Virus record (IMG/VR): IMGVR_UViG_3300028034_000051
Location: 8,414-72,413 of that record
Strand: one strand, 5' to 3'
DNA from: a virus
DNA length: 64,000 nucleotides
Shown: positions 1 through 64,000 of the stretch, one piece after another
How positions within the stretch are numbered: the first letter of the stretch is position 1
Layout of the letters: each line of letters begins with the position of its first letter
Made by a program: the position numbers and the translations under genes
The notes under the pieces: model-generated
The model's input: only the letters and a program-made list of their open reading frames with translations
Databases searched by the model: none
Told to the model about the DNA's origin: nothing

Positions 1-11
1 TAAAAAAGACA

Positions 12-1865
12 TTATGAATCAGCTCCTACAGAAGCAGCATCTTCATTAATAATAGTTTTGAATTCTTCCCTAACTACTCTTCTAGTCTTTTCTGGATTGT
101 CAGACTCATTTATAGTCATATCGAATTTAAAGTCGCGATTATCTACTACTCTTTTACTGCTGGTACTGTAATTTCTAGTAGTTCTATTAGCAGCTACAGC
201 ACTTTTAGCTTTAATATTAGATTGGGCGCCAATAGTAGTATTAGTTGGCCCTCCGCCAATAAAATCTAATATTTTATTGGCTGCTCCTTGCAAAAATCCT
301 GGTAACTTACTTATTCCTGTATTAATCATATTGCCTAGAGCCCCCATGATATCTACATCATTTACTAGCCAATTAATGAATTGCACTATCTTATCTTTAG
401 CAAACGCAAATGGGGCTACTACAAAATCCAAAATACCTAATATGGCATTTTGTAACCCTTTAGATAGATTTTCAAAACCTGTGTTCAAGGTACTAAAATC
501 ATCTGTAACTAATCCTTTAATAAGACCTGCAATAACACCAATTACTCCACCGATAACTTGACCAAAACCTTTTATAATTCTCATGGTGGCTTCAAACTTA
601 TCTTTAACTAAAGGAGCTATAAAATCAGCACCAACTTTTAAAACACCCCATAAAAAGTTTGCTGCTACTTGTATTCCACTTAAAACATCTTCTAGATCAT
701 AACCTAAGTTTAGAAAATCTAAGAATTGTTCAAGCAAAGGTACTATTACTGAATCCCCACCTCTAAACGCAGTCCACAAATCTTCTACTATAATTATTAA
801 AGCGACTATAGCTCCAGCTACTGCAAAGTATGGAGCAGCAAAAAAACCACCTATAACTCCCCAGGCAGCACTTGCAAATCCTATAGCAGCACCTAAAGCA
901 GTAACAGCAGTTGCTATTCCTAGTATCTTGGCAGCAACCTGTAATTCTTCACTTCCTTTTAGCACTCCTAAAAATTTATTAGTTACAATTAAAACTCGAG
1001 TAAATGTAGGTAAGTATGACTGCCCCATATCTATTCTAATATCTCGTAGAAACCCTTTAAATCTTAATAATTGGTTGTTAAACTCAAATTTTGTTCTTGT
1101 TGCATCATCTATAGCATCACTAGATTGCCTGATCATCTCTTTAAACCTTAATTGCATTTTAGTTAAATTACCTAATTCTCTAAAATTTTTCTGATAACCA
1201 GCTCTTTGTGCCGCTAAATCTAAATTAGTTTCAGAAATTTGTATTCCCAACTGTCTTACCGCTTCATGATTTCCTATAAGAGCAGACTGCATCATTTGGG
1301 CAGCTTTATTTGTCGCTACATTATTAAAAGATCCTAAGTCAGCTGCTAAATCTACCATTCTTTTAGAAAATCTTGCAGCTTCTTTTCTAGCTAATCCCAT
1401 TGGTACTAATACATCCTGAAAACTATTTAGCCAATCAAATACCGCATATTTAGATCTACCTACATCTCGAGAGAAACTAATAGCCCATTGTTTTGTTGTA
1501 TCTGCAACTTTTCCAAAGACTACGTTAAACTTATTTACGATTTCATTAGCATTAGCTGCATCTTTGGCAAGCATTCCAATTGCGAAGGTTCCAGCGACAG
1601 CAGCGGCACCCAATTGGTATCTGTATCTTTCCAATAATGAAACCCCCCGACCCAAAGTTCTTTGAACTGACTGAAAAACATTTTTCATTTTATTGCCGGT
1701 TATAGTCGCTTGCCTTCCAAGGCCACCTATTGCACTTTCGCTCTGCATTGCATTGGCTTTTAATTTATCTACTTCCCGATTGGCTCCAACTAATGGTCCT
1801 TTATTAACACCAAATCCAATATCAATGCCTAATGTTCTAGCCATTGCCAATGCCACTAGTATCAC
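12..1865 (-). CDS. Tail tape measure protein (real start probably GTG 1856 or ATG 1844)
   Basis: Ala/Gly-rich helical protein with hydrophobic segments, downstream of tail chaperones. Confidence 0.85.
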   Translation of the reverse strand: MILVALAMARTLGIDIGFGVNKGPLVGANREVDKLKANAMQSESAIGGLGRQATITGNKMKNVFQSVQRTLGRGVSLLERYRYQLGAAAVAGTFAIGMLAKDAANANEIVNKFNVVFGKVADTTKQWAISFSRDVGRSKYAVFDWLNSFQDVLVPMGLARKEAARFSKRMVDLAADLGSFNNVATNKAAQMMQSALIGNHEAVRQLGIQISETNLDLAAQRAGYQKNFRELGNLTKMQLRFKEMIRQSSDAIDDATRTKFEFNNQLLRFKGFLRDIRIDMGQSYLPTFTRVLIVTNKFLGVLKGSEELQVAAKILGIATAVTALGAAIGFASAAWGVIGGFFAAPYFAVAGAIVALIIIVEDLWTAFRGGDSVIVPLLEQFLDFLNLGYDLEDVLSGIQVAANFLWGVLKVGADFIAPLVKDKFEATMRIIKGFGQVIGGVIGVIAGLIKGLVTDDFSTLNTGFENLSKGLQNAILGILDFVVAPFAFAKDKIVQFINWLVNDVDIMGALGNMINTGISKLPGFLQGAANKILDFIGGGPTNTTIGAQSNIKAKSAVAANRTTRNYSTSSKRVVDNRDFKFDMTINESDNPEKTRRVVREEFKTIINEDAASVGADS

Positions 1866-2124
1866 CTCCTTCTTTTGCTTCTTCTATCTCTTTTTCTGTT
1901 TCCTCGTTGAATATTGCTTTCGCTTCGCACCCTTTTAAGAATTCATCCCAGCTCATTCTATTCACTTCCTCATATGAGCTCAACTCAAAAGCTAAAGCCC
2001 ATCTTGCTTTTTCATAAGGATTCTTTTCTACTGCTTTTCTATACCTATCGTATTCAACATCAGGGAAAAATCCACTTATATAATCTGGAATATTATCCGA
2101 TATGTTTTTATACGTTGGTCCCAA
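1837..2124 (-). CDS. Tail assembly chaperone C-terminal extension (gpT-like), probably reached by frameshift
   Basis: Overlaps end of chaperone in +1 frame, no good SD, directly precedes TMP. Confidence 0.6.
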   Translation of the reverse strand: MGPTYKNISDNIPDYISGFFPDVEYDRYRKAVEKNPYEKARWALAFELSSYEEVNRMSWDEFLKGCEAKAIFNEETEKEIEEAKEGGDTSGIGNG

Positions 2125-2389
2125 GAAATGAGTTTACTTCGGCCATGAATTCCTGGAATGCTCCCATATCTTTAAAATCATCCATTTTTAACTTTGCTGG
2201 CTTAACTACTACATTATCTAAAACAGCTTTAACTAATTTAGATTCCATAATAACTCCAAATTCATTTTTGCATTTATCTCGTTGGTTCATGATCCATCCT
2301 ATCCCTGGATCCTGTACCATTACTTTTTCACTTTCTATATTTTCATTAAAACCATCAAAATCAAATGTATGCTTATCTCCTTGAGCCAT
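2108..2389 (-). CDS. Tail assembly chaperone (gpG-like)
   Basis: Between tube and TMP; SD GGAGGGTG. Confidence 0.7.
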   Translation of the reverse strand: MAQGDKHTFDFDGFNENIESEKVMVQDPGIGWIMNQRDKCKNEFGVIMESKLVKAVLDNVVVKPAKLKMDDFKDMGAFQEFMAEVNSFLGTNV

Positions 2390-2418
2390 TTATATCACCC
2401 TCCGCTTACATTATTTTT

Positions 2419-2832
2419 TTATAAAATTTCACTAAAGACTTCTTCGTAGTCAAAAACTACAATCGTCCACTCGTTATCAGATGCTTCATTGCCACGTTTA
2501 AAATCTGGTCTTGAAGTAACTACAGCTTCCGCACCAGAACCACCAACATCACCTGCAAAGTTCATATCCAATGCAGCAAAAGAAAAAGTTTCATCAGAGT
2601 TATACAACTGATCTAACTTGTAGTTAGATGGTGATGTGTGCTTTAATTTGATTGTGACCTCAGCTCTATCATCTGCTGACTTATTAACTGTTACATTGCC
2701 TTGGGCTCCAACTACAGTACTACGTTTATCTGACATTCTAGAGACAGTAATCATTTCGCTTTCAACAAAACCACTTAACACAAAACCATCTACAATAGTC
2801 ATTACTTTAGTCGGGTCATAAGTTTGAGACAT
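2419..2832 (-). CDS. Tail tube protein (DUF3277-like)
   Basis: TYDP..V...DG start, VGAQG motif, follows sheath. Confidence 0.8.
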   Translation of the reverse strand: MSQTYDPTKVMTIVDGFVLSGFVESEMITVSRMSDKRSTVVGAQGNVTVNKSADDRAEVTIKLKHTSPSNYKLDQLYNSDETFSFAALDMNFAGDVGGSGAEAVVTSRPDFKRGNEASDNEWTIVVFDYEEVFSEIL

Positions 2833-2880
2833 AATTACACTCCTTTCTAAAATTAGACACTAAAAATACTCATTAATCGC

Positions 2881-3906
2881 TTATACCTTCAATACTCCGT
2901 TAACTTTTACGTCATGAACTGCTCCGGCCACTGTTGCTTCAAAGTTGATATCTGGAAGAAGTCGATTAGCGATAGTATTATCAGGAATATCTGAGCGGTT
3001 AGGATAGCTAACGGAATACATACCGTTACCGTCTTTATCTACTGCTATTACTCCTCTCCTTACTGCTAGTTGCAATACTGATTTAAGTTTACTAACTACT
3101 TGAGCTATGCCACTAGCATCATAAGGTACTTTTTCGTTATTGTAGAGCAAGAAACTAATATTCTCTTGAATTCTAGCTTTAAGCCAATCTTTTGACCTTT
3201 GAATATCTAAAAACCCTCCAGTAGTTTCTTTGCCTTCGCTAGTTTGTAGTACTCCTAACTTCTTAACGTAAGTATTAACATTAGAATCGTGCAATGTACT
3301 AACATCAGCATTAAGATAAGTAGCTACCGGTATTCCATTGACAGTTTTAAATTTCCATGTTGCTTGTCCTGGATTAAGTGGTGCTATTCTACCAACAATT
3401 CCAGCATCTAAGTAAGGATCTGTTGCATCTGTGCCGCCATCATGGGCAAATAACCCTGTTCTAGAGCTTGCTATATTACCTGCAATAGTAGTAATATTGC
3501 TTACTGTCTCAGTAATATCTGGTTGAGCTACAAATAACTTTTCATTAGCACCAGCCCAACTAGCTGCTTCTTCTATATCAGCTTGAGTTCTACTAGCTAA
3601 TAATAAGAAATACCAATCGTTATGCTCAACATGCATTGCATCTAATTCATCTGTAATAGTACTTGCTGCTGTTGCTACGTCTACACCATAGATTGCTACT
3701 TTCTCAGGGCTTGGTTCTTGACTAAGAGCAGTAGCTATCATTTCATAAGCTGGATCACCAGCTGCTAAAGCCGAGGGAATTTCACTTGTCTCTGTAACTT
3801 CGGCATAAGCTACATCAGTCGTTGGATCGAATACCAGAGGCAGGCCAAAACCTGCTCGAGATAAAGGTTGCGTTTGGTCTGATATTACAACTTCAACATC
3901 ACTCAT
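2881..3906 (-). CDS. Tail sheath protein (DUF3383-like)
   Basis: PGQATWKFK, DWLKARIQE, KVPYD..GI, AGAVH.V motifs. Confidence 0.85.
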   Translation of the reverse strand: MSDVEVVISDQTQPLSRAGFGLPLVFDPTTDVAYAEVTETSEIPSALAAGDPAYEMIATALSQEPSPEKVAIYGVDVATAASTITDELDAMHVEHNDWYFLLLASRTQADIEEAASWAGANEKLFVAQPDITETVSNITTIAGNIASSRTGLFAHDGGTDATDPYLDAGIVGRIAPLNPGQATWKFKTVNGIPVATYLNADVSTLHDSNVNTYVKKLGVLQTSEGKETTGGFLDIQRSKDWLKARIQENISFLLYNNEKVPYDASGIAQVVSKLKSVLQLAVRRGVIAVDKDGNGMYSVSYPNRSDIPDNTIANRLLPDINFEATVAGAVHDVKVNGVLKV

Positions 3907-3933
3907 AAATTCTCACTCCTTACAAATTATATT

Positions 3934-4476
3934 TTACAAATTATATTTTTTCGTGTTATTATCTTGATCAGTAATTTCAATCTGTTCAATAGTCTTCTCT
4001 CTCACCTTAATTGTGTCTTCAATCTCTAATATTACATCAAAACCCCAACGATCTTCAAAGTCAGTCTCTAAAAACGTCTTTCGGTTACTTGCATCACCAA
4101 CATTGGCAATGACAGTATTATAATCTTCTAAAAATCTTGGTCCTAATTGATCTATTTTAAACCACTCTACTGCTTTTTCAATATGCTGCTTTGCATCATC
4201 ACCATAAGCATTAATACTTACTGTTACTTGTGGGCTACTAATATAACTATACTCAATATCTTTCTCAAAGTTAGGATCATCACTTGCTACTACATCTTTT
4301 TTAACTACCATTGATTGCCTTGGCTCAGAAGTTCGAACAATAAAATTATAAACCATTCTTTCCTTAGGTAATTTATCTGGTGGTATTTCCTGATCTGCTT
4401 CAATTACTTTTTGAATTCCTGTATAGCTTTCAAGTGGTGCAGCCATGGCTTTGCCTAAAGCATCTAAATCTAACAT
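3934..4476 (-). CDS. Tail terminator / neck protein
   Basis: Synteny before sheath; E.RWGFDV motif. Confidence 0.65.
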   Translation of the reverse strand: MLDLDALGKAMAAPLESYTGIQKVIEADQEIPPDKLPKERMVYNFIVRTSEPRQSMVVKKDVVASDDPNFEKDIEYSYISSPQVTVSINAYGDDAKQHIEKAVEWFKIDQLGPRFLEDYNTVIANVGDASNRKTFLETDFEDRWGFDVILEIEDTIKVREKTIEQIEITDQDNNTKKYNL

Positions 4477-4850
4477 TATTTCACCTTCTTCTTAGCCACG
4501 TATTCATGATAATCAGCATGAATAGTCCTAGGTTGATGTTCTCTTACTTCATAAGTAGCACCTTGGAAAACTATTTGGTCTTCTATTTCGAGAGTTATAG
4601 CTTCTTCTTTTCCTGTGCTTTGGTTAATAGCAGTTAAACCCTCAGTTGTTTGTAGCTTCAAGTCTTGAGTAGTATAATCTCCACCTGAATAGTACTCAAT
4701 ACTCTTAGGTGTCATAAAAAAGACTGCAAGCTTAGCAGTATAAGTAGTCTTCGTCCCATCTACCCACTTAGGACCATCAAAATATCCATCTGACTCCTTT
4801 ATAACCTCTACCTCGGTGCTGTTTTTTCTGATTAAATCACTAAAATACAT
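4476..4850 (-). CDS. Head closure / neck protein
   Basis: Synteny; GYF.G..WV.G start, coupled ORF. Confidence 0.6.
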   Translation of the reverse strand: MYFSDLIRKNSTEVEVIKESDGYFDGPKWVDGTKTTYTAKLAVFFMTPKSIEYYSGGDYTTQDLKLQTTEGLTAINQSTGKEEAITLEIEDQIVFQGATYEVREHQPRTIHADYHEYVAKKKVK

Positions 4851-5294
4851 TTAACGCACCACCTTATAGGTTATTGAATCTATCATATCCCCTGTATCGA
4901 TTAATGGCTGACTACTTCCTTTTTGTTCTATGGTATCTGGATCGTTTTCTGGTTCCATATTTCTTATTTTTTCTTTAACTGCTTCCACTAAATATTTACC
5001 CATTCTTTCTAAAACATCATCAGGGCTTTCTCTACCAGCTAAGACATTCATAACTCCTTTATCGCCCATTTCATCTAACTTACGTCTTTCTTCATCAAAA
5101 GTAGCACGAATAAATGAACGTTCTGGAATTATTTCTGACTTGCCGGCAGATCCATACTCATTCACATTTGCTCGAATGATTATTTCTTTACCAGCATCCT
5201 TAGGAATCCCAACTTGTAATTCTATATCTCTTAACTTCTCTAAATCGGATAATAGGCTCGGTATATTGTTATTGTCTTTAATTCTAACACTCAT
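4851..5294 (-). CDS. Neck / tail completion protein
   Basis: NEYG..IPERSFIR and KGSSQPLIDTG motifs. Confidence 0.7.
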   Translation of the reverse strand: MSVRIKDNNNIPSLLSDLEKLRDIELQVGIPKDAGKEIIIRANVNEYGSAGKSEIIPERSFIRATFDEERRKLDEMGDKGVMNVLAGRESPDDVLERMGKYLVEAVKEKIRNMEPENDPDTIEQKGSSQPLIDTGDMIDSITYKVVR

Positions 5295-5860
5295 ATTGGT
5301 ATCACCCTATAAGGACTAAGTAATGCTCTAACCGTACCTGGCAATTTAGCTTCTGCATTTTCAAAGTATGACTCACTCATATCTGCATTAGACTTTCTTT
5401 GCACCCTAAAGTCAGCATCTTGCTGATGATGCAAATGACTAGCTAACATAATAGCAGCATGTTCAATACCTTGAGGAAGTGTTCTTGGATTAGGACTTCC
5501 ATCATCTTTTGGTAATACATATCCACCATCATAGGTTACTTCTAGATCATACTTTTCAAAATTCCAGCCTTCTGGACGATAAATTACTCCTTCTTCTTGA
5601 AGTACTGTGTAAGAAGTTATCTCTTCTACTCCATCATCATAAGTTATACTAGTTACATTAAGGATAGGATATTTTTTTAAAGGCAAATATTCGCTTTCTG
5701 TTCCTTCTTTTAATTCTACAATTCCAGTATCTTTTGCAAACTCTCGATTACAATAAGTTTCAATAATATCACTAGCTGCATTAATTAGCATTTCTTTTTC
5801 AGTGGCATCAATACTTAATCTAATTTTATCAGTAGTCGTAAGTGCATTATCAGCTAGCAT
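5291..5860 (-). CDS. Head-tail connector (adaptor)
   Basis: INAASDIIETYCNR.F, Y.GGY, LL.PYR motifs. Confidence 0.75.
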   Translation of the reverse strand: MLADNALTTTDKIRLSIDATEKEMLINAASDIIETYCNREFAKDTGIVELKEGTESEYLPLKKYPILNVTSITYDDGVEEITSYTVLQEEGVIYRPEGWNFEKYDLEVTYDGGYVLPKDDGSPNPRTLPQGIEHAAIMLASHLHHQQDADFRVQRKSNADMSESYFENAEAKLPGTVRALLSPYRVIPI

Positions 5861-5865
5861 TTATA

Positions 5866-6174
5866 TCACTCGCTTTCAAGTTCTTCTTGTGCTTTAATAG
5901 CTTCTTCTTCGCCTCGCACAGTAGTACCATTACTTAATTCGTAATACCCTCCACCTTTGTGATAAGGATATTTTTTTTGCTCTCCATCCTGACTTTCATC
6001 TCTTTCTTGCTGGTTCTTTTGATTATCTTTTTTAGAATCTTTCTCTTCCTTAGGGCTAGCTAATCCAGCATTAAACCATCTTTGAGCAAGTTCTGTCTCA
6101 ATATCTTTAATTTCTTGTCCTTCCGGTACATCTTCTCCTTTATACCTAACCCCCTTAGAAATAACATTAACCAT
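5866..6174 (-). CDS. Small head-associated protein with C-terminal GGGYYELSNG motif
   Basis: SD GGAGGTG; position after capsid genes. Confidence 0.65.
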   Translation of the reverse strand: MVNVISKGVRYKGEDVPEGQEIKDIETELAQRWFNAGLASPKEEKDSKKDNQKNQQERDESQDGEQKKYPYHKGGGYYELSNGTTVRGEEEAIKAQEELESE

Positions 6175-6190
6175 TTATTCCACCTCCATA

Positions 6191-6213
6191 AAAGGAAAGG
6201 CCCTTGCGGGCCC
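6191..6213 (-). terminator. Intrinsic terminator after head genes
   Basis: GGGCCC-GCAA-GGGCCT hairpin followed by U-rich tail on - strand. Confidence 0.6.
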
Positions 6214-6224
6214 TAATTATTACT

Positions 6225-6674
6225 TTATGCTACTACACTAGCATCTGCATCTTGAACAGGCATAAATCTAGCATCTCCACGTAATAAATCAACTGCTACC
6301 TGAGAAGCTGCATCATCAGAAGTAACTTTAACAGCTAAATGAGTAAATCCATTATTAGTGTCCATTATTGCTGCTTGAACTTCTGCAAATAATTCTACTG
6401 AAGGTACACTTGCACCAGTAGAGTTAGTATATTCAACAACTATTGGATTACCATCTAAATCATTAACTGATTTTGCTCCTGTTCCACTAGAGTCTTGAGC
6501 TTGCATAAGTTCAAGACTAACCAATGATCCATTTGCAAGAGCTCCAGAGTTTAATATAGCAAGAGCTTTTCGATATTCACTCATATCGAAATAAGCACTT
6601 GTCGTACTAGCAGCACCTAAGTTTTGACTTTCAACAGCATTATCTATCTTCATCTGTTCAGATAACCTTTTCAC
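6225..6674 (-). CDS. Capsid decoration / cement protein
   Basis: Directly after major capsid; GTG start with SD. Confidence 0.55.
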   Translation of the reverse strand: MKRLSEQMKIDNAVESQNLGAASTTSAYFDMSEYRKALAILNSGALANGSLVSLELMQAQDSSGTGAKSVNDLDGNPIVVEYTNSTGASVPSVELFAEVQAAIMDTNNGFTHLAVKVTSDDAASQVAVDLLRGDARFMPVQDADASVVA

Positions 6675-6704
6675 TTTATATCACACTCCTCAATTTAATT
6701 TAGA

Positions 6705-8006
6705 TTATTGTAAGACTACAAAAGGACTTACCTTAGATTGTCCATCTCTTAATGTTAATGGTTCTTTCACCCAAGACTGTCCATCAGTGTTACGTACAAT
6801 CTTAATTACAGTCTTGTTATTCATGAATTTAACATGCTTTGACACAGCAATAAATGGACCAGAACCATCCTTAATCCAGTAGTATCTCATATCAACTAAC
6901 ATTAAGTCACCTTTTTTACCGATTGTTGGTAAATTGCCAGTAAACTCAAGTGGAATCCCTTCTAAAGAAGCTGGGGTTCCTTTAACTAAATTAGGACCAG
7001 TATAAACTCTATTTCCAGCTGAGTCTTTCATATCTTTAATATCTTCAAATGCACTCTGAGAAGCAACCCACATTAAATTACTTTGAGAGTATACTTTACT
7101 CATCATCTTAATTACATCTTCATAAACTATCTTGCTAGATGTATTTCTAGAAACCAAAATTGCACCGTCAGAATTTAAAATACCTAAAGGTTTACCGACT
7201 CCATCACCTTGAATAAAAGCATCATCTTCAGCTTCTATCATTGCTCCTCTAAGTAATTCAGTTAACATAGCATTCATTGCTGCTGCATTTCTTAATAATT
7301 TATTACTTACTGTAATAGAGCCACTAACCTCTTGAGGTTCAAGGCTTACATCTGTAAGTTTAGCATCTGAGTCTCCAACAGTTTCTCCTTCAGCAGTCCA
7401 ATTTACTTCAACTCCTCCATACTGTCCTTTTTTTCCTTGTTGTAAAGCCGGGAAAGAAATCTTTGCATCTGGAGGATTACCTGCTGGAATAACTCTAGCT
7501 CTTGGTCTTACTATTGGATCTTCACCTTCTAACTTAAGTAATTCATCACTAAACTGCTCAGGAACTAATATTCCACCTTCGTCTCCCTGGTTCATTGTCA
7601 TTTCTCTAAGTTCTGGACTATCAGGATTAAACCTTAATTCGTATAAGAATTCTCCTAGGTTTCTAAACTCACTATCTCCACCTCGGCCACCACCTCGTTG
7701 CCCAGTAACTCTTACTGGCGGTCGAGTAGGTTCCGTTCGAGAACTATTAGCAAAACCATTTACATCCCCAAGAGTTGAGTTCCGAGACTGGATATTCTCA
7801 ATCTTGCTCTTAACTTCATCAAACTCATCTCCTAAACTATCCCACTCTTCCTGTTCATCTTCATTCAAAGCTCTACCTTCTGCCTGGTCATTAATCTCAT
7901 TCATTCGCTCTTGGATTTCTCGTAGTCTAGTTTGTAACTCTTCTAATCCTTGAGCAAAAAGCTGTAATTTCATTTCAGATAAACCATTACTAGTAACTAA
8001 CGTCAT
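6705..8006 (-). CDS. Major capsid protein, HK97 family
   Basis: Coiled-coil delta domain, GGILVP, W..EGE, GDGVGKPLGIL, SPFVVL; N-terminal LQLFA motif. Confidence 0.92.
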   Translation of the reverse strand: MTLVTSNGLSEMKLQLFAQGLEELQTRLREIQERMNEINDQAEGRALNEDEQEEWDSLGDEFDEVKSKIENIQSRNSTLGDVNGFANSSRTEPTRPPVRVTGQRGGGRGGDSEFRNLGEFLYELRFNPDSPELREMTMNQGDEGGILVPEQFSDELLKLEGEDPIVRPRARVIPAGNPPDAKISFPALQQGKKGQYGGVEVNWTAEGETVGDSDAKLTDVSLEPQEVSGSITVSNKLLRNAAAMNAMLTELLRGAMIEAEDDAFIQGDGVGKPLGILNSDGAILVSRNTSSKIVYEDVIKMMSKVYSQSNLMWVASQSAFEDIKDMKDSAGNRVYTGPNLVKGTPASLEGIPLEFTGNLPTIGKKGDLMLVDMRYYWIKDGSGPFIAVSKHVKFMNNKTVIKIVRNTDGQSWVKEPLTLRDGQSKVSPFVVLQ

Positions 8007-8007
8007 A

Positions 8008-8625
8008 TTAATTAATACCTCCTGTTATTTTATTAGCTTCTAATACCATCTTTCTTAACTCTTCTTGCCTTGCTGTTTGAATATCTTCAGCAGAAACATT
8101 TTTTTGCTTATATTGATTAAATACATCTTCAGCTGACCTTACTCCACTTTCTGTATCTTCATACCAGGGGAAAGTTACTGGGCTAACATCGTGTAATTCT
8201 CCAACTTCCAATATAGTTCTAGTAGGAACATCTCCAGTTTCATCCCACTCTTCCTTATCAACTGTAAATCCAAAGCTAGACTGATTGATATCTCCACGTC
8301 TCATAGATTCCATTAAATCATTAGCATAAGTAGTGTCTGGTGGATCAATTTCATAATACAATCCTTTTTTATCTTCTTTTAATATAAGAGTTTCTGCTTC
8401 TTTTCTTCCTAAAATCAAATTAGGATCATGATTGATTAACGCTCTAGTGTCTGAATTCAATATTGCTTTTGTAAAAGCACCAGGTGCAATTTTTTCAACG
8501 AACCCCCATCTCTCATCTGCTGGTTTATCAAAAAGAGCAGCATAACCAACAATCTTCCCTTCCTCTTCTTGGTCTTCTCTAATCTCAAAGTTAGTAGAGA
8601 TAATTCTTAACTCTTTTTCTGCCAT
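8008..8625 (-). CDS. HK97-family prohead protease
   Basis: GYAALF, LINHD, SSFGF, DVSPVTFP.Y motifs. Confidence 0.92.
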   Translation of the reverse strand: MAEKELRIISTNFEIREDQEEEGKIVGYAALFDKPADERWGFVEKIAPGAFTKAILNSDTRALINHDPNLILGRKEAETLILKEDKKGLYYEIDPPDTTYANDLMESMRRGDINQSSFGFTVDKEEWDETGDVPTRTILEVGELHDVSPVTFPWYEDTESGVRSAEDVFNQYKQKNVSAEDIQTARQEELRKMVLEANKITGGIN

Positions 8626-8637
8626 TCAATCACCCCC

Positions 8638-10623
8638 TTATCCTGCTGCTATTCCGCATTCACATCCTCCATGTAATGGTGGATGTCCTATATTGCCATC
8701 TGGATCTAATGGCTCATCTCTATCATCTACTTCTAAACTATCTTCTTTACTAAGGAAACTTTGTTCAATTCCTACAACTTTACCATTCATTTCTTGACAA
8801 TAAGGGCACGGATCATCACCTAAAGTTACCCATCTTATTGTTGTTATTCCTGCTGCCCCATAAACAAATTTAGTAAATGCACCATTTCCTTTAGTAGACT
8901 CTCTTGTCGCAATTTTGTCTGGTCTTTTTTCTTCCCATTCATCTAGTCTTTGGTTAACAGTTTCAAACATATCATTATCATCATTTAAAGCTTCTTCAAC
9001 TAAAGCTTTAATCTGATTACGAGAATATCTAGAATGTTTAATAGCAAGAGTGTCTAAATAATTATCAATAAACCTTTCAAGACCATCTATTTCATCAAGA
9101 CCAACTTCTTCACTAGCTACTTCACTAATAGCTTCAGCAAATGTAGTTATTACTGGACTTAATTCACTTCTTATCTGTTCTGGAAACTCTTCATAAAAAT
9201 CTTCAAGCCATCTTTTAAAGTTTCCAGCATTTCTAGATTTAAGTTCTTCTTTAGCTTTAGATCTAACTTGACCTACTTCAGTTTTAATAAGGTTTTCTGC
9301 TGAATTCCTAATTACTTTTTTATAACGTGATGCAACATTTTTTCTAGCAGCTGCTGATCTACGTGCTCTTATTTCTTTAATTTTTTTTTGCCTTTGTTCA
9401 GCTGTTAAAGGTTTGCTATTACTTTCTAACTTTGGGTTTTGTGAACTCTGATCAATAGGGATCATATTAAGAGGTTGTAAGCGAGTATCTCCATTTTCAA
9501 CTTCATTCATATTCTCTAGTTTTCTAATATCATTAATAGATAACCATCCCCACTGACGACCAATTGAATAAGCATTGTAACGGCTCTCAATATCTCCTCG
9601 TAACAATCCATCAACAACAAACTCAGCAAAAAACCTATTATTAGAAATAAGGTCTTTCTTAAATGATTGCTCCCAATTTTTTAACCATGGCAATAACGAA
9701 AAGATAACAAACTCTAATGACTGCTGTTCAATATTAGAAAATGTCGCACGTTCTAAATCTTTTAACATATGCGGAGGTAAATTAAACCACCTTGCTACTT
9801 CTGTGACTTGAAATTTACGAGTCTCTAAAAACTGTGCATCTTCTGGAGGAATACCAATTTGCTTCCACTGCATTCCTTCTTCTAAAATTGCAACTCTATG
9901 AGCATTATCTAAACCTTGATGCTTCTCTTCCCATGATTGCTTTAATCTTTTAGCTGCTTGGCCTTTTAGTTTCCCAGGATGTTCTAATACACCACCAGGA
10001 TTACTACCATTCCCAAAAAATCCTGCTCCATATTTTTCAGTTGCAAGACCTAACCCTACACCTTCCCGAGCAAAACTAATTATTGACCTACCTTGAATGC
10101 CATTAAACCCAAGACCAGGTATATGTAAGACTCTTTCCTTAGGAAGTTTTACTTGCTTTCCACTAGGAAGTGTTGTTACATAATACAACTCTTGCGCCCT
10201 TTCATCTCGCATAGGCCATGTTTTGTTAGGTAGTAACGGCCACAATGCTTTAACCCTTCCGGCATTATCGTAATCTATCTCTGTATAACCATTACCCCAA
10301 AGTAATATATGAGCCATTGTAGCTACTCTCCAAGACCAAGAAGTCATTTCGGGGTTTGGTTGGTCATGTAGCAACTTGTATAGATGATGCTGAGTAGCTT
10401 TAGATTTACCTTTGTCCTCTCTTTGGTATAAAAATAACGGTAAGGAAGCCAATGTAAAGGCATATATGGTTACTGCATTATAAACAGCTGAATACTTCAT
10501 AGATTTTTCTTCATTAACATTAATCCCGCTTGCTGTTGATCCTCCACCTAATAAATTAATTAACCATTGTTGAGGACTTGATAAACTACTTATGCTATCC
10601 TTAACACTTGATATAATTCCCAT
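8638..10623 (-). CDS. HK97-family portal fused to C-terminal MuF/gp7-like head morphogenesis domain
   Basis: QFLETRKFQ..EVARWF, FSNIEQQ, LLRGD; C-terminal W..GD.CPYC and HPPLH.GC.C. Confidence 0.88.
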   Translation of the reverse strand: MGIISSVKDSISSLSSPQQWLINLLGGGSTASGINVNEEKSMKYSAVYNAVTIYAFTLASLPLFLYQREDKGKSKATQHHLYKLLHDQPNPEMTSWSWRVATMAHILLWGNGYTEIDYDNAGRVKALWPLLPNKTWPMRDERAQELYYVTTLPSGKQVKLPKERVLHIPGLGFNGIQGRSIISFAREGVGLGLATEKYGAGFFGNGSNPGGVLEHPGKLKGQAAKRLKQSWEEKHQGLDNAHRVAILEEGMQWKQIGIPPEDAQFLETRKFQVTEVARWFNLPPHMLKDLERATFSNIEQQSLEFVIFSLLPWLKNWEQSFKKDLISNNRFFAEFVVDGLLRGDIESRYNAYSIGRQWGWLSINDIRKLENMNEVENGDTRLQPLNMIPIDQSSQNPKLESNSKPLTAEQRQKKIKEIRARRSAAARKNVASRYKKVIRNSAENLIKTEVGQVRSKAKEELKSRNAGNFKRWLEDFYEEFPEQIRSELSPVITTFAEAISEVASEEVGLDEIDGLERFIDNYLDTLAIKHSRYSRNQIKALVEEALNDDNDMFETVNQRLDEWEEKRPDKIATRESTKGNGAFTKFVYGAAGITTIRWVTLGDDPCPYCQEMNGKVVGIEQSFLSKEDSLEVDDRDEPLDPDGNIGHPPLHGGCECGIAAG

Positions 10624-10769
10624 TAATTTTCACCTGCCCTTAACCAACCAAAAGCCATAAAAATAACCCCGGCTACTGTTAAGCACAAAGCGGGGCTAAA
10701 TAACCATAATCCAGTTGTAGTGAGTGTCGTTCCGCTAAAAAATAGAATATCATTGCTATCTACATTCAC
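10623..10769 (-). CDS. Small membrane protein between terminase and portal (48 aa, not in ORF track)
   Basis: SD AAAGGAGTGG, GTG start; MNVDSNDILFFSGTTLTTTGLWLFSPALCLTVAGVIFMAFGWLRAGEN. Confidence 0.7.
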   Translation of the reverse strand: MNVDSNDILFFSGTTLTTTGLWLFSPALCLTVAGVIFMAFGWLRAGEN

Positions 10770-10786
10770 AATGTGACCACTCCTTT

Positions 10787-12457
10787 CTAAAGAGTTATAA
10801 TTCCTCTTTCCTCATACACCGACTTACCATCACCTTCATTTCTAATTGCTCTATCTATTGCCATAATCAAAGCTACAATTCCATCTATTCTTTCTTTCGA
10901 TTTAGCTTTATCTGGTTTGATGTTTTCGCTTGGGTCAGTCTTAGCTACTACGTTATCTGCCATCCATCTTAGAACTGGATGACCAAAATGGATTAATTTC
11001 TTCTCAAGAATCAACTTTTCAACTTCTTTCATTGGTTCAGACATGCTTTTGTAGCCCTGACCCATTGGAACCATCAACAGACCTGCATCATCTAAGTTTT
11101 GAGCTAATTGAGTAGCTCCCCATCTATCATGAGCAACTTCTTTAATATCATAATTGGTATAATCATCTATAATCATATTCTCAATAGCTGCATAATGGAC
11201 CACATTCCCTTCAGTAGCATTAACATATCCTTTTTCTGCCCAGATGTTATAAGGAACACCATCTTCTTGACTTCTTTCCTGAATAGTGTCTTCTGGGATG
11301 AAGAATTCAGGTATAATAATATACTTATCATCTACTGGAAATACTTTTAAGTATGCAGTTATATCAATTTTACTAGATAAGTCAAGACCAGTATAACAAT
11401 AATCGCCTTCTAGCTCTTTTTTTACTCTCTCAAAGTCAGACATATCATAACCAGCTGATTCATCCCAGTGCTTCATATCCATCCATCTTGATTCGGCATT
11501 AGTCCAAACATTAAGTCGCTTACAGATTATCCTGTTACGTTGAGCAGGCATCCTTTTAGCTTTATTAATTCTTCTACGAATATTATCTTTCTTAACAGAC
11601 ACATCTAAGTTAGGATTAGCCTTAACCCAATTACTTTCGTCTTGCCAGTCGTCTTCTTCATCAAGTTCTGCAATATAAGCAAATTGACTATCGTCTTTAA
11701 AGTCCTTTTTCTTAGGATCAAGCATATCTATACAGTAATTACGGTATTTATAGCAAAAAGACTCCTGGTTAAACCCAGCAGTCGTTATCGCAATCATTAA
11801 AGGTTGCCTTCTTGATCCAGTACCATCGTCTAGTACATCCCAAATACCACTATCAGGATGAGCATGTAACTCATCGACAAGGCCCATATGAATATTCTTA
11901 CCATCGAGGCTGTCGTAGTCAGATGAAAGTGGCTCAAATTTAGAAAAACTCTCTACATGAGAGAGATTGTTTTTATATGTGTCAATATTATTGATATAAT
12001 CAGATTTTTGTGCCATTCTTTTGGCTGGAGCGAATATCTCCTTAGCCTGATCACGAGTTGTAGCTGCTGAATATATCTCAGCACCTGGTTCATTATCAAA
12101 ACACATTCCATAAAGCCCTATTGGAGCCATCAATGTAGTTTTACCATTCTTTCTAGCTACTTCAATATATCCTTCACGATATTTTCTAGTACCATCTTCT
12201 CTTTTCCAACCAAAAAGACTGCCTACAATAAACTGCTGCCAATCTTCAAGTATAATAGGATTACCAGCCAACTCACCTTTAACGTGAGGAGTTAATTTAT
12301 AGAAATTGATTATTCTAGTAGCTGCTTGCTCATCAAAATATACATCATTACGCTTTAGGTCATCCAGGTGTCTTTGGCAAGCCCATTTTACTTTCTTGCC
12401 AGTTACTATTTCTCCTGCAACTACTGCTTCAGCATAATCATGAACTGGATGTGCCAT
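10787..12457 (-). CDS. terL: Terminase large subunit (cos-type)
   Basis: ARKNGKT Walker A, VDELHAH Walker B, GLDLSS, RIDG..A. Confidence 0.95.
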   Translation of the reverse strand: MAHPVHDYAEAVVAGEIVTGKKVKWACQRHLDDLKRNDVYFDEQAATRIINFYKLTPHVKGELAGNPIILEDWQQFIVGSLFGWKREDGTRKYREGYIEVARKNGKTTLMAPIGLYGMCFDNEPGAEIYSAATTRDQAKEIFAPAKRMAQKSDYINNIDTYKNNLSHVESFSKFEPLSSDYDSLDGKNIHMGLVDELHAHPDSGIWDVLDDGTGSRRQPLMIAITTAGFNQESFCYKYRNYCIDMLDPKKKDFKDDSQFAYIAELDEEDDWQDESNWVKANPNLDVSVKKDNIRRRINKAKRMPAQRNRIICKRLNVWTNAESRWMDMKHWDESAGYDMSDFERVKKELEGDYCYTGLDLSSKIDITAYLKVFPVDDKYIIIPEFFIPEDTIQERSQEDGVPYNIWAEKGYVNATEGNVVHYAAIENMIIDDYTNYDIKEVAHDRWGATQLAQNLDDAGLLMVPMGQGYKSMSEPMKEVEKLILEKKLIHFGHPVLRWMADNVVAKTDPSENIKPDKAKSKERIDGIVALIMAIDRAIRNEGDGKSVYEERGIITL

Positions 12458-12920
12458 TTAGAATCTCCTCAATTGTCGGTTTATCGTCTTCTGGTTGTTC
12501 TACCTCAATTTTAGTTCTAGCTGCAGGAGTTAAACCAAGAACATTAGCCAGTTTTCTTTTTAAATCTATAAAATCTTTAAGAATACTCACTATTGGTCTC
12601 TTTTGGTAGTAACCACTATCGGTAACAAATTCATAACTACCTTCTCTTATCTTCTTATTAAGTCTAATGCAATGAGCATGAGCTTCACAATAATCTTGGA
12701 ATGTAGATATATCTGCTTCTGTAAGCAACCCAACCTCCACAAGGTGTGGTGCTACTCTCTTCCATTCTTTCTTTGCATAGTAGTCCAGATAGTATGGAGG
12801 ATCAGGAATTTTTTTGAGTCCCTTAGGTTTTGGTTCATTTTCATTCATCCGATCCTTCCTGTCAGTTCCGTTTAACACCTTGAGCTTACTAGGCTTGTTT
12901 GGTCTTCCTTTGTTGCTCAT
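12438..12920 (-). CDS. terS: Terminase small subunit, P27 family
   Basis: GRP.KP...K.L.G, GLTPAAR; SD AAAGGAGGGGGG before ATG 12920. Confidence 0.88.
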   Translation of the reverse strand: MSNKGRPNKPSKLKVLNGTDRKDRMNENEPKPKGLKKIPDPPYYLDYYAKKEWKRVAPHLVEVGLLTEADISTFQDYCEAHAHCIRLNKKIREGSYEFVTDSGYYQKRPIVSILKDFIDLKRKLANVLGLTPAARTKIEVEQPEDDKPTIEEILNGTSSS

Positions 12921-12934
12921 TTTTCCTAACCCCC

Positions 12935-13021
12935 CTCCTTTATTTTTGACATCGTATGAATTCACCTGACGGCGCGGTCTAGAAACGCCAGGTTTCAGAG
13001 ATTTGACCCGCCCTCCCCATA
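12935..13021. other. Candidate cos region
   Basis: GC-rich GGGGAGGGCGGGTC...AGACCGCGCCGTC between HNH and terS, typical position in HK97-like phages. Confidence 0.5.
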
Positions 13022-13408
13022 CTATAAACAATCATACTTTTGCTTATCTTTCTCAGTCTTCTTAGCATGGCAACTGCAGCACAATGATTGCAAGTTATCT
13101 AATCTTAACCTCAGCGACCAGTCAACCTTGATCGGAACAATGTGGTCCACCAAATCTGCTGGCTTAGTTATTCCTTCTTGCAAGCAATGCTCACACAGTG
13201 GATCCTGCTTAATCTTTTTTCGTCTTACTTTCTGCCATCGAGCTGAACTATAGAACTTCTTTATCTTTGGATTCCGTTGCTGATCATCATATCTTTTGTT
13301 TCTTATGCGACTCTCCTTCTTTCTATGATCTTCACAATATGTATTTCCAGCTTCTATTAATTCAGGACATCCAGGATGAGCACATGGTTTCTTACTTCTG
13401 CTTGGCAT
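13022..13408 (-). CDS. Packaging-associated HNH endonuclease
   Basis: PLCEHC, VDHIVP, NLQSLC..CH..K motifs. Confidence 0.92.
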   Translation of the reverse strand: MPSRSKKPCAHPGCPELIEAGNTYCEDHRKKESRIRNKRYDDQQRNPKIKKFYSSARWQKVRRKKIKQDPLCEHCLQEGITKPADLVDHIVPIKVDWSLRLRLDNLQSLCCSCHAKKTEKDKQKYDCL

Positions 13409-13516
13409 TTAATCACCCACTTTTATGCTCCATAGTTATCATTAGTGCATAATAAAAATATAAAAAACTATATCTGATATCTATATAGATTACATGTAAG
13501 TATAGTGTAAATACAA

Positions 13517-13643
13517 AAGCTCCACCAGGAGGCCGTGCCACTCCTGATGAAGCTTAATCAGATATTGAAATATTCTCTTATTATATATAGTATCATAGAT
13601 TGTAAATACTTTTGCACAAATTCACCACAAATTCACCACAAAT
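13517..13643 (-). promoter_or_regulatory. Late promoter region A: three 11-bp-spaced repeats, -10 element and leader hairpin
   Basis: CACAAAT at 13615/13626/13637; TATAAT on - strand; 15-bp hairpin 13517-13555 plus U-tract. Confidence 0.7.
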
Positions 13644-14093
13644 TTAGTCTATTTCAATTTCTAAGATGCCAACTTTCTTTAATTTCATAAATATCTCATT
13701 CTTCCAATTCCCTATTGTATTTTCAGATACCTCCATCTTGCAACCTGTCTTTAAGTCAGTTTCTCCCTCAAAATATTTATACCTTACTACTTTCATTTCT
13801 CGTTTATTTAAACACTCCAATGCAGCTGCAATTATGTCTCTTTTTTTTATTAGATTAACAACTTCTTGCTTGACCTCTTCTTTATTCGTTACATAGCTTT
13901 CTACATCTGAAAATATCGCGTTAGTATTTCCACCTGAAACCTTTTTAAAATCTACAGCCTGTAGTGCATACTCTTTATGAGAATCAATTATTTTAATCTT
14001 TATCTTACTTTTTAACTGAGGATATTCTTCCAAAAGTGCTTTTATCTTAGCTCTTTCATCATCAGTAACTTTGCCAACATCTATCTCAGTCAT
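13644..14093 (-). CDS. Late transcription activator (ArpU/RinA-like)
   Basis: C-terminal sigma-4-like HTH; last early gene before HNH/terminase. Confidence 0.75.
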   Translation of the reverse strand: MTEIDVGKVTDDERAKIKALLEEYPQLKSKIKIKIIDSHKEYALQAVDFKKVSGGNTNAIFSDVESYVTNKEEVKQEVVNLIKKRDIIAAALECLNKREMKVVRYKYFEGETDLKTGCKMEVSENTIGNWKNEIFMKLKKVGILEIEID

Positions 14094-14419
14094 TACAGCT
14101 GCACTCCCTTCCTCTCCCTCATTAGATTTGCTATCTTTCGCTTCTCATAATCGAACTCCTGCTCCATAACTATCTCCAGTTCTCCCATCTTCCACGCTAG
14201 GCCACATTCCTCACACCTAGCTAATGGATTATCTCCTCTTAGCTTCAGCGACTCTGTCTCACACATAGGACACTCGATCATCAACGGATCACAATACTCA
14301 ACCTCTAGCATTCTGCAAATATTACGGATCACTCGGCTATATCTACCCAATCTCCTCACCTCCAAAAAGAAAAGCTGCCACTCCTGGTGCAGGAATGACA
14401 GCCTGGGTTCTTCCCTCAA
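14093..14419 (-). CDS. Zinc-ribbon hypothetical protein
   Basis: CPMC...CEEC; coupled to neighbours. Confidence 0.6.
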   Translation of the reverse strand: MREEPRLSFLHQEWQLFFLEVRRLGRYSRVIRNICRMLEVEYCDPLMIECPMCETESLKLRGDNPLARCEECGLAWKMGELEIVMEQEFDYEKRKIANLMRERKGVQL

Positions 14420-14556
14420 CTGCTTAGCCGTTTTCTATTTTGCGTTACTATGTCTATCACCTTTCCATCTTTGATTATCAGCCTGACTTCTCCATAATCA
14501 ACATCATCAGCTTCCTTAATTACTTCTTCTACTACTTCTTGAGTTATCTCTGCCAT
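14416..14556 (-). CDS. DUF2292/YezD-like small protein (46 aa, not in ORF track)
   Basis: SD GAGGAGG; MAEITQEVVEEVIKEADDVDYGEVRLIIKDGKVIDIVTQNRKRLSS. Confidence 0.7.
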   Translation of the reverse strand: MAEITQEVVEEVIKEADDVDYGEVRLIIKDGKVIDIVTQNRKRLSS

Positions 14557-14701
14557 GCCTCGACCTCCTCAGTCATGATTATATCCACATTTTACTTTAT
14601 CGCATTTCTTACAATTACCTGGTATTTCTCGACCTCGAAACTGCTTACATAACTCTTTCTTACTAGGTACTCTTAAGTTACCTCTATTCCAAACAGGCTC
14701 T

Positions 14702-15247
14702 TCACACAATATCAATCATCCTCTCTACTACCTCCAAGTAATCTATTAATACTAATCCTGTTCCCTGCTTAATCTCATATTCATCTTTAGCTATCTCCTC
14801 ATACGGAATGCTCTTTCGACCGCCTTGGAGCTTTCCTTGCCAGTACTTATCTAACAACTCAAATGGCAAGTAATAAAATTCATCTAAACTACTAAACCAA
14901 ACAATTAAGAATCCAATACCACCGTTGGCCGTCCAACTAGCCAAATGCAAATATTGATGATCTTTCACGTTCTTAAGATCAAATCTAGTCTCTACCTTAG
15001 TCTCTTTCGCATCAAAAGCTATTGGAATTCCTTTGTGAATTCCTATGTAATCCACCGTCGACTTCTTTTCATAAAATCCTGTTACCTTTCCTGTTCGCTT
15101 GTTAATGCTCAATACTTTCACTGGAGTAGCAATCTTCTGCACCAAGGCTTGACCCTGGCGCAGATATTGCTGATTTGTCTGCTCTATCATATCTTCTAAG
15201 TCTTGACCTCTGTTGGCGTAACTGGTGAATCTAGTCATATTACTCAC
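14702..15247 (-). CDS. recU: Holliday junction resolvase RecU
   Basis: NRG..LE, K..TPV, STVDY.G, FDAKET, HQ motifs. Confidence 0.9.
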   Translation of the reverse strand: MSNMTRFTSYANRGQDLEDMIEQTNQQYLRQGQALVQKIATPVKVLSINKRTGKVTGFYEKKSTVDYIGIHKGIPIAFDAKETKVETRFDLKNVKDHQYLHLASWTANGGIGFLIVWFSSLDEFYYLPFELLDKYWQGKLQGGRKSIPYEEIAKDEYEIKQGTGLVLIDYLEVVERMIDIV

Positions 15248-15800
15248 CAGAAACCTGAGGAAAATTCATTCTTGTCTGCAAAATAGAATTTTCTATTCTC
15301 TCTAAGTCTTTTCTCCAAGCTCCATACTCACGCATATTATCAACATTAACTTTCACATCATAGTCATAAATCTTAATGTCATAATCACATATCTCTCTTT
15401 GAGCTTCTTCTGCTTCTGTTTGCCCTTTAACTCGCTTCCCATTACTTAGCAAAAAGTAATTGTCAGCTAATCTTCGAGGAAATTCATCTGCTAATTCTTT
15501 CTCTTCTAATTCAATAGTCCTAAAGACATCATCAATAATAGCTTCTTGAGTATGAGGATCTTCAACAGCTGCCCATATGTTTTCAGCCACAGTAACTATT
15601 AAGTCAAACTCTATGAAGTTTTCATACTTACCAGGTACTTTGTTAGCTTCAGCAAAAATAGTTCTACCTTTAGAATTTCTAGCCTTGTCTATGAACTGAT
15701 AGCCAATTTTGATATTAGCCAACTTAGGATGATGCTTCTTAATTACTTCCTTAGCCACTTCCTCTATGTGCTCTGCTCCTTCTTTGATGTAATTAGCCAC
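15240..15800 (-). CDS. Putative phage metallopeptidase-like protein with inserted LSNG motif
   Basis: VIKKHHP.L...I.Y, D.I......W, YGAW..DL pattern; HExxH degenerate. Confidence 0.55.
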   Translation of the reverse strand: MANYIKEGAEHIEEVAKEVIKKHHPKLANIKIGYQFIDKARNSKGRTIFAEANKVPGKYENFIEFDLIVTVAENIWAAVEDPHTQEAIIDDVFRTIELEEKELADEFPRRLADNYFLLSNGKRVKGQTEAEEAQREICDYDIKIYDYDVKVNVDNMREYGAWRKDLERIENSILQTRMNFPQVSGE

Positions 15801-16037
15801 CTATATCTCCTCCTTGTAGTAATAAATCCCTAAACAACCTAACTGTAACCTTTTTAACTGTTCATCTGTGCAATGCGCCCTTCCTTCGGTATTATCGCTT
15901 TGACAATAAGGACAAGTAATATCTACTTCTTTTGATAGATCTAAACCTGTTATAAAATCCCTATCACAATCTAAGCATTTATACTTTTCTAAGTTATCCT
16001 GAAACTTATTTTCTGGATATTCGCATTGGATAGACAC
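15801..16037 (-). CDS. Zinc-ribbon protein
   Basis: CLDC...CPYC. Confidence 0.6.
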   Translation of the reverse strand: MSIQCEYPENKFQDNLEKYKCLDCDRDFITGLDLSKEVDITCPYCQSDNTEGRAHCTDEQLKRLQLGCLGIYYYKEEI

Positions 16038-16044
16038 TTAGCCA

Positions 16045-16368
16045 TCACCTCTCCTCTAGAAAGTCAACATCCACCTTAATAATGCTTCCTTTTAGATTTG
16101 CTACTCCATCCCAATAATGATCTTTTAAATTAATATTATCTAATCCATTAATTGTTGATATTACAAGCATATTCTGTGCTATATTCTCTTCTTTGACTAC
16201 CATATACTGCTCCTTGGCTTTCTCCTTAACTTCGTTATCTACATTAACTAAAGCCGTAACTACAACTTTTGCTTTAATTAGATTTTTATTTTGACAATCA
16301 GGGCACATCCCATCATTCATATCAAAATCATCAACAGATTCTCCACAAATCCTGCAAAATCTAAGCAC
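16045..16368 (-). CDS. Hypothetical protein with N-terminal zinc ribbon
   Basis: CRICG...CPDC; SD AGGAGGAG. Confidence 0.6.
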   Translation of the reverse strand: MLRFCRICGESVDDFDMNDGMCPDCQNKNLIKAKVVVTALVNVDNEVKEKAKEQYMVVKEENIAQNMLVISTINGLDNINLKDHYWDGVANLKGSIIKVDVDFLEER

Positions 16369-16381
16369 TTATATCTCCTCC

Positions 16382-16472
16382 TTGACTTTTCTTTAGCTGC
16401 AATATAAAATAAATACGTCTTTTATTTCTGTATTGGCGGTAGTGAGTTAGTGGCTCACCACCGCTTTTTTTT
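16382..16472 (+). ncRNA. Candidate short antisense transcript
   Basis: TTGACT-17bp-TAAAAT (16382-16410) followed about 25 nt later by a GC hairpin and T run. Confidence 0.5.
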
Positions 16473-16710
16473 ATGCTGAAATATCTTCTGAACAATCTTG
16501 GCATATAATTTTACCTTTGAATTCAATTGTATCTCCAGCTTCACCACAGAAAATACAAGCCGGCTCATACTTATTAAAAATTATCTTATCTCCATCTACA
16601 TAAATCTCAAGCGCGTCACCTTCATCAATATTCATTGTTCTTCTTAACTCTACTGGAATCACTATCCTCCCTAAATTGTCTACCTTTCTTACAACACCTG
16701 TACTCTTCAT
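16471..16710 (-). CDS. abrB: AbrB-family regulator with C-terminal Zn ribbon
   Basis: MKSTGVVRKVD.LGRIVIP.ELRR; CIFC...CQDC. Confidence 0.92.
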   Translation of the reverse strand: MKSTGVVRKVDNLGRIVIPVELRRTMNIDEGDALEIYVDGDKIIFNKYEPACIFCGEAGDTIEFKGKIICQDCSEDISA

Positions 16711-16817
16711 AATTAATCATCCTCCTATTTTGAATAATATGTACAAAATAAACATTACAATTGCCGGTCCTGTCATAAACACTGCAAAACACTTCAGCAA
16801 CTTCATTTTTTTGCTCC

Positions 16818-17639
16818 TCAATTAACATAATCTCTAATATACTTCATCCTGGCTGGATGTCTCAATTTCCTGAACGCCAACTCCTGCAATTGTCCAATTC
16901 TTCCCCTGGTCACTCCAATAACTTTACCAACTTCTTTCAAAGTTCTTTGTCTACCATCTATCAGTCCAAATCTCAATCTAACTATCTCAGCTTGTCTATC
17001 CGGAAGAGTCTCTAATGCTTTGTCTAAGCTCTCTTTGATCAACTCATGTAAAAGATTAGAGAATGGATCTTCAACATTTTCATTGGCTATAAATTGACCA
17101 AACTCTGTCTCTTCATCGCTTCCAACTAATTTATTCAAAGAAGCAAGGTTTTGGTTGTATGCTACTTCTAGCATTTCTTTGACTTTCTCTGGCTTCAATT
17201 CTACTTTAGCTGCTATCTCTTCATTCGTTGGCTCTCGATTCAATTCATTATAGAGTTTATCTTTAGCCTTGAATAACTTTATCATTTTCTGGTGAACGTG
17301 ATTTGGTACTCTAATCGTTCTGCTCTTATCTTCAATAGCTCGAGTTATCCCTTGTCTAATCCACCAGGTAGCATATGTACTGAATCGATACCCTTTCTCT
17401 GGGTCGAATTTGTCTATAGCTTTCATAAGTCCTAAATTGCCTTCTTGAATTAGGTCCTGCAATTCTAATCCTTTACCTTGATATTTCTTAGCTGTACTGA
17501 CTACTAACCGCAAGTTATGCTCAATCAGTTCTTTTCTAGCTTCCTGATCACCATCTTTAGCCTGTCTTGCTAACTCTATCTCTTCTTCCTTCGATAGAAT
17601 ATCGTGCGATGCTTCTCGATAATACTGTCCTAGACTCAT
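16818..17639 (-). CDS. Phage-encoded sigma-70 factor (RpoD/SigA-like, lacks region 1.1)
   Basis: [44 protein letters not shown]...GVTR. Confidence 0.92.
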
Positions 17640-17725
17640 TATTCATCCTCCTTCTCAATTCTCTAGTTCCCCATACTCTAACTGCTACTACTTCACCAGG
17701 TGCTAACTTATCTCTTCTATCTGGG

Positions 17726-18190
17726 TCATGCATTTTCATTCGACCACTCCTTTCTGCGCCTGGCTAACTTCTCCTCATGCTCCTGGAGGAAGCGGTCAAC
17801 TAACTCGCGCCTGTGATTCTTGTTACCTCGGTCATTAGCACAAATCAAACCATAAAACATATCTAACACTTCACCAATGAAGTAATTACAAACTATTATA
17901 TTTATATGGACATCATCAAACCTTTTTACTCTACTATGGAAGAACCTATAACTTAAGTTCAGTTTTCCTACACTAAATGAGGTATTATTGACATAAGAAA
18001 CATCAACTGGTATTGACCTGACCATATCCTTATATCCAACTACTGTCTGAGCTAAATCTAGCAATTCATGACACCTATCCTGCCAATTATCTGCTTCCAA
18101 TACTTCTTGCTGTTCCTCTTCTATTTTGTCTATTTGAGTTTCTCTAGTTCTCCAAGGTTCATAAGTTGGTACTAGTTTGATTTCTATCAT
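17726..18190 (-). CDS. MazG-like (alpha-helical NTP pyrophosphatase) protein
   Basis: KIEEEQQEV...ELLDLAQ acidic motif; homologous to 62772-63263. Confidence 0.5.
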   Translation of the reverse strand: MIEIKLVPTYEPWRTRETQIDKIEEEQQEVLEADNWQDRCHELLDLAQTVVGYKDMVRSIPVDVSYVNNTSFSVGKLNLSYRFFHSRVKRFDDVHINIIVCNYFIGEVLDMFYGLICANDRGNKNHRRELVDRFLQEHEEKLARRRKEWSNENA

Positions 18191-18963
18191 TCTGCATCAC
18201 CTACCTCAGGAAACTCTTGAATCTTCTCCTGCCAATCTAGATTATCTTTAACAAATACTGGACCGTTATAATTTCTAAACACTTGATCAACCCACCATCT
18301 TTCAGGTTTTCTTGCTCCTGGTCCAGTTTGAGCCCCAATAATAACCCAGTTAAACGGAGCTAAAGTTATATGATCTTCTACATTCCCTAACAATGGTTCA
18401 ATTGAAAGAAATTTTACATTAGCTTTAACATAATACATAATGTCGGTTCTTTCCATATCTGCTTTAAAATCGGTACCATCTACACTAGTTCCTAACCAGC
18501 AGTTACTAGGTATATCAAAATCACAATATCGTCTAGGATTCTTAGTTAACAGCTGGAACGTGTGCTGATCTGCTTGTCTAATTACATCCAAGACTTTCTC
18601 TATCCATTCATCTGGCACCCATTCACCGAACATATCTGCCATTGATCCAACGAATATTTTTACTGGCTTACTTCTTTCTAACGGTTCATTAAGTCTATAT
18701 CTGTGAAGTGTTGGCTCGAATCCGAAAGGATGAGCAGTTTTTCTCAAATCTCCATCATGTATATGACTATCTATATCCCATATTCGGCCATATTCAGTTG
18801 GAACAGAACACCTTTTACGATTGAATTCTTTACATTTTTTGCGATCATATTCTGACAAAAACCTATGAGCTATCTTTCGTGCATAACAATATTCGCAATC
18901 ATGATAACAACCTGTGATCGGATTCCAAGTGAAGTCAGTCCACTCTATTCCTGTTCTGTTCAC
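18187..18963 (-). CDS. Gp37/Gp68 (DUF5131) family protein
   Basis: IEWTDFTWNPITGC..C..CYA, FVGSMADMFG, FLSIEPLLG. Confidence 0.9.
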   Translation of the reverse strand: MNRTGIEWTDFTWNPITGCYHDCEYCYARKIAHRFLSEYDRKKCKEFNRKRCSVPTEYGRIWDIDSHIHDGDLRKTAHPFGFEPTLHRYRLNEPLERSKPVKIFVGSMADMFGEWVPDEWIEKVLDVIRQADQHTFQLLTKNPRRYCDFDIPSNCWLGTSVDGTDFKADMERTDIMYYVKANVKFLSIEPLLGNVEDHITLAPFNWVIIGAQTGPGARKPERWWVDQVFRNYNGPVFVKDNLDWQEKIQEFPEVGDAE

Positions 18964-19190
18964 TCTGCATCACCATCTTCAATATTATAACTATGAACTA
19001 CTCTATCCCTGTGATCAACCATAAAAACACACTCTCTCCAGCAGTCATTGCAACTCTTGAAGCTTTTCTCCGAGTAATCAAACTCTCTTACATCAATCTC
19101 TTTCTCACATACAACCACATTATCTTCGTTTTCGTGAGTCCATAGCACTGTTTTCTTCCTCCTTTTCTCCAAATGTTCCTTGCTTATCAA
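18960..19190 (-). CDS. Hypothetical protein
   Basis: Coupled ORF ending GDAE; real start may be GTG near 19149. Confidence 0.45.
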   Translation of the reverse strand: MISKEHLEKRRKKTVLWTHENEDNVVVCEKEIDVREFDYSEKSFKSCNDCWRECVFMVDHRDRVVHSYNIEDGDAE

Positions 19191-19470
19191 TCTCTTGCTC
19201 GGTTTGACTTACTATTCGCTCTATCTCACTTCTGGATAAGCCAAAGCTATTATTAAGCTTGTCTACTAATCGTTCTCGATCATACACTCTACTCACCTCG
19301 CTATGTAATTTTGTTCTTTCTTATTCGCTCAAGTACATCAGTCTCTCCGGTCGTATCTAATTCGTGATTGGCAATTGAATATGTAACTGGTTCCTTCATG
19401 AGTCTTAATGCAAATAGTGCAGCTGCAATAGTGATTATTGCCGCAATGATGATTAATACAATGAGCATGA

Positions 19471-19674
19471 TTATCCCTCCTTACAATTGTCACAGAGCAA
19501 GCCGCCTTCGACTACTATTCTTCGGTCCTGGTCCAGACACCATGGAACTGATATTGACATTTGCTTATATCCGAAATGTTCACATCCATCACTTCCCCGA
19601 CACTTCGGACATATATCATAACCTGGAGCAGTTTGACAACCACATTCTCGACAAGTCTGATTAGGAGTAGTCAT
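19471..19674 (-). CDS. Cys-rich small protein
   Basis: Several CxxC pairs; coupled to upstream gene. Confidence 0.5.
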   Translation of the reverse strand: MTTPNQTCRECGCQTAPGYDICPKCRGSDGCEHFGYKQMSISVPWCLDQDRRIVVEGGLLCDNCKEG

Positions 19675-20489
19675 TAGAACCTGTTCAGAATACTGACTAA
19701 TTCTTCCTTAATCTCTTCAACTTCATGGCTCTTATTTGTTATATGACTTACTCCCTGGATTCTAGTTATCAGCTGACTAATTTGCTCTACATCATCAGTC
19801 TCCAGATCATCATCGAAAGCTACGAATACACCTTTTAGCTCGCTATTTTCTTCCTCAGTCTCTGAATCATTATCATCTTCAAATACTTCTGCTACTGCAT
19901 CATGTATAGCTTTGTTGTCTTCTTGTGATAATTCTTTCTCTTGCTGGTCAACGTCTTCTGTTTCTTCTTCCTCAATACTAAAATTAGCATCTTCTAATTT
20001 CTCAATAACCTTGTCAACATCATATTTCTTTTTGATTTTAGATTCAGCATTCTTCTTTAAAGTGCAGCTATAAGAATCAGATATATCTAATTCAGCAGCT
20101 ACTTCTTTGTAATGTTTCTCTTCGATGTTAGATTTAACAAAAGCCTTAAATTCCTTCTCATTCAAAATACTCTTAAGTTCTACAACCAACTCTTCCGTAG
20201 TCATCTTTTCCACTTTTCTCATCCTCCATTCTTTTAATAATTCTAAGTTTATTGAACCACCTTTTCTTAAATGTCCGAATTTAGTATCGTCAAAAATTCC
20301 TGCCGGCGTATATGCTTTATCTTTAATCTTCTTTCTAATTTCTTTATATTCTGCAAATAACTTTTGCTTCTGTTCCTGGTCCAAGTCTCCTTTTTTGATA
20401 TAATCATATAGTTGTTTTTTCTTTTCTACTAGCTTCAGTAGTGCAATATCATCATCTGTCAATTTGTTACCAACTAGTCTAACAGCCAC
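19674..20489 (-). CDS. Protein with central sigma-4-like HTH and acidic C-terminus
   Basis: Y.EVAAELDIS......KNA..KI pattern. Confidence 0.55.
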   Translation of the reverse strand: MAVRLVGNKLTDDDIALLKLVEKKKQLYDYIKKGDLDQEQKQKLFAEYKEIRKKIKDKAYTPAGIFDDTKFGHLRKGGSINLELLKEWRMRKVEKMTTEELVVELKSILNEKEFKAFVKSNIEEKHYKEVAAELDISDSYSCTLKKNAESKIKKKYDVDKVIEKLEDANFSIEEEETEDVDQQEKELSQEDNKAIHDAVAEVFEDDNDSETEEENSELKGVFVAFDDDLETDDVEQISQLITRIQGVSHITNKSHEVEEIKEELVSILNRF

Positions 20490-20503
20490 TACCTCACCTC
20501 CTC

Positions 20504-21364
20504 CTAACCTGTCAGTAATTCTTCAAGTAACTGATCATTTTCTTTTTCAGCTAAGTTCTCTCTAGCACTCTCCTCAGGTGCTTGAATTGGAATAGCCATT
20601 TTCTTAATTCTGTCTCTTATCCGAAAGTCGTAAGGTAACTTTTCAATTTTGCAGTTACTGCTGAAAATAGTTACTACGTCATGATTAAGTCTGTGGTTGA
20701 GTATATCAAATAAGTGATCATTAGTGTCTACCTTGATAGATTGCTGCCCCATATCGTCTAGTATGAGTACTTCTACTTTTCTAGCTGCATCTATCAATTC
20801 ATGAGTCTTAATCTCTGAATTTCGACTGTAAGTGGCTCTTATAGCATTGAGCAAGTCTCCAGCTGTAGCAAACTTAACTTTAGCACCATATCCGTATATC
20901 AATTCATTTCCAATAGCTGATATTAACATTGTCTTGCCTGATCCAGCAGTCTCTGAATAGAAATATAACCCTTTTTTCTTACCTTTCATCTCTACAAACC
21001 TAGAAACATATTGCTTAGCTGCTTTCTTGCATACAGCTGCAAACTTACGTGATTCTATTTTTTGATAATGCTCAGCACTAACTTCAAAATCTTCTATCCT
21101 GGTCTCTTGGAACTTATCCAAAATAGTGGCAAACTCTAGCTTTTTGCTAACTATCCTTGCTTCTCGACATTCACATTCTACTGCTACTGTTCGACCATCT
21201 TCTTCTGCAATCTTGAAACCAGTACCATCACATTCTCCATAAGGGCAACTATGCTTCTTCGAATCCCATGAGTTCAAATGCTTTCTTTTGGAGTCTTGCT
21301 CCTTCATCTTTTGATTCTTCTCCATTATTCTCGCTATCGTCTCTTGAATTTCGTTCATTATCAC
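20504..21364 (-). CDS. dnaC: DnaC/IstB-like helicase loader ATPase
   Basis: AGSGKT Walker A, LILDDMG Walker B, N-terminal Cys motif, follows Rep. Confidence 0.88.
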   Translation of the reverse strand: MIMNEIQETIARIMEKNQKMKEQDSKRKHLNSWDSKKHSCPYGECDGTGFKIAEEDGRTVAVECECREARIVSKKLEFATILDKFQETRIEDFEVSAEHYQKIESRKFAAVCKKAAKQYVSRFVEMKGKKKGLYFYSETAGSGKTMLISAIGNELIYGYGAKVKFATAGDLLNAIRATYSRNSEIKTHELIDAARKVEVLILDDMGQQSIKVDTNDHLFDILNHRLNHDVVTIFSSNCKIEKLPYDFRIRDRIKKMAIPIQAPEESARENLAEKENDQLLEELLTG

Positions 21365-22388
21365 TTCCCCCTTTCAAGACTTCTTTTGCTTCTTCAATAA
21401 AACACTGAACATACTTCCAACTGCCAATGTCTACTCCATTCTTTGGATCACCTCTAGTGTACTTGCCTTGCGATTTCTGACGCATCACTGCTAAATCAAT
21501 AGCTTTCCTAAGTACTTCTGGACTATGTTTTTGCAGATCTTCACTGATCAAATATTCACGGCTAAGAAAATTAACAACTATCTTCTGTTTAGCATAATCA
21601 AGAATTTTTTTGTATGCAGGATGAAAATCGTCATCTTCTTCTGTATCTCTATTATGTAATCTATTACCTTTAACGTTACGTAACGTATTTATTTCTTTAT
21701 TATTAGTTTCTTTAGTACTAGTTTCTTTAGAGCCTCTATGATCAGCGCCATCACTGGGTTCAGAGGATTGTGATGTTAGTGTTTTACTAACCTTTTCATC
21801 ATTACTTGTTAGTGTTTTACTAACCTCATTGTCGTCTTGGGTTAGTATTTTACTAACTTGCTTATCTTCGTTACTTAGTGTTTCACTAACATTATCACCT
21901 GTGTTATTTAGTGTTTTACTAACTTTCTGATGTTCTTCACTTAGTGTTTTACTAACTTTTTTACTACTTAAACTTAGTATTTTACTAATATTTTCGTCTG
22001 TATTTCCATCTAAATTTGCTTCAAAATCTTCAAATTGACGTTTTAAAATCTTCTTAAAATTGACTTTTCCATTGACTGCTGTCTTTGATAATGAGATCCT
22101 CCAACGGTCATAATCTTTGTTGAAAGCTATCAAATCATTTGCTTCATCCCAAAATATTACTCTAGTTTCTTTAAGGTAGTTTAGTTCCTCTGCTATATCA
22201 GTTGGATAGATTCCTACTGCTTGAAAGTCACATTTTTTTAATTTGGCAACCTTCTGGTCGAAACCATAACTACATCTCCATATTAAGAAAAGTATATTAT
22301 ATTGTCTTTTACTAAAGTCTGATTTCATTATTGCTTCTAAAAGTTCATTAGATAACCTTGTAAAGCTATCCGGTTGAGGATTAGCCAC
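21249..22388 (-). CDS. Phage replication initiator (gpO-like)
   Basis: MANPQ...FTRLSNELLEA N-terminus; internal iteron repeats. Confidence 0.88.
   Translation of the reverse strand: MANPQPDSFTRLSNELLEAIMKSDFSKRQYNILFLIWRCSYGFDQKVAKLKKCDFQAVGIYPTDIAEELNYLKETRVIFWDEANDLIAFNKDYDRWRISLSKTAVNGKVNFKKILKRQFEDFEANLDGNTDENISKILSLSSKKVSKTLSEEHQKVSKTLNNTGDNVSETLSNEDKQVSKILTQDDNEVSKTLTSNDEKVSKTLTSQSSEPSDGADHRGSKETSTKETNNKEINTLRNVKGNRLHNRDTEEDDDFHPAYKKILDYAKQKIVVNFLSREYLISEDLQKHSPEVLRKAIDLAVMRQKSQGKYTRGDPKNGVDIGSWKYVQCFIEEAKEVLKGGSDNERNSRDDSENNGEESKDEGARLQKKAFELMGFEEA
21776..21988. repeat. Replication origin iterons: 7 x TTAGT-N5-ACTAA with exact 33-bp period
   Basis: Copies start at 21776, 21809, 21842, 21875, 21908, 21941, 21974. 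Confidence 0.9.
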
Positions 22389-22415
22389 TCATTTCACCTC
22401 GCTTATCTGCGAATA

Positions 22416-23117
22416 TTATGCTACAAATACCATCTTGCCTGTTAACTCCTGAATCTCTCGTTTGAACCGTTCTTCATCACTATTCCGATCACTAAGATGC
22501 AATAAATGAATCTCTTTCACTCGACTTAAATCGTTAACTCTCAAGAAATCTTTCACGTTCTCTAAGCTAAAATGACTCCTAAGTAATCTCTTCTTTTGCA
22601 CCGCTGGAACTCGTCCAGATCTAATATTCTCATCGAGTATGTCTAAAGCATAGTTACACTCGATCATGATATGTGTGAGTCCTGGGAACTTGTATCTTAG
22701 ATAGTATGTATCTGTCGCATATAATAGTTTGTCCCCTGCTTCATTTGCTAGCAAAAAACCCAGAGGTTCCTCTGCATCGTGTTGGATTTCAAATGGTACT
22801 ATCGTCCAGGTTCCTAGCTTGAATTTTCCCTTAGGCTCTATTAACTTAATCCTATGACCATGCTTTTCTGTTGCCCATATTGTTCCCTCCGACACATAAC
22901 AATCAATTCCTGTTCTAACTATGTCATCAATACTCTTACAATGGTCCCCATGCTCATGAGTAATAAGACATCCAGCCAGTTCATGAGTCTTGAAGTTAAT
23001 CCCTCGCTTAATCTCCTTCATTGATATTCCGCACTCCAGGAGTAAGGGAGTACTACCATCAGTTACATGGTAGCAATTCCCCTTGCTTCCAGAGGCTAAT
23101 GTCTTAATCTCTATCAT
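22416..23117 (-). CDS. MBL-fold metallo-hydrolase (exonuclease-like)
   Basis: SGSKGN, THEHGDH, HDAEEP, ECNY, LLHLS. Confidence 0.9.
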   Translation of the reverse strand: MIEIKTLASGSKGNCYHVTDGSTPLLLECGISMKEIKRGINFKTHELAGCLITHEHGDHCKSIDDIVRTGIDCYVSEGTIWATEKHGHRIKLIEPKGKFKLGTWTIVPFEIQHDAEEPLGFLLANEAGDKLLYATDTYYLRYKFPGLTHIMIECNYALDILDENIRSGRVPAVQKKRLLRSHFSLENVKDFLRVNDLSRVKEIHLLHLSDRNSDEERFKREIQELTGKMVFVA

Positions 23118-23118
23118 C

Positions 23119-24021
23119 TTAGAATCCTGGCCCTTCTGTACCGGTCTTTTTCATATTCATAGTCTCTTCCGTATCTGTGAAAGCAGGTTGTTCTGTCTCT
23201 TGTTCCTCTTCCTGATCTGCATCGTTAGATTCTTCGGTGTCTATATCGATTACTTCACTATTAGCATTTTCATCGACTTCCTTTTGCACTTCCTGTTCTG
23301 CCTTGGCTTCACCTACGCGATTGAAGCTTTCAATCATAAGATTACTATCGTTAGAAGAGTTAATATAAGCTTTACAAGTTCGATTAATGACTGTTTTCTT
23401 GGCCATCTCTTCTGTAAACTTATTATGAGGACTACCTCCACCTTCTTTGTAAGTCTGACCTTGCTTCCAAGACTGCTTAATTTGGTCCATAGTCATTATA
23501 TCTACATAATCAGGTCTTTCATCTGGGAAAGTAATTACTGCATAAGCTCCAAGCGGTTCCCCATCAACTTTATTAGCAAAACTCTGCTTATGCTTAGTGA
23601 TCACCTTCCTCCCTCTTTCAATCTCATACTCGAAATCATCACCCTTATATATAATCTGAGCATATACATCTTCAGCACCGGCAAACTGCTTAGTAACTGC
23701 TATAGTACCAAAATATGATCTCATACAGACTAATTTATTTCCGTATGCTACAAAATAACACTGATTCTTAGCTGGATTCAATCCTTGTACAGCCATATCT
23801 AATAATGAGTTGGCTATACTGTCTCTGCTACAAGATTGAAGCACTGGTTTACCACTTTTATTTTTAGTACTCTGCAACTCTAACCAAGCACTCTTCATGG
23901 CGTTCTCTACACTATAATTAGGTGGAAGGTCAATCTCACCGCCCTCTTGGAACTCTCTAATCCTTTCTGTGACTACATCAACTGTGTCTTTCTTAATCAT
24001 TGCTAATTCGTTATTACTCAT
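23119..24021 (-). CDS. recT: RecT-family single-strand annealing protein
   Basis: QGLNPAKNQCYFVAYG, EEMAKKTVINR. Confidence 0.9.
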   Translation of the reverse strand: MSNNELAMIKKDTVDVVTERIREFQEGGEIDLPPNYSVENAMKSAWLELQSTKNKSGKPVLQSCSRDSIANSLLDMAVQGLNPAKNQCYFVAYGNKLVCMRSYFGTIAVTKQFAGAEDVYAQIIYKGDDFEYEIERGRKVITKHKQSFANKVDGEPLGAYAVITFPDERPDYVDIMTMDQIKQSWKQGQTYKEGGGSPHNKFTEEMAKKTVINRTCKAYINSSNDSNLMIESFNRVGEAKAEQEVQKEVDENANSEVIDIDTEESNDADQEEEQETEQPAFTDTEETMNMKKTGTEGPGF

Positions 24022-24221
24022 TATCTAATTCCTCCTCAATTTTAATTTTAGATATTTGATATCTAGCTCTTAATTTATGACCTTTGCTAATAGCAGTGTA
24101 AATGCTTCCAATTCCCTGTATATTTCGCAATATCTTTCGCTTGTTCAAAAATACCTACACACTGATTTTTGTTCTTGATGTCATATAGGCCATATACTTC
24201 TTCCATAAAAATCACCTCATA

Positions 24222-26210
24222 TTATATAGCCTCCTTCAGCTCTTCACGCTCAACTCTTAGTTCCTTATCTTGCTTGCTAACTATTAAGCTAATAAGCTGA
24301 CTATTAACATCTATCAACTCGGTAACACTCTCACGATTGTCGATGAAGATTGGAGCTTGGAATTGGTGATGCTTCGACAAAGTATTAATAATATCTAATC
24401 CAACATTGATGCAGGCCCCATTGTTCAAGCCTGTGCCATAAGGAACTCCTTGGTATAATGTCTGGCATACTTCTTTCAATCCTCCATTAATCTGCTCTTC
24501 AAATAATTTGAAATGAGCGTGATCAAACTCATCATTAATCTTCTCTTCCAACATGTTAACTTTGCACCTGGTGAACTCTTCGCAAAGATACATCTGCTCT
24601 TCCATCTTGCTATATTCAGCTGCAAGTTCTTTCTCCTTAGCTTTGAGTTCTTCGATTCGCTCTTGGGCCTTCTCATACTGCTCAATGTCATTCAGCTTGC
24701 TCTGTAGCTCATCTATCTGCTCCTCTATACCATCTACTTCTTTCTCGATAGCTCTAATCTTCTGGAACCTATCTCGCTTCAATCCTTCGATGTCCTGCTT
24801 AATTTGCTCTTTCTCTTCGAGCTTCTCTTGGTATGTATCTGACTCTTGGTAAGCCTTGGCTTTTTCTTTCAAGCTCTCGATTTCTTTCTTGATCTGCTCT
24901 GCTTTCTCGTTGCAATCTGTTTTCTGGTCCTCTAATGACTCAATCCCTTCTCTTAATCTTTTATTCTCTGACATGAGCTTTTCACTCTTCTGCTTGATCT
25001 GCTTGCCTTCAGCATTAATGCTTTCTAGAGTGTCTGACTTCTCTTGATTGAAATCTGCTCTTGCCTTATCTCTAGCTTCCTGTAATTGCTCCTGAGGGAT
25101 ATCCTGCCCGCAAGTAGGACAAACCTCTTTCTGGTCAAAATCAAACTCTCTGTCATCGACCTCATACCATTTCTCTCGAAGTTTTTCAGCTTTCTCTTCT
25201 AACTCTTCAATCTTAGAATCATTATCTGCTTCATCTTCAGCTTTAGAACTTATTTCACGCTCCAAAGCCCTGAATTCATCTCGTGCCTTCTCCAATTCAT
25301 CCTTCTTAGCTTCTATCTTATCCTCAAATTCAGCTCGATGATTATTCTTGATATTCAACAATTCAGTCTCTATTTCAGCAAGTCTCTTTTGCTTCTCAGC
25401 GACTTCACCACCACTTTCAATCCTGTTAATCTGCTGCTCTTTCTGCTTCTTCTCCTGCTCCAGGTCCGCAATTTTCAGTGTTATCTCTTTCTTATCGAGA
25501 TCTGAAATATCCGGCAATCCCTGGGTCACTTCATCTATTCGGACCGGTAGCTTGTCTAATTGTCTGTTAATCTCTTTTTTCTTAGCTGCTACTACTTTCT
25601 TGTGATCCTCTAGGCTTCGCTCTTCTAGAATATCCTGTAATTTCTCAAGCTGACTATTAGAATCTATCACCTCCTGATCATCAACGTCTCCACAGACTTC
25701 AAGCAATATTTCACGTCTATCTTGCCAATGCAGCTGTTCATTGAAGTAGCTCGGATTAGTTAATAGTTTGAAAATATCTTCATCGATAATCTCGCTAATC
25801 CGCTGATCATACTCTGATTTCTTAACCGGTACCCCATTAAGAGCATAATCTGTAGTGTGTCCTGTGAACTTCTTTTCAGCTGATCCACGCTTCTTGGTCC
25901 ACTTTTCGTAGTAAGTCTTCTTAAGTGTTAGTTTGCTTCCATTGATTTCAAGAATTGCTTCTACTTCATGATCCAGGCCATGAATTACTTCTCCAGACTC
26001 ATTCAGAGTCTTGATATCAAATTTCTGAGTACTATTGTCTTTCGAGTCTTTGTCGAATAGTAACCAGGTGAACGAATCGAATAAAGTTGTTTTGCCTGCG
26101 CCATTATCTCCATACACCTTTACATTTGCCCCTCGAGTATCAAGACAAAATTCCTTGATACCTTTGAAGTTCTTAAGCTTAAGCTGAAGGAGCTTGATTT
26201 CTTTAGTCAT
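24222..26210 (-). CDS. SMC/SbcC-like AAA ATPase
   Basis: NFKGI, GDNGAGKTT, coiled coil with CPTC hook, PIFIDNRES. Confidence 0.88.
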   Translation of the reverse strand: MTKEIKLLQLKLKNFKGIKEFCLDTRGANVKVYGDNGAGKTTLFDSFTWLLFDKDSKDNSTQKFDIKTLNESGEVIHGLDHEVEAILEINGSKLTLKKTYYEKWTKKRGSAEKKFTGHTTDYALNGVPVKKSEYDQRISEIIDEDIFKLLTNPSYFNEQLHWQDRREILLEVCGDVDDQEVIDSNSQLEKLQDILEERSLEDHKKVVAAKKKEINRQLDKLPVRIDEVTQGLPDISDLDKKEITLKIADLEQEKKQKEQQINRIESGGEVAEKQKRLAEIETELLNIKNNHRAEFEDKIEAKKDELEKARDEFRALEREISSKAEDEADNDSKIEELEEKAEKLREKWYEVDDREFDFDQKEVCPTCGQDIPQEQLQEARDKARADFNQEKSDTLESINAEGKQIKQKSEKLMSENKRLREGIESLEDQKTDCNEKAEQIKKEIESLKEKAKAYQESDTYQEKLEEKEQIKQDIEGLKRDRFQKIRAIEKEVDGIEEQIDELQSKLNDIEQYEKAQERIEELKAKEKELAAEYSKMEEQMYLCEEFTRCKVNMLEEKINDEFDHAHFKLFEEQINGGLKEVCQTLYQGVPYGTGLNNGACINVGLDIINTLSKHHQFQAPIFIDNRESVTELIDVNSQLISLIVSKQDKELRVEREELKEAI

Positions 26211-26360
26211 CTATACCACCTCTCCTTGAAATTCAAGCCAACATTTATAACTACAGCAACATTCCCATTGATTATTAATATACTCTGGTACTCCTTCACC
26301 AGCATCAAAAGCAAATCCGCAATTAACACAAGTTTTTGTTGTTTCTTCTGTATCAACCAT
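26211..26360 (-). CDS. Small Cys-rich protein (49 aa, not in ORF track)
   Basis: MVDTEETTKTCVNCG...CCSYKC; abuts neighbours. Confidence 0.5.
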   Translation of the reverse strand: MVDTEETTKTCVNCGFAFDAGEGVPEYINNQWECCCSYKCWLEFQGEVV

Positions 26361-26786
26361 TTATACCGCCACCTTCTTATCTGTAATTTCTTCTTTAGGA
26401 CGCTGCTCGATTATTTCCCAAGTGTATGTTTGTCCTAAAAAGCTGATAACAAAAATATACTTAGTTCCTATTTCAGAATCTATCTTGATCACACTCTCGA
26501 TCTTCTCTCTACCTATTGGATAACCACACATTAGAATAAGCTTCTCCATAAACAACTCTTCATTTTCAACAGCTTGTCTCTTAGGACCAAACAATTGATT
26601 AATGATGTATCCTTTCTTTTTGATCTCTTGCAACATTTCTTCAATATCAAATGATAATATATTACCTTCGATTACTTTGTTGAAACTCTTAACTCCAGCT
26701 TTAACTTGCATGTAATTAACGAATCTAACTGATGTTACTCTATCCATAATCTCTTGAGCACTTTCTAATCTTCTCGGTGTTTCCAT
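26361..26786 (-). CDS. Hypothetical protein
   Basis: SD AGGAGG, in operon. Confidence 0.6.
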   Translation of the reverse strand: METPRRLESAQEIMDRVTSVRFVNYMQVKAGVKSFNKVIEGNILSFDIEEMLQEIKKKGYIINQLFGPKRQAVENEELFMEKLILMCGYPIGREKIESVIKIDSEIGTKYIFVISFLGQTYTWEIIEQRPKEEITDKKVAV

Positions 26787-26828
26787 TGATAATCGACCTC
26801 CTATATGGTATAATTAAATATAAGTTAA

Positions 26829-27374
26829 TTAAATATTCTTTCTTGCAAGAGCTCCATTGCCGTGGAGCTTTTTTTCATTTCTAAGCCTAATCCTATCCAG
26901 TAATACTTCAAACGTCTCAGCAAATCTAATCATTGTAAACTGTACTCCTGGAGAAACATCATAGATCTGCTCTAATTCATCCATCATTCTTTCAAACTCT
27001 TGCTCTGTCAAATCATCTCTGCTTGTCTTATTTGTTATACCCATTGTTAACAGTTTGTCTATTGCTTCTATACCTTCAACCATCTCTTCTCTTAACTTAG
27101 CCAATACTGCAATAGGGTTATCATTAGCTCCATCCATATAAGGCGCTGTAAATATATTAGAATCACATTCTTGACACCTTTCTATTGGTAGTCTCCAGCT
27201 CTGTAACTTCTTAACTGCTTTCTTGATCACTACATCTGGTATATCAATTTCTCTTCGTTCCATGCCTGAAACAGCACTCTTTGAGTACCCTAATATTCTG
27301 CCTAACTCTGTCTGAGAAAGCCCTCTCTGCTTTCTAGTTTCCTTTAATACTGTTGCTACACACATCATTGTCAC
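26829..27374 (-). CDS. Xre-family HTH regulator
   Basis: LKETRKQRGLSQTELG..LGYSKSAVS..ER. Confidence 0.8.
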   Translation of the reverse strand: MTMMCVATVLKETRKQRGLSQTELGRILGYSKSAVSGMERREIDIPDVVIKKAVKKLQSWRLPIERCQECDSNIFTAPYMDGANDNPIAVLAKLREEMVEGIEAIDKLLTMGITNKTSRDDLTEQEFERMMDELEQIYDVSPGVQFTMIRFAETFEVLLDRIRLRNEKKLHGNGALARKNI

Positions 27375-27386
27375 CTCACTTTCAAT

Positions 27387-27405
27387 TTGACATTAGCCTT
27401 GTCAA
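27387..27405. promoter_or_regulatory. Palindromic operator TTGAC-N9-GTCAA, copy 1
   Basis: TTGACATTAGCCTTGTCAA; second copy at 28775-28793. Confidence 0.6.
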
Positions 27406-27593
27406 TAACTTATAGATGTTACACCTCAATCTTGCTATAATTAACATAGAAGATAAAAATTACATATTTGGATCACGTAAGAAATCTTGAAACTTTGGAT
27501 AATGCACTACTAAATGCCACATCATCATATTCCAACTCACCTACTTCACCTCCCTTCAAAGCCTGTACACTTTCTTTCCGAGGTTAGTTCCCA

Positions 27594-27881
27594 CTAGCCC
27601 ACAACTTTCATTCTTTCCTCAAAATCCTGTGTATCACTCGCTTCCTTGCTAATCCACTCAATCAGCTCTCGCTTTGGCAACAGCTTTCGATCTCCAATCA
27701 TTAGATGCGGTATTCTATCCTGCTTGATTAGTTCATATATTGTAGCTTTGCTTACTCCTAACATTTCTTTTGCTTCTTTCACACTTATCAGCTTCTGCTC
27801 AGTCTTTGGATCAGTTGAAGCATTCTTGACTTCTTCTCTGAGTAATCTTAGTTCTTGTAATATTTCCTCCATAACTCCCAT
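27594..27881 (-). CDS. xis: Excisionase-like HTH protein
   Basis: LISVKEAKEMLGVSKATIYELI....IPH..IG. Confidence 0.75.
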   Translation of the reverse strand: MGVMEEILQELRLLREEVKNASTDPKTEQKLISVKEAKEMLGVSKATIYELIKQDRIPHLMIGDRKLLPKRELIEWISKEASDTQDFEERMKVVG

Positions 27882-27884
27882 TGC

Positions 27885-28049
27885 TTATTCACCTCCTTGG
27901 TCCCAATTTATTTCATCATATCCCTTTCTTTCGAAAGTTTTGCCAATCTGCTCCTTGAAATCTTCAGCTGCATCTTCTCCAAGAGTCTCTTTCATGTCTT
28001 CATACATTGATCGTAATAAGCTATCTGATAGATCGTTATCCAGTACCAT
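27885..28049 (-). CDS. Small acidic hypothetical protein (54 aa, not in ORF track)
   Basis: SD AAGGAGGTG; MVLDNDLSDSLLRSMYEDMKETLG... Confidence 0.5.
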   Translation of the reverse strand: MVLDNDLSDSLLRSMYEDMKETLGEDAAEDFKEQIGKTFERKGYDEINWDQGGE

Positions 28050-28221
28050 CACCTCCTTCGAAGTCTTGAAATATCCTCAGTAGATCACAACCATCTGACT
28101 CAGCTTTCCGATTCATATAGAAATCATTAGCTTCCATTTCATTTTCAAAAACATGAACCTCATCATTGTAGATCACTATCCAATTAGCAGTTCCGACATC
28201 TGCATCATGCTCAATGAACAT
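28036..28221 (-). CDS. Small hypothetical protein
   Basis: SD AAAGGAG. Confidence 0.5.
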   Translation of the reverse strand: MFIEHDADVGTANWIVIYNDEVHVFENEMEANDFYMNRKAESDGCDLLRIFQDFEGGDGTG

Positions 28222-28319
28222 TATCTATTCTCCTTTCACGCTGATTCTGGTATTTCTGTGGGTTGCAGGTCTTCTATTCCCTTCTCTCGAAAGTTTATCG
28301 TAGAAAGGAGGTGCAACCT

Positions 28320-28562
28320 ATGTTTGAATTCGACTTCGAAAAAGAATTTAACAAAGAAATTGCTAGTCATTTTGAAGATTTCATCACATTATCTAAGCAA
28401 ATACCCATCTTATATGAAGAAAATCAAAAGTCAGTAGAACATTTTTCTGAACAAGCAATGCAAGAGTTTAGTGAACTTTATAGTAAAATATGTGCCAATG
28501 TCTTAGAACAATACCACACTGATTTAATACACTTCTTAGAAGAAAAATTTGAAACTAAATAA
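28320..28562 (+). CDS. Hypothetical protein (80 aa) transcribed against the lytic operon
   Basis: SD GAAAGGAGGTG before ATG 28320. Confidence 0.7.
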   Translation: MFEFDFEKEFNKEIASHFEDFITLSKQIPILYEENQKSVEHFSEQAMQEFSELYSKICANVLEQYHTDLIHFLEEKFETK

Positions 28563-28587
28563 CATTCTAACTCTGTCTTAGCCCCAA

Positions 28588-28728
28588 CTAAGGCAGAGTT
28601 ACTTCTACTTCTATATCTCTAAGTTCCTTTGTTAATCTCTCCAACTTGATTAAAGTTTCTCTTATTTCTTTGGTCTTCTCCTCCAACTCCTTAACTGCTT
28701 CTGACTTAGACTTTACTTTTACTTTCAT
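28588..28728 (-). CDS. Small coiled-coil protein (46 aa, not in ORF track)
   Basis: SD GAGGAGGTG; MKVKVKSKSEAVKELEEKTKEIRETL... Confidence 0.6.
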   Translation of the reverse strand: MKVKVKSKSEAVKELEEKTKEIRETLIKLERLTKELRDIEVEVTLP

Positions 28729-28772
28729 ACTCTCTCACCTCCTCACGCTGATTCTGGTATTTCTGTGGGTTG

Positions 28773-28795
28773 TATTGACTATAAAGTAGTCAATA
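28773..28795. promoter_or_regulatory. Palindromic operator TTGAC-N9-GTCAA, copy 2
   Basis: TATTGACTA-TAAAG-TAGTCAATA perfect 9-bp inverted repeat. Confidence 0.65.
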
Positions 28796-28805
28796 AGTTA
28801 CTTGT

Positions 28806-29018
28806 TTAAGCTGTTTTGTCTATTTCTGGGACATTAGTGTTCAAAAAAATATCTTTTCCTAATAAATCCATCATCCTAACAAAAAGCTCAAAAGAAGGGT
28901 TTTTGCCAGATTCTATATTAGCATAATGAGAACGGCTTATCTCTAAAAGGTCAGCCATTTCTTCCTGAGTCATATCTAAATCATCTCTAACTTTCTTTAA
29001 TATATCTCCTACATCCAT
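28806..29018 (-). CDS. Cro-like Xre repressor
   Basis: Short HTH (MTQEEMADLLEISRSHYANIESG), divergent from repressor. Confidence 0.85.
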   Translation of the reverse strand: MDVGDILKKVRDDLDMTQEEMADLLEISRSHYANIESGKNPSFELFVRMMDLLGKDIFLNTNVPEIDKTA

Positions 29019-29049
29019 GAAAAGCCCTCCTTTCTCTTAACTTACTATT

Positions 29050-29145
29050 ATTATAGTTTATTTTCGGGACATTGTCAAGTTTAAAAACAAAAAAAGTCGA
29101 TAATCAGAACAAAAGTTTATTTTAAGGACATTATATTATATAATA
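29050..29145. promoter_or_regulatory. Lysis/lysogeny switch: consensus sigmaA promoter (-) and 17-bp operators
   Basis: TTGACA-17-TATAAT on - strand (29078-29050); operators at 29055, 29095, 29114 and 28817. Confidence 0.8.
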
Positions 29146-29172
29146 GAACCGAGTTAAAGGAGGTAGTTTAAA

Positions 29173-29568
29173 TTGGAATTTGGCAAAAGGCTAAAAAAAC
29201 TAAGAAAAGAATCAAAATTAACTCAGCAAGAATTGGCCGATAAATTAAATATAAAAAGATCTACGCTAGCCGGCTACGAATCAGGTAAACAACCATCATA
29301 CGAAACTCTAGTTAAACTTTCTGATATATTTAATGTCTCAGTAGACTATATACTAGGAGACACAGACGAACGTAAAAAAGCAGATCACATCAAAGCTGCA
29401 CTATCAGATGATCCAGAACTACTTGAGTTCTGGGATGAGATGAATGAAAGAGAAGATCTTAGAATGTATTTCAAGAAATGCAGTGAACTTAGCCCTGAAA
29501 CAATCAAAAAGCTCATTCATATCTCCAAAGTTTTCGAGGAAGAAGAAAGAGAGCGACATGGAGGATGA
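29173..29568 (+). CDS. Immunity repressor (ImmR-like Xre)
   Basis: FGKRLKKLR...LTQQELA, VSVDYILG; followed by ImmA. Confidence 0.9.
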   Translation: MEFGKRLKKLRKESKLTQQELADKLNIKRSTLAGYESGKQPSYETLVKLSDIFNVSVDYILGDTDERKKADHIKAALSDDPELLEFWDEMNEREDLRMYFKKCSELSPETIKKLIHISKVFEEEERERHGG

Positions 29569-29885
29569 GCTTGGCTAAATCTCTGGGCTTACCTAGCAAT
29601 TTAGACAAGCTACATGAATGGGCTAGTTTACATAATATTTACATTGCTACAGAAAACTTTGATCTAGAACTTTGGGGATATGCAACTAAATCTGACTACG
29701 ATTCATATTTAGTGTTAATTAACAATCGTCTTTGTTATGAAATGCAACAAAAAGTATTAATGCATGAACTAGTACATATTCTAAAACATTCTCCAGGAAG
29801 TCATCCTATCTACAAGGATCAGTATGACATCGAAAAAGAAGCAGATGAATTAGCTGAAAAGATTATCAAAGATGCAAGTGGTTGA
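29565..29885 (+). CDS. ImmA/IrrE-family metalloprotease (anti-repressor)
   Basis: HELVH and E.EAD motifs; ATGA overlap with repressor. Confidence 0.85.
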   Translation: MSLAKSLGLPSNLDKLHEWASLHNIYIATENFDLELWGYATKSDYDSYLVLINNRLCYEMQQKVLMHELVHILKHSPGSHPIYKDQYDIEKEADELAEKIIKDASG

Positions 29886-29938
29886 TTTTTTATTTTGCTT
29901 TGCTCAGAAATATTTAGTAATATGACTAAATTAAGGAG

Positions 29939-30727
29939 GTGGTTTTAATTAAGTGTACTAAATGTGGTCAAGAAATAAATGATAATTCTAAATTTTGTCA
30001 GTATTGTGGCGCTAGACTTTATAGCACTAAAAATAATAATGAAAAATGGTACCAAAAAAAGGGTTGGATTATTGCATTATTATTTTTGTTTTTTCCTGCT
30101 GGTTTATTTTTAATGTGGAAATCAAATAAATTTAATAAAACAACTAAAATATTGGTTGCCATATTTTTTGTCTTTATGTTTATTATTACTCCTGCTAGCC
30201 AAGAAAAGCAAAATATTAATCAAGCAAATAAAACAACAGTAGAAAACAAATCAAAAACTAATAAAAAGTCTACTTTGAATAAAGTTAATAATAAAAATCA
30301 TAAAGTCAACCCAACCGATATGACAATAGATGAGTATACTACTTATTTAGTTAATAATACAATAGGCAAAACTACTAACATGGGTAATACTACTTTAATA
30401 AAACACACATATTCTAAAAATGATAACGAATTATTTTTAGAGTTATACGCTAATGAAAACTTTAGTTCAAATATGACTCGAAGAGGGATCATTATGGATA
30501 GTAAAGATATATTTAAAAAATTCTTCAATGACCGAAAAGATGTACGTAGTTTAGTACTTGGATGGTACTTAACTTTAGTTGACCAAAGAGGAAATGAAAA
30601 ACTAAGCAGAGTGTTATTAATAGATATGACTAAAAGCAACGCTAACACTATTAATTGGAGTAATGTAATAACTGACAATATACCTGTAATCGCTAACCAT
30701 TATTGGGTTCATCCTGCTTTAAAATAA
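29939..30727 (+). CDS. Membrane protein with N-terminal zinc ribbon (possible superinfection exclusion)
   Basis: CTKCG...FCQYCG, KWY, two TM segments, exported domain; very AT-rich; upstream of integrase. Confidence 0.65.
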   Translation: MVLIKCTKCGQEINDNSKFCQYCGARLYSTKNNNEKWYQKKGWIIALLFLFFPAGLFLMWKSNKFNKTTKILVAIFFVFMFIITPASQEKQNINQANKTTVENKSKTNKKSTLNKVNNKNHKVNPTDMTIDEYTTYLVNNTIGKTTNMGNTTLIKHTYSKNDNELFLELYANENFSSNMTRRGIIMDSKDIFKKFFNDRKDVRSLVLGWYLTLVDQRGNEKLSRVLLIDMTKSNANTINWSNVITDNIPVIANHYWVHPALK

Positions 30728-30800
30728 TAAAAAATGGTTGATCTCATGAAAAAAACAGGTAATAGACCTCATTTCAGAGGTTTTCTTTTTAACTTTAAAT

Positions 30801-30814
30801 CGAACATACATTCT
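30801..30814 (+). promoter_or_regulatory. LexA/DinR (Cheo) box-like site upstream of integrase
   Basis: CGAAC-ATAC-ATTC, one mismatch to GAAC-N4-GTTC. Confidence 0.45.
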
Positions 30815-30842
30815 TTACTTGACGCCGTAATTTGTAAAGGAG

Positions 30843-31994
30843 ATGATATTCATGGCTCACTTAAGAAAAAGAGGTGACAACTGGCAGATTACAATCGAAG
30901 TTGGTCGTGATCCAGTCACAGGTAAACGAGAAAGAATCTATGAGACAGTCAAGGGAACTAAGAAGGAAGCAAGGAAGCGTATGCATGAACTAGCTTATCA
31001 AGTCGAAAACGGAACTTATGTAGAACCATCAGAATTAACTATGAAGGAATTTATGCTTAAATGGTATGAAGACTATTGCAAAAATAATCTTGCCCCTTCT
31101 ACGCAAGAATACTATGAGATGATCATCAATAGTCACTACATTCCTCTACTAGGTAATATTAAAATATCTGATCTTAAGCCAATGCATATTCAAAGCTATA
31201 TTACAGAGAAGTTGAATAATGGCAGATTAGACGGTAAAGAAGGTGGTCTTTCTAGAAAATCAGTTAAGCGGCACTATACAGTCTTGAATCAAATACTAAA
31301 ATATGCTGTAAAGTTACAAGTGATTGATAGAAATCCAGCTGACCCAATAAGCCCACCTACTCCTAATAAGCCTGAAATACAAGCTATGACCCACGAAGAG
31401 CTTAGTGAACTGTTAGAACATGTAGAAGGTTGGTTATATGATTTTATCTATATAGCATCCTTCACAGGCGCTAGAAGAGGTGAATTATTAGCATTAAGAT
31501 GGAAAGACGTAAACTTTAAAGAAAAGAAAATACAAATCAAACAGAGTGCATCTAAATTATCTGGAGGTAGATTAGTTTTTAGAGAGCCAAAAACAAATTC
31601 AAGTATTAGACCTATCGATATCGATGAAGACATTATCAAAATATTGAAACGTCGCAATAAAAAACAAAAAGAAGATAGATTGAGATTAGGCGAAAATTAC
31701 AATAATGAATATGATTTAATATTTGTAAAAGAAAACGGAAATCCTTATTTCCCTGATTATGCTACAAAACAATTTAAAAAAGCCGTTAGGAAACTTGGTT
31801 TAGAAGAATATCGATTACATGATCTGCGGCATACCCATGCTACACTTATGTTGCAAGCTGGAGTTCATCCTAAAATAGTCCAGGAGCGTCTTGGGCATTC
31901 TTCTATTACTCAAACTCTTGACACTTACTCTCATGTAATTCCATCTATGCAAAAAGAGGCCGTCCAAAAACTAAAAAATAGCTTAAAAAAGTAA
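30843..31994 (+). CDS. int: Tyrosine integrase
   Basis: TGARRGE, HDLRH, LGHS, Y-S-H catalytic motifs. Confidence 0.97.
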   Translation: MIFMAHLRKRGDNWQITIEVGRDPVTGKRERIYETVKGTKKEARKRMHELAYQVENGTYVEPSELTMKEFMLKWYEDYCKNNLAPSTQEYYEMIINSHYIPLLGNIKISDLKPMHIQSYITEKLNNGRLDGKEGGLSRKSVKRHYTVLNQILKYAVKLQVIDRNPADPISPPTPNKPEIQAMTHEELSELLEHVEGWLYDFIYIASFTGARRGELLALRWKDVNFKEKKIQIKQSASKLSGGRLVFREPKTNSSIRPIDIDEDIIKILKRRNKKQKEDRLRLGENYNNEYDLIFVKENGNPYFPDYATKQFKKAVRKLGLEEYRLHDLRHTHATLMLQAGVHPKIVQERLGHSSITQTLDTYSHVIPSMQKEAVQKLKNSLKK

Positions 31995-32031
31995 GTTGGG
32001 CGACAAAATGGCGACATTTTATTCTGTCAAT

Positions 32032-32068
32032 AAAAAAAGGGTTAAGAGCAAAAACACTCTTAACCCTT
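32032..32068 (-). terminator. Terminator downstream of tRNA 3' end
   Basis: AAGGGTTAAGAG-loop-CTCTTAACCCTT hairpin with T run on - strand. Confidence 0.8.
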
Positions 32069-32088
32069 GATATTATAAGCTTCATAAG

Positions 32089-32133
32089 TGGTGCGGACAG
32101 ATGGGATCGAACCATCGGCCTCCACGATGTCAA
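32089..32133 (-). other. att core: 3' half of tRNA-Val(GAC), from anticodon loop to CCA
   Basis: - strand TTGACATCGTGGAGGCCGATGGTTCGATCCCATCTGTCCGCACCA; T-loop GTTCGAT; no 5' half. Confidence 0.9.
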
Positions 32134-32315
32134 TTTTATTATTGCTTTTTTTAACGTTTTTTAGAGTAAAATAAGTCTATATACATTGCTATTATAGACC
32201 CTTATTTAAATTAAATTAAAATGAAAAAAATAATCGGCGTCAAGTTTGGCGACATTGTGGCGACATGATGTCGTCATTTTTATCTACATTATAATAGAAA
32301 TAAAAAAGACCAGCA

Positions 32316-32831
32316 TTAACTGGTCTTTGGATCACCGTATAGCCTTTTCATAGCTGCATGCGTGACCAACCAATTACTTCCTGACTTGCGAACCTCTCCT
32401 TTCTCGAATCTGTCATCATACTTTGCTTTCCTCAAAGTTGAATCCCCAAGCCCCCATTTTTCTTGAGCTTCAGCAAATGTATATACTGTGTCTAGGTTAT
32501 TGAGAGAACCAACCGAAAGGCCAATTCCGTAACTAGTCTTAGGATCATTATTATCAAAATGCTTTTTTGATGTAGAAAGAAATAAGTCGGCTATAATTTC
32601 TCTATACTGTTTGCTTTTTCTATCACCTTCAAGTATCCTTTCCAAAGCAACATACAACGATTGCATGTCCTTAAGATTATTAATTCTCGTTTTCCCTTCT
32701 TTGATTAACCTAACATAGCGATCATGATTAAGCTCGTTGGCGCGTGTAGCAATAACTCCAAGATAGAAAGCGATTCTATTAACATTATCCTCAGCTAGCT
32801 TGCTTTGTTCAAACTTCGTAATCATATCCAT
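32316..32831 (-). CDS. Moron protein with C-terminal HTH
   Basis: T..EA.EKWGL..STLR...EVRKSG..WLVT..AM.RLYG. Confidence 0.75.
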   Translation of the reverse strand: MDMITKFEQSKLAEDNVNRIAFYLGVIATRANELNHDRYVRLIKEGKTRINNLKDMQSLYVALERILEGDRKSKQYREIIADLFLSTSKKHFDNNDPKTSYGIGLSVGSLNNLDTVYTFAEAQEKWGLGDSTLRKAKYDDRFEKGEVRKSGSNWLVTHAAMKRLYGDPKTS

Positions 32832-32841
32832 GATTAACCAT

Positions 32842-32877
32842 CTCCTTTTTTGTAGTTGGCTCCTTTTTTGTAGTTGG
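32842..32877. repeat. 18-bp tandem duplication containing SD
   Basis: CTCCTTTTTTGTAGTTGG x2. Confidence 0.9.
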
Positions 32878-32910
32878 CTTTTTAATAAGCAGAAGCCTAA
32901 CTGCTATCAA

Positions 32911-33390
32911 TTACTTAATATAACCTTTCTCAACAGCTAAATCATAATGTCTAGCAAACTGATCTCTATTCTCTCCAAATTCTTCTTTTCTCTTTCTTGA
33001 TTCTCTTCTAAATTTGTAATCATACCATTCGCAATCACTGTATTCCTCAACAAAAACTCCAACTTTTCTTTCATCTTCAATATCATCTTCGTTGACTTCT
33101 TTCCACTCTATAACTGACTTTGGAACCCAAACTTCGTCATTAAATAATGTTGCTTTCTCGGTTTCTTGTGTAACCTCTAAGTTTGAAAACTCATTAAGTA
33201 AACATTCTTGAGCAGAGTTCTTTCTTAACCACCAATCTTCAATAATAGGTTTTTTATTCATCTCTTTTTCCTCCTTTTCTTCTTTCCAAGCTAATTTCAA
33301 TGCCAAGCTCATTCTAGCTCTATAATTACCTTCAAAAGTCTTCGCCAACTTGTGTGCCTTTCTCATTAATCTGCTTAACATTGAAATCAA
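32911..33390 (-). CDS. Moron hypothetical protein
   Basis: M..AH..AK...Y.....ALK.AW N-terminus; own promoter. Confidence 0.7.
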   Translation of the reverse strand: MISMLSRLMRKAHKLAKTFEGNYRARMSLALKLAWKEEKEEKEMNKKPIIEDWWLRKNSAQECLLNEFSNLEVTQETEKATLFNDEVWVPKSVIEWKEVNEDDIEDERKVGVFVEEYSDCEWYDYKFRRESRKRKEEFGENRDQFARHYDLAVEKGYIK

Positions 33391-33433
33391 CTCCTCAAAT
33401 TATTTTGTGCCGTCTCCATCACTTTCTATATAT

Positions 33434-33462
33434 ATTGTAACACATGCGTTACATATTGTCAA
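33434..33462 (-). promoter_or_regulatory. sigmaA promoter with embedded palindromic operator
   Basis: TTGACA-17-TACAAT; TGTAAC-N6-GTTACA overlapping the spacer. Confidence 0.8.
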
Positions 33463-33490
33463 GAGTTATTTCAATTTATTTCTATACAAA

Positions 33491-33523
33491 TAAAAAAAGC
33501 CCCGCCACCAAACGGCAGCGGGT
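33491..33523 (-). terminator. Late operon terminator
   Basis: CCCGCTGCC-GTTT-GGTGGCGGG then T run. Confidence 0.85.
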
Positions 33524-33527
33524 ACGA

Positions 33528-33979
33528 TTAGAATCTGTAATTGTATTCAGCTGATATACTTTTGTTCTTGATATCTAAGTCTACATCCAGACCAGGATCG
33601 GGCAGCGTCACTTGGTATTCCCTGATTTCTTTTGCGACTTTCCCTTATCAACTCGCTTGATTTCATTAATATGCTTATTAAGTTCCTTGACTGCATTCTC
33701 ATCCGTCTTCTCTTCCTGCTCTATTACTTCATTTCTAACCTCAGTCAGCAACTTTGCTACATCCTCATTCTCTACTCCGGCACGCTTAAGTCCATTTTTG
33801 ACAGCCTTAGTTATGTCTGGGATTGATGCATAAGCTACATCGTCAATCTCATTTTCTGTGCTTTCTACAAACTCTTTTCCTTCCTTGGCTAACTTTTTGA
33901 TATAACCTTTGCTTACTACAAAAGCAACAATACCACTCAATATGATAGGACCTAATGAATTCATTAATAACGCTTCCAT
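33528..33979 (-). CDS. Lysis membrane protein: 123-aa form (33608-33979) and predicted 150-aa -1 frameshift form ending in a beta-signal; candidate spanin
   Basis: N-terminal TM, helical/coiled-coil body, G-GGA-AAG at 33644-33638, -1 frame open to TAA 33528 just before terminator. Confidence 0.7.
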
Positions 33980-34027
33980 AAGTAACCATCTCCTCTTAAT
34001 TTTATATTTCTGTCAATTCTAATCAAA

Positions 34028-34753
34028 CTAACTCCATATATTTTGTTTCCATTCGTCGTTAATCAAATCCCTGCAAATCCCTTTGTATCCTTCTTCATTA
34101 TGATATAAGTCACAACTTATCTCTTCATAAAAATCAGGATATTTCATGATTAGACCGTGTTCAAAATGAATATCCTTCATTGAAGATTGGAATTTTAGCA
34201 TAATTGCTTCGAATTCATTATATCTTCTAGCTTGCATTCCCTTAAGATCATAGAAGCAAATTTCATTAAATTTAGATTCCATAATAAATTCAAGTAGTTC
34301 TTTGAATTCTTTCTCGTGCATATACCCTACAACTACATTGAGCCAGATTTTATCGACATCATTTTTGTCAATTTTTCTGTCCCATGCTTCAATTTCTTTT
34401 TCATTTGTAATATTAACTCCAACTGTATATGCCTTTTGAATAAGATTGTAGTCAATATCATGATCCTTGGTCATGAATGAGGTTTTAATATTGTGCTCAA
34501 TAGCAAAATCTAGTATTTGCTCTAAATCAGGATGTAACGTCGGGTCTCCACCAACCAGATTGAATTCATTAGTCTTATTTTTGTGAGCAAGCATAAATTG
34601 CTTTATTTTGCTAAGCTCAGCAACTTCCCCTTGACCTTTATCTTTGTTATTTTGAATACAAAATCCGCAACGGAAGTTACATTCGTTAGTTATCCGTAAA
34701 TCAATTAAACGAAAATGTTCATTTTCTAATTCTACATCTTGCATAATTATCAC
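34028..34753 (-). CDS. Radical SAM protein
   Basis: CNFRCGFC (CxxxCxxC) and GGDPTLHP; ATGA overlap with endolysin. Confidence 0.88.
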   Translation of the reverse strand: MIIMQDVELENEHFRLIDLRITNECNFRCGFCIQNNKDKGQGEVAELSKIKQFMLAHKNKTNEFNLVGGDPTLHPDLEQILDFAIEHNIKTSFMTKDHDIDYNLIQKAYTVGVNITNEKEIEAWDRKIDKNDVDKIWLNVVVGYMHEKEFKELLEFIMESKFNEICFYDLKGMQARRYNEFEAIMLKFQSSMKDIHFEHGLIMKYPDFYEEISCDLYHNEEGYKGICRDLINDEWKQNIWS

Positions 34754-35253
34754 TCCTTTTCAATTTCTACACGCTTCATCCACCCTCTGATGAACACCTT
34801 TTGACTCGGATCATTAAGAGCTATCTTAACGTATCTTTCACCCTGCAGGATATTCATGATCTTAACTAGCTCATCAGTATACTCAAATTCATTAACCGCA
34901 GCTGCAGTATTGGGTCCCATAACTCCATCGATTGCTATTTCATTTTCTCGAAAGCAATTGACAGCCATTTGCAAGTGCTTCGTTGCTGTGAATACGCCCA
35001 TGTTAACCGCCTGGTCAAAACATTCGATTCCTACTTGGACCGGAACATTTTCGTATTGCCAGTAGTTTTCTCGATATATTTCCTTAGCTTTCTCCAATGA
35101 CAAATCCCTCATATCACCTTCATAACCTGCTGCTCTAGCCACTTCTTCAGTAATGCCAAACTTAGTAATTCCTCCTCGATCTGCTTCATGATTGGAGTAG
35201 CCACCTTCGTAATTCAGTACTTCCTCGAATGCTTTCTCGAACTTTTTGCTCAC
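34750..35253 (-). CDS. Endolysin, glycoside hydrolase 108 with C-terminal PG-binding domain
   Basis: EGGYSNH..DRGG.T.FGIT, FD.AVNMG, DG..GP.T, F.RGW..R. Confidence 0.92.
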   Translation of the reverse strand: MSKKFEKAFEEVLNYEGGYSNHEADRGGITKFGITEEVARAAGYEGDMRDLSLEKAKEIYRENYWQYENVPVQVGIECFDQAVNMGVFTATKHLQMAVNCFRENEIAIDGVMGPNTAAAVNEFEYTDELVKIMNILQGERYVKIALNDPSQKVFIRGWMKRVEIEKE

Positions 35254-35300
35254 ATGATCACCTCCATTTTTTGCATTAAAAAAGACACCCTTTCAGGAGT

Positions 35301-35588
35301 CTACGAAGTTATTGCATATATTAATGACGCTATTGCTACAAGCCACCCGCCCCATTTTCTAATTGTTTCTGCTAATTCATGCTTACCTTTTTCCGTATTC
35401 TCTATCTCATTAATCTTTTCTTCGTTCTGATTAATCTTTTGATAGCTTTCCATCATATCTTGCCTTAGTCCGTTGTACCTTTTGATTACACTTCGAGTCT
35501 GTGTCATTTCTTCTTTGAGACTTTGGATCATATCGAATAGCTCTTTATTTGAATACCACTCTTTTTCATTGTCTGTCATTGACCACAC
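35301..35588 (-). CDS. Holin-like / XhlA-like membrane protein
   Basis: Coiled coil with single C-terminal TM, upstream of endolysin. Confidence 0.65.
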   Translation of the reverse strand: MWSMTDNEKEWYSNKELFDMIQSLKEEMTQTRSVIKRYNGLRQDMMESYQKINQNEEKINEIENTEKGKHELAETIRKWGGWLVAIASLIYAITS

Positions 35589-35620
35589 CCCTTCAAGAAA
35601 AAATCCACCTCCCCAGGTGG

Positions 35621-35977
35621 TTAATCCGTAATGCTTTCTGTAATTTTGAGAGTTCCCTCGAACGCCTTATATCTTCTACCAGTTGAATCTTCTACTAACG
35701 TTAATTCATGCTTATATAGCCCTGTTGCTATATCAGTATCTATGTTAGTTATATTGATTTCAATTTGTCCGTTCAGAGCATCTAGTATATCGATTCCATT
35801 TCCATCTGACTTGTTGATTACTTCAGTTTTTGTATTCGGGTCCTCAGCCACATACTTCAAAGAAAAATCACCTAATGGAACTTCAACTCCATTATCAGTG
35901 ATAGTGTGCGGGTATGTTCGATCAATCCTTTGAGAAATCTCATAGTTCACTTGAGTTACATCATTCATAAGCATCAC
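35621..35977 (-). CDS. BppU-like tail accessory protein
   Basis: DA.NG.I.I......T....G.Y.HEL...G.L.I pattern. Confidence 0.55.
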   Translation of the reverse strand: MMLMNDVTQVNYEISQRIDRTYPHTITDNGVEVPLGDFSLKYVAEDPNTKTEVINKSDGNGIDILDALNGQIEINITNIDTDIATGLYKHELTLVEDSTGRRYKAFEGTLKITESITD

Positions 35978-37184
35978 CTACTTTCACAATATCTAGAGTT
36001 TTGTTATCTGCAACACGTGTGATCTCCAATTCTTCCTCTGTTGCTTTTCTAGTTATTTGTGGATTAACGTCCAAAATCTTACGAAATATATCGACTACTC
36101 TTGCCATATCAAATGCAATTGGATTACTGTAATATCCTTCCATCTCTGTTGTTGATTCTTTTGATATGTCATCTGTTAATATTGATGACGAATAGTAGCC
36201 TGGCATAGTTAAAACTACATCTAAAGGTGGATTTAAGGCACTATCTATTAAGAGCACATTCTTTCCACTATACCTACCAATATATAAAATCCTGTTACTT
36301 AACACTTGCAATCCTTCACTTATTCCTGTATTCACTTTTAGCCTTGTATTAAGTGAACAATCAAGATTGTAAATATCAGCATAGGCTTGGTATGTGCTAT
36401 TTTCGTATTTATAAAGTCCACACACAAAATATTCACCTGTAGTATTGAATTTTAAGTTATTAATAAATTCTGCAACTTGATTTTCTGATAGTATGTCACC
36501 TGTTTGTGCATCAATTGTTCTTATCCAATTATTATTATTTACATCTCTATAAAACATAGCAATTCTGTTGCTTACACTTGAATAATCAAAAGCACGTATG
36601 TCTGTATCTTTATCATTGGGCATACTATTTAATATATTGCCTGTATCATAATCAACAAACGTTACTGATGAATTTTCTCTGCTATGTCTCACTTGTATGA
36701 ATGTTTGTTCATCTATAAATAAAATTTCTGATATCCCTCTTGCAAGCATCGACTCAATAAATGTACCATCAACATCATATTTGCATAAATCATACTCCCC
36801 AACTAATATTTGAGTATTATCAGGTGACATTTCTATGAAATAGACATCATAAGAATATTGTGCTTCTTGCAAATCAAAGAATTTAACAATTTCCCCCGTT
36901 GATATTGTAATCTTGAGCACTTCACAATTAGTTGTAACAGCAAATAATATATCATCAGTGTACCATGTAATGTCTTTTAGTTCACCGCCATTAAATTGGT
37001 TTTCCCAATATCCATGCAATGTGGCAGTTTTGTAGTCATATATGAAAATCTCATTTCCATCATGATAGGCATCACCATTGAATAGTGCTATTAGTTCTTT
37101 GTTAGGACTTAAATAAGTGTTCTTCCATGAGCCATAAGCCCTACTATCAATATTAAAACTGAATATAGTATCGCCCTGTGCCAT
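35961..37184 (-). CDS. WD40-like beta-propeller protein (putative receptor-binding/tail accessory)
   Basis: Repeated SPD/SPN and D..TG.I blade motifs. Confidence 0.6.
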   Translation of the reverse strand: MAQGDTIFSFNIDSRAYGSWKNTYLSPNKELIALFNGDAYHDGNEIFIYDYKTATLHGYWENQFNGGELKDITWYTDDILFAVTTNCEVLKITISTGEIVKFFDLQEAQYSYDVYFIEMSPDNTQILVGEYDLCKYDVDGTFIESMLARGISEILFIDEQTFIQVRHSRENSSVTFVDYDTGNILNSMPNDKDTDIRAFDYSSVSNRIAMFYRDVNNNNWIRTIDAQTGDILSENQVAEFINNLKFNTTGEYFVCGLYKYENSTYQAYADIYNLDCSLNTRLKVNTGISEGLQVLSNRILYIGRYSGKNVLLIDSALNPPLDVVLTMPGYYSSSILTDDISKESTTEMEGYYSNPIAFDMARVVDIFRKILDVNPQITRKATEEELEITRVADNKTLDIVKVGDAYE

Positions 37185-37185
37185 A

Positions 37186-37407
37186 TTAATCTACTCCCCA
37201 TTGAGCCAGAATATTTTTTGCTTCTGTTTTGGTTATTTCTTGTATTTGGGCTGATTGTTCAACTTTCATATCAACTGAATCCTCTGCTCTCCAAATACAT
37301 TGCGTCTCGTCTGGAGAATAACCACAATTACTGTAATCCTTGTGACCAACATCTGGATAACTAAAACTAGTTCCAATCTTATCAGTATTAATAAGATAAT
37401 ATTTCAT
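37186..37407 (-). CDS. Small hypothetical tail-region protein
   Basis: In operon with SD. Confidence 0.55.
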   Translation of the reverse strand: MKYYLINTDKIGTSFSYPDVGHKDYSNCGYSPDETQCIWRAEDSVDMKVEQSAQIQEITKTEAKNILAQWGVD

Positions 37408-37422
37408 TCTTAATCACCGTCC

Positions 37423-37785
37423 TTATACTATTTTTGGAACTTCAAGCGGACACTTAATTGTCGCCTTATCTGCATCTTGAGTTAACTCCGTAGTAGAAAC
37501 ACTTTGAACTGGGCCCAGTGAATCTGTAGAACTACCATTAGGAAATAATACCCCTTGATCAATAGTAACTGGTAATGGAATATCCGAGTCACTACCATTA
37601 ATCTCAACTGAAAGCTCCATTGGGTTATTCCCTTGTGTATGCGTCCAACTTACTCTGCTATCAGACAACGGCAATCTTACAATTGCATTCCCGTTGTCAT
37701 TCTGTAATTCTATATGAATACTACTGTTACGGATCAATGTTTCCCGAATCCATTCGTAGCCGTTTGAATTGAATTCAACTGCCAA
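37423..37785 (-). CDS. Tail-region structural protein
   Basis: SD GGGAGGTG; beta-rich acidic. Confidence 0.6.
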   Translation of the reverse strand: MAVEFNSNGYEWIRETLIRNSSIHIELQNDNGNAIVRLPLSDSRVSWTHTQGNNPMELSVEINGSDSDIPLPVTIDQGVLFPNGSSTDSLGPVQSVSTTELTQDADKATIKCPLEVPKIV

Positions 37786-37790
37786 TTATG

Positions 37791-38006
37791 TCACCTCCCT
37801 AGATTTTGTTTTTTTTTATTATCGTAAGTAAAACTAACACTAACCCCTACCGCATTTGCTAACTTTTTAATTGCTGTTATCATTTCTTCTTTAGTGATAA
37901 GATCCAATTCATCTGCTAATTCTGCATTTTCGTCTGCTAATTTTTCTAAGCCCTTTTCAATTTTAACACTACCGTCTAATTGTTTATTAGCATTGAATTT
38001 AGTCAA
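37791..38006 (-). CDS. Small hypothetical protein
   Basis: In operon, TTG start with SD. Confidence 0.5.
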   Translation of the reverse strand: MTKFNANKQLDGSVKIEKGLEKLADENAELADELDLITKEEMITAIKKLANAVGVSVSFTYDNKKKQNLGR

Positions 38007-38498
38007 TTAAATCACCTCCACTTGAGTCTGTGGGTGATTTCTAAATAAATCCCCTTGATAACTGATAATATAATTGCCTACATCAGTTACTTCAACAACT
38101 TGCTCACCATGATTATTAGTGATAGGTATATTTATTGGAATATCTTCAAAATAAACAGTCACAGATGCTATATCATCAACTGCAATAGTATCTTTAATAT
38201 CAACTATAATAGTCAATTTAGAACTTACAGAAGTATTTACTGTAACCTTATCAGTGACTAATTCTATTTTAGGTTTGGGAACAACATTATCATTAACTAC
38301 TCTTAATTCGTTTTGAGCTTGATTAGTAAGCATATTTTGGTCAATAGTTATAAATGACATATACTTTTTAGCATCTTCTGATACTCTAGCACTACGATAC
38401 AATGCTTCATCAGAAGGTAATCCTGCACTACCATGAGGTTCTGGCTGACATCTTAATATCTCGTTGGTTCTGGTATCGTATAATATTTTGCTAGGCAT
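38007..38498 (-). CDS. Tail fibre-associated protein
   Basis: Coupled to gpJ-like gene. Confidence 0.6.
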   Translation of the reverse strand: MPSKILYDTRTNEILRCQPEPHGSAGLPSDEALYRSARVSEDAKKYMSFITIDQNMLTNQAQNELRVVNDNVVPKPKIELVTDKVTVNTSVSSKLTIIVDIKDTIAVDDIASVTVYFEDIPINIPITNNHGEQVVEVTDVGNYIISYQGDLFRNHPQTQVEVI

Positions 38499-41400
38499 TA
38501 ATCAGCACCTCCTTCAATTGCAATCCACATTACTTCGCCATTATCAACAATTTGGTCTCTCCAAAAGCTCCATTTTGTTATAATAAGTGATCCCTTTGCT
38601 ATTTCTATTTTAATGGCATATTTCCCCGCAGGTAAGTTAGGAATTAGAATTTTATTCGTTGGCCCATAACTGCCATATAATGTCCAACCAGTATCATTAT
38701 ATTCTTTATAATATACATTTACAGGGAACGGAGCATCACCTGTATAAAACGTTACAGACAATTTTGTTACATCACTTTGCGAAGTATATGATGATATCCA
38801 TATTGGATTTTGATAATCAAGAGTTACATCAGTAATATCATTAACATGCTCTATGCCTTTAATGATTGAATGACCGTATGCATAGAAACCATCTTTTGAA
38901 ATAGCACTGGCAAAGCTTTCATAAGTTTGCGTTTTCCCACTATAATTAACATTATAACTCATTAAACTTTTGATAGCCGTTTGCACTTTTGGAGCTTTAT
39001 CCCACCCGAGATTAATATAATCACCATCCTGTGCTACACCGTAAGCTACTCGTTTACTATACCAATGAGGAATAGTTGAACCTGCTTCATAAAATTTCAA
39101 ATGATCATCATTCAATATTGACCTATCACCATCTGAACCGACAATCTCAATCCCATCTTCACCATTGATTAGCATACCACCCGGGTACATTTGTACATTT
39201 CCTGCTCCAATTGTTGGTTCAGCATCATAGAATGGTGCGTTAGATTTATGCCAAGATAAAACTTCTTCGTTTGTGTGTGCTTTATCAGAAATCATAAGTT
39301 CATCAATTAGAACACCTTTAATTGAATGACCAAACTCTAAACGGCTCATTTCTTGCGTTACTGTCCCAGTACCTTTTTTAGTTCCATCCCCATATACAGT
39401 CACAGTCCCATTCTCTCTTACAAAAGTTACTGTATGCCATTCATAAGGAAGGAAGTTATTAACTGCATTAGGACAACCACTCACTCTAATATCTTGATAA
39501 GCAGTTTCACACCACCATCTACCAGAGTGGTCACTATTCCACCAATTAAATACATCTTGCCATCTATCAGTTGAATCATCATACTCTTTAGTAATTGCAA
39601 CTTCAAAATGTAAAGTAAAATCACCTGTGCCTATTTGTGGTGTTTTATAATCTAGCACTCCATTTGGTCTACTTCCATCTACAAAACTAGTTGAAAATGA
39701 TTTGCTTTCAATCTGCATCCTTTTTGCATAAGATGTACCTGTATCAATAGTGCCTGGATAATGATATATAGCAAATCCTAATCTATCAGCAGGATTACCA
39801 TCACTTCCTAATACACTATCATCTCGAGTGAATGTTATTGAATATCTATCATATGAAGTTTTAGTAGATGATAGAGCCACGGCACCTATCCATTCACCAT
39901 TAGGGTTTTTAGAATAGATATAAAATCTAACTTCACCACCAGCATCTTTTCTAGCTTGATCTATTTTCAAGTCTACAGAGAAAGTGACTTTATCTCCATT
40001 AGACATACCTAACTTAGCAAATGTATATGACTCTGTCCAAAAACTATATCCTGTTCCAGAATAGGCTAGTTCACCAGTTGCGTAATTGTTTTGTGCAAGA
40101 TTAGTTGTACCTTCTTCAATTGCTACCGCACCGCCGAATACACCTTCGTTTGGTCTTAAAGTAGCAACTGGTGTTCCAACTGGCTTAACCCCATCTGTAC
40201 TAACTAATGACCTGTCAAAGTGCCATAGGTGCGCATCTTCTGGTTTTGTTGGATTTGCGTAAGCCTTTGCATTACTCTCAGCACTATCAGCTTTAGCCTG
40301 TGCTCCAGCTTCATTTTCTGCCGGTGATCCCGAAACAGTTATGCCGTTAGCATCAATATAGGTAGAACTGTTTTCACTTTGAACTTTCATATTTCCGGTA
40401 AGTGTAAGAACCTGGGCTAATATTTCATCAGATAAAGTTACAGTCCAGAATTTCAATTCGTATAATGTTAATGCTGCATCAAATACTATTCTCATTTTGT
40501 TTGTAGCTACCATCTTATCATTATCAAACCGTTTTATATTCCATTGGTTGGCATTGCAAGCCACAGGACTAGTACTAGAACCTATTACATCTATCCAAGC
40601 TTCTGTGTCTTTGTCCCAAGCTTGTACATAGTAATTACAGGCAACACTAGGATAGAATCTAACCATGTCAAAGAACCACTGCATCGGATATTCAAAAGTA
40701 ATGGTTGGTGCACTACCGAAAGCAGGTCCTAATCCTGTATCCATATCCCAAAGTTGTTCTAATGATCCAGAGCTTGGCGTTACATCACTTATAGGATTAA
40801 TATTGAACGATTGATTTATATCCTTTGCATCAATTAGGTTAGGAGTAATTGAGCCACTACCCCATGGCCCTTGTTGACCTAACTTATCTATAAATCTAGC
40901 TCTTACATAGTTAGTTGTATCACCAATAGCAGGTACTTCTCTGATAAAATCTTTTCCTTTATAAATCTCCGGACTACCAAAATTACTGTCGGTATCAATT
41001 TGAAATTCGATAATATCTAAGTCTTTGATATTCGGATCATCAACTGCTAATTGTAATTGCGATAGTGTAGAATTGATATGTAGTGTCGGCATTGGTGGTA
41101 CCGAGTTGGTAACAGTTACACTCACTGCATTAGCTGAATATACACCGCTACGATTGAATGCTTTGATATAGAATGTCTCACTAACTGTTTCTGGTTCCTT
41201 AATGTGAGATAATGCATTACCTCGATAGATCAATTCTGAATTAGCAGTCGTATCTTGACCCCAGTTCATATCTGCGGTTCTTATTTCAAATCCTGACTTA
41301 TCTTGATCAGGTATATCATTCCATTGTAAGACTATCTTATCTTCAAAAGTACATGTAGCCCAGGTAACATCACTTGGTGGATTTTCATTACCAGTTATAG

Positions 41401-43060
41401 TTATTGTAGTAGTTGGTGATGTTCCAAAGTCTGCTTTAATACCGTGCCTATTTTCAGAAACTACCTTAACATCGTAAATTTCTGGACTAACTGGTTTGAT
41501 ATCAAATTCTAATTCTTCAGTTCTGCCTGCATAATTCCATTCAATTGCTGAGCTAACCTTGTAATAAATATGAGCATATTTCCAGTAATGATCTACTGGC
41601 TTATCGTATGTTACATGAATAACAGGCACATAAGACCCATCTCCTATCAACTCGCCACTTTCAACTGCTGTTAAATTAAGTACATTATCCGGCTTAGCAA
41701 ATGGATTAGGCAACGTAGAATCTTTTTTAGGTTGCTCTACTACTCCCGAATCTGAATATATTGCATCATTATATTCCTGGCAAACTAACCTCATTTCGTC
41801 ATTCTCTTCTTCGTGAATCTCTAAAATACGAAACTCTTTATCTACCCAACCAGGAACATCATGACTTACTGTAATTACATCTCCCACTTCACAATGCAAA
41901 CTATCTATCCCTACTTTGAATTCACAAAATGTAGAGCAAAATTTAGCTTTTTTCTGATAGAACCTTGCTAATCTTCCGGCCTGGTTAAACCGGTTGATTC
42001 CAAGTAGAGATATAGTCTTATCTACTACTTCCCCTCTCTTTTCAATATCTCGATCGTCGGTATATTGAGCGTATACTTTTTGCCAATTTTTATTAGGATC
42101 CGTATACTGGACTAAAACTTTGTTAGGAACTTCTTTTCTACTACTTTTATTGTAACTAAACGAATCCTCAACTATATTATCCATGGTGTAACTCTGCACC
42201 GGTGCTTCCGGCATATCTGCTTTAAGTCTTAATTCTCCACCTGAATAAAGTAAAAATGCTCTAAAAGTACCAAGTATACTTTGAATAATATCTAAACTAG
42301 ATTGTTTAGCGTCAATTACATAATCTAATTTAAACCTTGGAACTTGGTTACCGCTGCCATCATCAACCGTTTCATCACAATGATTAGCAACAGTTTTAAA
42401 TGACTCTAAATCAATATGTTGCTTATCTATTCCCAGGCCATAACGTGAATTAGTTAAGAAATCAAGTAAACAATAAGCTGGATTTTGAGAGTATTGAGTA
42501 ACCCAGCTAGAAGTACCATTATTCCATACTTCAACTTCCCTACCTTCTATAATAGAAGTTATAGTTGGAGTACCACTTAATTCTAATTCTTCAGCATCCA
42601 AAGAAGCTGAAATGTAAGCTAAAAAAGGAAATGTTTCACCATTAAGATTAATACTATCTGCTGTTTGAGCCCGGTTTCCTAGCCTAATATTAGCAGTTAT
42701 GCTTACATTGTCTGCTTTAATTGAAGATATAGACTTAATAGGTCCTTCGGATACTCCAACTTGAATATCCATGTATTGATCATTATCACCAGATATCTTT
42801 TGAAAAATTATATTACCGGCAACTCTATTTCTTCCGTATGCCACCGGAATAGGTAATTCTTGCGATTTTGTATTACGAATAGGGCCAAACGAATAAGTTG
42901 AAGAACTAGCTAATTGAGATTCTAATTCTTGGGCCTGTTGGTAATTATCGTAGCTTCTACCAAGCGAAAAACCCATCATTACTCCCCGAAGGATATTAGC
43001 CCCAATTGCTTCAGCTGTAAACCCTCCTATTACTGCTCCTATCGCTGCTCCAGCTCCCAA
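38498..43060 (-). CDS. Central tail fibre / host specificity protein (gpI+gpJ-like) with FN3-like and LamG/carbohydrate-binding domains
   Basis: PIPVAYG, SEGPI, NPAYCLLDFLT..RYGLG, GDVITV; AIEEGTTNL...IDELMIS. Confidence 0.88.
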   Translation of the reverse strand: MGAGAAIGAVIGGFTAEAIGANILRGVMMGFSLGRSYDNYQQAQELESQLASSSTYSFGPIRNTKSQELPIPVAYGRNRVAGNIIFQKISGDNDQYMDIQVGVSEGPIKSISSIKADNVSITANIRLGNRAQTADSINLNGETFPFLAYISASLDAEELELSGTPTITSIIEGREVEVWNNGTSSWVTQYSQNPAYCLLDFLTNSRYGLGIDKQHIDLESFKTVANHCDETVDDGSGNQVPRFKLDYVIDAKQSSLDIIQSILGTFRAFLLYSGGELRLKADMPEAPVQSYTMDNIVEDSFSYNKSSRKEVPNKVLVQYTDPNKNWQKVYAQYTDDRDIEKRGEVVDKTISLLGINRFNQAGRLARFYQKKAKFCSTFCEFKVGIDSLHCEVGDVITVSHDVPGWVDKEFRILEIHEEENDEMRLVCQEYNDAIYSDSGVVEQPKKDSTLPNPFAKPDNVLNLTAVESGELIGDGSYVPVIHVTYDKPVDHYWKYAHIYYKVSSAIEWNYAGRTEELEFDIKPVSPEIYDVKVVSENRHGIKADFGTSPTTTITITGNENPPSDVTWATCTFEDKIVLQWNDIPDQDKSGFEIRTADMNWGQDTTANSELIYRGNALSHIKEPETVSETFYIKAFNRSGVYSANAVSVTVTNSVPPMPTLHINSTLSQLQLAVDDPNIKDLDIIEFQIDTDSNFGSPEIYKGKDFIREVPAIGDTTNYVRARFIDKLGQQGPWGSGSITPNLIDAKDINQSFNINPISDVTPSSGSLEQLWDMDTGLGPAFGSAPTITFEYPMQWFFDMVRFYPSVACNYYVQAWDKDTEAWIDVIGSSTSPVACNANQWNIKRFDNDKMVATNKMRIVFDAALTLYELKFWTVTLSDEILAQVLTLTGNMKVQSENSSTYIDANGITVSGSPAENEAGAQAKADSAESNAKAYANPTKPEDAHLWHFDRSLVSTDGVKPVGTPVATLRPNEGVFGGAVAIEEGTTNLAQNNYATGELAYSGTGYSFWTESYTFAKLGMSNGDKVTFSVDLKIDQARKDAGGEVRFYIYSKNPNGEWIGAVALSSTKTSYDRYSITFTRDDSVLGSDGNPADRLGFAIYHYPGTIDTGTSYAKRMQIESKSFSTSFVDGSRPNGVLDYKTPQIGTGDFTLHFEVAITKEYDDSTDRWQDVFNWWNSDHSGRWWCETAYQDIRVSGCPNAVNNFLPYEWHTVTFVRENGTVTVYGDGTKKGTGTVTQEMSRLEFGHSIKGVLIDELMISDKAHTNEEVLSWHKSNAPFYDAEPTIGAGNVQMYPGGMLINGEDGIEIVGSDGDRSILNDDHLKFYEAGSTIPHWYSKRVAYGVAQDGDYINLGWDKAPKVQTAIKSLMSYNVNYSGKTQTYESFASAISKDGFYAYGHSIIKGIEHVNDITDVTLDYQNPIWISSYTSQSDVTKLSVTFYTGDAPFPVNVYYKEYNDTGWTLYGSYGPTNKILIPNLPAGKYAIKIEIAKGSLIITKWSFWRDQIVDNGEVMWIAIEGGAD

Positions 43061-43062
43061 AC

Positions 43063-43470
43063 CTATTCACCTCCAATTCTCCATATTGAATGCAATCTAT
43101 TTTTCCATCTATTCAAACGAGCAACTTCTACTTTTCTATCTTCTAATACATGAATAAATTTATTTCTACTAACTAAAACTCCACTATGAGTAGGCACTTT
43201 GCAAAAACAAAAAACAACCACATCTAATGGTTGTTTACTTTCAAACTCTATTTTATTTGCATGTTTCTCTAACCCCTCAATAAATCGTTTAGGATCATCT
43301 TCATACCAATTCTTTTTAATTTTTCTACCATCATCATTTGGCAAGGTAATACCATTATCAGCAAGAAAATTAATTATAAGTCCAAGACAATCTAACCCTT
43401 CCAAATCTCTTCCATTATGAGTATAAGATATTCCTATATACTTTCTAATGATATCCTGCATATTAACCAA
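43063..43470 (-). CDS. NlpC/P60 tail tip protein (gpK-like)
   Basis: GRD..GLDCLG, H.G, FIH. Confidence 0.88.
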   Translation of the reverse strand: MVNMQDIIRKYIGISYTHNGRDLEGLDCLGLIINFLADNGITLPNDDGRKIKKNWYEDDPKRFIEGLEKHANKIEFESKQPLDVVVFCFCKVPTHSGVLVSRNKFIHVLEDRKVEVARLNRWKNRLHSIWRIGGE

Positions 43471-44302
43471 ACTCTCTCGGATCTTTTATTTCTGGTATAG
43501 CTAAGAAACCACCGTAATATTGGGTATTGGACCAAAATGCACAACCATGGCCAGCATCATAAGATTTGTCGCAACCTGTTTTCATGCTATATGAATCTCC
43601 AGCAGCTGCAGAAGAAAAAGGATAATCTACCTTTACATAGCCACTTCCGGATTCAATTATATCTCTAGTTTCATTACCAATTGTGATGCTCCCATGCTTC
43701 CAGTAGTTATTTGTTTCAGTTATACCTGCATCATTAATAGTAAGATAATCGCTAGAAATACTATCAACAATACCACTTTTCGTCGGTACTGTAGCTCCGC
43801 AAGTGTCTGGATTGCCAAATTGCCAGTTACAACTTACTTGATATTCTCGGCCTGGTAATTGTTTATCTAATGTATCTAACTTTGAAACTACATTGACCTT
43901 CATAGCATTTTGAGTAATCTGCGGTGAATCCATTATACCATCAAAAACTACTACTTTATTTGCTGGATTGCCAAGAGCATCTAAGAACACTTTCCAAATT
44001 TCAAGACTACGGCCACGGAATTCTGTATTAGCAATATAAGATGACATTTCTCTACTAACATTGTCGATTGAAACTGAGGTTTCATCTACTTTAGTGTCTA
44101 CATTAGTTGAAATTGTGTCTCTGCTAAATGCAAAAGCTGTGTATGTTTGTGGATTATCATTTTCATCGAAAAACTCAATGTCTTCTGGATGATTAGCCAA
44201 GTATAATGTTGTTTCATCAAGATGTACTAATAATAATTCTACTGGCCGGTTCGCTTCTTTGTCCTTTTCCATTGTTACGTTAGTACTTAAATCACGAGAC
44301 AT
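43463..44302 (-). CDS. Tail tip hub protein (gpL/DUF2163-like)
   Basis: C.W.FG...C and GCDK...C....N...YGGF Cys motif. Confidence 0.85.
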   Translation of the reverse strand: MSRDLSTNVTMEKDKEANRPVELLLVHLDETTLYLANHPEDIEFFDENDNPQTYTAFAFSRDTISTNVDTKVDETSVSIDNVSREMSSYIANTEFRGRSLEIWKVFLDALGNPANKVVVFDGIMDSPQITQNAMKVNVVSKLDTLDKQLPGREYQVSCNWQFGNPDTCGATVPTKSGIVDSISSDYLTINDAGITETNNYWKHGSITIGNETRDIIESGSGYVKVDYPFSSAAAGDSYSMKTGCDKSYDAGHGCAFWSNTQYYGGFLAIPEIKDPREFG

Positions 44303-44641
44303 TTATAACACCTCCACTAAAGGCAATCCAAACTTAAACATCAAATCATAAAATACTTCTCGACTAAGCTTATCTACTCCAAAACGGACTTTGATCACTT
44401 CTCCAGTTCTCGGATGAGTCCAGTTAAAAACTTCAAATTTACCTTTTCTTGCTTTAAAAAAGTTATATATTTCATCAGCAGGAGTTTCCTGCTTTTCAAA
44501 TTTAAGCTGAAATTTGCGTTTTGGACTTCCTTTACTTCTACGCTGTTCTTTGCCTGATTCAAACTTGGTAATCAAAGTATTATATTTTATATCTTCTGTC
44601 CTTACTCTGTGAGCAGGCCATATGAATTCTGGTAGTGCCAT
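44303..44641 (-). CDS. Distal tail protein (gpM/DUF2460-like)
   Basis: SGKEQRR, FF.ARKG...F.W..P, VRF. Confidence 0.8.
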   Translation of the reverse strand: MALPEFIWPAHRVRTEDIKYNTLITKFESGKEQRRSKGSPKRKFQLKFEKQETPADEIYNFFKARKGKFEVFNWTHPRTGEVIKVRFGVDKLSREVFYDLMFKFGLPLVEVL

Positions 44642-44702
44642 ATCACCACCTCCATTTTATTGCATAAAAAACCACCTTCTTAAAAGGTGGTTAAAAACTT
44701 TA

Positions 44703-44804
44703 TTAACAATATTTATTTATTAAATTGGCAATTTCACTCTTAGGTATGTCGCTTTTGTCTTTTTTAGAATAAACAATAACTAGAACATCATACTGGCCTG
44801 CCAT
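44703..44804 (-). pseudogene. Internally deleted RelE/HigB-like toxin remnant (33 aa)
   Basis: MAGQYDV joined to LVIVYSKKDKSDIPKSEIANLINKYC, resembling toxin C-terminus; follows antitoxin-like gene. Confidence 0.55.
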
Positions 44805-44807
44805 CAA

Positions 44808-44960
44808 TTACTCCCCCTGGGCTTCTTCCTCTTCTAAAAAATCGTCTATAGATGTTTTAGGCAATTTACCTTCTCTCATTAATTGCATTTCTTTTAATGA
44901 TTCTTTTAATGATTCACGTGGGGAGTGTTCTTCAATTTCAGTTTTAGCTACGGCACTCAT
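44808..44960 (-). CDS. Putative type II antitoxin (moron)
   Basis: ESLKESLKEMQLMREGKLPK.S..DF; SD AAGGAGGGGG; own promoter TTTACA-17-TATAAT at 45096-45068. Confidence 0.6.
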   Translation of the reverse strand: MSAVAKTEIEEHSPRESLKESLKEMQLMREGKLPKTSIDDFLEEEEAQGE

Positions 44961-45179
44961 ATTATCCCCCTCCTTTTTATGATTATATCCATTATCATCA
45001 CACATATCCATCACCTCGTAAGATTATACTCTCCAGATGACGAAAATATTATTTACTTTGTAACTTAATTATAGCACTTTATATCTTGAATGTAAAGATA
45101 TGAGAGTCAAAATATTTATTCAATACTTAGAAACTTTCTGCAGTCTTATCCATTTATTTTTTCTTTGTACATGCTTTTT

Positions 45180-47564
45180 TTATAGATTTTGTTTAATTGT
45201 CTTCCTAGTTAACCCATTCTTTTTAATATCATTATTGACCACACCAGTGATAGCCTCTGGATTTCTAGCAGCAAGATCAGCAAATGATTTAGCATCGACA
45301 GCATTAATATTTATATTGTATGTTTCTCCTCCTGACCCTTGATTGTTTAGAAAAGCTTTAGTATCTTCTCTGCTAAGTATAAGTTCTCCAGTTTGAGCTT
45401 TGATTAACCTTTCATCATTAGCTAATGGCTTTAGTCCCACCATGCCGCCTGAATGATAAGCATCTACCAATCCTCTTGCAGTTACAAGACCACCATTATG
45501 AGCCGTTGGAAAACCAGCAAAACTTAATACACTGTTAACTGCGGGTCCTACAATAGCTTTTTGAATCACTAATGATGCTACTTGATCAAGAAAATTATCA
45601 AAAACTTTACTTAAGCTTTTACCTTTAGCAATAGCAGCGGATAATCCTGAAATCATTTGGTTTTTAAACCTAATAAATTGCTCTCGAGCACTTTTAATTC
45701 TTTCAGTCATATTTTTCCAGGTCATTTCTTTCTTTAAAGCTGCATAATGGTTTTTAGCCCGGTTTATCACTTTAACAAATTTTTCCCATACACTTAAAGT
45801 AGGTAATTTTTCAGGAACATCACCTACTTTAATCGGGCCCATTCCTCCTTTATCAGCTCCTCCTTTTTTATCTCCTATATCAACATCGATAGTGAGTTTC
45901 CCTTTGAAAGCATCTACTATTTTTTTAATTTGTTTATATAACTCGGGGGCTCTCTGCTTAACTAAAATTAATATTTCATCAAAAGTATCTTTTGCTGTTT
46001 GTTTCATAGCTTCCCACAGTTCGCCCATTCCTTTTTTAGCTTTTTCAGACCACTTTTTGATTTCTCCAGCAATCTCTGGAGCTTTTTCTTTGACTATCTC
46101 AAATGTTTTATCTAAGTTTTTACCTATATTAGCTATGTGGTCTTCACCAACTCCTTCAAGAATCTGCCCAAGAAAACCATCATGTTCTTTTCCAACATTT
46201 TTATAAGATTTTTCTACATTATCTGCTACACTAGCAAATTTTACACCAAACAATTCAAGTTTTTTCATTATCCAATCTAAAACTCCACCTATAAATTTAG
46301 CTATTTTATCCCAATTATTTTTAACAACTTCATAAGACATAACAGCTACATTTTTAACTACTACATAAAAATCCAAGTTTCTATTAATCAACCATTTTAA
46401 TATTTTCCAAACAGAATTAAAAGCAGATTTGAATTTATCAAAAAAGTAACTTGCTGTTTTATTGCCACCGTTCATAATATTATCATACCATTCTTTAAAA
46501 TTGTTCCATAATTGGTCTAAATAATCTCTAACCCCCCAAAGATTTTGTTTCCACGCCGAATAAAAAGTATAGGCTAAAGCAATTATAATCGTCACAGGGT
46601 TAGTTAAAGAAACAAAAGCACTTGCCACAACACTTAAGGCTCCAATAATTGCTTCTATTCCAATTACCAGGCCTGCCAGTCCTGCTATAGCTGATAACAA
46701 TCCTGTAGCAAAAAGTCCAATTTGGACTATGTTTTGATGAATAGAATCCGGTAGTTCATTGAATGCCTTTATAGCTTCTCTAGCTTTATTAACAACCTTT
46801 GTGGCAATTGGTAATAAATACGAACCTAACTCTTCTCTGGCATTACGAACCTCTCCCAAAAAACCACGCCAGGAGTTAGCTAGTTCATCTCTAGTTCTAA
46901 CAGCATCTCCTTGAATTTCACTCATTTTTTCCATGATTACATTATATCTAAGCATAACTTTCTCCGACTCTGTCATTTCCCGAACCGATTTCTCAATTCC
47001 ATTCTTTAAAGCATATTGCTCCAAAGCAGCTTGTTGTGTATTAAAACCGAGCCTTTTTAAAGCTTCTGCTTCTCCTGTTAAAGCTCCAGTAAGAGCTTCA
47101 AATGCTCTGTCTGTTTTTATATTCCTAAAAGAAGATAAATCTACTGCTAATTTTGTTATAGCTTTACTCATTTCGGCAGCTTCTTTTTTGCTTTCAACCA
47201 TGTTTTTTAACATGCTCATAGAAGTACCTACATAATTTTTAATTGCATAATCTGATCTATTAACTGCCTCTGCTGTTTGCTCAGCCCATTCATTGATATC
47301 ATCTGCCATTGCTCCAAAGCTAACCTCTATTACATTCTGTAATTCCTTAGCATCAGATGCAGCTTTAATCAAAAATCCACCTGCTGTACCAATCCCTGCT
47401 AAGGCTGCCGTTGCTAATGCCCCGGCACGTTTAATTCCATTAGCTGCTGTTTTAGCTGTATTTGATAGATCTTTCAAACCTCTTTTTGCCGTGTTAATAC
47501 CACTTTTAAGTCCGCTAGTACCTGCTTTTATTCTTGCTAATATGCTTCCTGCATTATACGCCAT
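45180..47564 (-). CDS. Tail tape measure protein
   Basis: LAVDLSSF.N, LTGE.EALK.LG; C-terminal H.GG and INAVDA.SF. Confidence 0.9.
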   Translation of the reverse strand: MAYNAGSILARIKAGTSGLKSGINTAKRGLKDLSNTAKTAANGIKRAGALATAALAGIGTAGGFLIKAASDAKELQNVIEVSFGAMADDINEWAEQTAEAVNRSDYAIKNYVGTSMSMLKNMVESKKEAAEMSKAITKLAVDLSSFRNIKTDRAFEALTGALTGEAEALKRLGFNTQQAALEQYALKNGIEKSVREMTESEKVMLRYNVIMEKMSEIQGDAVRTRDELANSWRGFLGEVRNAREELGSYLLPIATKVVNKAREAIKAFNELPDSIHQNIVQIGLFATGLLSAIAGLAGLVIGIEAIIGALSVVASAFVSLTNPVTIIIALAYTFYSAWKQNLWGVRDYLDQLWNNFKEWYDNIMNGGNKTASYFFDKFKSAFNSVWKILKWLINRNLDFYVVVKNVAVMSYEVVKNNWDKIAKFIGGVLDWIMKKLELFGVKFASVADNVEKSYKNVGKEHDGFLGQILEGVGEDHIANIGKNLDKTFEIVKEKAPEIAGEIKKWSEKAKKGMGELWEAMKQTAKDTFDEILILVKQRAPELYKQIKKIVDAFKGKLTIDVDIGDKKGGADKGGMGPIKVGDVPEKLPTLSVWEKFVKVINRAKNHYAALKKEMTWKNMTERIKSAREQFIRFKNQMISGLSAAIAKGKSLSKVFDNFLDQVASLVIQKAIVGPAVNSVLSFAGFPTAHNGGLVTARGLVDAYHSGGMVGLKPLANDERLIKAQTGELILSREDTKAFLNNQGSGGETYNININAVDAKSFADLAARNPEAITGVVNNDIKKNGLTRKTIKQNL

Positions 47565-47977
47565 TAATCTTCACCTCCCTCTTCAGTACTGTCAAACACT
47601 TCTACATTTGGATTCTGCATCATTTGCTTACTTTCATTAGCTAATCCAATGCTTGCAAAGTCCTGTTGACCACTTTTATTTTGACTATCATTTTGCTTAA
47701 GTTCAATAATCTTCTCCGGTGGATCATCAGCAAATGCAGCTCCAATAGCAAAACGCAAAATATTATATTCTAAATTAGCTTCTTTCATCTTACGGTTTTG
47801 AATAGCAGCGTAAATATCAGCTATTTGTCTCGGACTATACCGGATCACAACTTCATCTGGCCCCATTTTGTATTCAGTTGCAATTTCTTCTACTACTTCA
47901 AATTCTGTTACCCTCGCAGATTCTTCACTACTCCCATCACTGGCTTCATCACTCCTGCGAGAGACTGCAAGTTTTTT
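47564..47977 (-). CDS. Tail chaperone -1 frameshift extension (gpT-like)
   Basis: -1 frame open from slippery A-AAA-AAC (47977-47971) to 47564. Confidence 0.75.
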   Translation of the reverse strand, partial: KKLAVSRRSDEASDGSSEESARVTEFEVVEEIATEYKMGPDEVVIRYSPRQIADIYAAIQNRKMKEANLEYNILRFAIGAAFADDPPEKIIELKQNDSQNKSGQQDFASIGLANESKQMMQNPNVEVFDSTEEGGED

Positions 47978-48339
47978 ACTATTTCCCCCACTCTATTAAC
48001 TTTGAATATAGCAGAAAACAATTCAATTTCTTTAGATAACGTTAAATTATCATCTAAAAACTCTTTATCTAGTCCAGCAGCAACTTCATAGATTTCTAGT
48101 AATACATCATCACTTAAATAAAGCAATAAACCTTCAATTTCATTCTCAATATTTTCTAAATCAAAATCTAAATTACCACTATCTATGTCCTTAACCATCT
48201 TGCCTAATACTTTCATCAGTTTCTTATATTTCTTACGTGGCAACTCAGTAATCAAAACATCTTCATCACCAATTGTAATTTCAACTTCATCTGGAATAAG
48301 GACATCATCAACTCTATTTTCTTCACTCAAAAATAACAA
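47908..48339 (-). CDS. Tail assembly chaperone (gpG-like)
   Basis: Between major tail protein and TMP; slippery site near 3' end. Confidence 0.8.
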   Translation of the reverse strand: MLFLSEENRVDDVLIPDEVEITIGDEDVLITELPRKKYKKLMKVLGKMVKDIDSGNLDFDLENIENEIEGLLLYLSDDVLLEIYEVAAGLDKEFLDDNLTLSKEIELFSAIFKVNRVGEIVKNLQSLAGVMKPVMGVVKNLRG

Positions 48340-48384
48340 CCCCTTTCTATAATAAAAGGCGGCCGTTAAGCCACCTCAGTTAAT

Positions 48385-49242
48385 TTATGCAGTTTCAAAG
48401 CTAGTTCTGTAATTGCTACCCATCTTGTTTCCAGCTAGATCTCTAACCTCTCCGGAAGCAAAAGCTAAATAAGTAGTTAATGAGCTTAAATCTACGTCCG
48501 GTGTGAATATGACTTTATTGGTTCCTTTATCATAAGCTAAGCTTCCTGATACTTCGGTTCCACTAGCATCAACAAGATTAAAGTTTCCGGAAGTAATATC
48601 TCTCTCTTGAATTGGCTCAGAGAAAGTCCATTCAACAGTAGTAGTCACTGCTACTGTTGTCGCTGCGTCAGTAGGACTTACGCTACTAACTGAAGGAGGA
48701 GTAGTGTCATCATATACATCTGTACGCTTACCAAACCGCTGCCCTTTAGGTTTAGTAGTGTCTTCAAGTACTAACATAGTAATTTCTTTGAGCGCTTCCC
48801 CTTCTTTATTGTAAGTAGTTTCCCCAATATCCATAGCAACTACTTTCCATAATTCCCATTTAGCAGTACCTCCACCAGGAGCAGGACCATTAATATAAAG
48901 ACAACGATAATTAACTGTGTCGTCTCCACCAAAATCTAGTACATTATTAGCTTCATCTATAGCACTATCTGGTAGATCCCAAGCAAGAGCCATATTTTCT
49001 AAAGTATCTTCTTTCATAGTAAAGGAAACTTCTAATCTTTCACCAATTTTCTTAACATCGATTACCGAAAGAAACTGGTCTGCTGTCGCTTCGTATAACT
49101 CTGTAGAATGATTATAGCTTACTCCACCTTCTGTCAATCCTACATCTCTAGAATTAGCTTCTGTATCACCATAAGCACCGACTAATATTTGAGAATCACC
49201 CATTGTCAAATTGCCTGGTTGATTAGTCTGTCGTGTAACCAT
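48385..49242 (-). CDS. Major tail protein with C-terminal Ig-like (Big_5-type) domain
   Basis: G.TEGGV tube motif; DTTPPSVSSVSP...FSEPI...DLAGN. Confidence 0.85.
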   Translation of the reverse strand: MVTRQTNQPGNLTMGDSQILVGAYGDTEANSRDVGLTEGGVSYNHSTELYEATADQFLSVIDVKKIGERLEVSFTMKEDTLENMALAWDLPDSAIDEANNVLDFGGDDTVNYRCLYINGPAPGGGTAKWELWKVVAMDIGETTYNKEGEALKEITMLVLEDTTKPKGQRFGKRTDVYDDTTPPSVSSVSPTDAATTVAVTTTVEWTFSEPIQERDITSGNFNLVDASGTEVSGSLAYDKGTNKVIFTPDVDLSSLTTYLAFASGEVRDLAGNKMGSNYRTSFETA

Positions 49243-49256
49243 TTATCTCACCTCTC

Positions 49257-49655
49257 TTAATAATATTTAATTCTTAAATGATAATTACAACTAAATAAAT
49301 CCCGACCATTCTCATCTTTTCCAATGTGGCCAGGCTCTCCTAACGCTTCGCTTACGTACACAAAAATGTAATCACCTAGCCAAAAATTATTCTTATCTTT
49401 AAGTAAGCTATGAATTTTTTGCAATAAATCCATTCCAACAGAATAATCATCGTTTCTCACTTGAATCATTACTGTTGGATCAGAAGTAGTATCTTTTTTA
49501 GGCGCAAATCCTCCAGTATCAAAGATGGTAATGCAATTAACAGGAGAGGAAGGTTTACTGCCATAATAGATATCACCACCAACATCATTTGGTTTAAAAG
49601 CCCCAATACTGTTGGTAGCTAAGTATTTACATATTTCTTCACTAAGTACCGACAT
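49257..49655 (-). CDS. Tail terminator (minor capsid family)
   Basis: DTGG, QVR, G.DENGR..FS.N. Confidence 0.75.
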   Translation of the reverse strand: MSVLSEEICKYLATNSIGAFKPNDVGGDIYYGSKPSSPVNCITIFDTGGFAPKKDTTSDPTVMIQVRNDDYSVGMDLLQKIHSLLKDKNNFWLGDYIFVYVSEALGEPGHIGKDENGRDLFSCNYHLRIKYY

Positions 49656-50161
49656 TATACTCCTCTCCCTTCCTTATCTAATGCATTTTCAATAGCTTCA
49701 GCTAAGCCTTCAATATAATCTTTAGCATTTTCTTTCAATGGCTTTTCCAAGTATTTAGCTTCTCCACCTTTAGGATGATTAAGGTCTAACTCCTCATGTT
49801 GATATGTAGCATATGGAGTGTTAAAGACCACTTCTCCAATTAACTCATTCATCAATCTCTGTAATGATATATTTCCAGTCTGATAATCTCTTATTAATTC
49901 AGCAGTTCCTTCACTTACTTGCTCTGTATGAGCTACTTGATCATCGTTTACTTTTGCCAGTCCTGAACCTCTTAACGTTCCTTCATCAACCGGTGCCCTT
50001 CTCATTCCTTCACCTAGTAGATCATAAACGATATTTACCATTTCATCTATAACAGCTTGAATAGCAATTTCTTCAGCATCTTCTAAAGCTTCTTGGACCC
50101 GTTCTATATCATCTTCCAGTTTTTCAATATCTAACTCAAATAACGGTTCATCTTTATTCAT
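49655..50161 (-). CDS. Tail completion protein (HK97 gp10-like)
   Basis: APVDEGTLR.S, TPYA..QHE, G.AKYLE.P. Confidence 0.8.
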   Translation of the reverse strand: MNKDEPLFELDIEKLEDDIERVQEALEDAEEIAIQAVIDEMVNIVYDLLGEGMRRAPVDEGTLRGSGLAKVNDDQVAHTEQVSEGTAELIRDYQTGNISLQRLMNELIGEVVFNTPYATYQHEELDLNHPKGGEAKYLEKPLKENAKDYIEGLAEAIENALDKEGRGV

Positions 50162-50469
50162 TTTAAGAACACCCTGAGATACTTGTTTTCAACTATACCA
50201 GGTACATAACCAGATTTAATAACCTCATAACTATTACCGTTCTTTACTATCTCGCTTTGAGGATTTAGTTTAGTAGTATCAGGAGATAACCAAACTTCTA
50301 TTGAAGAAACTATCTCATTTCCTTTATCATCACGAATTAGTTTTGTTTCTTCTTTCCAACGACAAGCAATATCCTGGCCCACAAGATTAGTTTTCTTTTT
50401 ACCACTCCCAGTGGTCCCAAGAAAATTATTAATCTTATCTACTCTAGCATTAAAGTAGCTCTCAATCAT
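50158..50469 (-). CDS. Head closure protein
   Basis: Synteny; CR.......D..G.EIVS. Confidence 0.65.
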   Translation of the reverse strand: MIESYFNARVDKINNFLGTTGSGKKKTNLVGQDIACRWKEETKLIRDDKGNEIVSSIEVWLSPDTTKLNPQSEIVKNGNSYEVIKSGYVPGIVENKYLRVFLK

Positions 50470-50825
50470 ATAAGATCACCAACTTGGAACTTATACTTCT
50501 TTATCAGTTGCCTAACTGTCGCACAGTAAGCTATCCCATCAATTATATAGGCTTCACTAACCCCTTCGGATATACTTATCCTTTCTATTCCTTGAGACTG
50601 CATTTTAAGCCTTTGCCTATCTTCTGGTCCTAATTGTAAAAGAAATAAAGCCTGTTCAAATACTGCTTTATTGTAATCTTCAGTACTCATCCTATTTGCA
50701 AAACTTAATGAGTCCACTTGATTTAGGGCCATAGTCAAGGCGGCATTCTTTTTACCATCAGTAGAATTGTCCCATTCGTCAGTCCAGAGCCGGTTATTGA
50801 AATAGTTATTAGCACCACTTAACAT
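50466..50825 (-). CDS. Head-tail adaptor
   Basis: AN.YF..RL...W, A.FEQAL.LL. Confidence 0.7.
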   Translation of the reverse strand: MLSGANNYFNNRLWTDEWDNSTDGKKNAALTMALNQVDSLSFANRMSTEDYNKAVFEQALFLLQLGPEDRQRLKMQSQGIERISISEGVSEAYIIDGIAYCATVRQLIKKYKFQVGDLI

Positions 50826-50835
50826 GTGGTATCAC

Positions 50836-51201
50836 CTACAATTCTTCAGCAATAGATTCGACAAGTTCATCTTTAGACTTCTTACTATAGTTACTGACAT
50901 CCAATTCACTGGCTAATTTACGTAATAAATCAACCGTTAACTTATCAATAGTTGGCATATCGCTAGCTTTATTTAATTCTTCTTGTAATTCCTCTACCTT
51001 TTCTTTCATCGCTTCGTACCTTCCAACTGCAACCACTTCCGGACCACCTTCGCTCTTCATCTCTTCTGGGTCCTTAGCAACGCCTAAATTAATTAATCTA
51101 TTAGCTTCATCAATTGGCAACTCAATAACCTTTTTAGGCTCTATCCTTTTACCCTCTCGACGAATAGCCTGTTCTAAAAACACTTCCTTCATTTTGGCCA
51201 T
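50836..51201 (-). CDS. Head accessory protein with C-terminal Rho-N-like domain
   Basis: LTVD.LR.LA.EL.V.NYS...KDELV; SD GGGAGG before ATG 51201. Confidence 0.7.
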   Translation of the reverse strand: MAKMKEVFLEQAIRREGKRIEPKKVIELPIDEANRLINLGVAKDPEEMKSEGGPEVVAVGRYEAMKEKVEELQEELNKASDMPTIDKLTVDLLRKLASELDVSNYSKKSKDELVESIAEEL

Positions 51202-51255
51202 AATATCAACCTCCCATAATAGAAATAGGAGAGGCGTCAACCTCTCCCTTTAGTC

Positions 51256-52287
51256 TTAGATTACTGTAGCCTGGAATACTTCATCTGCTCTCTCGAACGT
51301 AGGAATAGAAGTAGCAGCAGCTTTAGTTACAATTTCCACTGGATCCTTACTGCTTTTATAAGTAACAGCATAGATACCAGGTGCATCTGTAGCTTCTAAA
51401 TTATCATCTAATAACGCTTCTTCAGTAGGTCCTAATAACTGACCTCCTAATGCTCCATCTGGCAACATAACAAACTTGTTTTCAGGGAACATCCTTACAC
51501 TAGAATAAGCTCCAGCATTATCCTGAGTTCTACCACGAACATTATAAGTAGCAATAGTAGGTAGTCCCATTCTCTCTAATAACTGATTTACATCATTAAG
51601 AGTAATAACTCTGCTACCGCCATTATCACCAAAGATCATCTGTCTAACTGTAGAGTTTTGGAGCATGTTAGAAGCAACAGTGTTAGAAGTTAATGCTCTG
51701 CTTAATTCAACTCCTGTATCACTAGTGACAGTATTGGCCCATCTTTGAATATCTTCGATAGGATTAGAAGCTGCATCACTCCAAAGATTAGAACCACTTA
51801 ATATCTCCTGATGATCTGCCGGCACTCTATAATCAACTTCTGCTTGGATCTTATCACCAGTAATAGTGATCTTGCCATTAGCTAAAGCATCCATCTTCAT
51901 TTTTTCAATTCTAGCTTTAATTGCAGCTACCATATTGTCTAAATCACCAAAAATAGTGTCTCTAACTGCTTCTAAATCTCCTAATCCTTGTCGATTAAGC
52001 TGAACTAATGTATCTCCATCTAATGGAATTTTACGCTTGATAGCAGGAATAGAACCTTCGTCAACGTAAGCTCCTTCTCTACTAGCCTGATCAGCTTCTA
52101 CACCAAAAGCGTGAACATTAGCTAATACAGGTGCTCCAGCAGCTCCTTTTACAATCTTATACTTTAATTCATTAGTAGTATCTTCTGGAAAGAATAAGCT
52201 ACCAATGTAATTCGGATTAGCTTCTAAGTTTCTAGCATAAGTAGTAGTATACTTTGAATCAAATAAGTCTTTTAAAATTTTATTCAT
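51256..52287 (-). CDS. Major capsid protein (lambda gpE-like family)
   Basis: LFFP, R.E......L..GK, W.....NPI.DI, DPV...TK......P. Confidence 0.88.
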   Translation of the reverse strand: MNKILKDLFDSKYTTTYARNLEANPNYIGSLFFPEDTTNELKYKIVKGAAGAPVLANVHAFGVEADQASREGAYVDEGSIPAIKRKIPLDGDTLVQLNRQGLGDLEAVRDTIFGDLDNMVAAIKARIEKMKMDALANGKITITGDKIQAEVDYRVPADHQEILSGSNLWSDAASNPIEDIQRWANTVTSDTGVELSRALTSNTVASNMLQNSTVRQMIFGDNGGSRVITLNDVNQLLERMGLPTIATYNVRGRTQDNAGAYSSVRMFPENKFVMLPDGALGGQLLGPTEEALLDDNLEATDAPGIYAVTYKSSKDPVEIVTKAAATSIPTFERADEVFQATVI

Positions 52288-52318
52288 CCTGTTTCACTCT
52301 CCTTATCTTAAATTAGTC

Positions 52319-52882
52319 TTACACAAATGTAATTTGGTCTAAGTCTGTCTTTTCTTTATCGCTTACCGTACCAGGTAATCTAGCTTCGATAAGTCTAGCT
52401 TCATCAATCCCACCGACTGCAATATCCCCGTCAGTACAATCTACATCATGTGGATATAAAACAAATACAGCAGTGGCACTTCCGTCAGTTACAGTTACTG
52501 AATCACCAGTACTTGCAGCTGCTCCTAATTGAGCAGTAAGCGTAATAGTATTAGCTACTTCATCTACAGTATCAATAGTTGCAGTAGTGCCACCTACATC
52601 GATTTCATCACCACTCTGGAAATAAGTAGCATCTACGACAGAAATAGTGGTATCAGTAGATGCAGCATCACTAGCTAATTCTGTAGACTTAACAGGTGCA
52701 TATTTACCACTGGATGTAATCTGTCCTAATCTAGTTCCTAATTCTACAATTTTACGCCCTTCAGTATTTGCTTTAACTTTACTTGAATCAATAGTTGCTC
52801 CAACAGAAATATAACGTTTCTGTTCAGAATCTAAGATATTAACTTCACCAGTAATATTCGTTCTTTTAATAGATAAATCCAT
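52319..52882 (-). CDS. Head decoration protein
   Basis: Between scaffold and capsid; G..LG.IT.SGKY, RLP. Confidence 0.75.
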   Translation of the reverse strand: MDLSIKRTNITGEVNILDSEQKRYISVGATIDSSKVKANTEGRKIVELGTRLGQITSSGKYAPVKSTELASDAASTDTTISVVDATYFQSGDEIDVGGTTATIDTVDEVANTITLTAQLGAAASTGDSVTVTDGSATAVFVLYPHDVDCTDGDIAVGGIDEARLIEARLPGTVSDKEKTDLDQITFV

Positions 52883-52898
52883 TATTCATCACTCCCTT

Positions 52899-53597
52899 TT
52901 ATTTATTCCACGGATCTTTTACCTTTTGGTTACTCTTCTGCTTATCTGAATTACTTCTATCTTTAGCTAATTCAGCAGCAGACTTATAAGTATCATCACT
53001 ACCACTAGGGTTACTGTCTCCACCGATATCTTGACCGCCTTCTTTGCTACCGATTAAATCTGGTTTATCTTCTGCAAGTTCATCAATTAGCTTACCAGCT
53101 CCAAATTTCTTGCCATCTTCACTAGTAATTATATTACCTTCTTTATCAGTAGCAAAAATATTGCCTTCATCATCGACTTTAAGTCTGTCTTTAAGACCTC
53201 TCTTTTCTACTAAAAAGTCAAAATACTCTTCATCTTCAACGCCAGCTTTAGCAGCAGCTAGTTTCAATTCATAATCTTTCTTGAAATCATTACTAGCTTC
53301 TTGATCCTTCTTTTCTAATTCCTCAATCTTAGTTTCATACTCTTCTATCTTCTCTGGATCAACTAAATCCTCCATCTGCTCTTTAAGCTGTTTAATTTGC
53401 TTATTCTTCTGCTCAATCTCATTTTCATGTAAGTTTCTTTCTCGACCTAATCTTCTATCTAGTGCATCGTCAAATTCTTGCTGAGTAAGTAAATCATCAG
53501 TACTTGGCATTGCATCTTCAATTTGACTTCTTAGCTCATCAGTAACCTCGACATCATTGTTTTTTAATACTTCTAATACTTTATCCACAATCAACAT
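52899..53597 (-). CDS. Capsid scaffolding protein
   Basis: Acidic coiled coil, TQQEFD....RRL.RE. Confidence 0.8.
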   Translation of the reverse strand: MLIVDKVLEVLKNNDVEVTDELRSQIEDAMPSTDDLLTQQEFDDALDRRLGRERNLHENEIEQKNKQIKQLKEQMEDLVDPEKIEEYETKIEELEKKDQEASNDFKKDYELKLAAAKAGVEDEEYFDFLVEKRGLKDRLKVDDEGNIFATDKEGNIITSEDGKKFGAGKLIDELAEDKPDLIGSKEGGQDIGGDSNPSGSDDTYKSAAELAKDRSNSDKQKSNQKVKDPWNK

Positions 53598-53603
53598 CTC
53601 CTT

Positions 53604-53696
53604 CCCGATTTTAAGTCTCGTTCGACTCCCGTTTAAGCTCGTCAGCTTTGTCTTAACCAGTATTGTCTTACCCGTATTATAAGCTCGTCAGCTCCC
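53604..53696 (-). promoter_or_regulatory. Triple mini-hairpin leader upstream of scaffold gene
   Basis: AGCTGACGAGCTTA x2 and AGTCGAACGAGACTTA, each followed by A-rich linker and CGGG. Confidence 0.6.
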
Positions 53697-53840
53697 AACA
53701 GAGTTTATTGTCATCCAGCGTCTTGGACATTAGTACATATAATAAAAATAACACCCACTAAGGTGTTTAAGCATAAGAAAAAGCACCCTTTATTGGATGC
53801 TTAAAAGTATCTATTTTATTTTAAAATAAATCAATTTTCT

Positions 53841-54083
53841 TTAATGCAAATATAATTCTATATCAGTAATAATCTCCTCTAATTTTTTGCCTTGTACTCT
53901 AAAATTTTCTAATAATTCATCTATGGTTTCAAACTCAATTGAAGGTTCCCAGGCTTCACCAGCTGCATAAATTCCATGGACAGGACAAATAGAATATTCT
54001 CTCCCATTATATCCAAACTCTATATCTTTAAAGCTTTTTAAGTCTTGGATTAATTCATCAATACTATTATATTTGCCAGCCAT
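53841..54083 (-). CDS. Putative immunity protein for minor-capsid toxin
   Basis: Small acidic ORF directly after toxin; IEF.YNG..YSI...F.TIDELL...GK.L.EI. Confidence 0.7.
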   Translation of the reverse strand: MAGKYNSIDELIQDLKSFKDIEFGYNGREYSICPVHGIYAAGEAWEPSIEFETIDELLENFRVQGKKLEEIITDIELYLH

Positions 54084-54096
54084 TTAAATCATCTCC

Positions 54097-55317
54097 TTAT
54101 TTAGGAAGAATATCTGAATTTAATTTTCTTTCATTCTTGATCACTTCTCGAGTAGTACGATTTTTAAGTTCTCCATTTTCCCACTCAAAATCATGAGCGT
54201 GCTCACCATTTAACCCATATGGATGGTTATCTGGTCTATTATGAGGGTTAGTATCTATTTGTTTAATTATTTTTCCTTGTTTATCATAAAATACTCGTTG
54301 TTTGATTGGTTGATCTCTACCTTCTAAATCTATTACGCCAAATGGTTTATATGTTTTAGGAGCAGAACTACCAAGTTCTAATACTTTGTCTGTCTTTATT
54401 ATACCATTTTCTGTGTCATATTTAAACTCATCTTTATAATATTTTGTTACGTCTTCACCACGTTTTTTAGCATATTTCTCCACCCATGGAGTAACAACAT
54501 GAGCACAATTAGGATGATATGGTGGCCTTTGTTCTAACGCTGGATACCTGTCACTATTACCGGAAATAGCAAAAACCTTGCCTTCATATAAGTTACAAAT
54601 ATCCATACCATCTACATCAACATGTTTACTTATTTTAACCAAATCTAGTTCATTTTTCTGCATGCGATCAATGGTACCTTTAGTTTGGTATTCACGGGTT
54701 CTGGTTCTGGCATACATTCTAGCATACTTAACTGGATCCCATTTGCGCCCAGCAGAATCAACTAACTTTAATCCGTTTTCTCGTAACTCCCGGTATATCT
54801 TAGAACCTATTTCATCTCCAGTAGTTGTACCACCTAATTTACCCGGTTCCTGTACTACTCTAACCCCTTGTCCTTCTTTAATCCCTTGCTGGGCTAATTT
54901 ATCTAATCTATCTCTCATATCATTATTGACCATTTTAACATCTTTAAAAGTCTGTTTCTTAATCTTATCTATAGTTTCTTTGATAAACTCTCTATCTCTA
55001 GGTTTAAGAGTTATTTTTCCGTTACTATCTCTCTTGACAACTGCATCAACTATATCTAATCCCCGAGTATAGCTCTTTTTCGAAATAACTTCAGCCCATT
55101 TTTCAACTATTTTATTTAATTTATTAACTTTTGTGTTAACCTCTTTTTGAAAAGCCTTAGCTACCGAAGGATTAAATCCACTTTGTTCTAATCGATTTAT
55201 GCTTTTTTCTAGGTCTTTAACAACTTTATCGTAATACTTAAGCATTTTTATTATTTCATCTTTAGTTGGATTTTTTTCTAATCCTTCAATGTTGTTGAGT
55301 TTATCGTATAACTTCAT
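54097..55317 (-). CDS. Minor capsid (MuF-like) protein with C-terminal polymorphic toxin domain
   Basis: D.AGR.W...YA.M..RT, C...EGK, PPYHPNCAH; then His-rich extension YD..G...KQID..H....HP...GEHAHD. Confidence 0.8.
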   Translation of the reverse strand: MKLYDKLNNIEGLEKNPTKDEIIKMLKYYDKVVKDLEKSINRLEQSGFNPSVAKAFQKEVNTKVNKLNKIVEKWAEVISKKSYTRGLDIVDAVVKRDSNGKITLKPRDREFIKETIDKIKKQTFKDVKMVNNDMRDRLDKLAQQGIKEGQGVRVVQEPGKLGGTTTGDEIGSKIYRELRENGLKLVDSAGRKWDPVKYARMYARTRTREYQTKGTIDRMQKNELDLVKISKHVDVDGMDICNLYEGKVFAISGNSDRYPALEQRPPYHPNCAHVVTPWVEKYAKKRGEDVTKYYKDEFKYDTENGIIKTDKVLELGSSAPKTYKPFGVIDLEGRDQPIKQRVFYDKQGKIIKQIDTNPHNRPDNHPYGLNGEHAHDFEWENGELKNRTTREVIKNERKLNSDILPK

Positions 55318-55329
55318 CTAATCACCGCC

Positions 55330-56712
55330 TTACAATACAGGAGCAGTACGTTCTTCGGCTTTTTCTGCTTCTATCCTGCTAATTTCATCCTGTATTCTCT
55401 GCTCTGACCAGTCTGGATGGTTATATCTCACTTTTTCCTCTGTACTCATAGCTGAAGCTCTGTCTAATGATTCAGTAGTTTCAGCTTTCTCTTTTGGATC
55501 ATCAGGCAATCCATCACGCCAAGTAATACTTGGCTCTTCTACTTTATAATTCTGACCATTATGCTCATTATCTAGCTTTTGAGCTATGACTAAAGCTTTC
55601 TTGATAGCATGATCATAGTATCTTTTCTTACGTGCTATCTTAGATAATAACCTCATTAACCTAAATTTTAAAGCTCTACCACTCTCAGCAATTCCACCTT
55701 CGCTTAATCCAAAAGCATCTGGAGACGTTTCAGTGACTAAGAACAACATTTTTAGTATGTAGTCTATCTGGTCAAATGCAGCTTTTAGCTTTGCTTCCCA
55801 GACCATATATTCAGGTTTAACTGTTTCATCACTATACGGAAAGTACTTACCTCCAACATCTACATCATCACCGTATTCAGCGGGTCCTCTCATGTTTGGG
55901 TCTGCATGCTTGTCTAGAATCTTTGATATCTGACTAATACGGTTATTACATTCATCCTGCAGCGACTTTATATCTAAGTAATCAGAGTATCCCCAATACT
56001 CTGTATCAGTTCTCCAGTTAGGAACGTGAACTAATAAGAAATCATCAATACCAGTTTCAATTACTTCCTCTAGTCCTTCATCTAACATCTTGATATCAAC
56101 TTGACTACTAATTACATTACCTATCATTCGGTAAGCTTGATTATAAATAGCACCAGGTTCATGAATTTCTAACTGTAAATACTTTTCATTAGCAATTTTT
56201 TTAGTGAATCCGATTATCTTACGATTAACTTTTCTTACATTATTCTTTTCTGTCTCTACAAAAAAGAATTCTGGATTCTGTGGTTCGATAATAACATCTC
56301 TTTCATTAGCATATTTAGATCGTTTAGCATACTTAATTTTAAAGCAGCTATCACCACGATAACTGTTGCCAAGTGCAGACTCATAAAAGTTAGTATATAA
56401 ACTATTGTCTCTTATCATCTCTTCTGTTCTTTCATTGGTAGCATCAGTTTCATTTTTAATCTTAGGGTTTTCGCCAAATAGCATATCAGCACTTACTTTT
56501 GATAGTAATCCGGCAAAGTTACAAACTAAATATGTCATTGCTACTTTATCAGCAGAATCTATATCTTCTATAGACTCTATCTTTCGCTGAACATTTTTGA
56601 AGACATCTACATGATCTCCTTCAAATAATAGCTTATTCTCTTTATACCTTTTGATTCTCTCTTCATCTTTTGTAGATAATGGCCAATGATCTCCTGATTT
56701 CAGTAATCCCAC
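55330..56712 (-). CDS. Portal protein (SPP1 gp6-like)
   Basis: G.SDY, SG.AL, W.DGLP.D, HPDW motifs; follows terL. Confidence 0.88.
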   Translation of the reverse strand: MGLLKSGDHWPLSTKDEERIKRYKENKLLFEGDHVDVFKNVQRKIESIEDIDSADKVAMTYLVCNFAGLLSKVSADMLFGENPKIKNETDATNERTEEMIRDNSLYTNFYESALGNSYRGDSCFKIKYAKRSKYANERDVIIEPQNPEFFFVETEKNNVRKVNRKIIGFTKKIANEKYLQLEIHEPGAIYNQAYRMIGNVISSQVDIKMLDEGLEEVIETGIDDFLLVHVPNWRTDTEYWGYSDYLDIKSLQDECNNRISQISKILDKHADPNMRGPAEYGDDVDVGGKYFPYSDETVKPEYMVWEAKLKAAFDQIDYILKMLFLVTETSPDAFGLSEGGIAESGRALKFRLMRLLSKIARKKRYYDHAIKKALVIAQKLDNEHNGQNYKVEEPSITWRDGLPDDPKEKAETTESLDRASAMSTEEKVRYNHPDWSEQRIQDEISRIEAEKAEERTAPVL

Positions 56713-56724
56713 TTAAACACCTCC

Positions 56725-58155
56725 TTAGAATCCTGTCGGTTTTCTCTTTCTAGGTTTTAGATTAGGTTTATCCATCATTTCTGCTAACATGGTTGTAGCA
56801 TCTGGTGCATCATCATGTACAACTTTACCTAATTTATTATATTTATTTAACTCTTTCATGTATTTATCGTACTCGCTACCTAATTTTATATCTTTTCTAA
56901 AATAAAAGTTTTCTTTAATATATCCAGACTTCATTATGATTCTAGTATGTTTATTGCTTGTACTGGGTTCCCATTTGACTGTTGTTTTGGCTTTTATCAA
57001 TTCTTTAACCTTCATAGCAAAACCTTTACCGCCGTTATTACTTTCAAATCTAGCTTTATCTGGTCTGTATTCATCTATAAATGCAGCTGTCCTAGGTTGT
57101 GTTACTTCTATCGGATCAGTAGTAAATATAACATCTACGATATACACTTTATCACCGTATACATAACCTAGAGGACAACATAATGAGTCATCACCTTCAT
57201 CTGCTATGTCCCCAGCTAGTATAATGCCGTCTGGCTTTTGGTTTAAGTCTTTCATCTCAAAATAGTTGAGTTCTTTACTCGGGAATAAAAGCCCTTTGGC
57301 TTCGACTGGGTCCTGCTGCCATTCTGCTGACCAAATTATATCATCAAGTAATCTTTTTTCTTTCAATAACTTTTTTGTACTATGTATCTCTTCGCAGTAA
57401 GACTTACCGTCTATTAATGCAGGTATGATTATCTTCTTAGCCTTCTTACCGTCAAATTCTCCTTCTTCAATTAATCTACCTGGTATATCACCTTTGCTCC
57501 ATCTAGTAGCTATATGTATTTCAGGACACCCTTTTTCCATTCTTGATTTATGGGTAGAAGTATACCAATTCCACTTCTTATCTAATACTGTTTCACTCAT
57601 AGCTTCTTCGGCATTTTTAATGCTATCATCTAATATAGCAGCTATCGTACAACCTAAACCAATAACAGTACCACCAACACCTGCGCCAAAATAACTAACG
57701 CCATGCTGTGAGGTGGTCAATTTCCAACCTTCTAGCTTTTCAGTAGCAAATTGTATATTAGAAAAGACATCTAAATATCTACCTTTATGTGTGTCACCTC
57801 TCATGATGTCTCTTATGTCAGTAGAAAATTTATTATAAAGTGTTCCTGTTACTGTATTACGCATTATAGATTCTGTAGGATGTCTACCTAACATCCAAGC
57901 ACACCATAGACTAGTAATGTACGATTTACCTGTTCTTGGTGGCATGCCTACATATAAAAGGTTTATTTTGCCTTCTTCTACTTCTTGAAAAGCCTTAGCT
58001 ACTTCTTTTAAAATTGATTCTCTAGTAGTAAAAAAACCATAGTCCATATATAAACAAAACTTCCAGAAGTCATCATAGGCCTCTAGAAGCTTTAGTTCTC
58101 TGTATTCATCATCTAATTCTATTAACTCATAAAAATCTTCTGCCGAGAGGCTCAT
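56725..58155 (-). CDS. terL: Terminase large subunit (headful type)
   Basis: MPPRTGKS, ILDD.IKN, D.ADEG.D, ESNNGG, HDDAPD. Confidence 0.93.
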   Translation of the reverse strand: MSLSAEDFYELIELDDEYRELKLLEAYDDFWKFCLYMDYGFFTTRESILKEVAKAFQEVEEGKINLLYVGMPPRTGKSYITSLWCAWMLGRHPTESIMRNTVTGTLYNKFSTDIRDIMRGDTHKGRYLDVFSNIQFATEKLEGWKLTTSQHGVSYFGAGVGGTVIGLGCTIAAILDDSIKNAEEAMSETVLDKKWNWYTSTHKSRMEKGCPEIHIATRWSKGDIPGRLIEEGEFDGKKAKKIIIPALIDGKSYCEEIHSTKKLLKEKRLLDDIIWSAEWQQDPVEAKGLLFPSKELNYFEMKDLNQKPDGIILAGDIADEGDDSLCCPLGYVYGDKVYIVDVIFTTDPIEVTQPRTAAFIDEYRPDKARFESNNGGKGFAMKVKELIKAKTTVKWEPSTSNKHTRIIMKSGYIKENFYFRKDIKLGSEYDKYMKELNKYNKLGKVVHDDAPDATTMLAEMMDKPNLKPRKRKPTGF

Positions 58156-58817
58156 TAGGTATCACCTAACTTTTTTCTTAACTCCTGACGTCTTTTTTCT
58201 CTTTCCTCTGCTGTCATAGCTGATAGCTCTTTTCCTCCAGATGTGACATCAATATCTTTCTTATCCTTCCATTCCTCTGGCTGACGATTTTTTAACCAGA
58301 ATATTTGAGCAGTTACATCAGGTTTTACTTCTTTAGTTACTACTTTTGTTGTAATTAATTCTTGACCAACTACTTTACCTTCTCCATCATAAACTTTAAC
58401 TCTCTCTTTGGTAACTTCGTTGTATTTGTATCCGTTAGCTCTTTGATATAAACTATCTTTGACTCTGAAATCTGCCTGTTTCTTGGCTCTTTTTAAGGCC
58501 TCCGAAAACTCCGGAAATTTATTCTTCCAATCATATAGTGTGGTTGTACCAATCCCTAACCTTCGTGAAATTTCATAGTCAGTTAATCCTTCTTTAGCCC
58601 AGCTCTTAACCTGATCTAGATTTACATCATCATATTTACTAGGTCTGCCACCTTTATTAGCTTTTTTCTTTTTATCCTTTGGAGGATGTTGCCAACATCT
58701 CCACTCCTCAGGAGCGTCATCGATAGAGAATTCTTTATCTCTAGTACATCTAGTACCATCATTCTTTTCTCCAGGACATCTTAATACTACAGTTTCCTCT
58801 TTACTCACTGGCAACAC
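58155..58817 (-). CDS. terS: Terminase small subunit (HTH type)
   Basis: GGRPSKY, TLY.WK.K.PEFSEALK, PD.TAQIFWLKNR. Confidence 0.88.
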   Translation of the reverse strand: MLPVSKEETVVLRCPGEKNDGTRCTRDKEFSIDDAPEEWRCWQHPPKDKKKKANKGGRPSKYDDVNLDQVKSWAKEGLTDYEISRRLGIGTTTLYDWKNKFPEFSEALKRAKKQADFRVKDSLYQRANGYKYNEVTKERVKVYDGEGKVVGQELITTKVVTKEVKPDVTAQIFWLKNRQPEEWKDKKDIDVTSGGKELSAMTAEEREKRRQELRKKLGDT

Positions 58818-58919
58818 CTCCTTTTTTAAAATTACGCATTATTACCTAGAAATTTTATCCACTAGATGATATAATATGAATTGAGCCCTGCAAGAATAAC
58901 ATACCAGGAGTTGATAAAG

Positions 58920-59039
58920 ATGGCCAAAACTAGAGATGGCAAAAAAGTTGTACCTGTTGAACCATACAAAAGGCGTAAGCCTGGTGGTAAATACAGAGTT
59001 GTTCCTGTAAAAAGGCATAAACGTTCAACGCCTAATTAA
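58920..59039 (+). CDS. Small basic protein (39 aa, not in ORF track) on its own antisense transcript
   Basis: TG-TATAAT at 58867-58875, SD CAGGAG, MAKTRDGKKVVPVEPYKRRKPGGKYRVVPVKRHKRSTPN. Confidence 0.75.
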   Translation: MAKTRDGKKVVPVEPYKRRKPGGKYRVVPVKRHKRSTPN

Positions 59040-59099
59040 GTTTTAGCTTAATGTTCCGCTCCTGAGCTAGTTCAAACTCTCCACAATTGCAGGGTTCGC

Positions 59100-59402
59100 C
59101 TATCCAAAGTTCATGTCATTATCTCGCAATACCTGGAACAAAACTCTTCCGATTTTCTCGACATTATCTTCACTATGTAATTCTTCACTAAAACCAATAT
59201 AATCTAATATACCATGTACTACTTCATGAATTAATACTTCTACTTGTCTCTGTTTATCAATATTATCAGCGATATATATTTTACATTCGAAATTATCTAA
59301 TTTCCCTATACAACCTCCGGCATCCAACTCTTTTCCATCACCTTCGACCAACCTAATCTTATAATCAATTCCACCAATTTTAATTTTCTCAGGTATTTTC
59401 AA
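59100..59402 (-). CDS. HExxH metallopeptidase-like phage protein
   Basis: MKIP.KIKIGG..Y, LIHEVVH, E..V. Confidence 0.75.
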   Translation of the reverse strand: MKIPEKIKIGGIDYKIRLVEGDGKELDAGGCIGKLDNFECKIYIADNIDKQRQVEVLIHEVVHGILDYIGFSEELHSEDNVEKIGRVLFQVLRDNDMNFG

Positions 59403-59429
59403 ATATTTTCAACCCCTTTTAAAGTATAA

Positions 59430-59568
59430 AAGCTCTACCAGGAGTCCGTGCAATTCCCAATAGAGCTTAGTCAGATATTGAAATATTTAATTGCTTTAAT
59501 TTTGAAAACTTCTTATTATATATTATATCACCAGAAGGTGTATAAAAGGTGTATGAAAAGTGTATGAT
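59430..59568 (-). promoter_or_regulatory. Late promoter region B: three 11-bp-spaced repeats, -10 element and leader hairpin
   Basis: GTGTAT at 59538/59549/59560; TG-TATAAT on - strand; hairpin 59430-59468 homologous to 13517-13555. Confidence 0.7.
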
Positions 59569-60030
59569 TTAAGATGCTATTTTCATATGGTCTGCTATGT
59601 AATCAATGATATCTCTCTTCCGCTTTTTTATTGTATCCTCAGCCCAGCCTAATTTTTGAGCAATTTGATTAATCTTATGGTCGTGTTTATAAAATAAAAA
59701 TAATATTTTTCTATGTTCTGAATACTTTGCATTCTTCTTAGCACTATCCATAGCTAATTCTAATTTCTTCTTAGCTAGCTTCAACATTTTATATCTTCTT
59801 CTAGCAGTTGCTCTTGGATTAAAGACAACTCCAATTCCAAATCCACTACTGTAAGAACCGCTTCCTCCAGAGTTAAGAACAATACTCTTATCTGTTGTTT
59901 GAGCTGTTGGGGCTTCCTTGGCTTCTATTCTTTCAGATTCTATTCTGTTGTCGAGTTCTCCAGTTAAGTACCATTCGATCAATATTCCTAACATCTTTCT
60001 AGTCTCTTTGTCTATCTTAACCTGATTCAC
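59569..60030 (-). CDS. Late transcription activator (ArpU/RinA-like)
   Basis: C-terminal HTH (QIAQKLGWAEDTIK.R); position before terminase. Confidence 0.7.
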   Translation of the reverse strand: MNQVKIDKETRKMLGILIEWYLTGELDNRIESERIEAKEAPTAQTTDKSIVLNSGGSGSYSSGFGIGVVFNPRATARRRYKMLKLAKKKLELAMDSAKKNAKYSEHRKILFLFYKHDHKINQIAQKLGWAEDTIKKRKRDIIDYIADHMKIAS

Positions 60031-60114
60031 TTTACCCGCCCCCTAGTTTTTGATATAATTATGTTAATGAGTGATATATTTCTAGGGCGGGCTGAGAGCT
60101 CGTCTTTTTTCTTT

Positions 60115-60396
60115 TTACTTTATTCCTCTATTATTTCTGCTGCTCCAATATGCAAATTGATGTTGATCTAAATATTTTTCATTAACTAATCTTAATAATT
60201 CTTGTTCATCTCCACTCTTTCCACATCTAATACATTCCCACTTACCTTTTTTAATTTCAATTTTAGCAGTTCTTCTATTACACTTAGGACATATGACCAT
60301 CTGTTCTGGATTGTATGGAATGCCTTGTCTTTCACATATTAGTTTAGTAATTTTTAAGCTCACCCCTACCGCGCTCCTTTCCAACCTCCTATTCAT
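60115..60396 (-). CDS. Zinc-ribbon protein
   Basis: CPKC...WECIRCG. Confidence 0.6.
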   Translation of the reverse strand: MNRRLERSAVGVSLKITKLICERQGIPYNPEQMVICPKCNRRTAKIEIKKGKWECIRCGKSGDEQELLRLVNEKYLDQHQFAYWSSRNNRGIK

Positions 60397-61057
60397 TATA
60401 AATTATAGGAACTAAATGGTATTTCTCGCAGAATGCTTTATCTCCAATATTATGAATTTCTTGATGATGTTTTTCATAACAGAGTGGTAACTTTCTTTTC
60501 TTACTATCATCTAAAGTTTTCCTGTTATTGCCCATGCCAATTGTGTCCACATGGTGCGGGTCTCCTGAATACTCTTTACCACAAATGCAGCAGATTTTCT
60601 TTTCTAAGCAAAGTCTTATATAATCTTTGGTGTTTTCAAATGCATCCTTAGGATCATCACTTAACGACACACCATATTCAAAAGCAAATTCGATTAGAAA
60701 TTCTATAAAGTCACTGGCTAGCTCCTTACTGCAGTTTGATAAACTGAACATCTCATACTGATTATCATAACAAAATCGATTCTTCATTTCTTGCTTCATA
60801 GATTCTGTGTCATATCCTAACTCTTGGCCTATATCTCTAAACAGAGCATATATCTTTTTTCTTTGTGAACCAGATATTCGGTTCAATTCTTTTTCTCTTT
60901 CAACTGCATCTATATCAAATGTAACTACTAATGGCATATCCTCAAAATTGTATAAATGCTTAAGGACTTCTCTTTTATTTTCATCATCAACTTCTAAAGT
61001 GATTTTCATTCCTTTTTTAAGAGTTCTAGTTGTATCTATCTCAGCAGGAAACTGCAT
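60389..61057 (-). CDS. Putative HNH nuclease (DUF968-like)
   Basis: QRKKIYA...DI, CCICG, HHVD.IGMG, LC..HH.E.H..G. Confidence 0.85.
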   Translation of the reverse strand: MQFPAEIDTTRTLKKGMKITLEVDDENKREVLKHLYNFEDMPLVVTFDIDAVEREKELNRISGSQRKKIYALFRDIGQELGYDTESMKQEMKNRFCYDNQYEMFSLSNCSKELASDFIEFLIEFAFEYGVSLSDDPKDAFENTKDYIRLCLEKKICCICGKEYSGDPHHVDTIGMGNNRKTLDDSKKRKLPLCYEKHHQEIHNIGDKAFCEKYHLVPIIYNE

Positions 61058-61070
61058 TATTTATCACTCC

Positions 61071-61574
61071 CTAAACTTCAATCTCTTCAAATTCAGTTAT
61101 TGCATAGCACTTTGGTACATTATTAGTTTCTATTTTCCATTTCTCAAAAGTATCACATAACATCTCTTCTAATCTGCTTACATCTTTGCTGTTGATATTT
61201 TCATACCATTTATCTGCTAAATCAATTCCAACTTCACTGCTCAATGATTCCCATGCTCGTTCTAAAATACTATCTACATCAATTGCGCTAAAAACAGGCT
61301 CTTTAGTTTTACCAATATAAAAACGATTTAAACTCCTGTTTTTAGCAACACATTCACCCTCTTTCACTGCATTTTTTTTACTTTCGAATAATTCATAATT
61401 CCAAAATCCATCTTTGTTTAAGTTGAAAGTCCATTTACCAAATTTATCTTCGCTTTTTTTACATGGTGCATATCTAACAGAATTTACTTTTATTCCATCA
61501 CAAAATATATCTTCGTCTTTAATCTCGCTTTTATCACAGTCAGCACAAAACTTTTCTTTCCCTAAGTTACTCAC
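61071..61574 (-). CDS. Hypothetical protein
   Basis: In early operon with SD. Confidence 0.6.
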   Translation of the reverse strand: MSNLGKEKFCADCDKSEIKDEDIFCDGIKVNSVRYAPCKKSEDKFGKWTFNLNKDGFWNYELFESKKNAVKEGECVAKNRSLNRFYIGKTKEPVFSAIDVDSILERAWESLSSEVGIDLADKWYENINSKDVSRLEEMLCDTFEKWKIETNNVPKCYAITEFEEIEV

Positions 61575-61581
61575 TTAATCA

Positions 61582-61809
61582 TCACTCCTTATTTTTTTTG
61601 ATAATATAACAACTATTAGGCTTTCCTGCTTCCCAAAACTCAAAACTAACTTCATTGCCATATTCTATTTTCTCTACTTCGTTCATAAATTTTGTTTTAT
61701 CTTCATCATCTAATTTATAAGGCACTAACTTTAATATTTCTAAACCATTTTCACATATACCAACCAAACAACCGTCAACATTGTCATCTTCTTTTTTAAC
61801 TTCAAACAT
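61582..61809 (-). CDS. Hypothetical protein
   Basis: SD AAGGAGTG. Confidence 0.55.
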   Translation of the reverse strand: MFEVKKEDDNVDGCLVGICENGLEILKLVPYKLDDEDKTKFMNEVEKIEYGNEVSFEFWEAGKPNSCYIIKKNKE

Positions 61810-62022
61810 TAATCATCACTCCTTATATTCGCTTCCTAAGAAAAATCCTGTTAAGAATATTAACAAAGTAAGAACCATCGAAAACCCTAATTTCAAAAGC
61901 ATATTAATCCTCCTTCATTCAATTGATTTCTTCCAGTTATTTCCCGGTTACACCTAAAACACTTCTGTTACACATTAATTAATGTTGGCGATGGCAGATT
62001 GAGGGTCTACCATCGCTCTTTT

Positions 62023-62273
62023 TTATGCTGATTTTTTCATGCTCTCCAGACACTCTTGGCAGATAATCTTATTCTTGAACTCATAGTCTCATCTGCACTT
62101 CCACAGAAAGTACAAGCCGGTTCGTACTTCTTTAAGATCACGTCTTCACCATCTACATAAATCTCTATACTATCCTTAGTCTCGATATTTAACGTCCTTC
62201 TCAATTCAATCGGTAACACAATTCTCCCCAAATTATCAACTTTTCTTACTATTCCTGTCGCTTTCATAATCAT
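62023..62273 (-). pseudogene. abrB: AbrB-family regulator with 1-nt deletion disrupting the C-terminal Zn ribbon
   Basis: Homolog of 16471-16710; EFKNKIICQECLESMKKSA continues in another frame after about 62083. Confidence 0.75.
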
Positions 62274-62281
62274 TCCCCTTT

Positions 62282-62527
62282 CTAATTTTTAATTATAATT
62301 TCTTTCCTACTTAACTGCTTGACCACTTTCTCTCTTTCTTCTTGATCCAGATCTCCAAAAACATCATCAATCACTTTCTCACCAAATGTAGCTGCCATTC
62401 TAGCATATTTAATCTGTTCTTTCGACTGATCATGTTCTTCCCATTCATCTGCTCTCTCACGTAAGTAATCCACAAATGCTACTATTGCAAAGACTTCTTC
62501 TTTCTTACGCTTATTTATATAAGCCAT
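62282..62527 (-). CDS. Hypothetical protein
   Basis: Coupled ORF. Confidence 0.6.
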   Translation of the reverse strand: MAYINKRKKEEVFAIVAFVDYLRERADEWEEHDQSKEQIKYARMAATFGEKVIDDVFGDLDQEEREKVVKQLSRKEIIIKN

Positions 62528-62817
62528 TAAAATGCAACTGCCTGTAACTTGCCTGGAGACTCATTGATCATGTTTCCAGGGTTATTCATCTTAACTTTTG
62601 ATTTACGATTAATTGCTGAAACTTTAACCACTCTACTAGTTCTGATTTCCTGCTGAAAATAACTCTTCCGCATACTTTCTAATCTCTTTGGTGCTGATCC
62701 ATGACTCCTGATTGAATGAGAATGTCCGCAATTCTCACAATATAACCAGTCTATATTATTAAATCTATCTACTAAATAGATCTCTTTCCCACATCTTGGA
62801 CAGTACACTTTCCCCAC
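62527..62817 (-). CDS. Zinc-ribbon protein
   Basis: CPRCG...CENCG. Confidence 0.55.
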   Translation of the reverse strand: MGKVYCPRCGKEIYLVDRFNNIDWLYCENCGHSHSIRSHGSAPKRLESMRKSYFQQEIRTSRVVKVSAINRKSKVKMNNPGNMINESPGKLQAVAF

Positions 62818-63263
62818 TCCTCTCTTCTACTTGCTAGTTTTTGTTGGTGTTGGTCTATAAATTGCTCTATTAACTCTTTTCTAATCTTTTTACTACCTCT
62901 GTCATTTTTCATGACCAAACTTACAAAACAACAAATACAAATATCTATCAATGCTTCCACATCACTTTTCAACCTTGAGGTACAAACTCTGTAAAAACAT
63001 TCTCCAGCTACATCATATATTTCTTTCTCTCTTTGATTTACAATTGAAATTAATCTTTTGATATTAGCAGTCCATTTCTCGTTATACTCAATTTCTAACA
63101 AACCTATCGCTACTTGGGCTAGATCTAAATATTCACTAGCTAACTCTTTCCAATTACTTTCTGATCTTGCTACAACTATTTCACGAAATTCTTCTCTTAA
63201 CTTCTCACGCTGCTCTTCTGCTGTTGTACCTTTTGGATATGCTGGCTTTAATGTGATCATCAT
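62772..63263 (-). CDS. MazG-like protein
   Basis: KLREEFRE...EYLDLAQ; homolog of 17726-18190. Confidence 0.5.
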   Translation of the reverse strand: MMITLKPAYPKGTTAEEQREKLREEFREIVVARSESNWKELASEYLDLAQVAIGLLEIEYNEKWTANIKRLISIVNQREKEIYDVAGECFYRVCTSRLKSDVEALIDICICCFVSLVMKNDRGSKKIRKELIEQFIDQHQQKLASRREEWGKCTVQDVGKRSI

Positions 63264-63583
63264 TCTGCATCACCTTCAGCTTTAGCTATTGCTTGGTTAA
63301 TTAATTTTATCGTTTTGCAACCTGTATCTGGTTCGTCTGGTACTGTTATATAGCCTAATTCTCTACCATTTTTAATAAATCGTTTGACTCTTTTTAATGC
63401 TCCTAATAATTCTGGTGCAGCTGCTATTAATTGAGCATTAGCTTTTTGTTCTTCCTCAGGTAAATGTCCGTTTTGTCCACAACAATAACAATCTGCTACA
63501 ACTAAATTATCTTTCATGACATACATATAAAATTCTTCGTCAACCTTCCACGGACCAGGTGTATGCTTACTCACTCTTCTCAC
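63260..63583 (-). CDS. Phage hypothetical protein (HTPGPW...ANA.LIAAAPELL family)
   Basis: Characteristic motifs of a common phage early protein. Confidence 0.75.
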   Translation of the reverse strand: MRRVSKHTPGPWKVDEEFYMYVMKDNLVVADCYCCGQNGHLPEEEQKANAQLIAAAPELLGALKRVKRFIKNGRELGYITVPDEPDTGCKTIKLINQAIAKAEGDAE

Positions 63584-63589
63584 TCCTTC

Positions 63590-63796
63590 CTAAATCTTCA
63601 TCATACAATCGATAAGCAGTACAAATATCGAGATAACAAAAACTATTACTTTCAGTCGCAAGTAACTAATCTGTTTTACTTTTCTTTGCATAGCTCTATG
63701 TGTCTTCATGATTCGCTCCAGATGCAATAACATAGCTTCATTCCAAAGATCAAAGTAACCACCACAATAGAAGTAACTAATTATCACTTTGTTCAC
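63590..63796 (-). CDS. Small membrane protein
   Basis: SD AGGAGG, C-terminal hydrophobic segment. Confidence 0.45.
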   Translation of the reverse strand: MNKVIISYFYCGGYFDLWNEAMLLHLERIMKTHRAMQRKVKQISYLRLKVIVFVISIFVLLIDCMMKI

Positions 63797-63799
63797 CTC

Positions 63800-64000
63800 C
63801 TAAAACGGAACTTCTATATCTTCTTTGCTTTGTGGTTCACTATTGTTACCTGGTGCCTTATCATTGTAATCTAAGAATTGAATATTATTAGCAACAACTT
63901 CAGCTACTCTTCTACGCTGTCCCTCATCAGTTTCATAACTTCTAACCTGTAATCTTCCTTCTACAGCTACTTGACTTCCTTTTGCCAAATAGTTAGCACA
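63800..64000 (-). CDS. ssb: Single-stranded DNA-binding protein (5' end outside window)
   Basis: KGSQVAVEGRLQ.RSY, EVVA..IQFL, acidic tail ending VPF. Confidence 0.92.
   Translation of the reverse strand, partial: CANYLAKGSQVAVEGRLQVRSYETDEGQRRRVAEVVANNIQFLDYNDKAPGNNSEPQSKEDIEVPF

What the first reader, a model, noticed from the sequence alone, without database searches (positions are those of the whole stretch)
33528..33979. Candidate new spanin type: -1 frameshift adds an outer-membrane beta-signal to an inner-membrane lysis protein
Seen: the last lysis gene encodes an N-terminal TM and a charged helical body. In frame near its end is AAG-GGA-AAG (G-GGA-AAG, 33644-33638). A -1 shift replaces SQKKSGNTK with VAKEIREYQVTLPDPGLDVDLDIKNKSISAEYNYRF-stop (150 aa total), ending 5 nt before the operon terminator. 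The tail is a strictly alternating amphipathic beta-hairpin (L-D-V-D-L-D-I, turn, I-S-A-E-Y-N-Y-R-F). Known: GGGAAAG is the lambda gpG/GT slippery heptamer; a terminal Y-x-F is the BAM beta-signal; described spanins use a lipoprotein to reach the outer membrane, and I see no lipobox gene in this cassette. Inference: short and long forms co-assemble at a fixed ratio into an inner-to-outer membrane bridge for lysis of a diderm Firmicute.
Basis: partly seen in the sequence, partly recalled or inferred. Interest (0 to 1): 0.9.

Follow-up and report, generated by a model that had tools for sequence, protein, structure and literature searches.

The report
Orphan outer-membrane hairpin after lysis gene
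Behind the last lysis gene of a phage of an outer-membrane-bearing Firmicute lies, out of frame, a short coding piece that matches the outer-membrane-type tail of a lysis protein in related phages, but whether it is still made (by a ribosomal slip or otherwise) or is a leftover remains open.

Summary
The gene at 33979-33608 (-) encodes 123 aa. G GGA AAG lies in frame at 33644-33638. The -1 frame opens there and runs 36 further codons to ...AEYNYRF-stop, 5 nt before a terminator, giving 150 aa. A contig from another sample is identical, so there is no indel.

New result: the last 15 tail residues resemble the C-terminus of a Halanaerobium-prophage family (P0013). None of 824 null frames scores as high. 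That family has a signal peptide, a long helix and a C-terminal hairpin ending GFDFQF. Its gene overlaps the end of an Rz-like gene at the end of the lysis cassette. This scan noted that pair before on other DNA (e1-371526). So the tail is a real outer-membrane-anchor-type module.

The frameshift is unproven:
- Given the Lys/Gly-rich peptide, a slippery heptamer is expected in half of synonymous recodings.
- The carrier's charge bias predicts N-out/C-in.
- It matches no spanin family.
- None of 5 protein relatives carries the tail in frame, and their DNA was unobtainable.

My odds:
- truncated remnant of a non-lipoprotein spanin-like gene: 0.42
- -1 frameshift fusion: 0.25
- GTG-restart micro-peptide: 0.10
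- other: the remainder

The parts
33608..33979 (-). Last gene of the lysis cassette: 123 aa, one N-terminal hydrophobic helix, charged helical body, basic end KGKSQKKSGNTK. Member of a small unnamed family.
   Evidence: Relatives are P0002 (79% identity, Ca. Frackibacter) and P0003-P0006 (28-48% in the alignment). No Pfam, PHROG or NCBIfam family.
33638..33644 (-). G GGA AAG heptamer in X XXY YYZ register of the 0 frame
   Evidence: 1 of 3 in-frame GGGAAAG sites among 79 in-frame XXXYYYZ sites of the window.
33528..33644 (-). -1 frame open stretch: 38 codons plus TAA (GKVAKEIREYQVTLPDPGLDVDLDIKNKSISAEYNYRF)
   Evidence: TGA TAA lie directly upstream in this frame.
33531..33596 (-). Hairpin-like part of the tail (PGLDVDLDIKNKSISAEYNYRF). 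Its last 15 residues resemble the C-terminus of the P0013 family of Halanaerobium prophages.
   Evidence: C-anchored BLOSUM62 scores 24 and 37; 0 of 824 null stretches reach them (maximum 20 over all settings); shuffles 0.0001 and 0. for the alignment.
33609..33611 (-). GTG overlapping the 0-frame stop TGA (33610-33608). Possible restart codon of a 27-aa micro-ORF, MTLPDPG...YNYRF.
   Evidence: Upstream SD-like pairing is -4.9 kcal/mol, against a gene mean of -8.2 (sd 5.1) and a random mean of -2.5; 19% of random sites are as good.
33491..33522 (-). Intrinsic terminator of the lysis operon (9-bp stem, 7 GC pairs, T-run)
33434..33462 (-). Promoter-like site (TTGACA-17-TACAAT, TG) for the next gene at 33390-32911
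34028..34753 (-). Radical SAM protein inside the cassette (CNFRCGFC). Only the N-terminal half matches; no specific family. The likely true start is the ATG at 34744, preceded by GGAG.
34750..35253 (-). Endolysin: GH108 plus PG_binding_3, no signal sequence
   Evidence: 2.1e-23, 3e-13; phrog_315, 1.1e-43
35301..35588 (-). 95-aa protein with a coiled-coil N-terminus and a C-terminal hydrophobic anchor. Homologue of the 125-aa first cassette gene of the Halanaerobium prophages.
   Evidence: 41.6% over 77 aa, E 2e-16. The 125-aa relative hits phrog_937 'hemolysin' only weakly (0.032).

Best explanation
The 123-aa product is a single-pass membrane protein of the lysis cassette. It ends at its own stop codon, as its relatives do. 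By charge bias it sits N-out/C-in, which makes it holin-like rather than Rz-like. The 85 nt between its stop and the terminator, plus the 30 nt before the stop, hold in the -1 frame a copy of an outer-membrane-anchor hairpin. In intact relatives (Halanaerobium prophages) that hairpin is the C-terminus of a separately translated protein with a signal peptide and a long helix. The gene for that protein overlaps the end of an Rz-like inner-membrane gene at the end of the cassette, so the pair looks like a two-part spanin without a lipoprotein. Here the signal peptide, the helix and the Rz-like partner are missing. I read the tail as the truncated 3' end of such a gene. It was probably left behind when the cassette was rebuilt by module exchange, with the radical SAM gene and the 123-aa gene now standing where the relatives have other genes. 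On this reading it is not made in meaningful amounts. Shown: the sequence facts, the likeness of the tail to the relatives' hairpin, the relatives' gene order, and the charge bias. Inferred: topology, the remnant status, and the outer-membrane role of the hairpin.
For: 1) Tail homology. The C-anchored score of the last 15 residues against P0013-type C-termini is 24 (L002) and 37 (L006). At that length 0 of 824 null open stretches reach these values (mean -16, sd 8.6, maximum 16; maximum 20 at 16 residues). Shuffles reach them at 0.0001 and 0. DIKN and RF are identical at the same distance from the stop.
2) In relatives the hairpin belongs to a 146-aa protein with a signal peptide and a helix at residues 32-117. 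Its gene overlaps a 121-aa gene that hits 4 PHROG 'Rz-like spanin' families (3.3e-5 to 0.038). The same ending is present in 6 of 12 loci fetched; of the other 6, 3 end before that place and 3 hold other cassettes.
3) The bodies are unrelated. For the 123-aa family against the P0013 family, hhalign gives probability 0.2%. For P0001 against P0012, BLASTP gives E 26. So only the tail was kept or acquired.
4) No export route of its own. The -1 frame upstream is full of stops, and no secreted or lipoprotein ORF lies elsewhere in the window.
5) Charge bias. K+R in the N-flank against the C-flank is 0 vs 5 (window), 0 vs 4, 0 vs 2, 1 vs 3, 1 vs 5, 2 vs 2 and 1 vs 3 in the 7 family members. It is 4 vs 1 in the Rz-like P0012.
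6) The 0-frame end KSQKKSxNxK-stop is shared with P0002 and resembles the end of P0003. None of 5 relatives (99-138 aa) has the tail in frame.
7) The slip site is cheap. The probability of any in-frame XXXYYYZ given the peptide and codon usage is 0.50, and 0.16 with the -1 frame open to YNYRF.
8) A contig of run X5 shares 33467-33545 (3 differences) and then departs. Its next 30 nt align to the window's tail with a 1-nt offset (15 of 20, p 0.012-0.033). That would break the frame between the two strands.
Against: A remnant has to keep an intact 36-codon frame, the alternating pattern and the terminal F by luck or youth. The -1 frame reaches back exactly to an in-frame G GGA AAG (joint chance 0.16, and only if the hairpin landed in the -1 frame). 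The phage would then have no recognisable outer-membrane disruptor, although its host is diderm and the cassette is found near-identical in runs of several studies. In the survey of Kongari et al., 91 of 677 phages had no spanin found (PMC6139136, passage read). The two residue differences between the window and P0002 in the overlap (G to E, T to I) can each be made by one change at a 0-frame second position, and that change would be silent in the -1 frame (AGG to AGA, TAC to TAT). This hints at constraint on the -1 frame, but it is my inference from the protein alone, because the DNA was not seen. The X5 offset rests on 30 nt of one contig at depth 3.8 and includes an A8 run. The positive-inside rule (recalled) is statistical, not proof.
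Confidence: 0.42

Rival explanations
1. Programmed -1 frameshift. A fraction of ribosomes slips at G GGA AAG and makes a 150-aa protein with an N-terminal membrane helix, a helical body and a C-terminal hairpin. The hairpin is homologous to the outer-membrane anchor of the relatives' secreted lysis protein. The long form would bridge the inner and outer membrane in one chain. This is the reverse polarity of T1 gp11, with no lipid anchor.
For: The heptamer is in the right register at the first codon where the -1 frame is open. The same phage has the canonical tail-chaperone arrangement: A AAA AAC at 47977 with 135 open -1 codons, in a gene that hits phrog_1442, upstream of the tape measure gene. 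The tail is a real anchor-type module and has no other export route. The architecture membrane helix / helical body / hairpin mirrors the relatives' signal peptide / helix / hairpin. Four copies of the relatives' residues 90-146 are modelled as an assembly in which strand 123-132 of one copy pairs with strand 134-146 of the next. The score is 0.71 against 0.02 for the best of 3 controls. The mark was reached by 20 of 30 proteins solved as pairs of one chain and by 1 of 23 solved as single chains. The runs agree in at least 98% of contacts and the partner pLDDT is at least 84. The calibration held two copies and my own alignment was used, so the counts hold only roughly. No other outer-membrane disruptor candidate lies in the window. 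The substitutions against P0002 could be silent in the -1 frame (inference).
Against: The charge bias predicts that the C-terminus is cytoplasmic. There is no match to Rz-like families. The heptamer is expected in 0.50 of recodings of this peptide. Two other ORFs in the window (integrase, 57 codons; 26829-27374, 42 codons) show slip site plus a long -1 run with no evident reason. No stimulatory structure was found (z 0.70; 147 of 200 shuffles fold as well), although lambda G/GT needs none (recalled). None of 5 protein relatives shows a fused form. The X5 variant may break the frame. Family-invariant glycines of the hairpin (G137, G141) are S and E in the tail.
Confidence: 0.25
2. Separate micro-gene. 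Ribosomes that terminate at TGA (33610-33608) restart at the overlapping GTG (33611-33609) and make a 27-residue peptide, MTLPDPGLDVDLDIKNKSISAEYNYRF. That is the hairpin alone. It would leave the cytoplasm with the endolysin through holin lesions and act on the outer membrane from inside.
For: The GTGA overlap exists. SD-like pairing of -4.9 kcal/mol lies between random sites and real genes. The peptide would be exactly the part homologous to the relatives' hairpin. The endolysin has no signal sequence, so a large-hole holin pathway is expected (inference). This route does not depend on the carrier's topology.
Against: Any -1 ORF across a TGA stop has an NTG codon there, so a start codon is expected in 3 of 4 cases. 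19% of random positions have as good an SD. The peptide is acidic, unlike the cationic phage peptide known to disrupt the outer membrane (phiKT gp28, recalled). It lacks the helix that nucleates assembly in the model of the relatives. No such peptide is on record in any library searched. The apparent precedent in this operon, the radical SAM gene, more likely starts at a downstream ATG with its own GGAG.
Confidence: 0.1
3. The tail is a substrate or precursor peptide of the neighbouring radical SAM enzyme, with aromatic cross-links in YNYRF (lead from earlier notes e1-6191306 and e1-6191317).
For: A radical SAM gene of no assignable family sits one gene upstream. The tail is rich in aromatics at its very end.
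Against: The enzyme has 241 aa and only its N-terminal core matches. RiPP-maturase models score 21-27 bits against cut-offs of 340-650 bits. The best-scoring family is viperin-like, at 54 bits against a cut-off of 180. The tail's likeness to the relatives' hairpin is explained without it, and the relatives have DUF5662 instead of a radical SAM gene at that place.
Confidence: 0.04
4. Pure chance: an accidental open frame in a 3' untranslated stretch, with no relation to any protein.
For: 38 open codons have about 0.06 probability at this base composition (my estimate from 35% GC). Y/F-rich endings are common (24 in six frames). The codon score is intermediate: LLR 2.26, the 6.7th percentile of true coding windows and the top 10% of non-gene frames.
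Against: The C-anchored likeness to the P0013 family is not reached by any of 824 null frames. It lies at the equivalent place in the equivalent cassette.
Confidence: 0.04

Closest known systems
Two-component spanins (lambda Rz/Rz1; Kongari et al. 2018, PMC6139136, passages read)
   Same: Position at the end of the lysis cassette of a phage of a diderm host. In the relatives (L002 type) an Rz-like inner-membrane gene is overlapped at its end by a gene for a periplasm-exposed partner aimed at the outer membrane.
   Different: The outer-membrane partner is defined as a lipoprotein with a lipobox. Neither the window's tail nor P0013 has a Cys or a lipobox. P0013 has a signal-peptidase-I type signal and a C-terminal hairpin ending F-x-F. 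In the window no i-spanin-like gene is recognisable.
Unimolecular spanin (T1 gp11; PMC6139136, passages read)
   Same: If the frameshift product exists, it would be one chain anchored in both membranes.
   Different: [quoted passage not shown] Here the polarity is reversed, the body is helical and there is no lipid anchor.
Programmed -1 frameshift of phage tail assembly chaperones (lambda G/GT, G GGA AAG; recalled)
   Same: The heptamer and register are identical, and the extension is reached only in the -1 frame. The window's own chaperone gene shows the canonical case with A AAA AAC.
   Different: G/GT is conserved in position across tailed phages and has protein evidence. Here conservation could not be tested, and the extension is only 36 codons.
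P0013 family: last lysis-cassette protein of Halanaerobium prophages
   Same: The C-terminal hairpin: tail ...GLDVDL-DIKNKSISAEYNYRF against ...GVNVVPADIKNSGVILGFDFRF. Both end at the stop codon of the cassette's last gene.
   Different: P0013 has its own signal peptide and an 86-residue helix. The window's tail has neither and is out of frame with an unrelated gene.
C-terminal beta-signal of outer-membrane proteins recognised by BamA, and oligomeric barrels built from short hairpins (trimeric autotransporter anchors, MspA, alpha-haemolysin stems; all recalled)
   Same: Alternating hydrophobic pattern, terminal aromatic-x-F, and a coiled-coil stalk above strand-paired hairpins in the model.
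   Different: No sequence family match (PF24653 Phage_OMP absent). Two strands per chain is fewer than in autotransporter anchors. Membrane insertion is untested.

Membership tests
i-spanin (Rz-like) | N-terminal transmembrane domain with N-in/C-out topology | tested here: not met
   The transmembrane helix is present, but K+R is 0 in the N-flank against 5 in the C-flank. The Rz-like P0012 shows 4 against 1. The topology is predicted from the positive-inside rule (recalled), not measured.
i-spanin (Rz-like) | Sequence membership in a described Rz-like family | tested here: not met
   No 'Rz-like spanin' PHROG at E up to 1 for any of the 6 family members. P0012 of the relatives hits 4 such families.
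i-spanin (Rz-like) | Helical or coiled-coil periplasmic domain; last position in the lysis cassette | tested here: inconclusive
   All-helical model, but mean pLDDT is 54.7. The position is met.
o-spanin / u-spanin | Lipoprotein signal with lipobox Cys | tested here: not met
   No Cys in the tail. The lipobox scan found nothing in the cassette.
u-spanin (T1 gp11 type) | N-terminal outer-membrane lipid anchor plus C-terminal transmembrane domain | tested here: not met
   The transmembrane helix is N-terminal and the putative outer-membrane element is C-terminal.
Programmed -1 ribosomal frameshift | X XXY YYZ heptamer in the 0 frame, followed by an open -1 frame past the 0-frame stop | tested here: met
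   The chance expectation is 0.16 for this peptide.
Programmed -1 ribosomal frameshift | Heptamer and extension conserved in relatives | not testable with these tools
Programmed -1 ribosomal frameshift | Downstream stimulatory RNA structure (not required in all cases) | tested here: not met
   MFE -13.2 kcal/mol, z 0.70.
Programmed -1 ribosomal frameshift | Trans-frame protein observed | not testable with these tools
   No RNA or proteome data available.
P0013 family (non-lipoprotein spanin-like partner of Halanaerobium prophages) | C-terminal hairpin ...G-V-N-V-V-P-A-x-I-x-N-S-G-[VI]-I-L-G-F-D-F-x-F-stop | tested here: met
   The likeness is significant, but only 2 of 10 family-invariant hairpin positions are identical in the tail (G125, F146).
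P0013 family (non-lipoprotein spanin-like partner of Halanaerobium prophages) | Own signal peptide and long helix; gene overlapping an Rz-like gene | tested here: not met
   Stops lie upstream in the -1 frame. The bodies are unrelated.
Outer-membrane protein with BAM beta-signal | C-terminal aromatic residue with alternating hydrophobic pattern | tested here: met
   I-S-A-E-Y-N-Y-R-F. The ending alone is common: 24 cases in six frames.
Outer-membrane protein with BAM beta-signal | Export to the periplasm and insertion in the outer membrane | not testable with these tools
   Needs fractionation or reporter fusions.
Holin | Small membrane protein of the lysis cassette with a charged, basic C-terminal end; lethal hole formation | tested here: inconclusive
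   Size, single transmembrane helix, N-out/C-in charge bias and basic end fit. There is no family match. Function is untested.

The most novel reading that the evidence does not exclude
A -1 ribosomal slip at G GGA AAG turns an inner-membrane lysis protein into a 150-residue single-chain envelope bridge. Its C-terminal hairpin is borrowed from the non-lipoprotein, BAM-type outer-membrane partner of Halanaerobiales phage spanin-like pairs. This would be a lipid-free, reverse-polarity unimolecular spanin made at a set ratio to its short form.
Probability: 0.25. Interest if true: 0.85.

Novelty: new variant of a known kind. Interest (0 to 1): 0.6.

Why it matters
All described spanins reach the outer membrane through a lipoprotein (PMC6139136, passages read). 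In that survey 91 of 677 phages of Gram-negative hosts had no spanin found. Phages of diderm Firmicutes are almost unstudied. My searches for spanin with Negativicutes (3 papers, none on the subject by title or abstract), with Halanaerobium (0 papers) and for o-spanin with beta-barrel (12 papers, 10 listed, none describing such a protein by title or abstract) found nothing.

The tail in this window ties a Frackibacter-type phage to a family of Halanaerobium-prophage proteins. Those proteins appear to anchor in the outer membrane by a beta-hairpin with a terminal F-x-F instead of a lipid. If that holds, outer-membrane disruption in this lineage depends on BamA-type insertion. That would be a new answer to an old problem and would give a handle for annotating spanin-less phages. 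If the frameshift is real as well, it would be a second use of recoding in phage late genes, beside the tail chaperone. If the tail is a remnant, the locus is still a useful record of how lysis cassettes are rebuilt.

Tried and rejected
DNA of relatives. Six collection scans with P0002 or the family alignment A1 were made (viral, genome and metagenome contigs). They matched 14, 229, 370, 552, 590 and 253 pattern stretches, and none encoded a relative. The radical SAM protein gave no pattern match in viral contigs. Exact patterns from the tail end and from the X5 loose end gave 0 matches in viral contigs. tblastn against 50,697 phage records gave no match for the 123-aa protein. For the tail it gave only one chance-level match (E 6) in Pantoea phage LIMEzero, which is held as two records.

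Reads. No RNA holder was listed. All runs laid were contigs. In X3, X5 and X7 the stretch 33531-33607 has little or no cover while both sides have some. No contig joins across it, so I draw nothing from that.

Structure. The AlphaFold2 model of the 123-aa protein has mean pLDDT 54.7, so I made no fold search with it. The monomer model of P0013 leaves residues 119-146 without strands at pLDDT under 50. The hairpin is therefore inferred from the pattern and from the four-copy model only. I could not fold the 150-aa trans-frame product, because a -1 product cannot be written by reference.

Families. The Atlas look-alikes of the tail all score under 0.9. One row carried PF24653 Phage_OMP in 14% of its members, and that family has no match in the record. 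No paper holds the name. Atlas look-alikes of P0013 are unnamed viral clusters.

Codon usage. The tail's synonymous codons are atypical (0.4th percentile). So are those of the 123-aa gene body (2.2nd percentile), so this says nothing about coding. The LLR is intermediate.

Rejected idea: that the 123-aa gene is itself a frameshifted P0013 homologue. hhalign gives probability 0.2%.

Rejected idea: that the radical SAM gene shows SD-less GTGA coupling in this operon. An ATG with GGAG lies 9 nt downstream.

Rejected idea: that diderm Firmicutes lack Lol and so cannot use lipoprotein spanins. The passages read say Halanaerobiales do have LolA and LolCDE but no LolB, and that only Negativicutes lack LolA and LolB (PMC5007114).

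Supplements of papers were closed. Table S4 of PMC6139136 (frames of o-spanin genes) was not seen.
Full report
OBSERVATION. The window is part of a 72.4-kb virus record. On the minus strand a lysis cassette runs from 35588 to 33528:
- a 95-aa protein with a coiled-coil N-terminus and a C-terminal hydrophobic anchor
- a GH108 plus PG_binding_3 endolysin without a signal sequence
- a 241-aa radical SAM protein
- the 123-aa target gene

G GGA AAG lies in X XXY YYZ register at 33644-33638. In the -1 frame TGA TAA stand directly before it. From it the frame reads 36 further codons, VAKEIREYQVTLPDPGLDVDLDIKNKSISAEYNYRF, to TAA at 33530-33528, giving 150 aa in all. A 9-bp terminator stem starts 5 nt later. 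A contig from another sample and study (X2, 713 nt) is identical over 33458-34170, and a contig of X7 is identical over 33619-33770. The two-frame layout is therefore not an error of this one assembly. These are contigs, not raw reads.

HOW MUCH IS CHANCE.
- In 77 non-overlapping ORFs of the window there are 79 in-frame XXXYYYZ heptamers. Six of them, in five ORFs, are followed by a -1 frame that runs past the 0-frame stop.
- One is the canonical tail-chaperone case: A AAA AAC at 47977 with 135 open codons, in a gene that hits phrog_1442, upstream of the tape measure gene.
- Two lie in one ORF whose end is overlapped by an ordinary zinc-ribbon gene with its own SD.
- Two (integrase, 57 codons; 26829-27374, 42 codons) have no evident reason.
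- The sixth is the target.
- Given the Lys/Gly-rich 0-frame peptide DKGKSQKKSGNTK and the phage's codon usage, 0.50 of random synonymous recodings contain an in-frame slippery heptamer. In 0.16 the -1 frame is also open from that site to YNYRF.
- Endings of the type aromatic-x-aromatic-x-aromatic-stop occur 24 times in the six frames.
- No RNA structure follows the site (z 0.70).
- Codon statistics do not decide.

The heptamer and the open frame are therefore weak evidence by themselves.

RELATIVES OF THE CARRIER GENE. A word-indexed search found one relative. It is P0002, 125 aa and 79% identical, named by NCBI as a hypothetical protein of a Candidatus Frackibacter MAG (Halobacteroidaceae, Halanaerobiales). 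A full HMMER pass over 1.84 billion representatives found 6 proteins at E up to 0.001. These were the window's own protein, four relatives of 99-138 aa, and a partial match in a 1302-aa protein.

None of the five relatives carries the tail in frame. The three closest (window, P0002, P0003) share the 0-frame end G-[KN]-x-x-K-x-S-x-x-x-K-stop. The 0 frame is therefore read to its stop.

No family of Pfam, PHROGs or NCBIfam fits. The DNA of none of these relatives could be obtained. The conservation test that would settle the frameshift could not be run.

The only hint comes from the protein. The two differences between the window and P0002 in the overlap (G to E, T to I) can each arise by a single change at a 0-frame second position. 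That position is a -1-frame third position, and the changes would be silent there. This is my inference, not an observation.

THE KEY NEW RESULT. I used the endolysin as a handle to fetch 12 viral loci. Nine of them (49% endolysin identity) share the first cassette gene (41.6% identity to the 95-aa protein). Their cassettes continue with an 82-aa membrane protein, a DUF5662 protein and a 121-aa protein (P0012). P0012 has a strongly basic N-flank and hits four PHROG 'Rz-like spanin' families (3.3e-5 to 0.038).

Overlapping the end of the P0012 gene by 14 nt is a 146-aa protein (P0013). It has a signal peptide (…VVNAQE, no Cys), a long helix and the C-terminus …IGIITGVNVVPANIENSGVILGFDFQF-stop. 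The ending is present in 6 of the 12 loci. Three loci stop short of it and three hold other cassettes.

The family has 35 members at E up to 0.01. They include proteins of Halanaerobium saccharolyticum, H. salsuginis and a Halanaerobiales MAG. The hairpin is its most conserved part, with the terminal F invariant.

The window's tail aligns to this C-terminus from the stop codon backwards: DIKNKSISAEYNYRF against DIKNSGVILGFDFRF. The ungapped C-anchored BLOSUM62 score over 15 residues is 24 (L002) and 37 (L006). At that length, 824 other open stretches of at least 30 codons from the six frames of the window reach at most 16 (mean -16, sd 8.6). At 16 residues the null maximum is 20, and the observed scores are 23 and 36. 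Shuffles of the tail reach the observed values at 0.0001 and 0. I chose the length of 15 after seeing a local tblastn alignment. Lengths 9 and 16 give the same picture. With one gap the likeness extends to GLDVDL against GVNVVP.

The bodies of the two proteins are unrelated. The tail is thus a copy, or a close analogue, of the anchor hairpin of a non-lipoprotein, spanin-like partner protein. This scan had already noted that pair in a Halanaerobium phage on other DNA (e1-371526). I reached it independently through the endolysin.

WHAT THE HAIRPIN DOES IN THE RELATIVES. The monomer model gives a confident helix at residues 32-117 and leaves 119-146 unstructured. Four copies of residues 90-146 are modelled as a helical bundle over a sheet. 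In that sheet, strand 123-132 of one copy pairs antiparallel with strand 134-146 of the next.
- Score 0.71 against 0.02 for the best of 3 controls.
- The mark was reached by 20 of 30 proteins solved as pairs of one chain and by 1 of 23 solved as single chains.
- The runs agree in at least 98% of contacts, and the partner pLDDT is at least 84.
- The calibration held two copies and my own alignment was used, so the counts hold only roughly.

The model supports self-assembly. It does not show membrane insertion. Halanaerobiales have BamA, TamB and Skp, and also LolA and LolCDE but no LolB (PMC5007114, passages read). A lipoprotein route is therefore not excluded in this host, and the hairpin is a choice rather than a necessity.

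WHAT THIS MEANS FOR THE WINDOW. The tail has no signal peptide, helix or start of its own. The -1 frame upstream is closed. No secreted or lipoprotein candidate exists elsewhere in the window. Three readings remain.

(a) Remnant. The 3' end of a P0013-type gene survived a rebuild of the cassette. Evidence for it:
- The bodies are unrelated.
- The Rz-like partner is missing.
- The carrier has a native, conserved 0-frame end.
- The heptamer is cheap.
- The carrier's charge bias is decisive for topology. K+R is 0 before and 5 after the membrane helix, and the same direction holds in 6 of 7 family members with none opposite. The Rz-like P0012 shows 4 and 1. By the positive-inside rule (recalled) the C-terminus, and anything appended to it, would be cytoplasmic.
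- A contig of run X5 shares the terminator and the last 18 nt of the tail, then departs. Its next 30 nt align to the window with a 1-nt offset (15 of 20, p 0.012-0.033). That would put the two strands of the hairpin in different frames. This rests on one low-depth contig and an A8 run.

(b) Frameshift fusion. It is the only way to export the hairpin. It gives an architecture that mirrors P0013. It explains why the frame is open exactly back to the heptamer. It would supply the outer-membrane disruptor that the phage otherwise lacks. It requires the topology prediction to be wrong.

(c) Restart at the GTG that overlaps the stop, giving a 27-residue hairpin peptide. This is mechanically ordinary, but the SD is weak, and the peptide is acidic and has no known precedent.

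I put (a) at 0.42, (b) at 0.25 and (c) at 0.10. A radical SAM substrate gets 0.04 and pure chance 0.04. The rest is unassigned.

COMPARISON WITH THE KNOWN. Spanins as defined (PMC6139136, passages read) are of two kinds. One is an inner-membrane protein plus an outer-membrane lipoprotein. [quoted passage not shown] The window's locus meets neither definition (see the membership table).

It works like a spanin only under reading (b). The relatives' P0012/P0013 pair works like a two-component spanin, with a beta-hairpin in place of the lipid. I found no paper on such a protein. The searches were: spanin with Negativicutes (3 papers, unrelated by title or abstract), spanin with Halanaerobium (0), o-spanin with beta-barrel (12, with 10 listings seen), and spanin with frameshift (43, with 15 listings seen; only PMC6139136 was read, in passages). 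An earlier unchecked note of this scan reports a conserved -1 slip that adds a barrel anchor to a holin-like gene in Myxococcus prophages (e1-5865204). If that holds, reading (b) would be a second, independent case of the same design.

VERDICT. The outer-membrane-anchor nature of the tail is now backed by homology. The frameshift and the spanin role of the carrier are not. This is a new variant of a known kind, of moderate to high interest, and decidable by one DNA look-up and one mass-spectrometry run.

Noticed in passing
L002:5187-5979 (also L004, L005, L006, L008, L010): Halanaerobium-type prophages end their lysis cassette with an Rz-like 121-aa gene. Its end is overlapped by a 146-aa gene for a protein with a signal peptide, a long helix and a C-terminal hairpin, without a lipobox. 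Four copies of its C-terminal 57 residues are modelled as a strand-paired assembly (score 0.71 against 0.02 for the best control).
   Followed up: partly
window 34028-34753 (-): A 241-aa radical SAM protein sits between the endolysin and the last lysis gene. Only residues 17-108 match radical SAM cores. The best family is viperin-like, at 54 bits against a cut-off of 180. The relatives have a DUF5662 protein at this place instead.
   Followed up: partly
L001:48-329 and window 35301-35389; loose ends at 35389 in runs X2, X3, X5, X7: The record holds two tandem prophages. The left one starts, at the very edge of the record, with a 93-aa homologue of the 95-aa first lysis gene. Contigs of four runs match the window up to 35389 and then all carry the same other sequence. 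One such contig (X2) runs from 35389 down through the endolysin gene to 34286, so a variant with a different upstream sequence shares at least that part of the cassette; whether that sequence is the left prophage's was not checked.
   Followed up: partly
L001:331-1446 and L001:2112-3149: A reverse transcriptase (YMDDFVILG) lies next to a tail-fibre-region gene that ends in a C-type-lectin-like ...GGCRLACDPL. A similar short ORF fragment lies between them. It looks like a diversity-generating retroelement. The L005 relative carries a similar reverse transcriptase.
   Followed up: no
window 47564-48339 (-): Canonical tail assembly chaperone frameshift of the right-hand prophage: A AAA AAC at 47977, a -1 frame open for 135 codons, upstream of the 794-aa tape measure gene.
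   Followed up: partly
window 62527-62817 (-): A 96-aa zinc-ribbon gene (CPRCG...CENCG) overlaps the end of the 163-aa gene 62772-63263. Two in-frame GGGAAAG heptamers lie in the overlap. It has its own GAGGAG SD and a GTG start, so it is an ordinary overlapping gene and not a frameshift.
   Followed up: partly
window 33467-33545 in runs X5 and X7: The terminator-promoter spacer behind the cassette is shared with contigs whose flanks differ on both sides, which suggests a recombination hotspot between modules.
   Followed up: no
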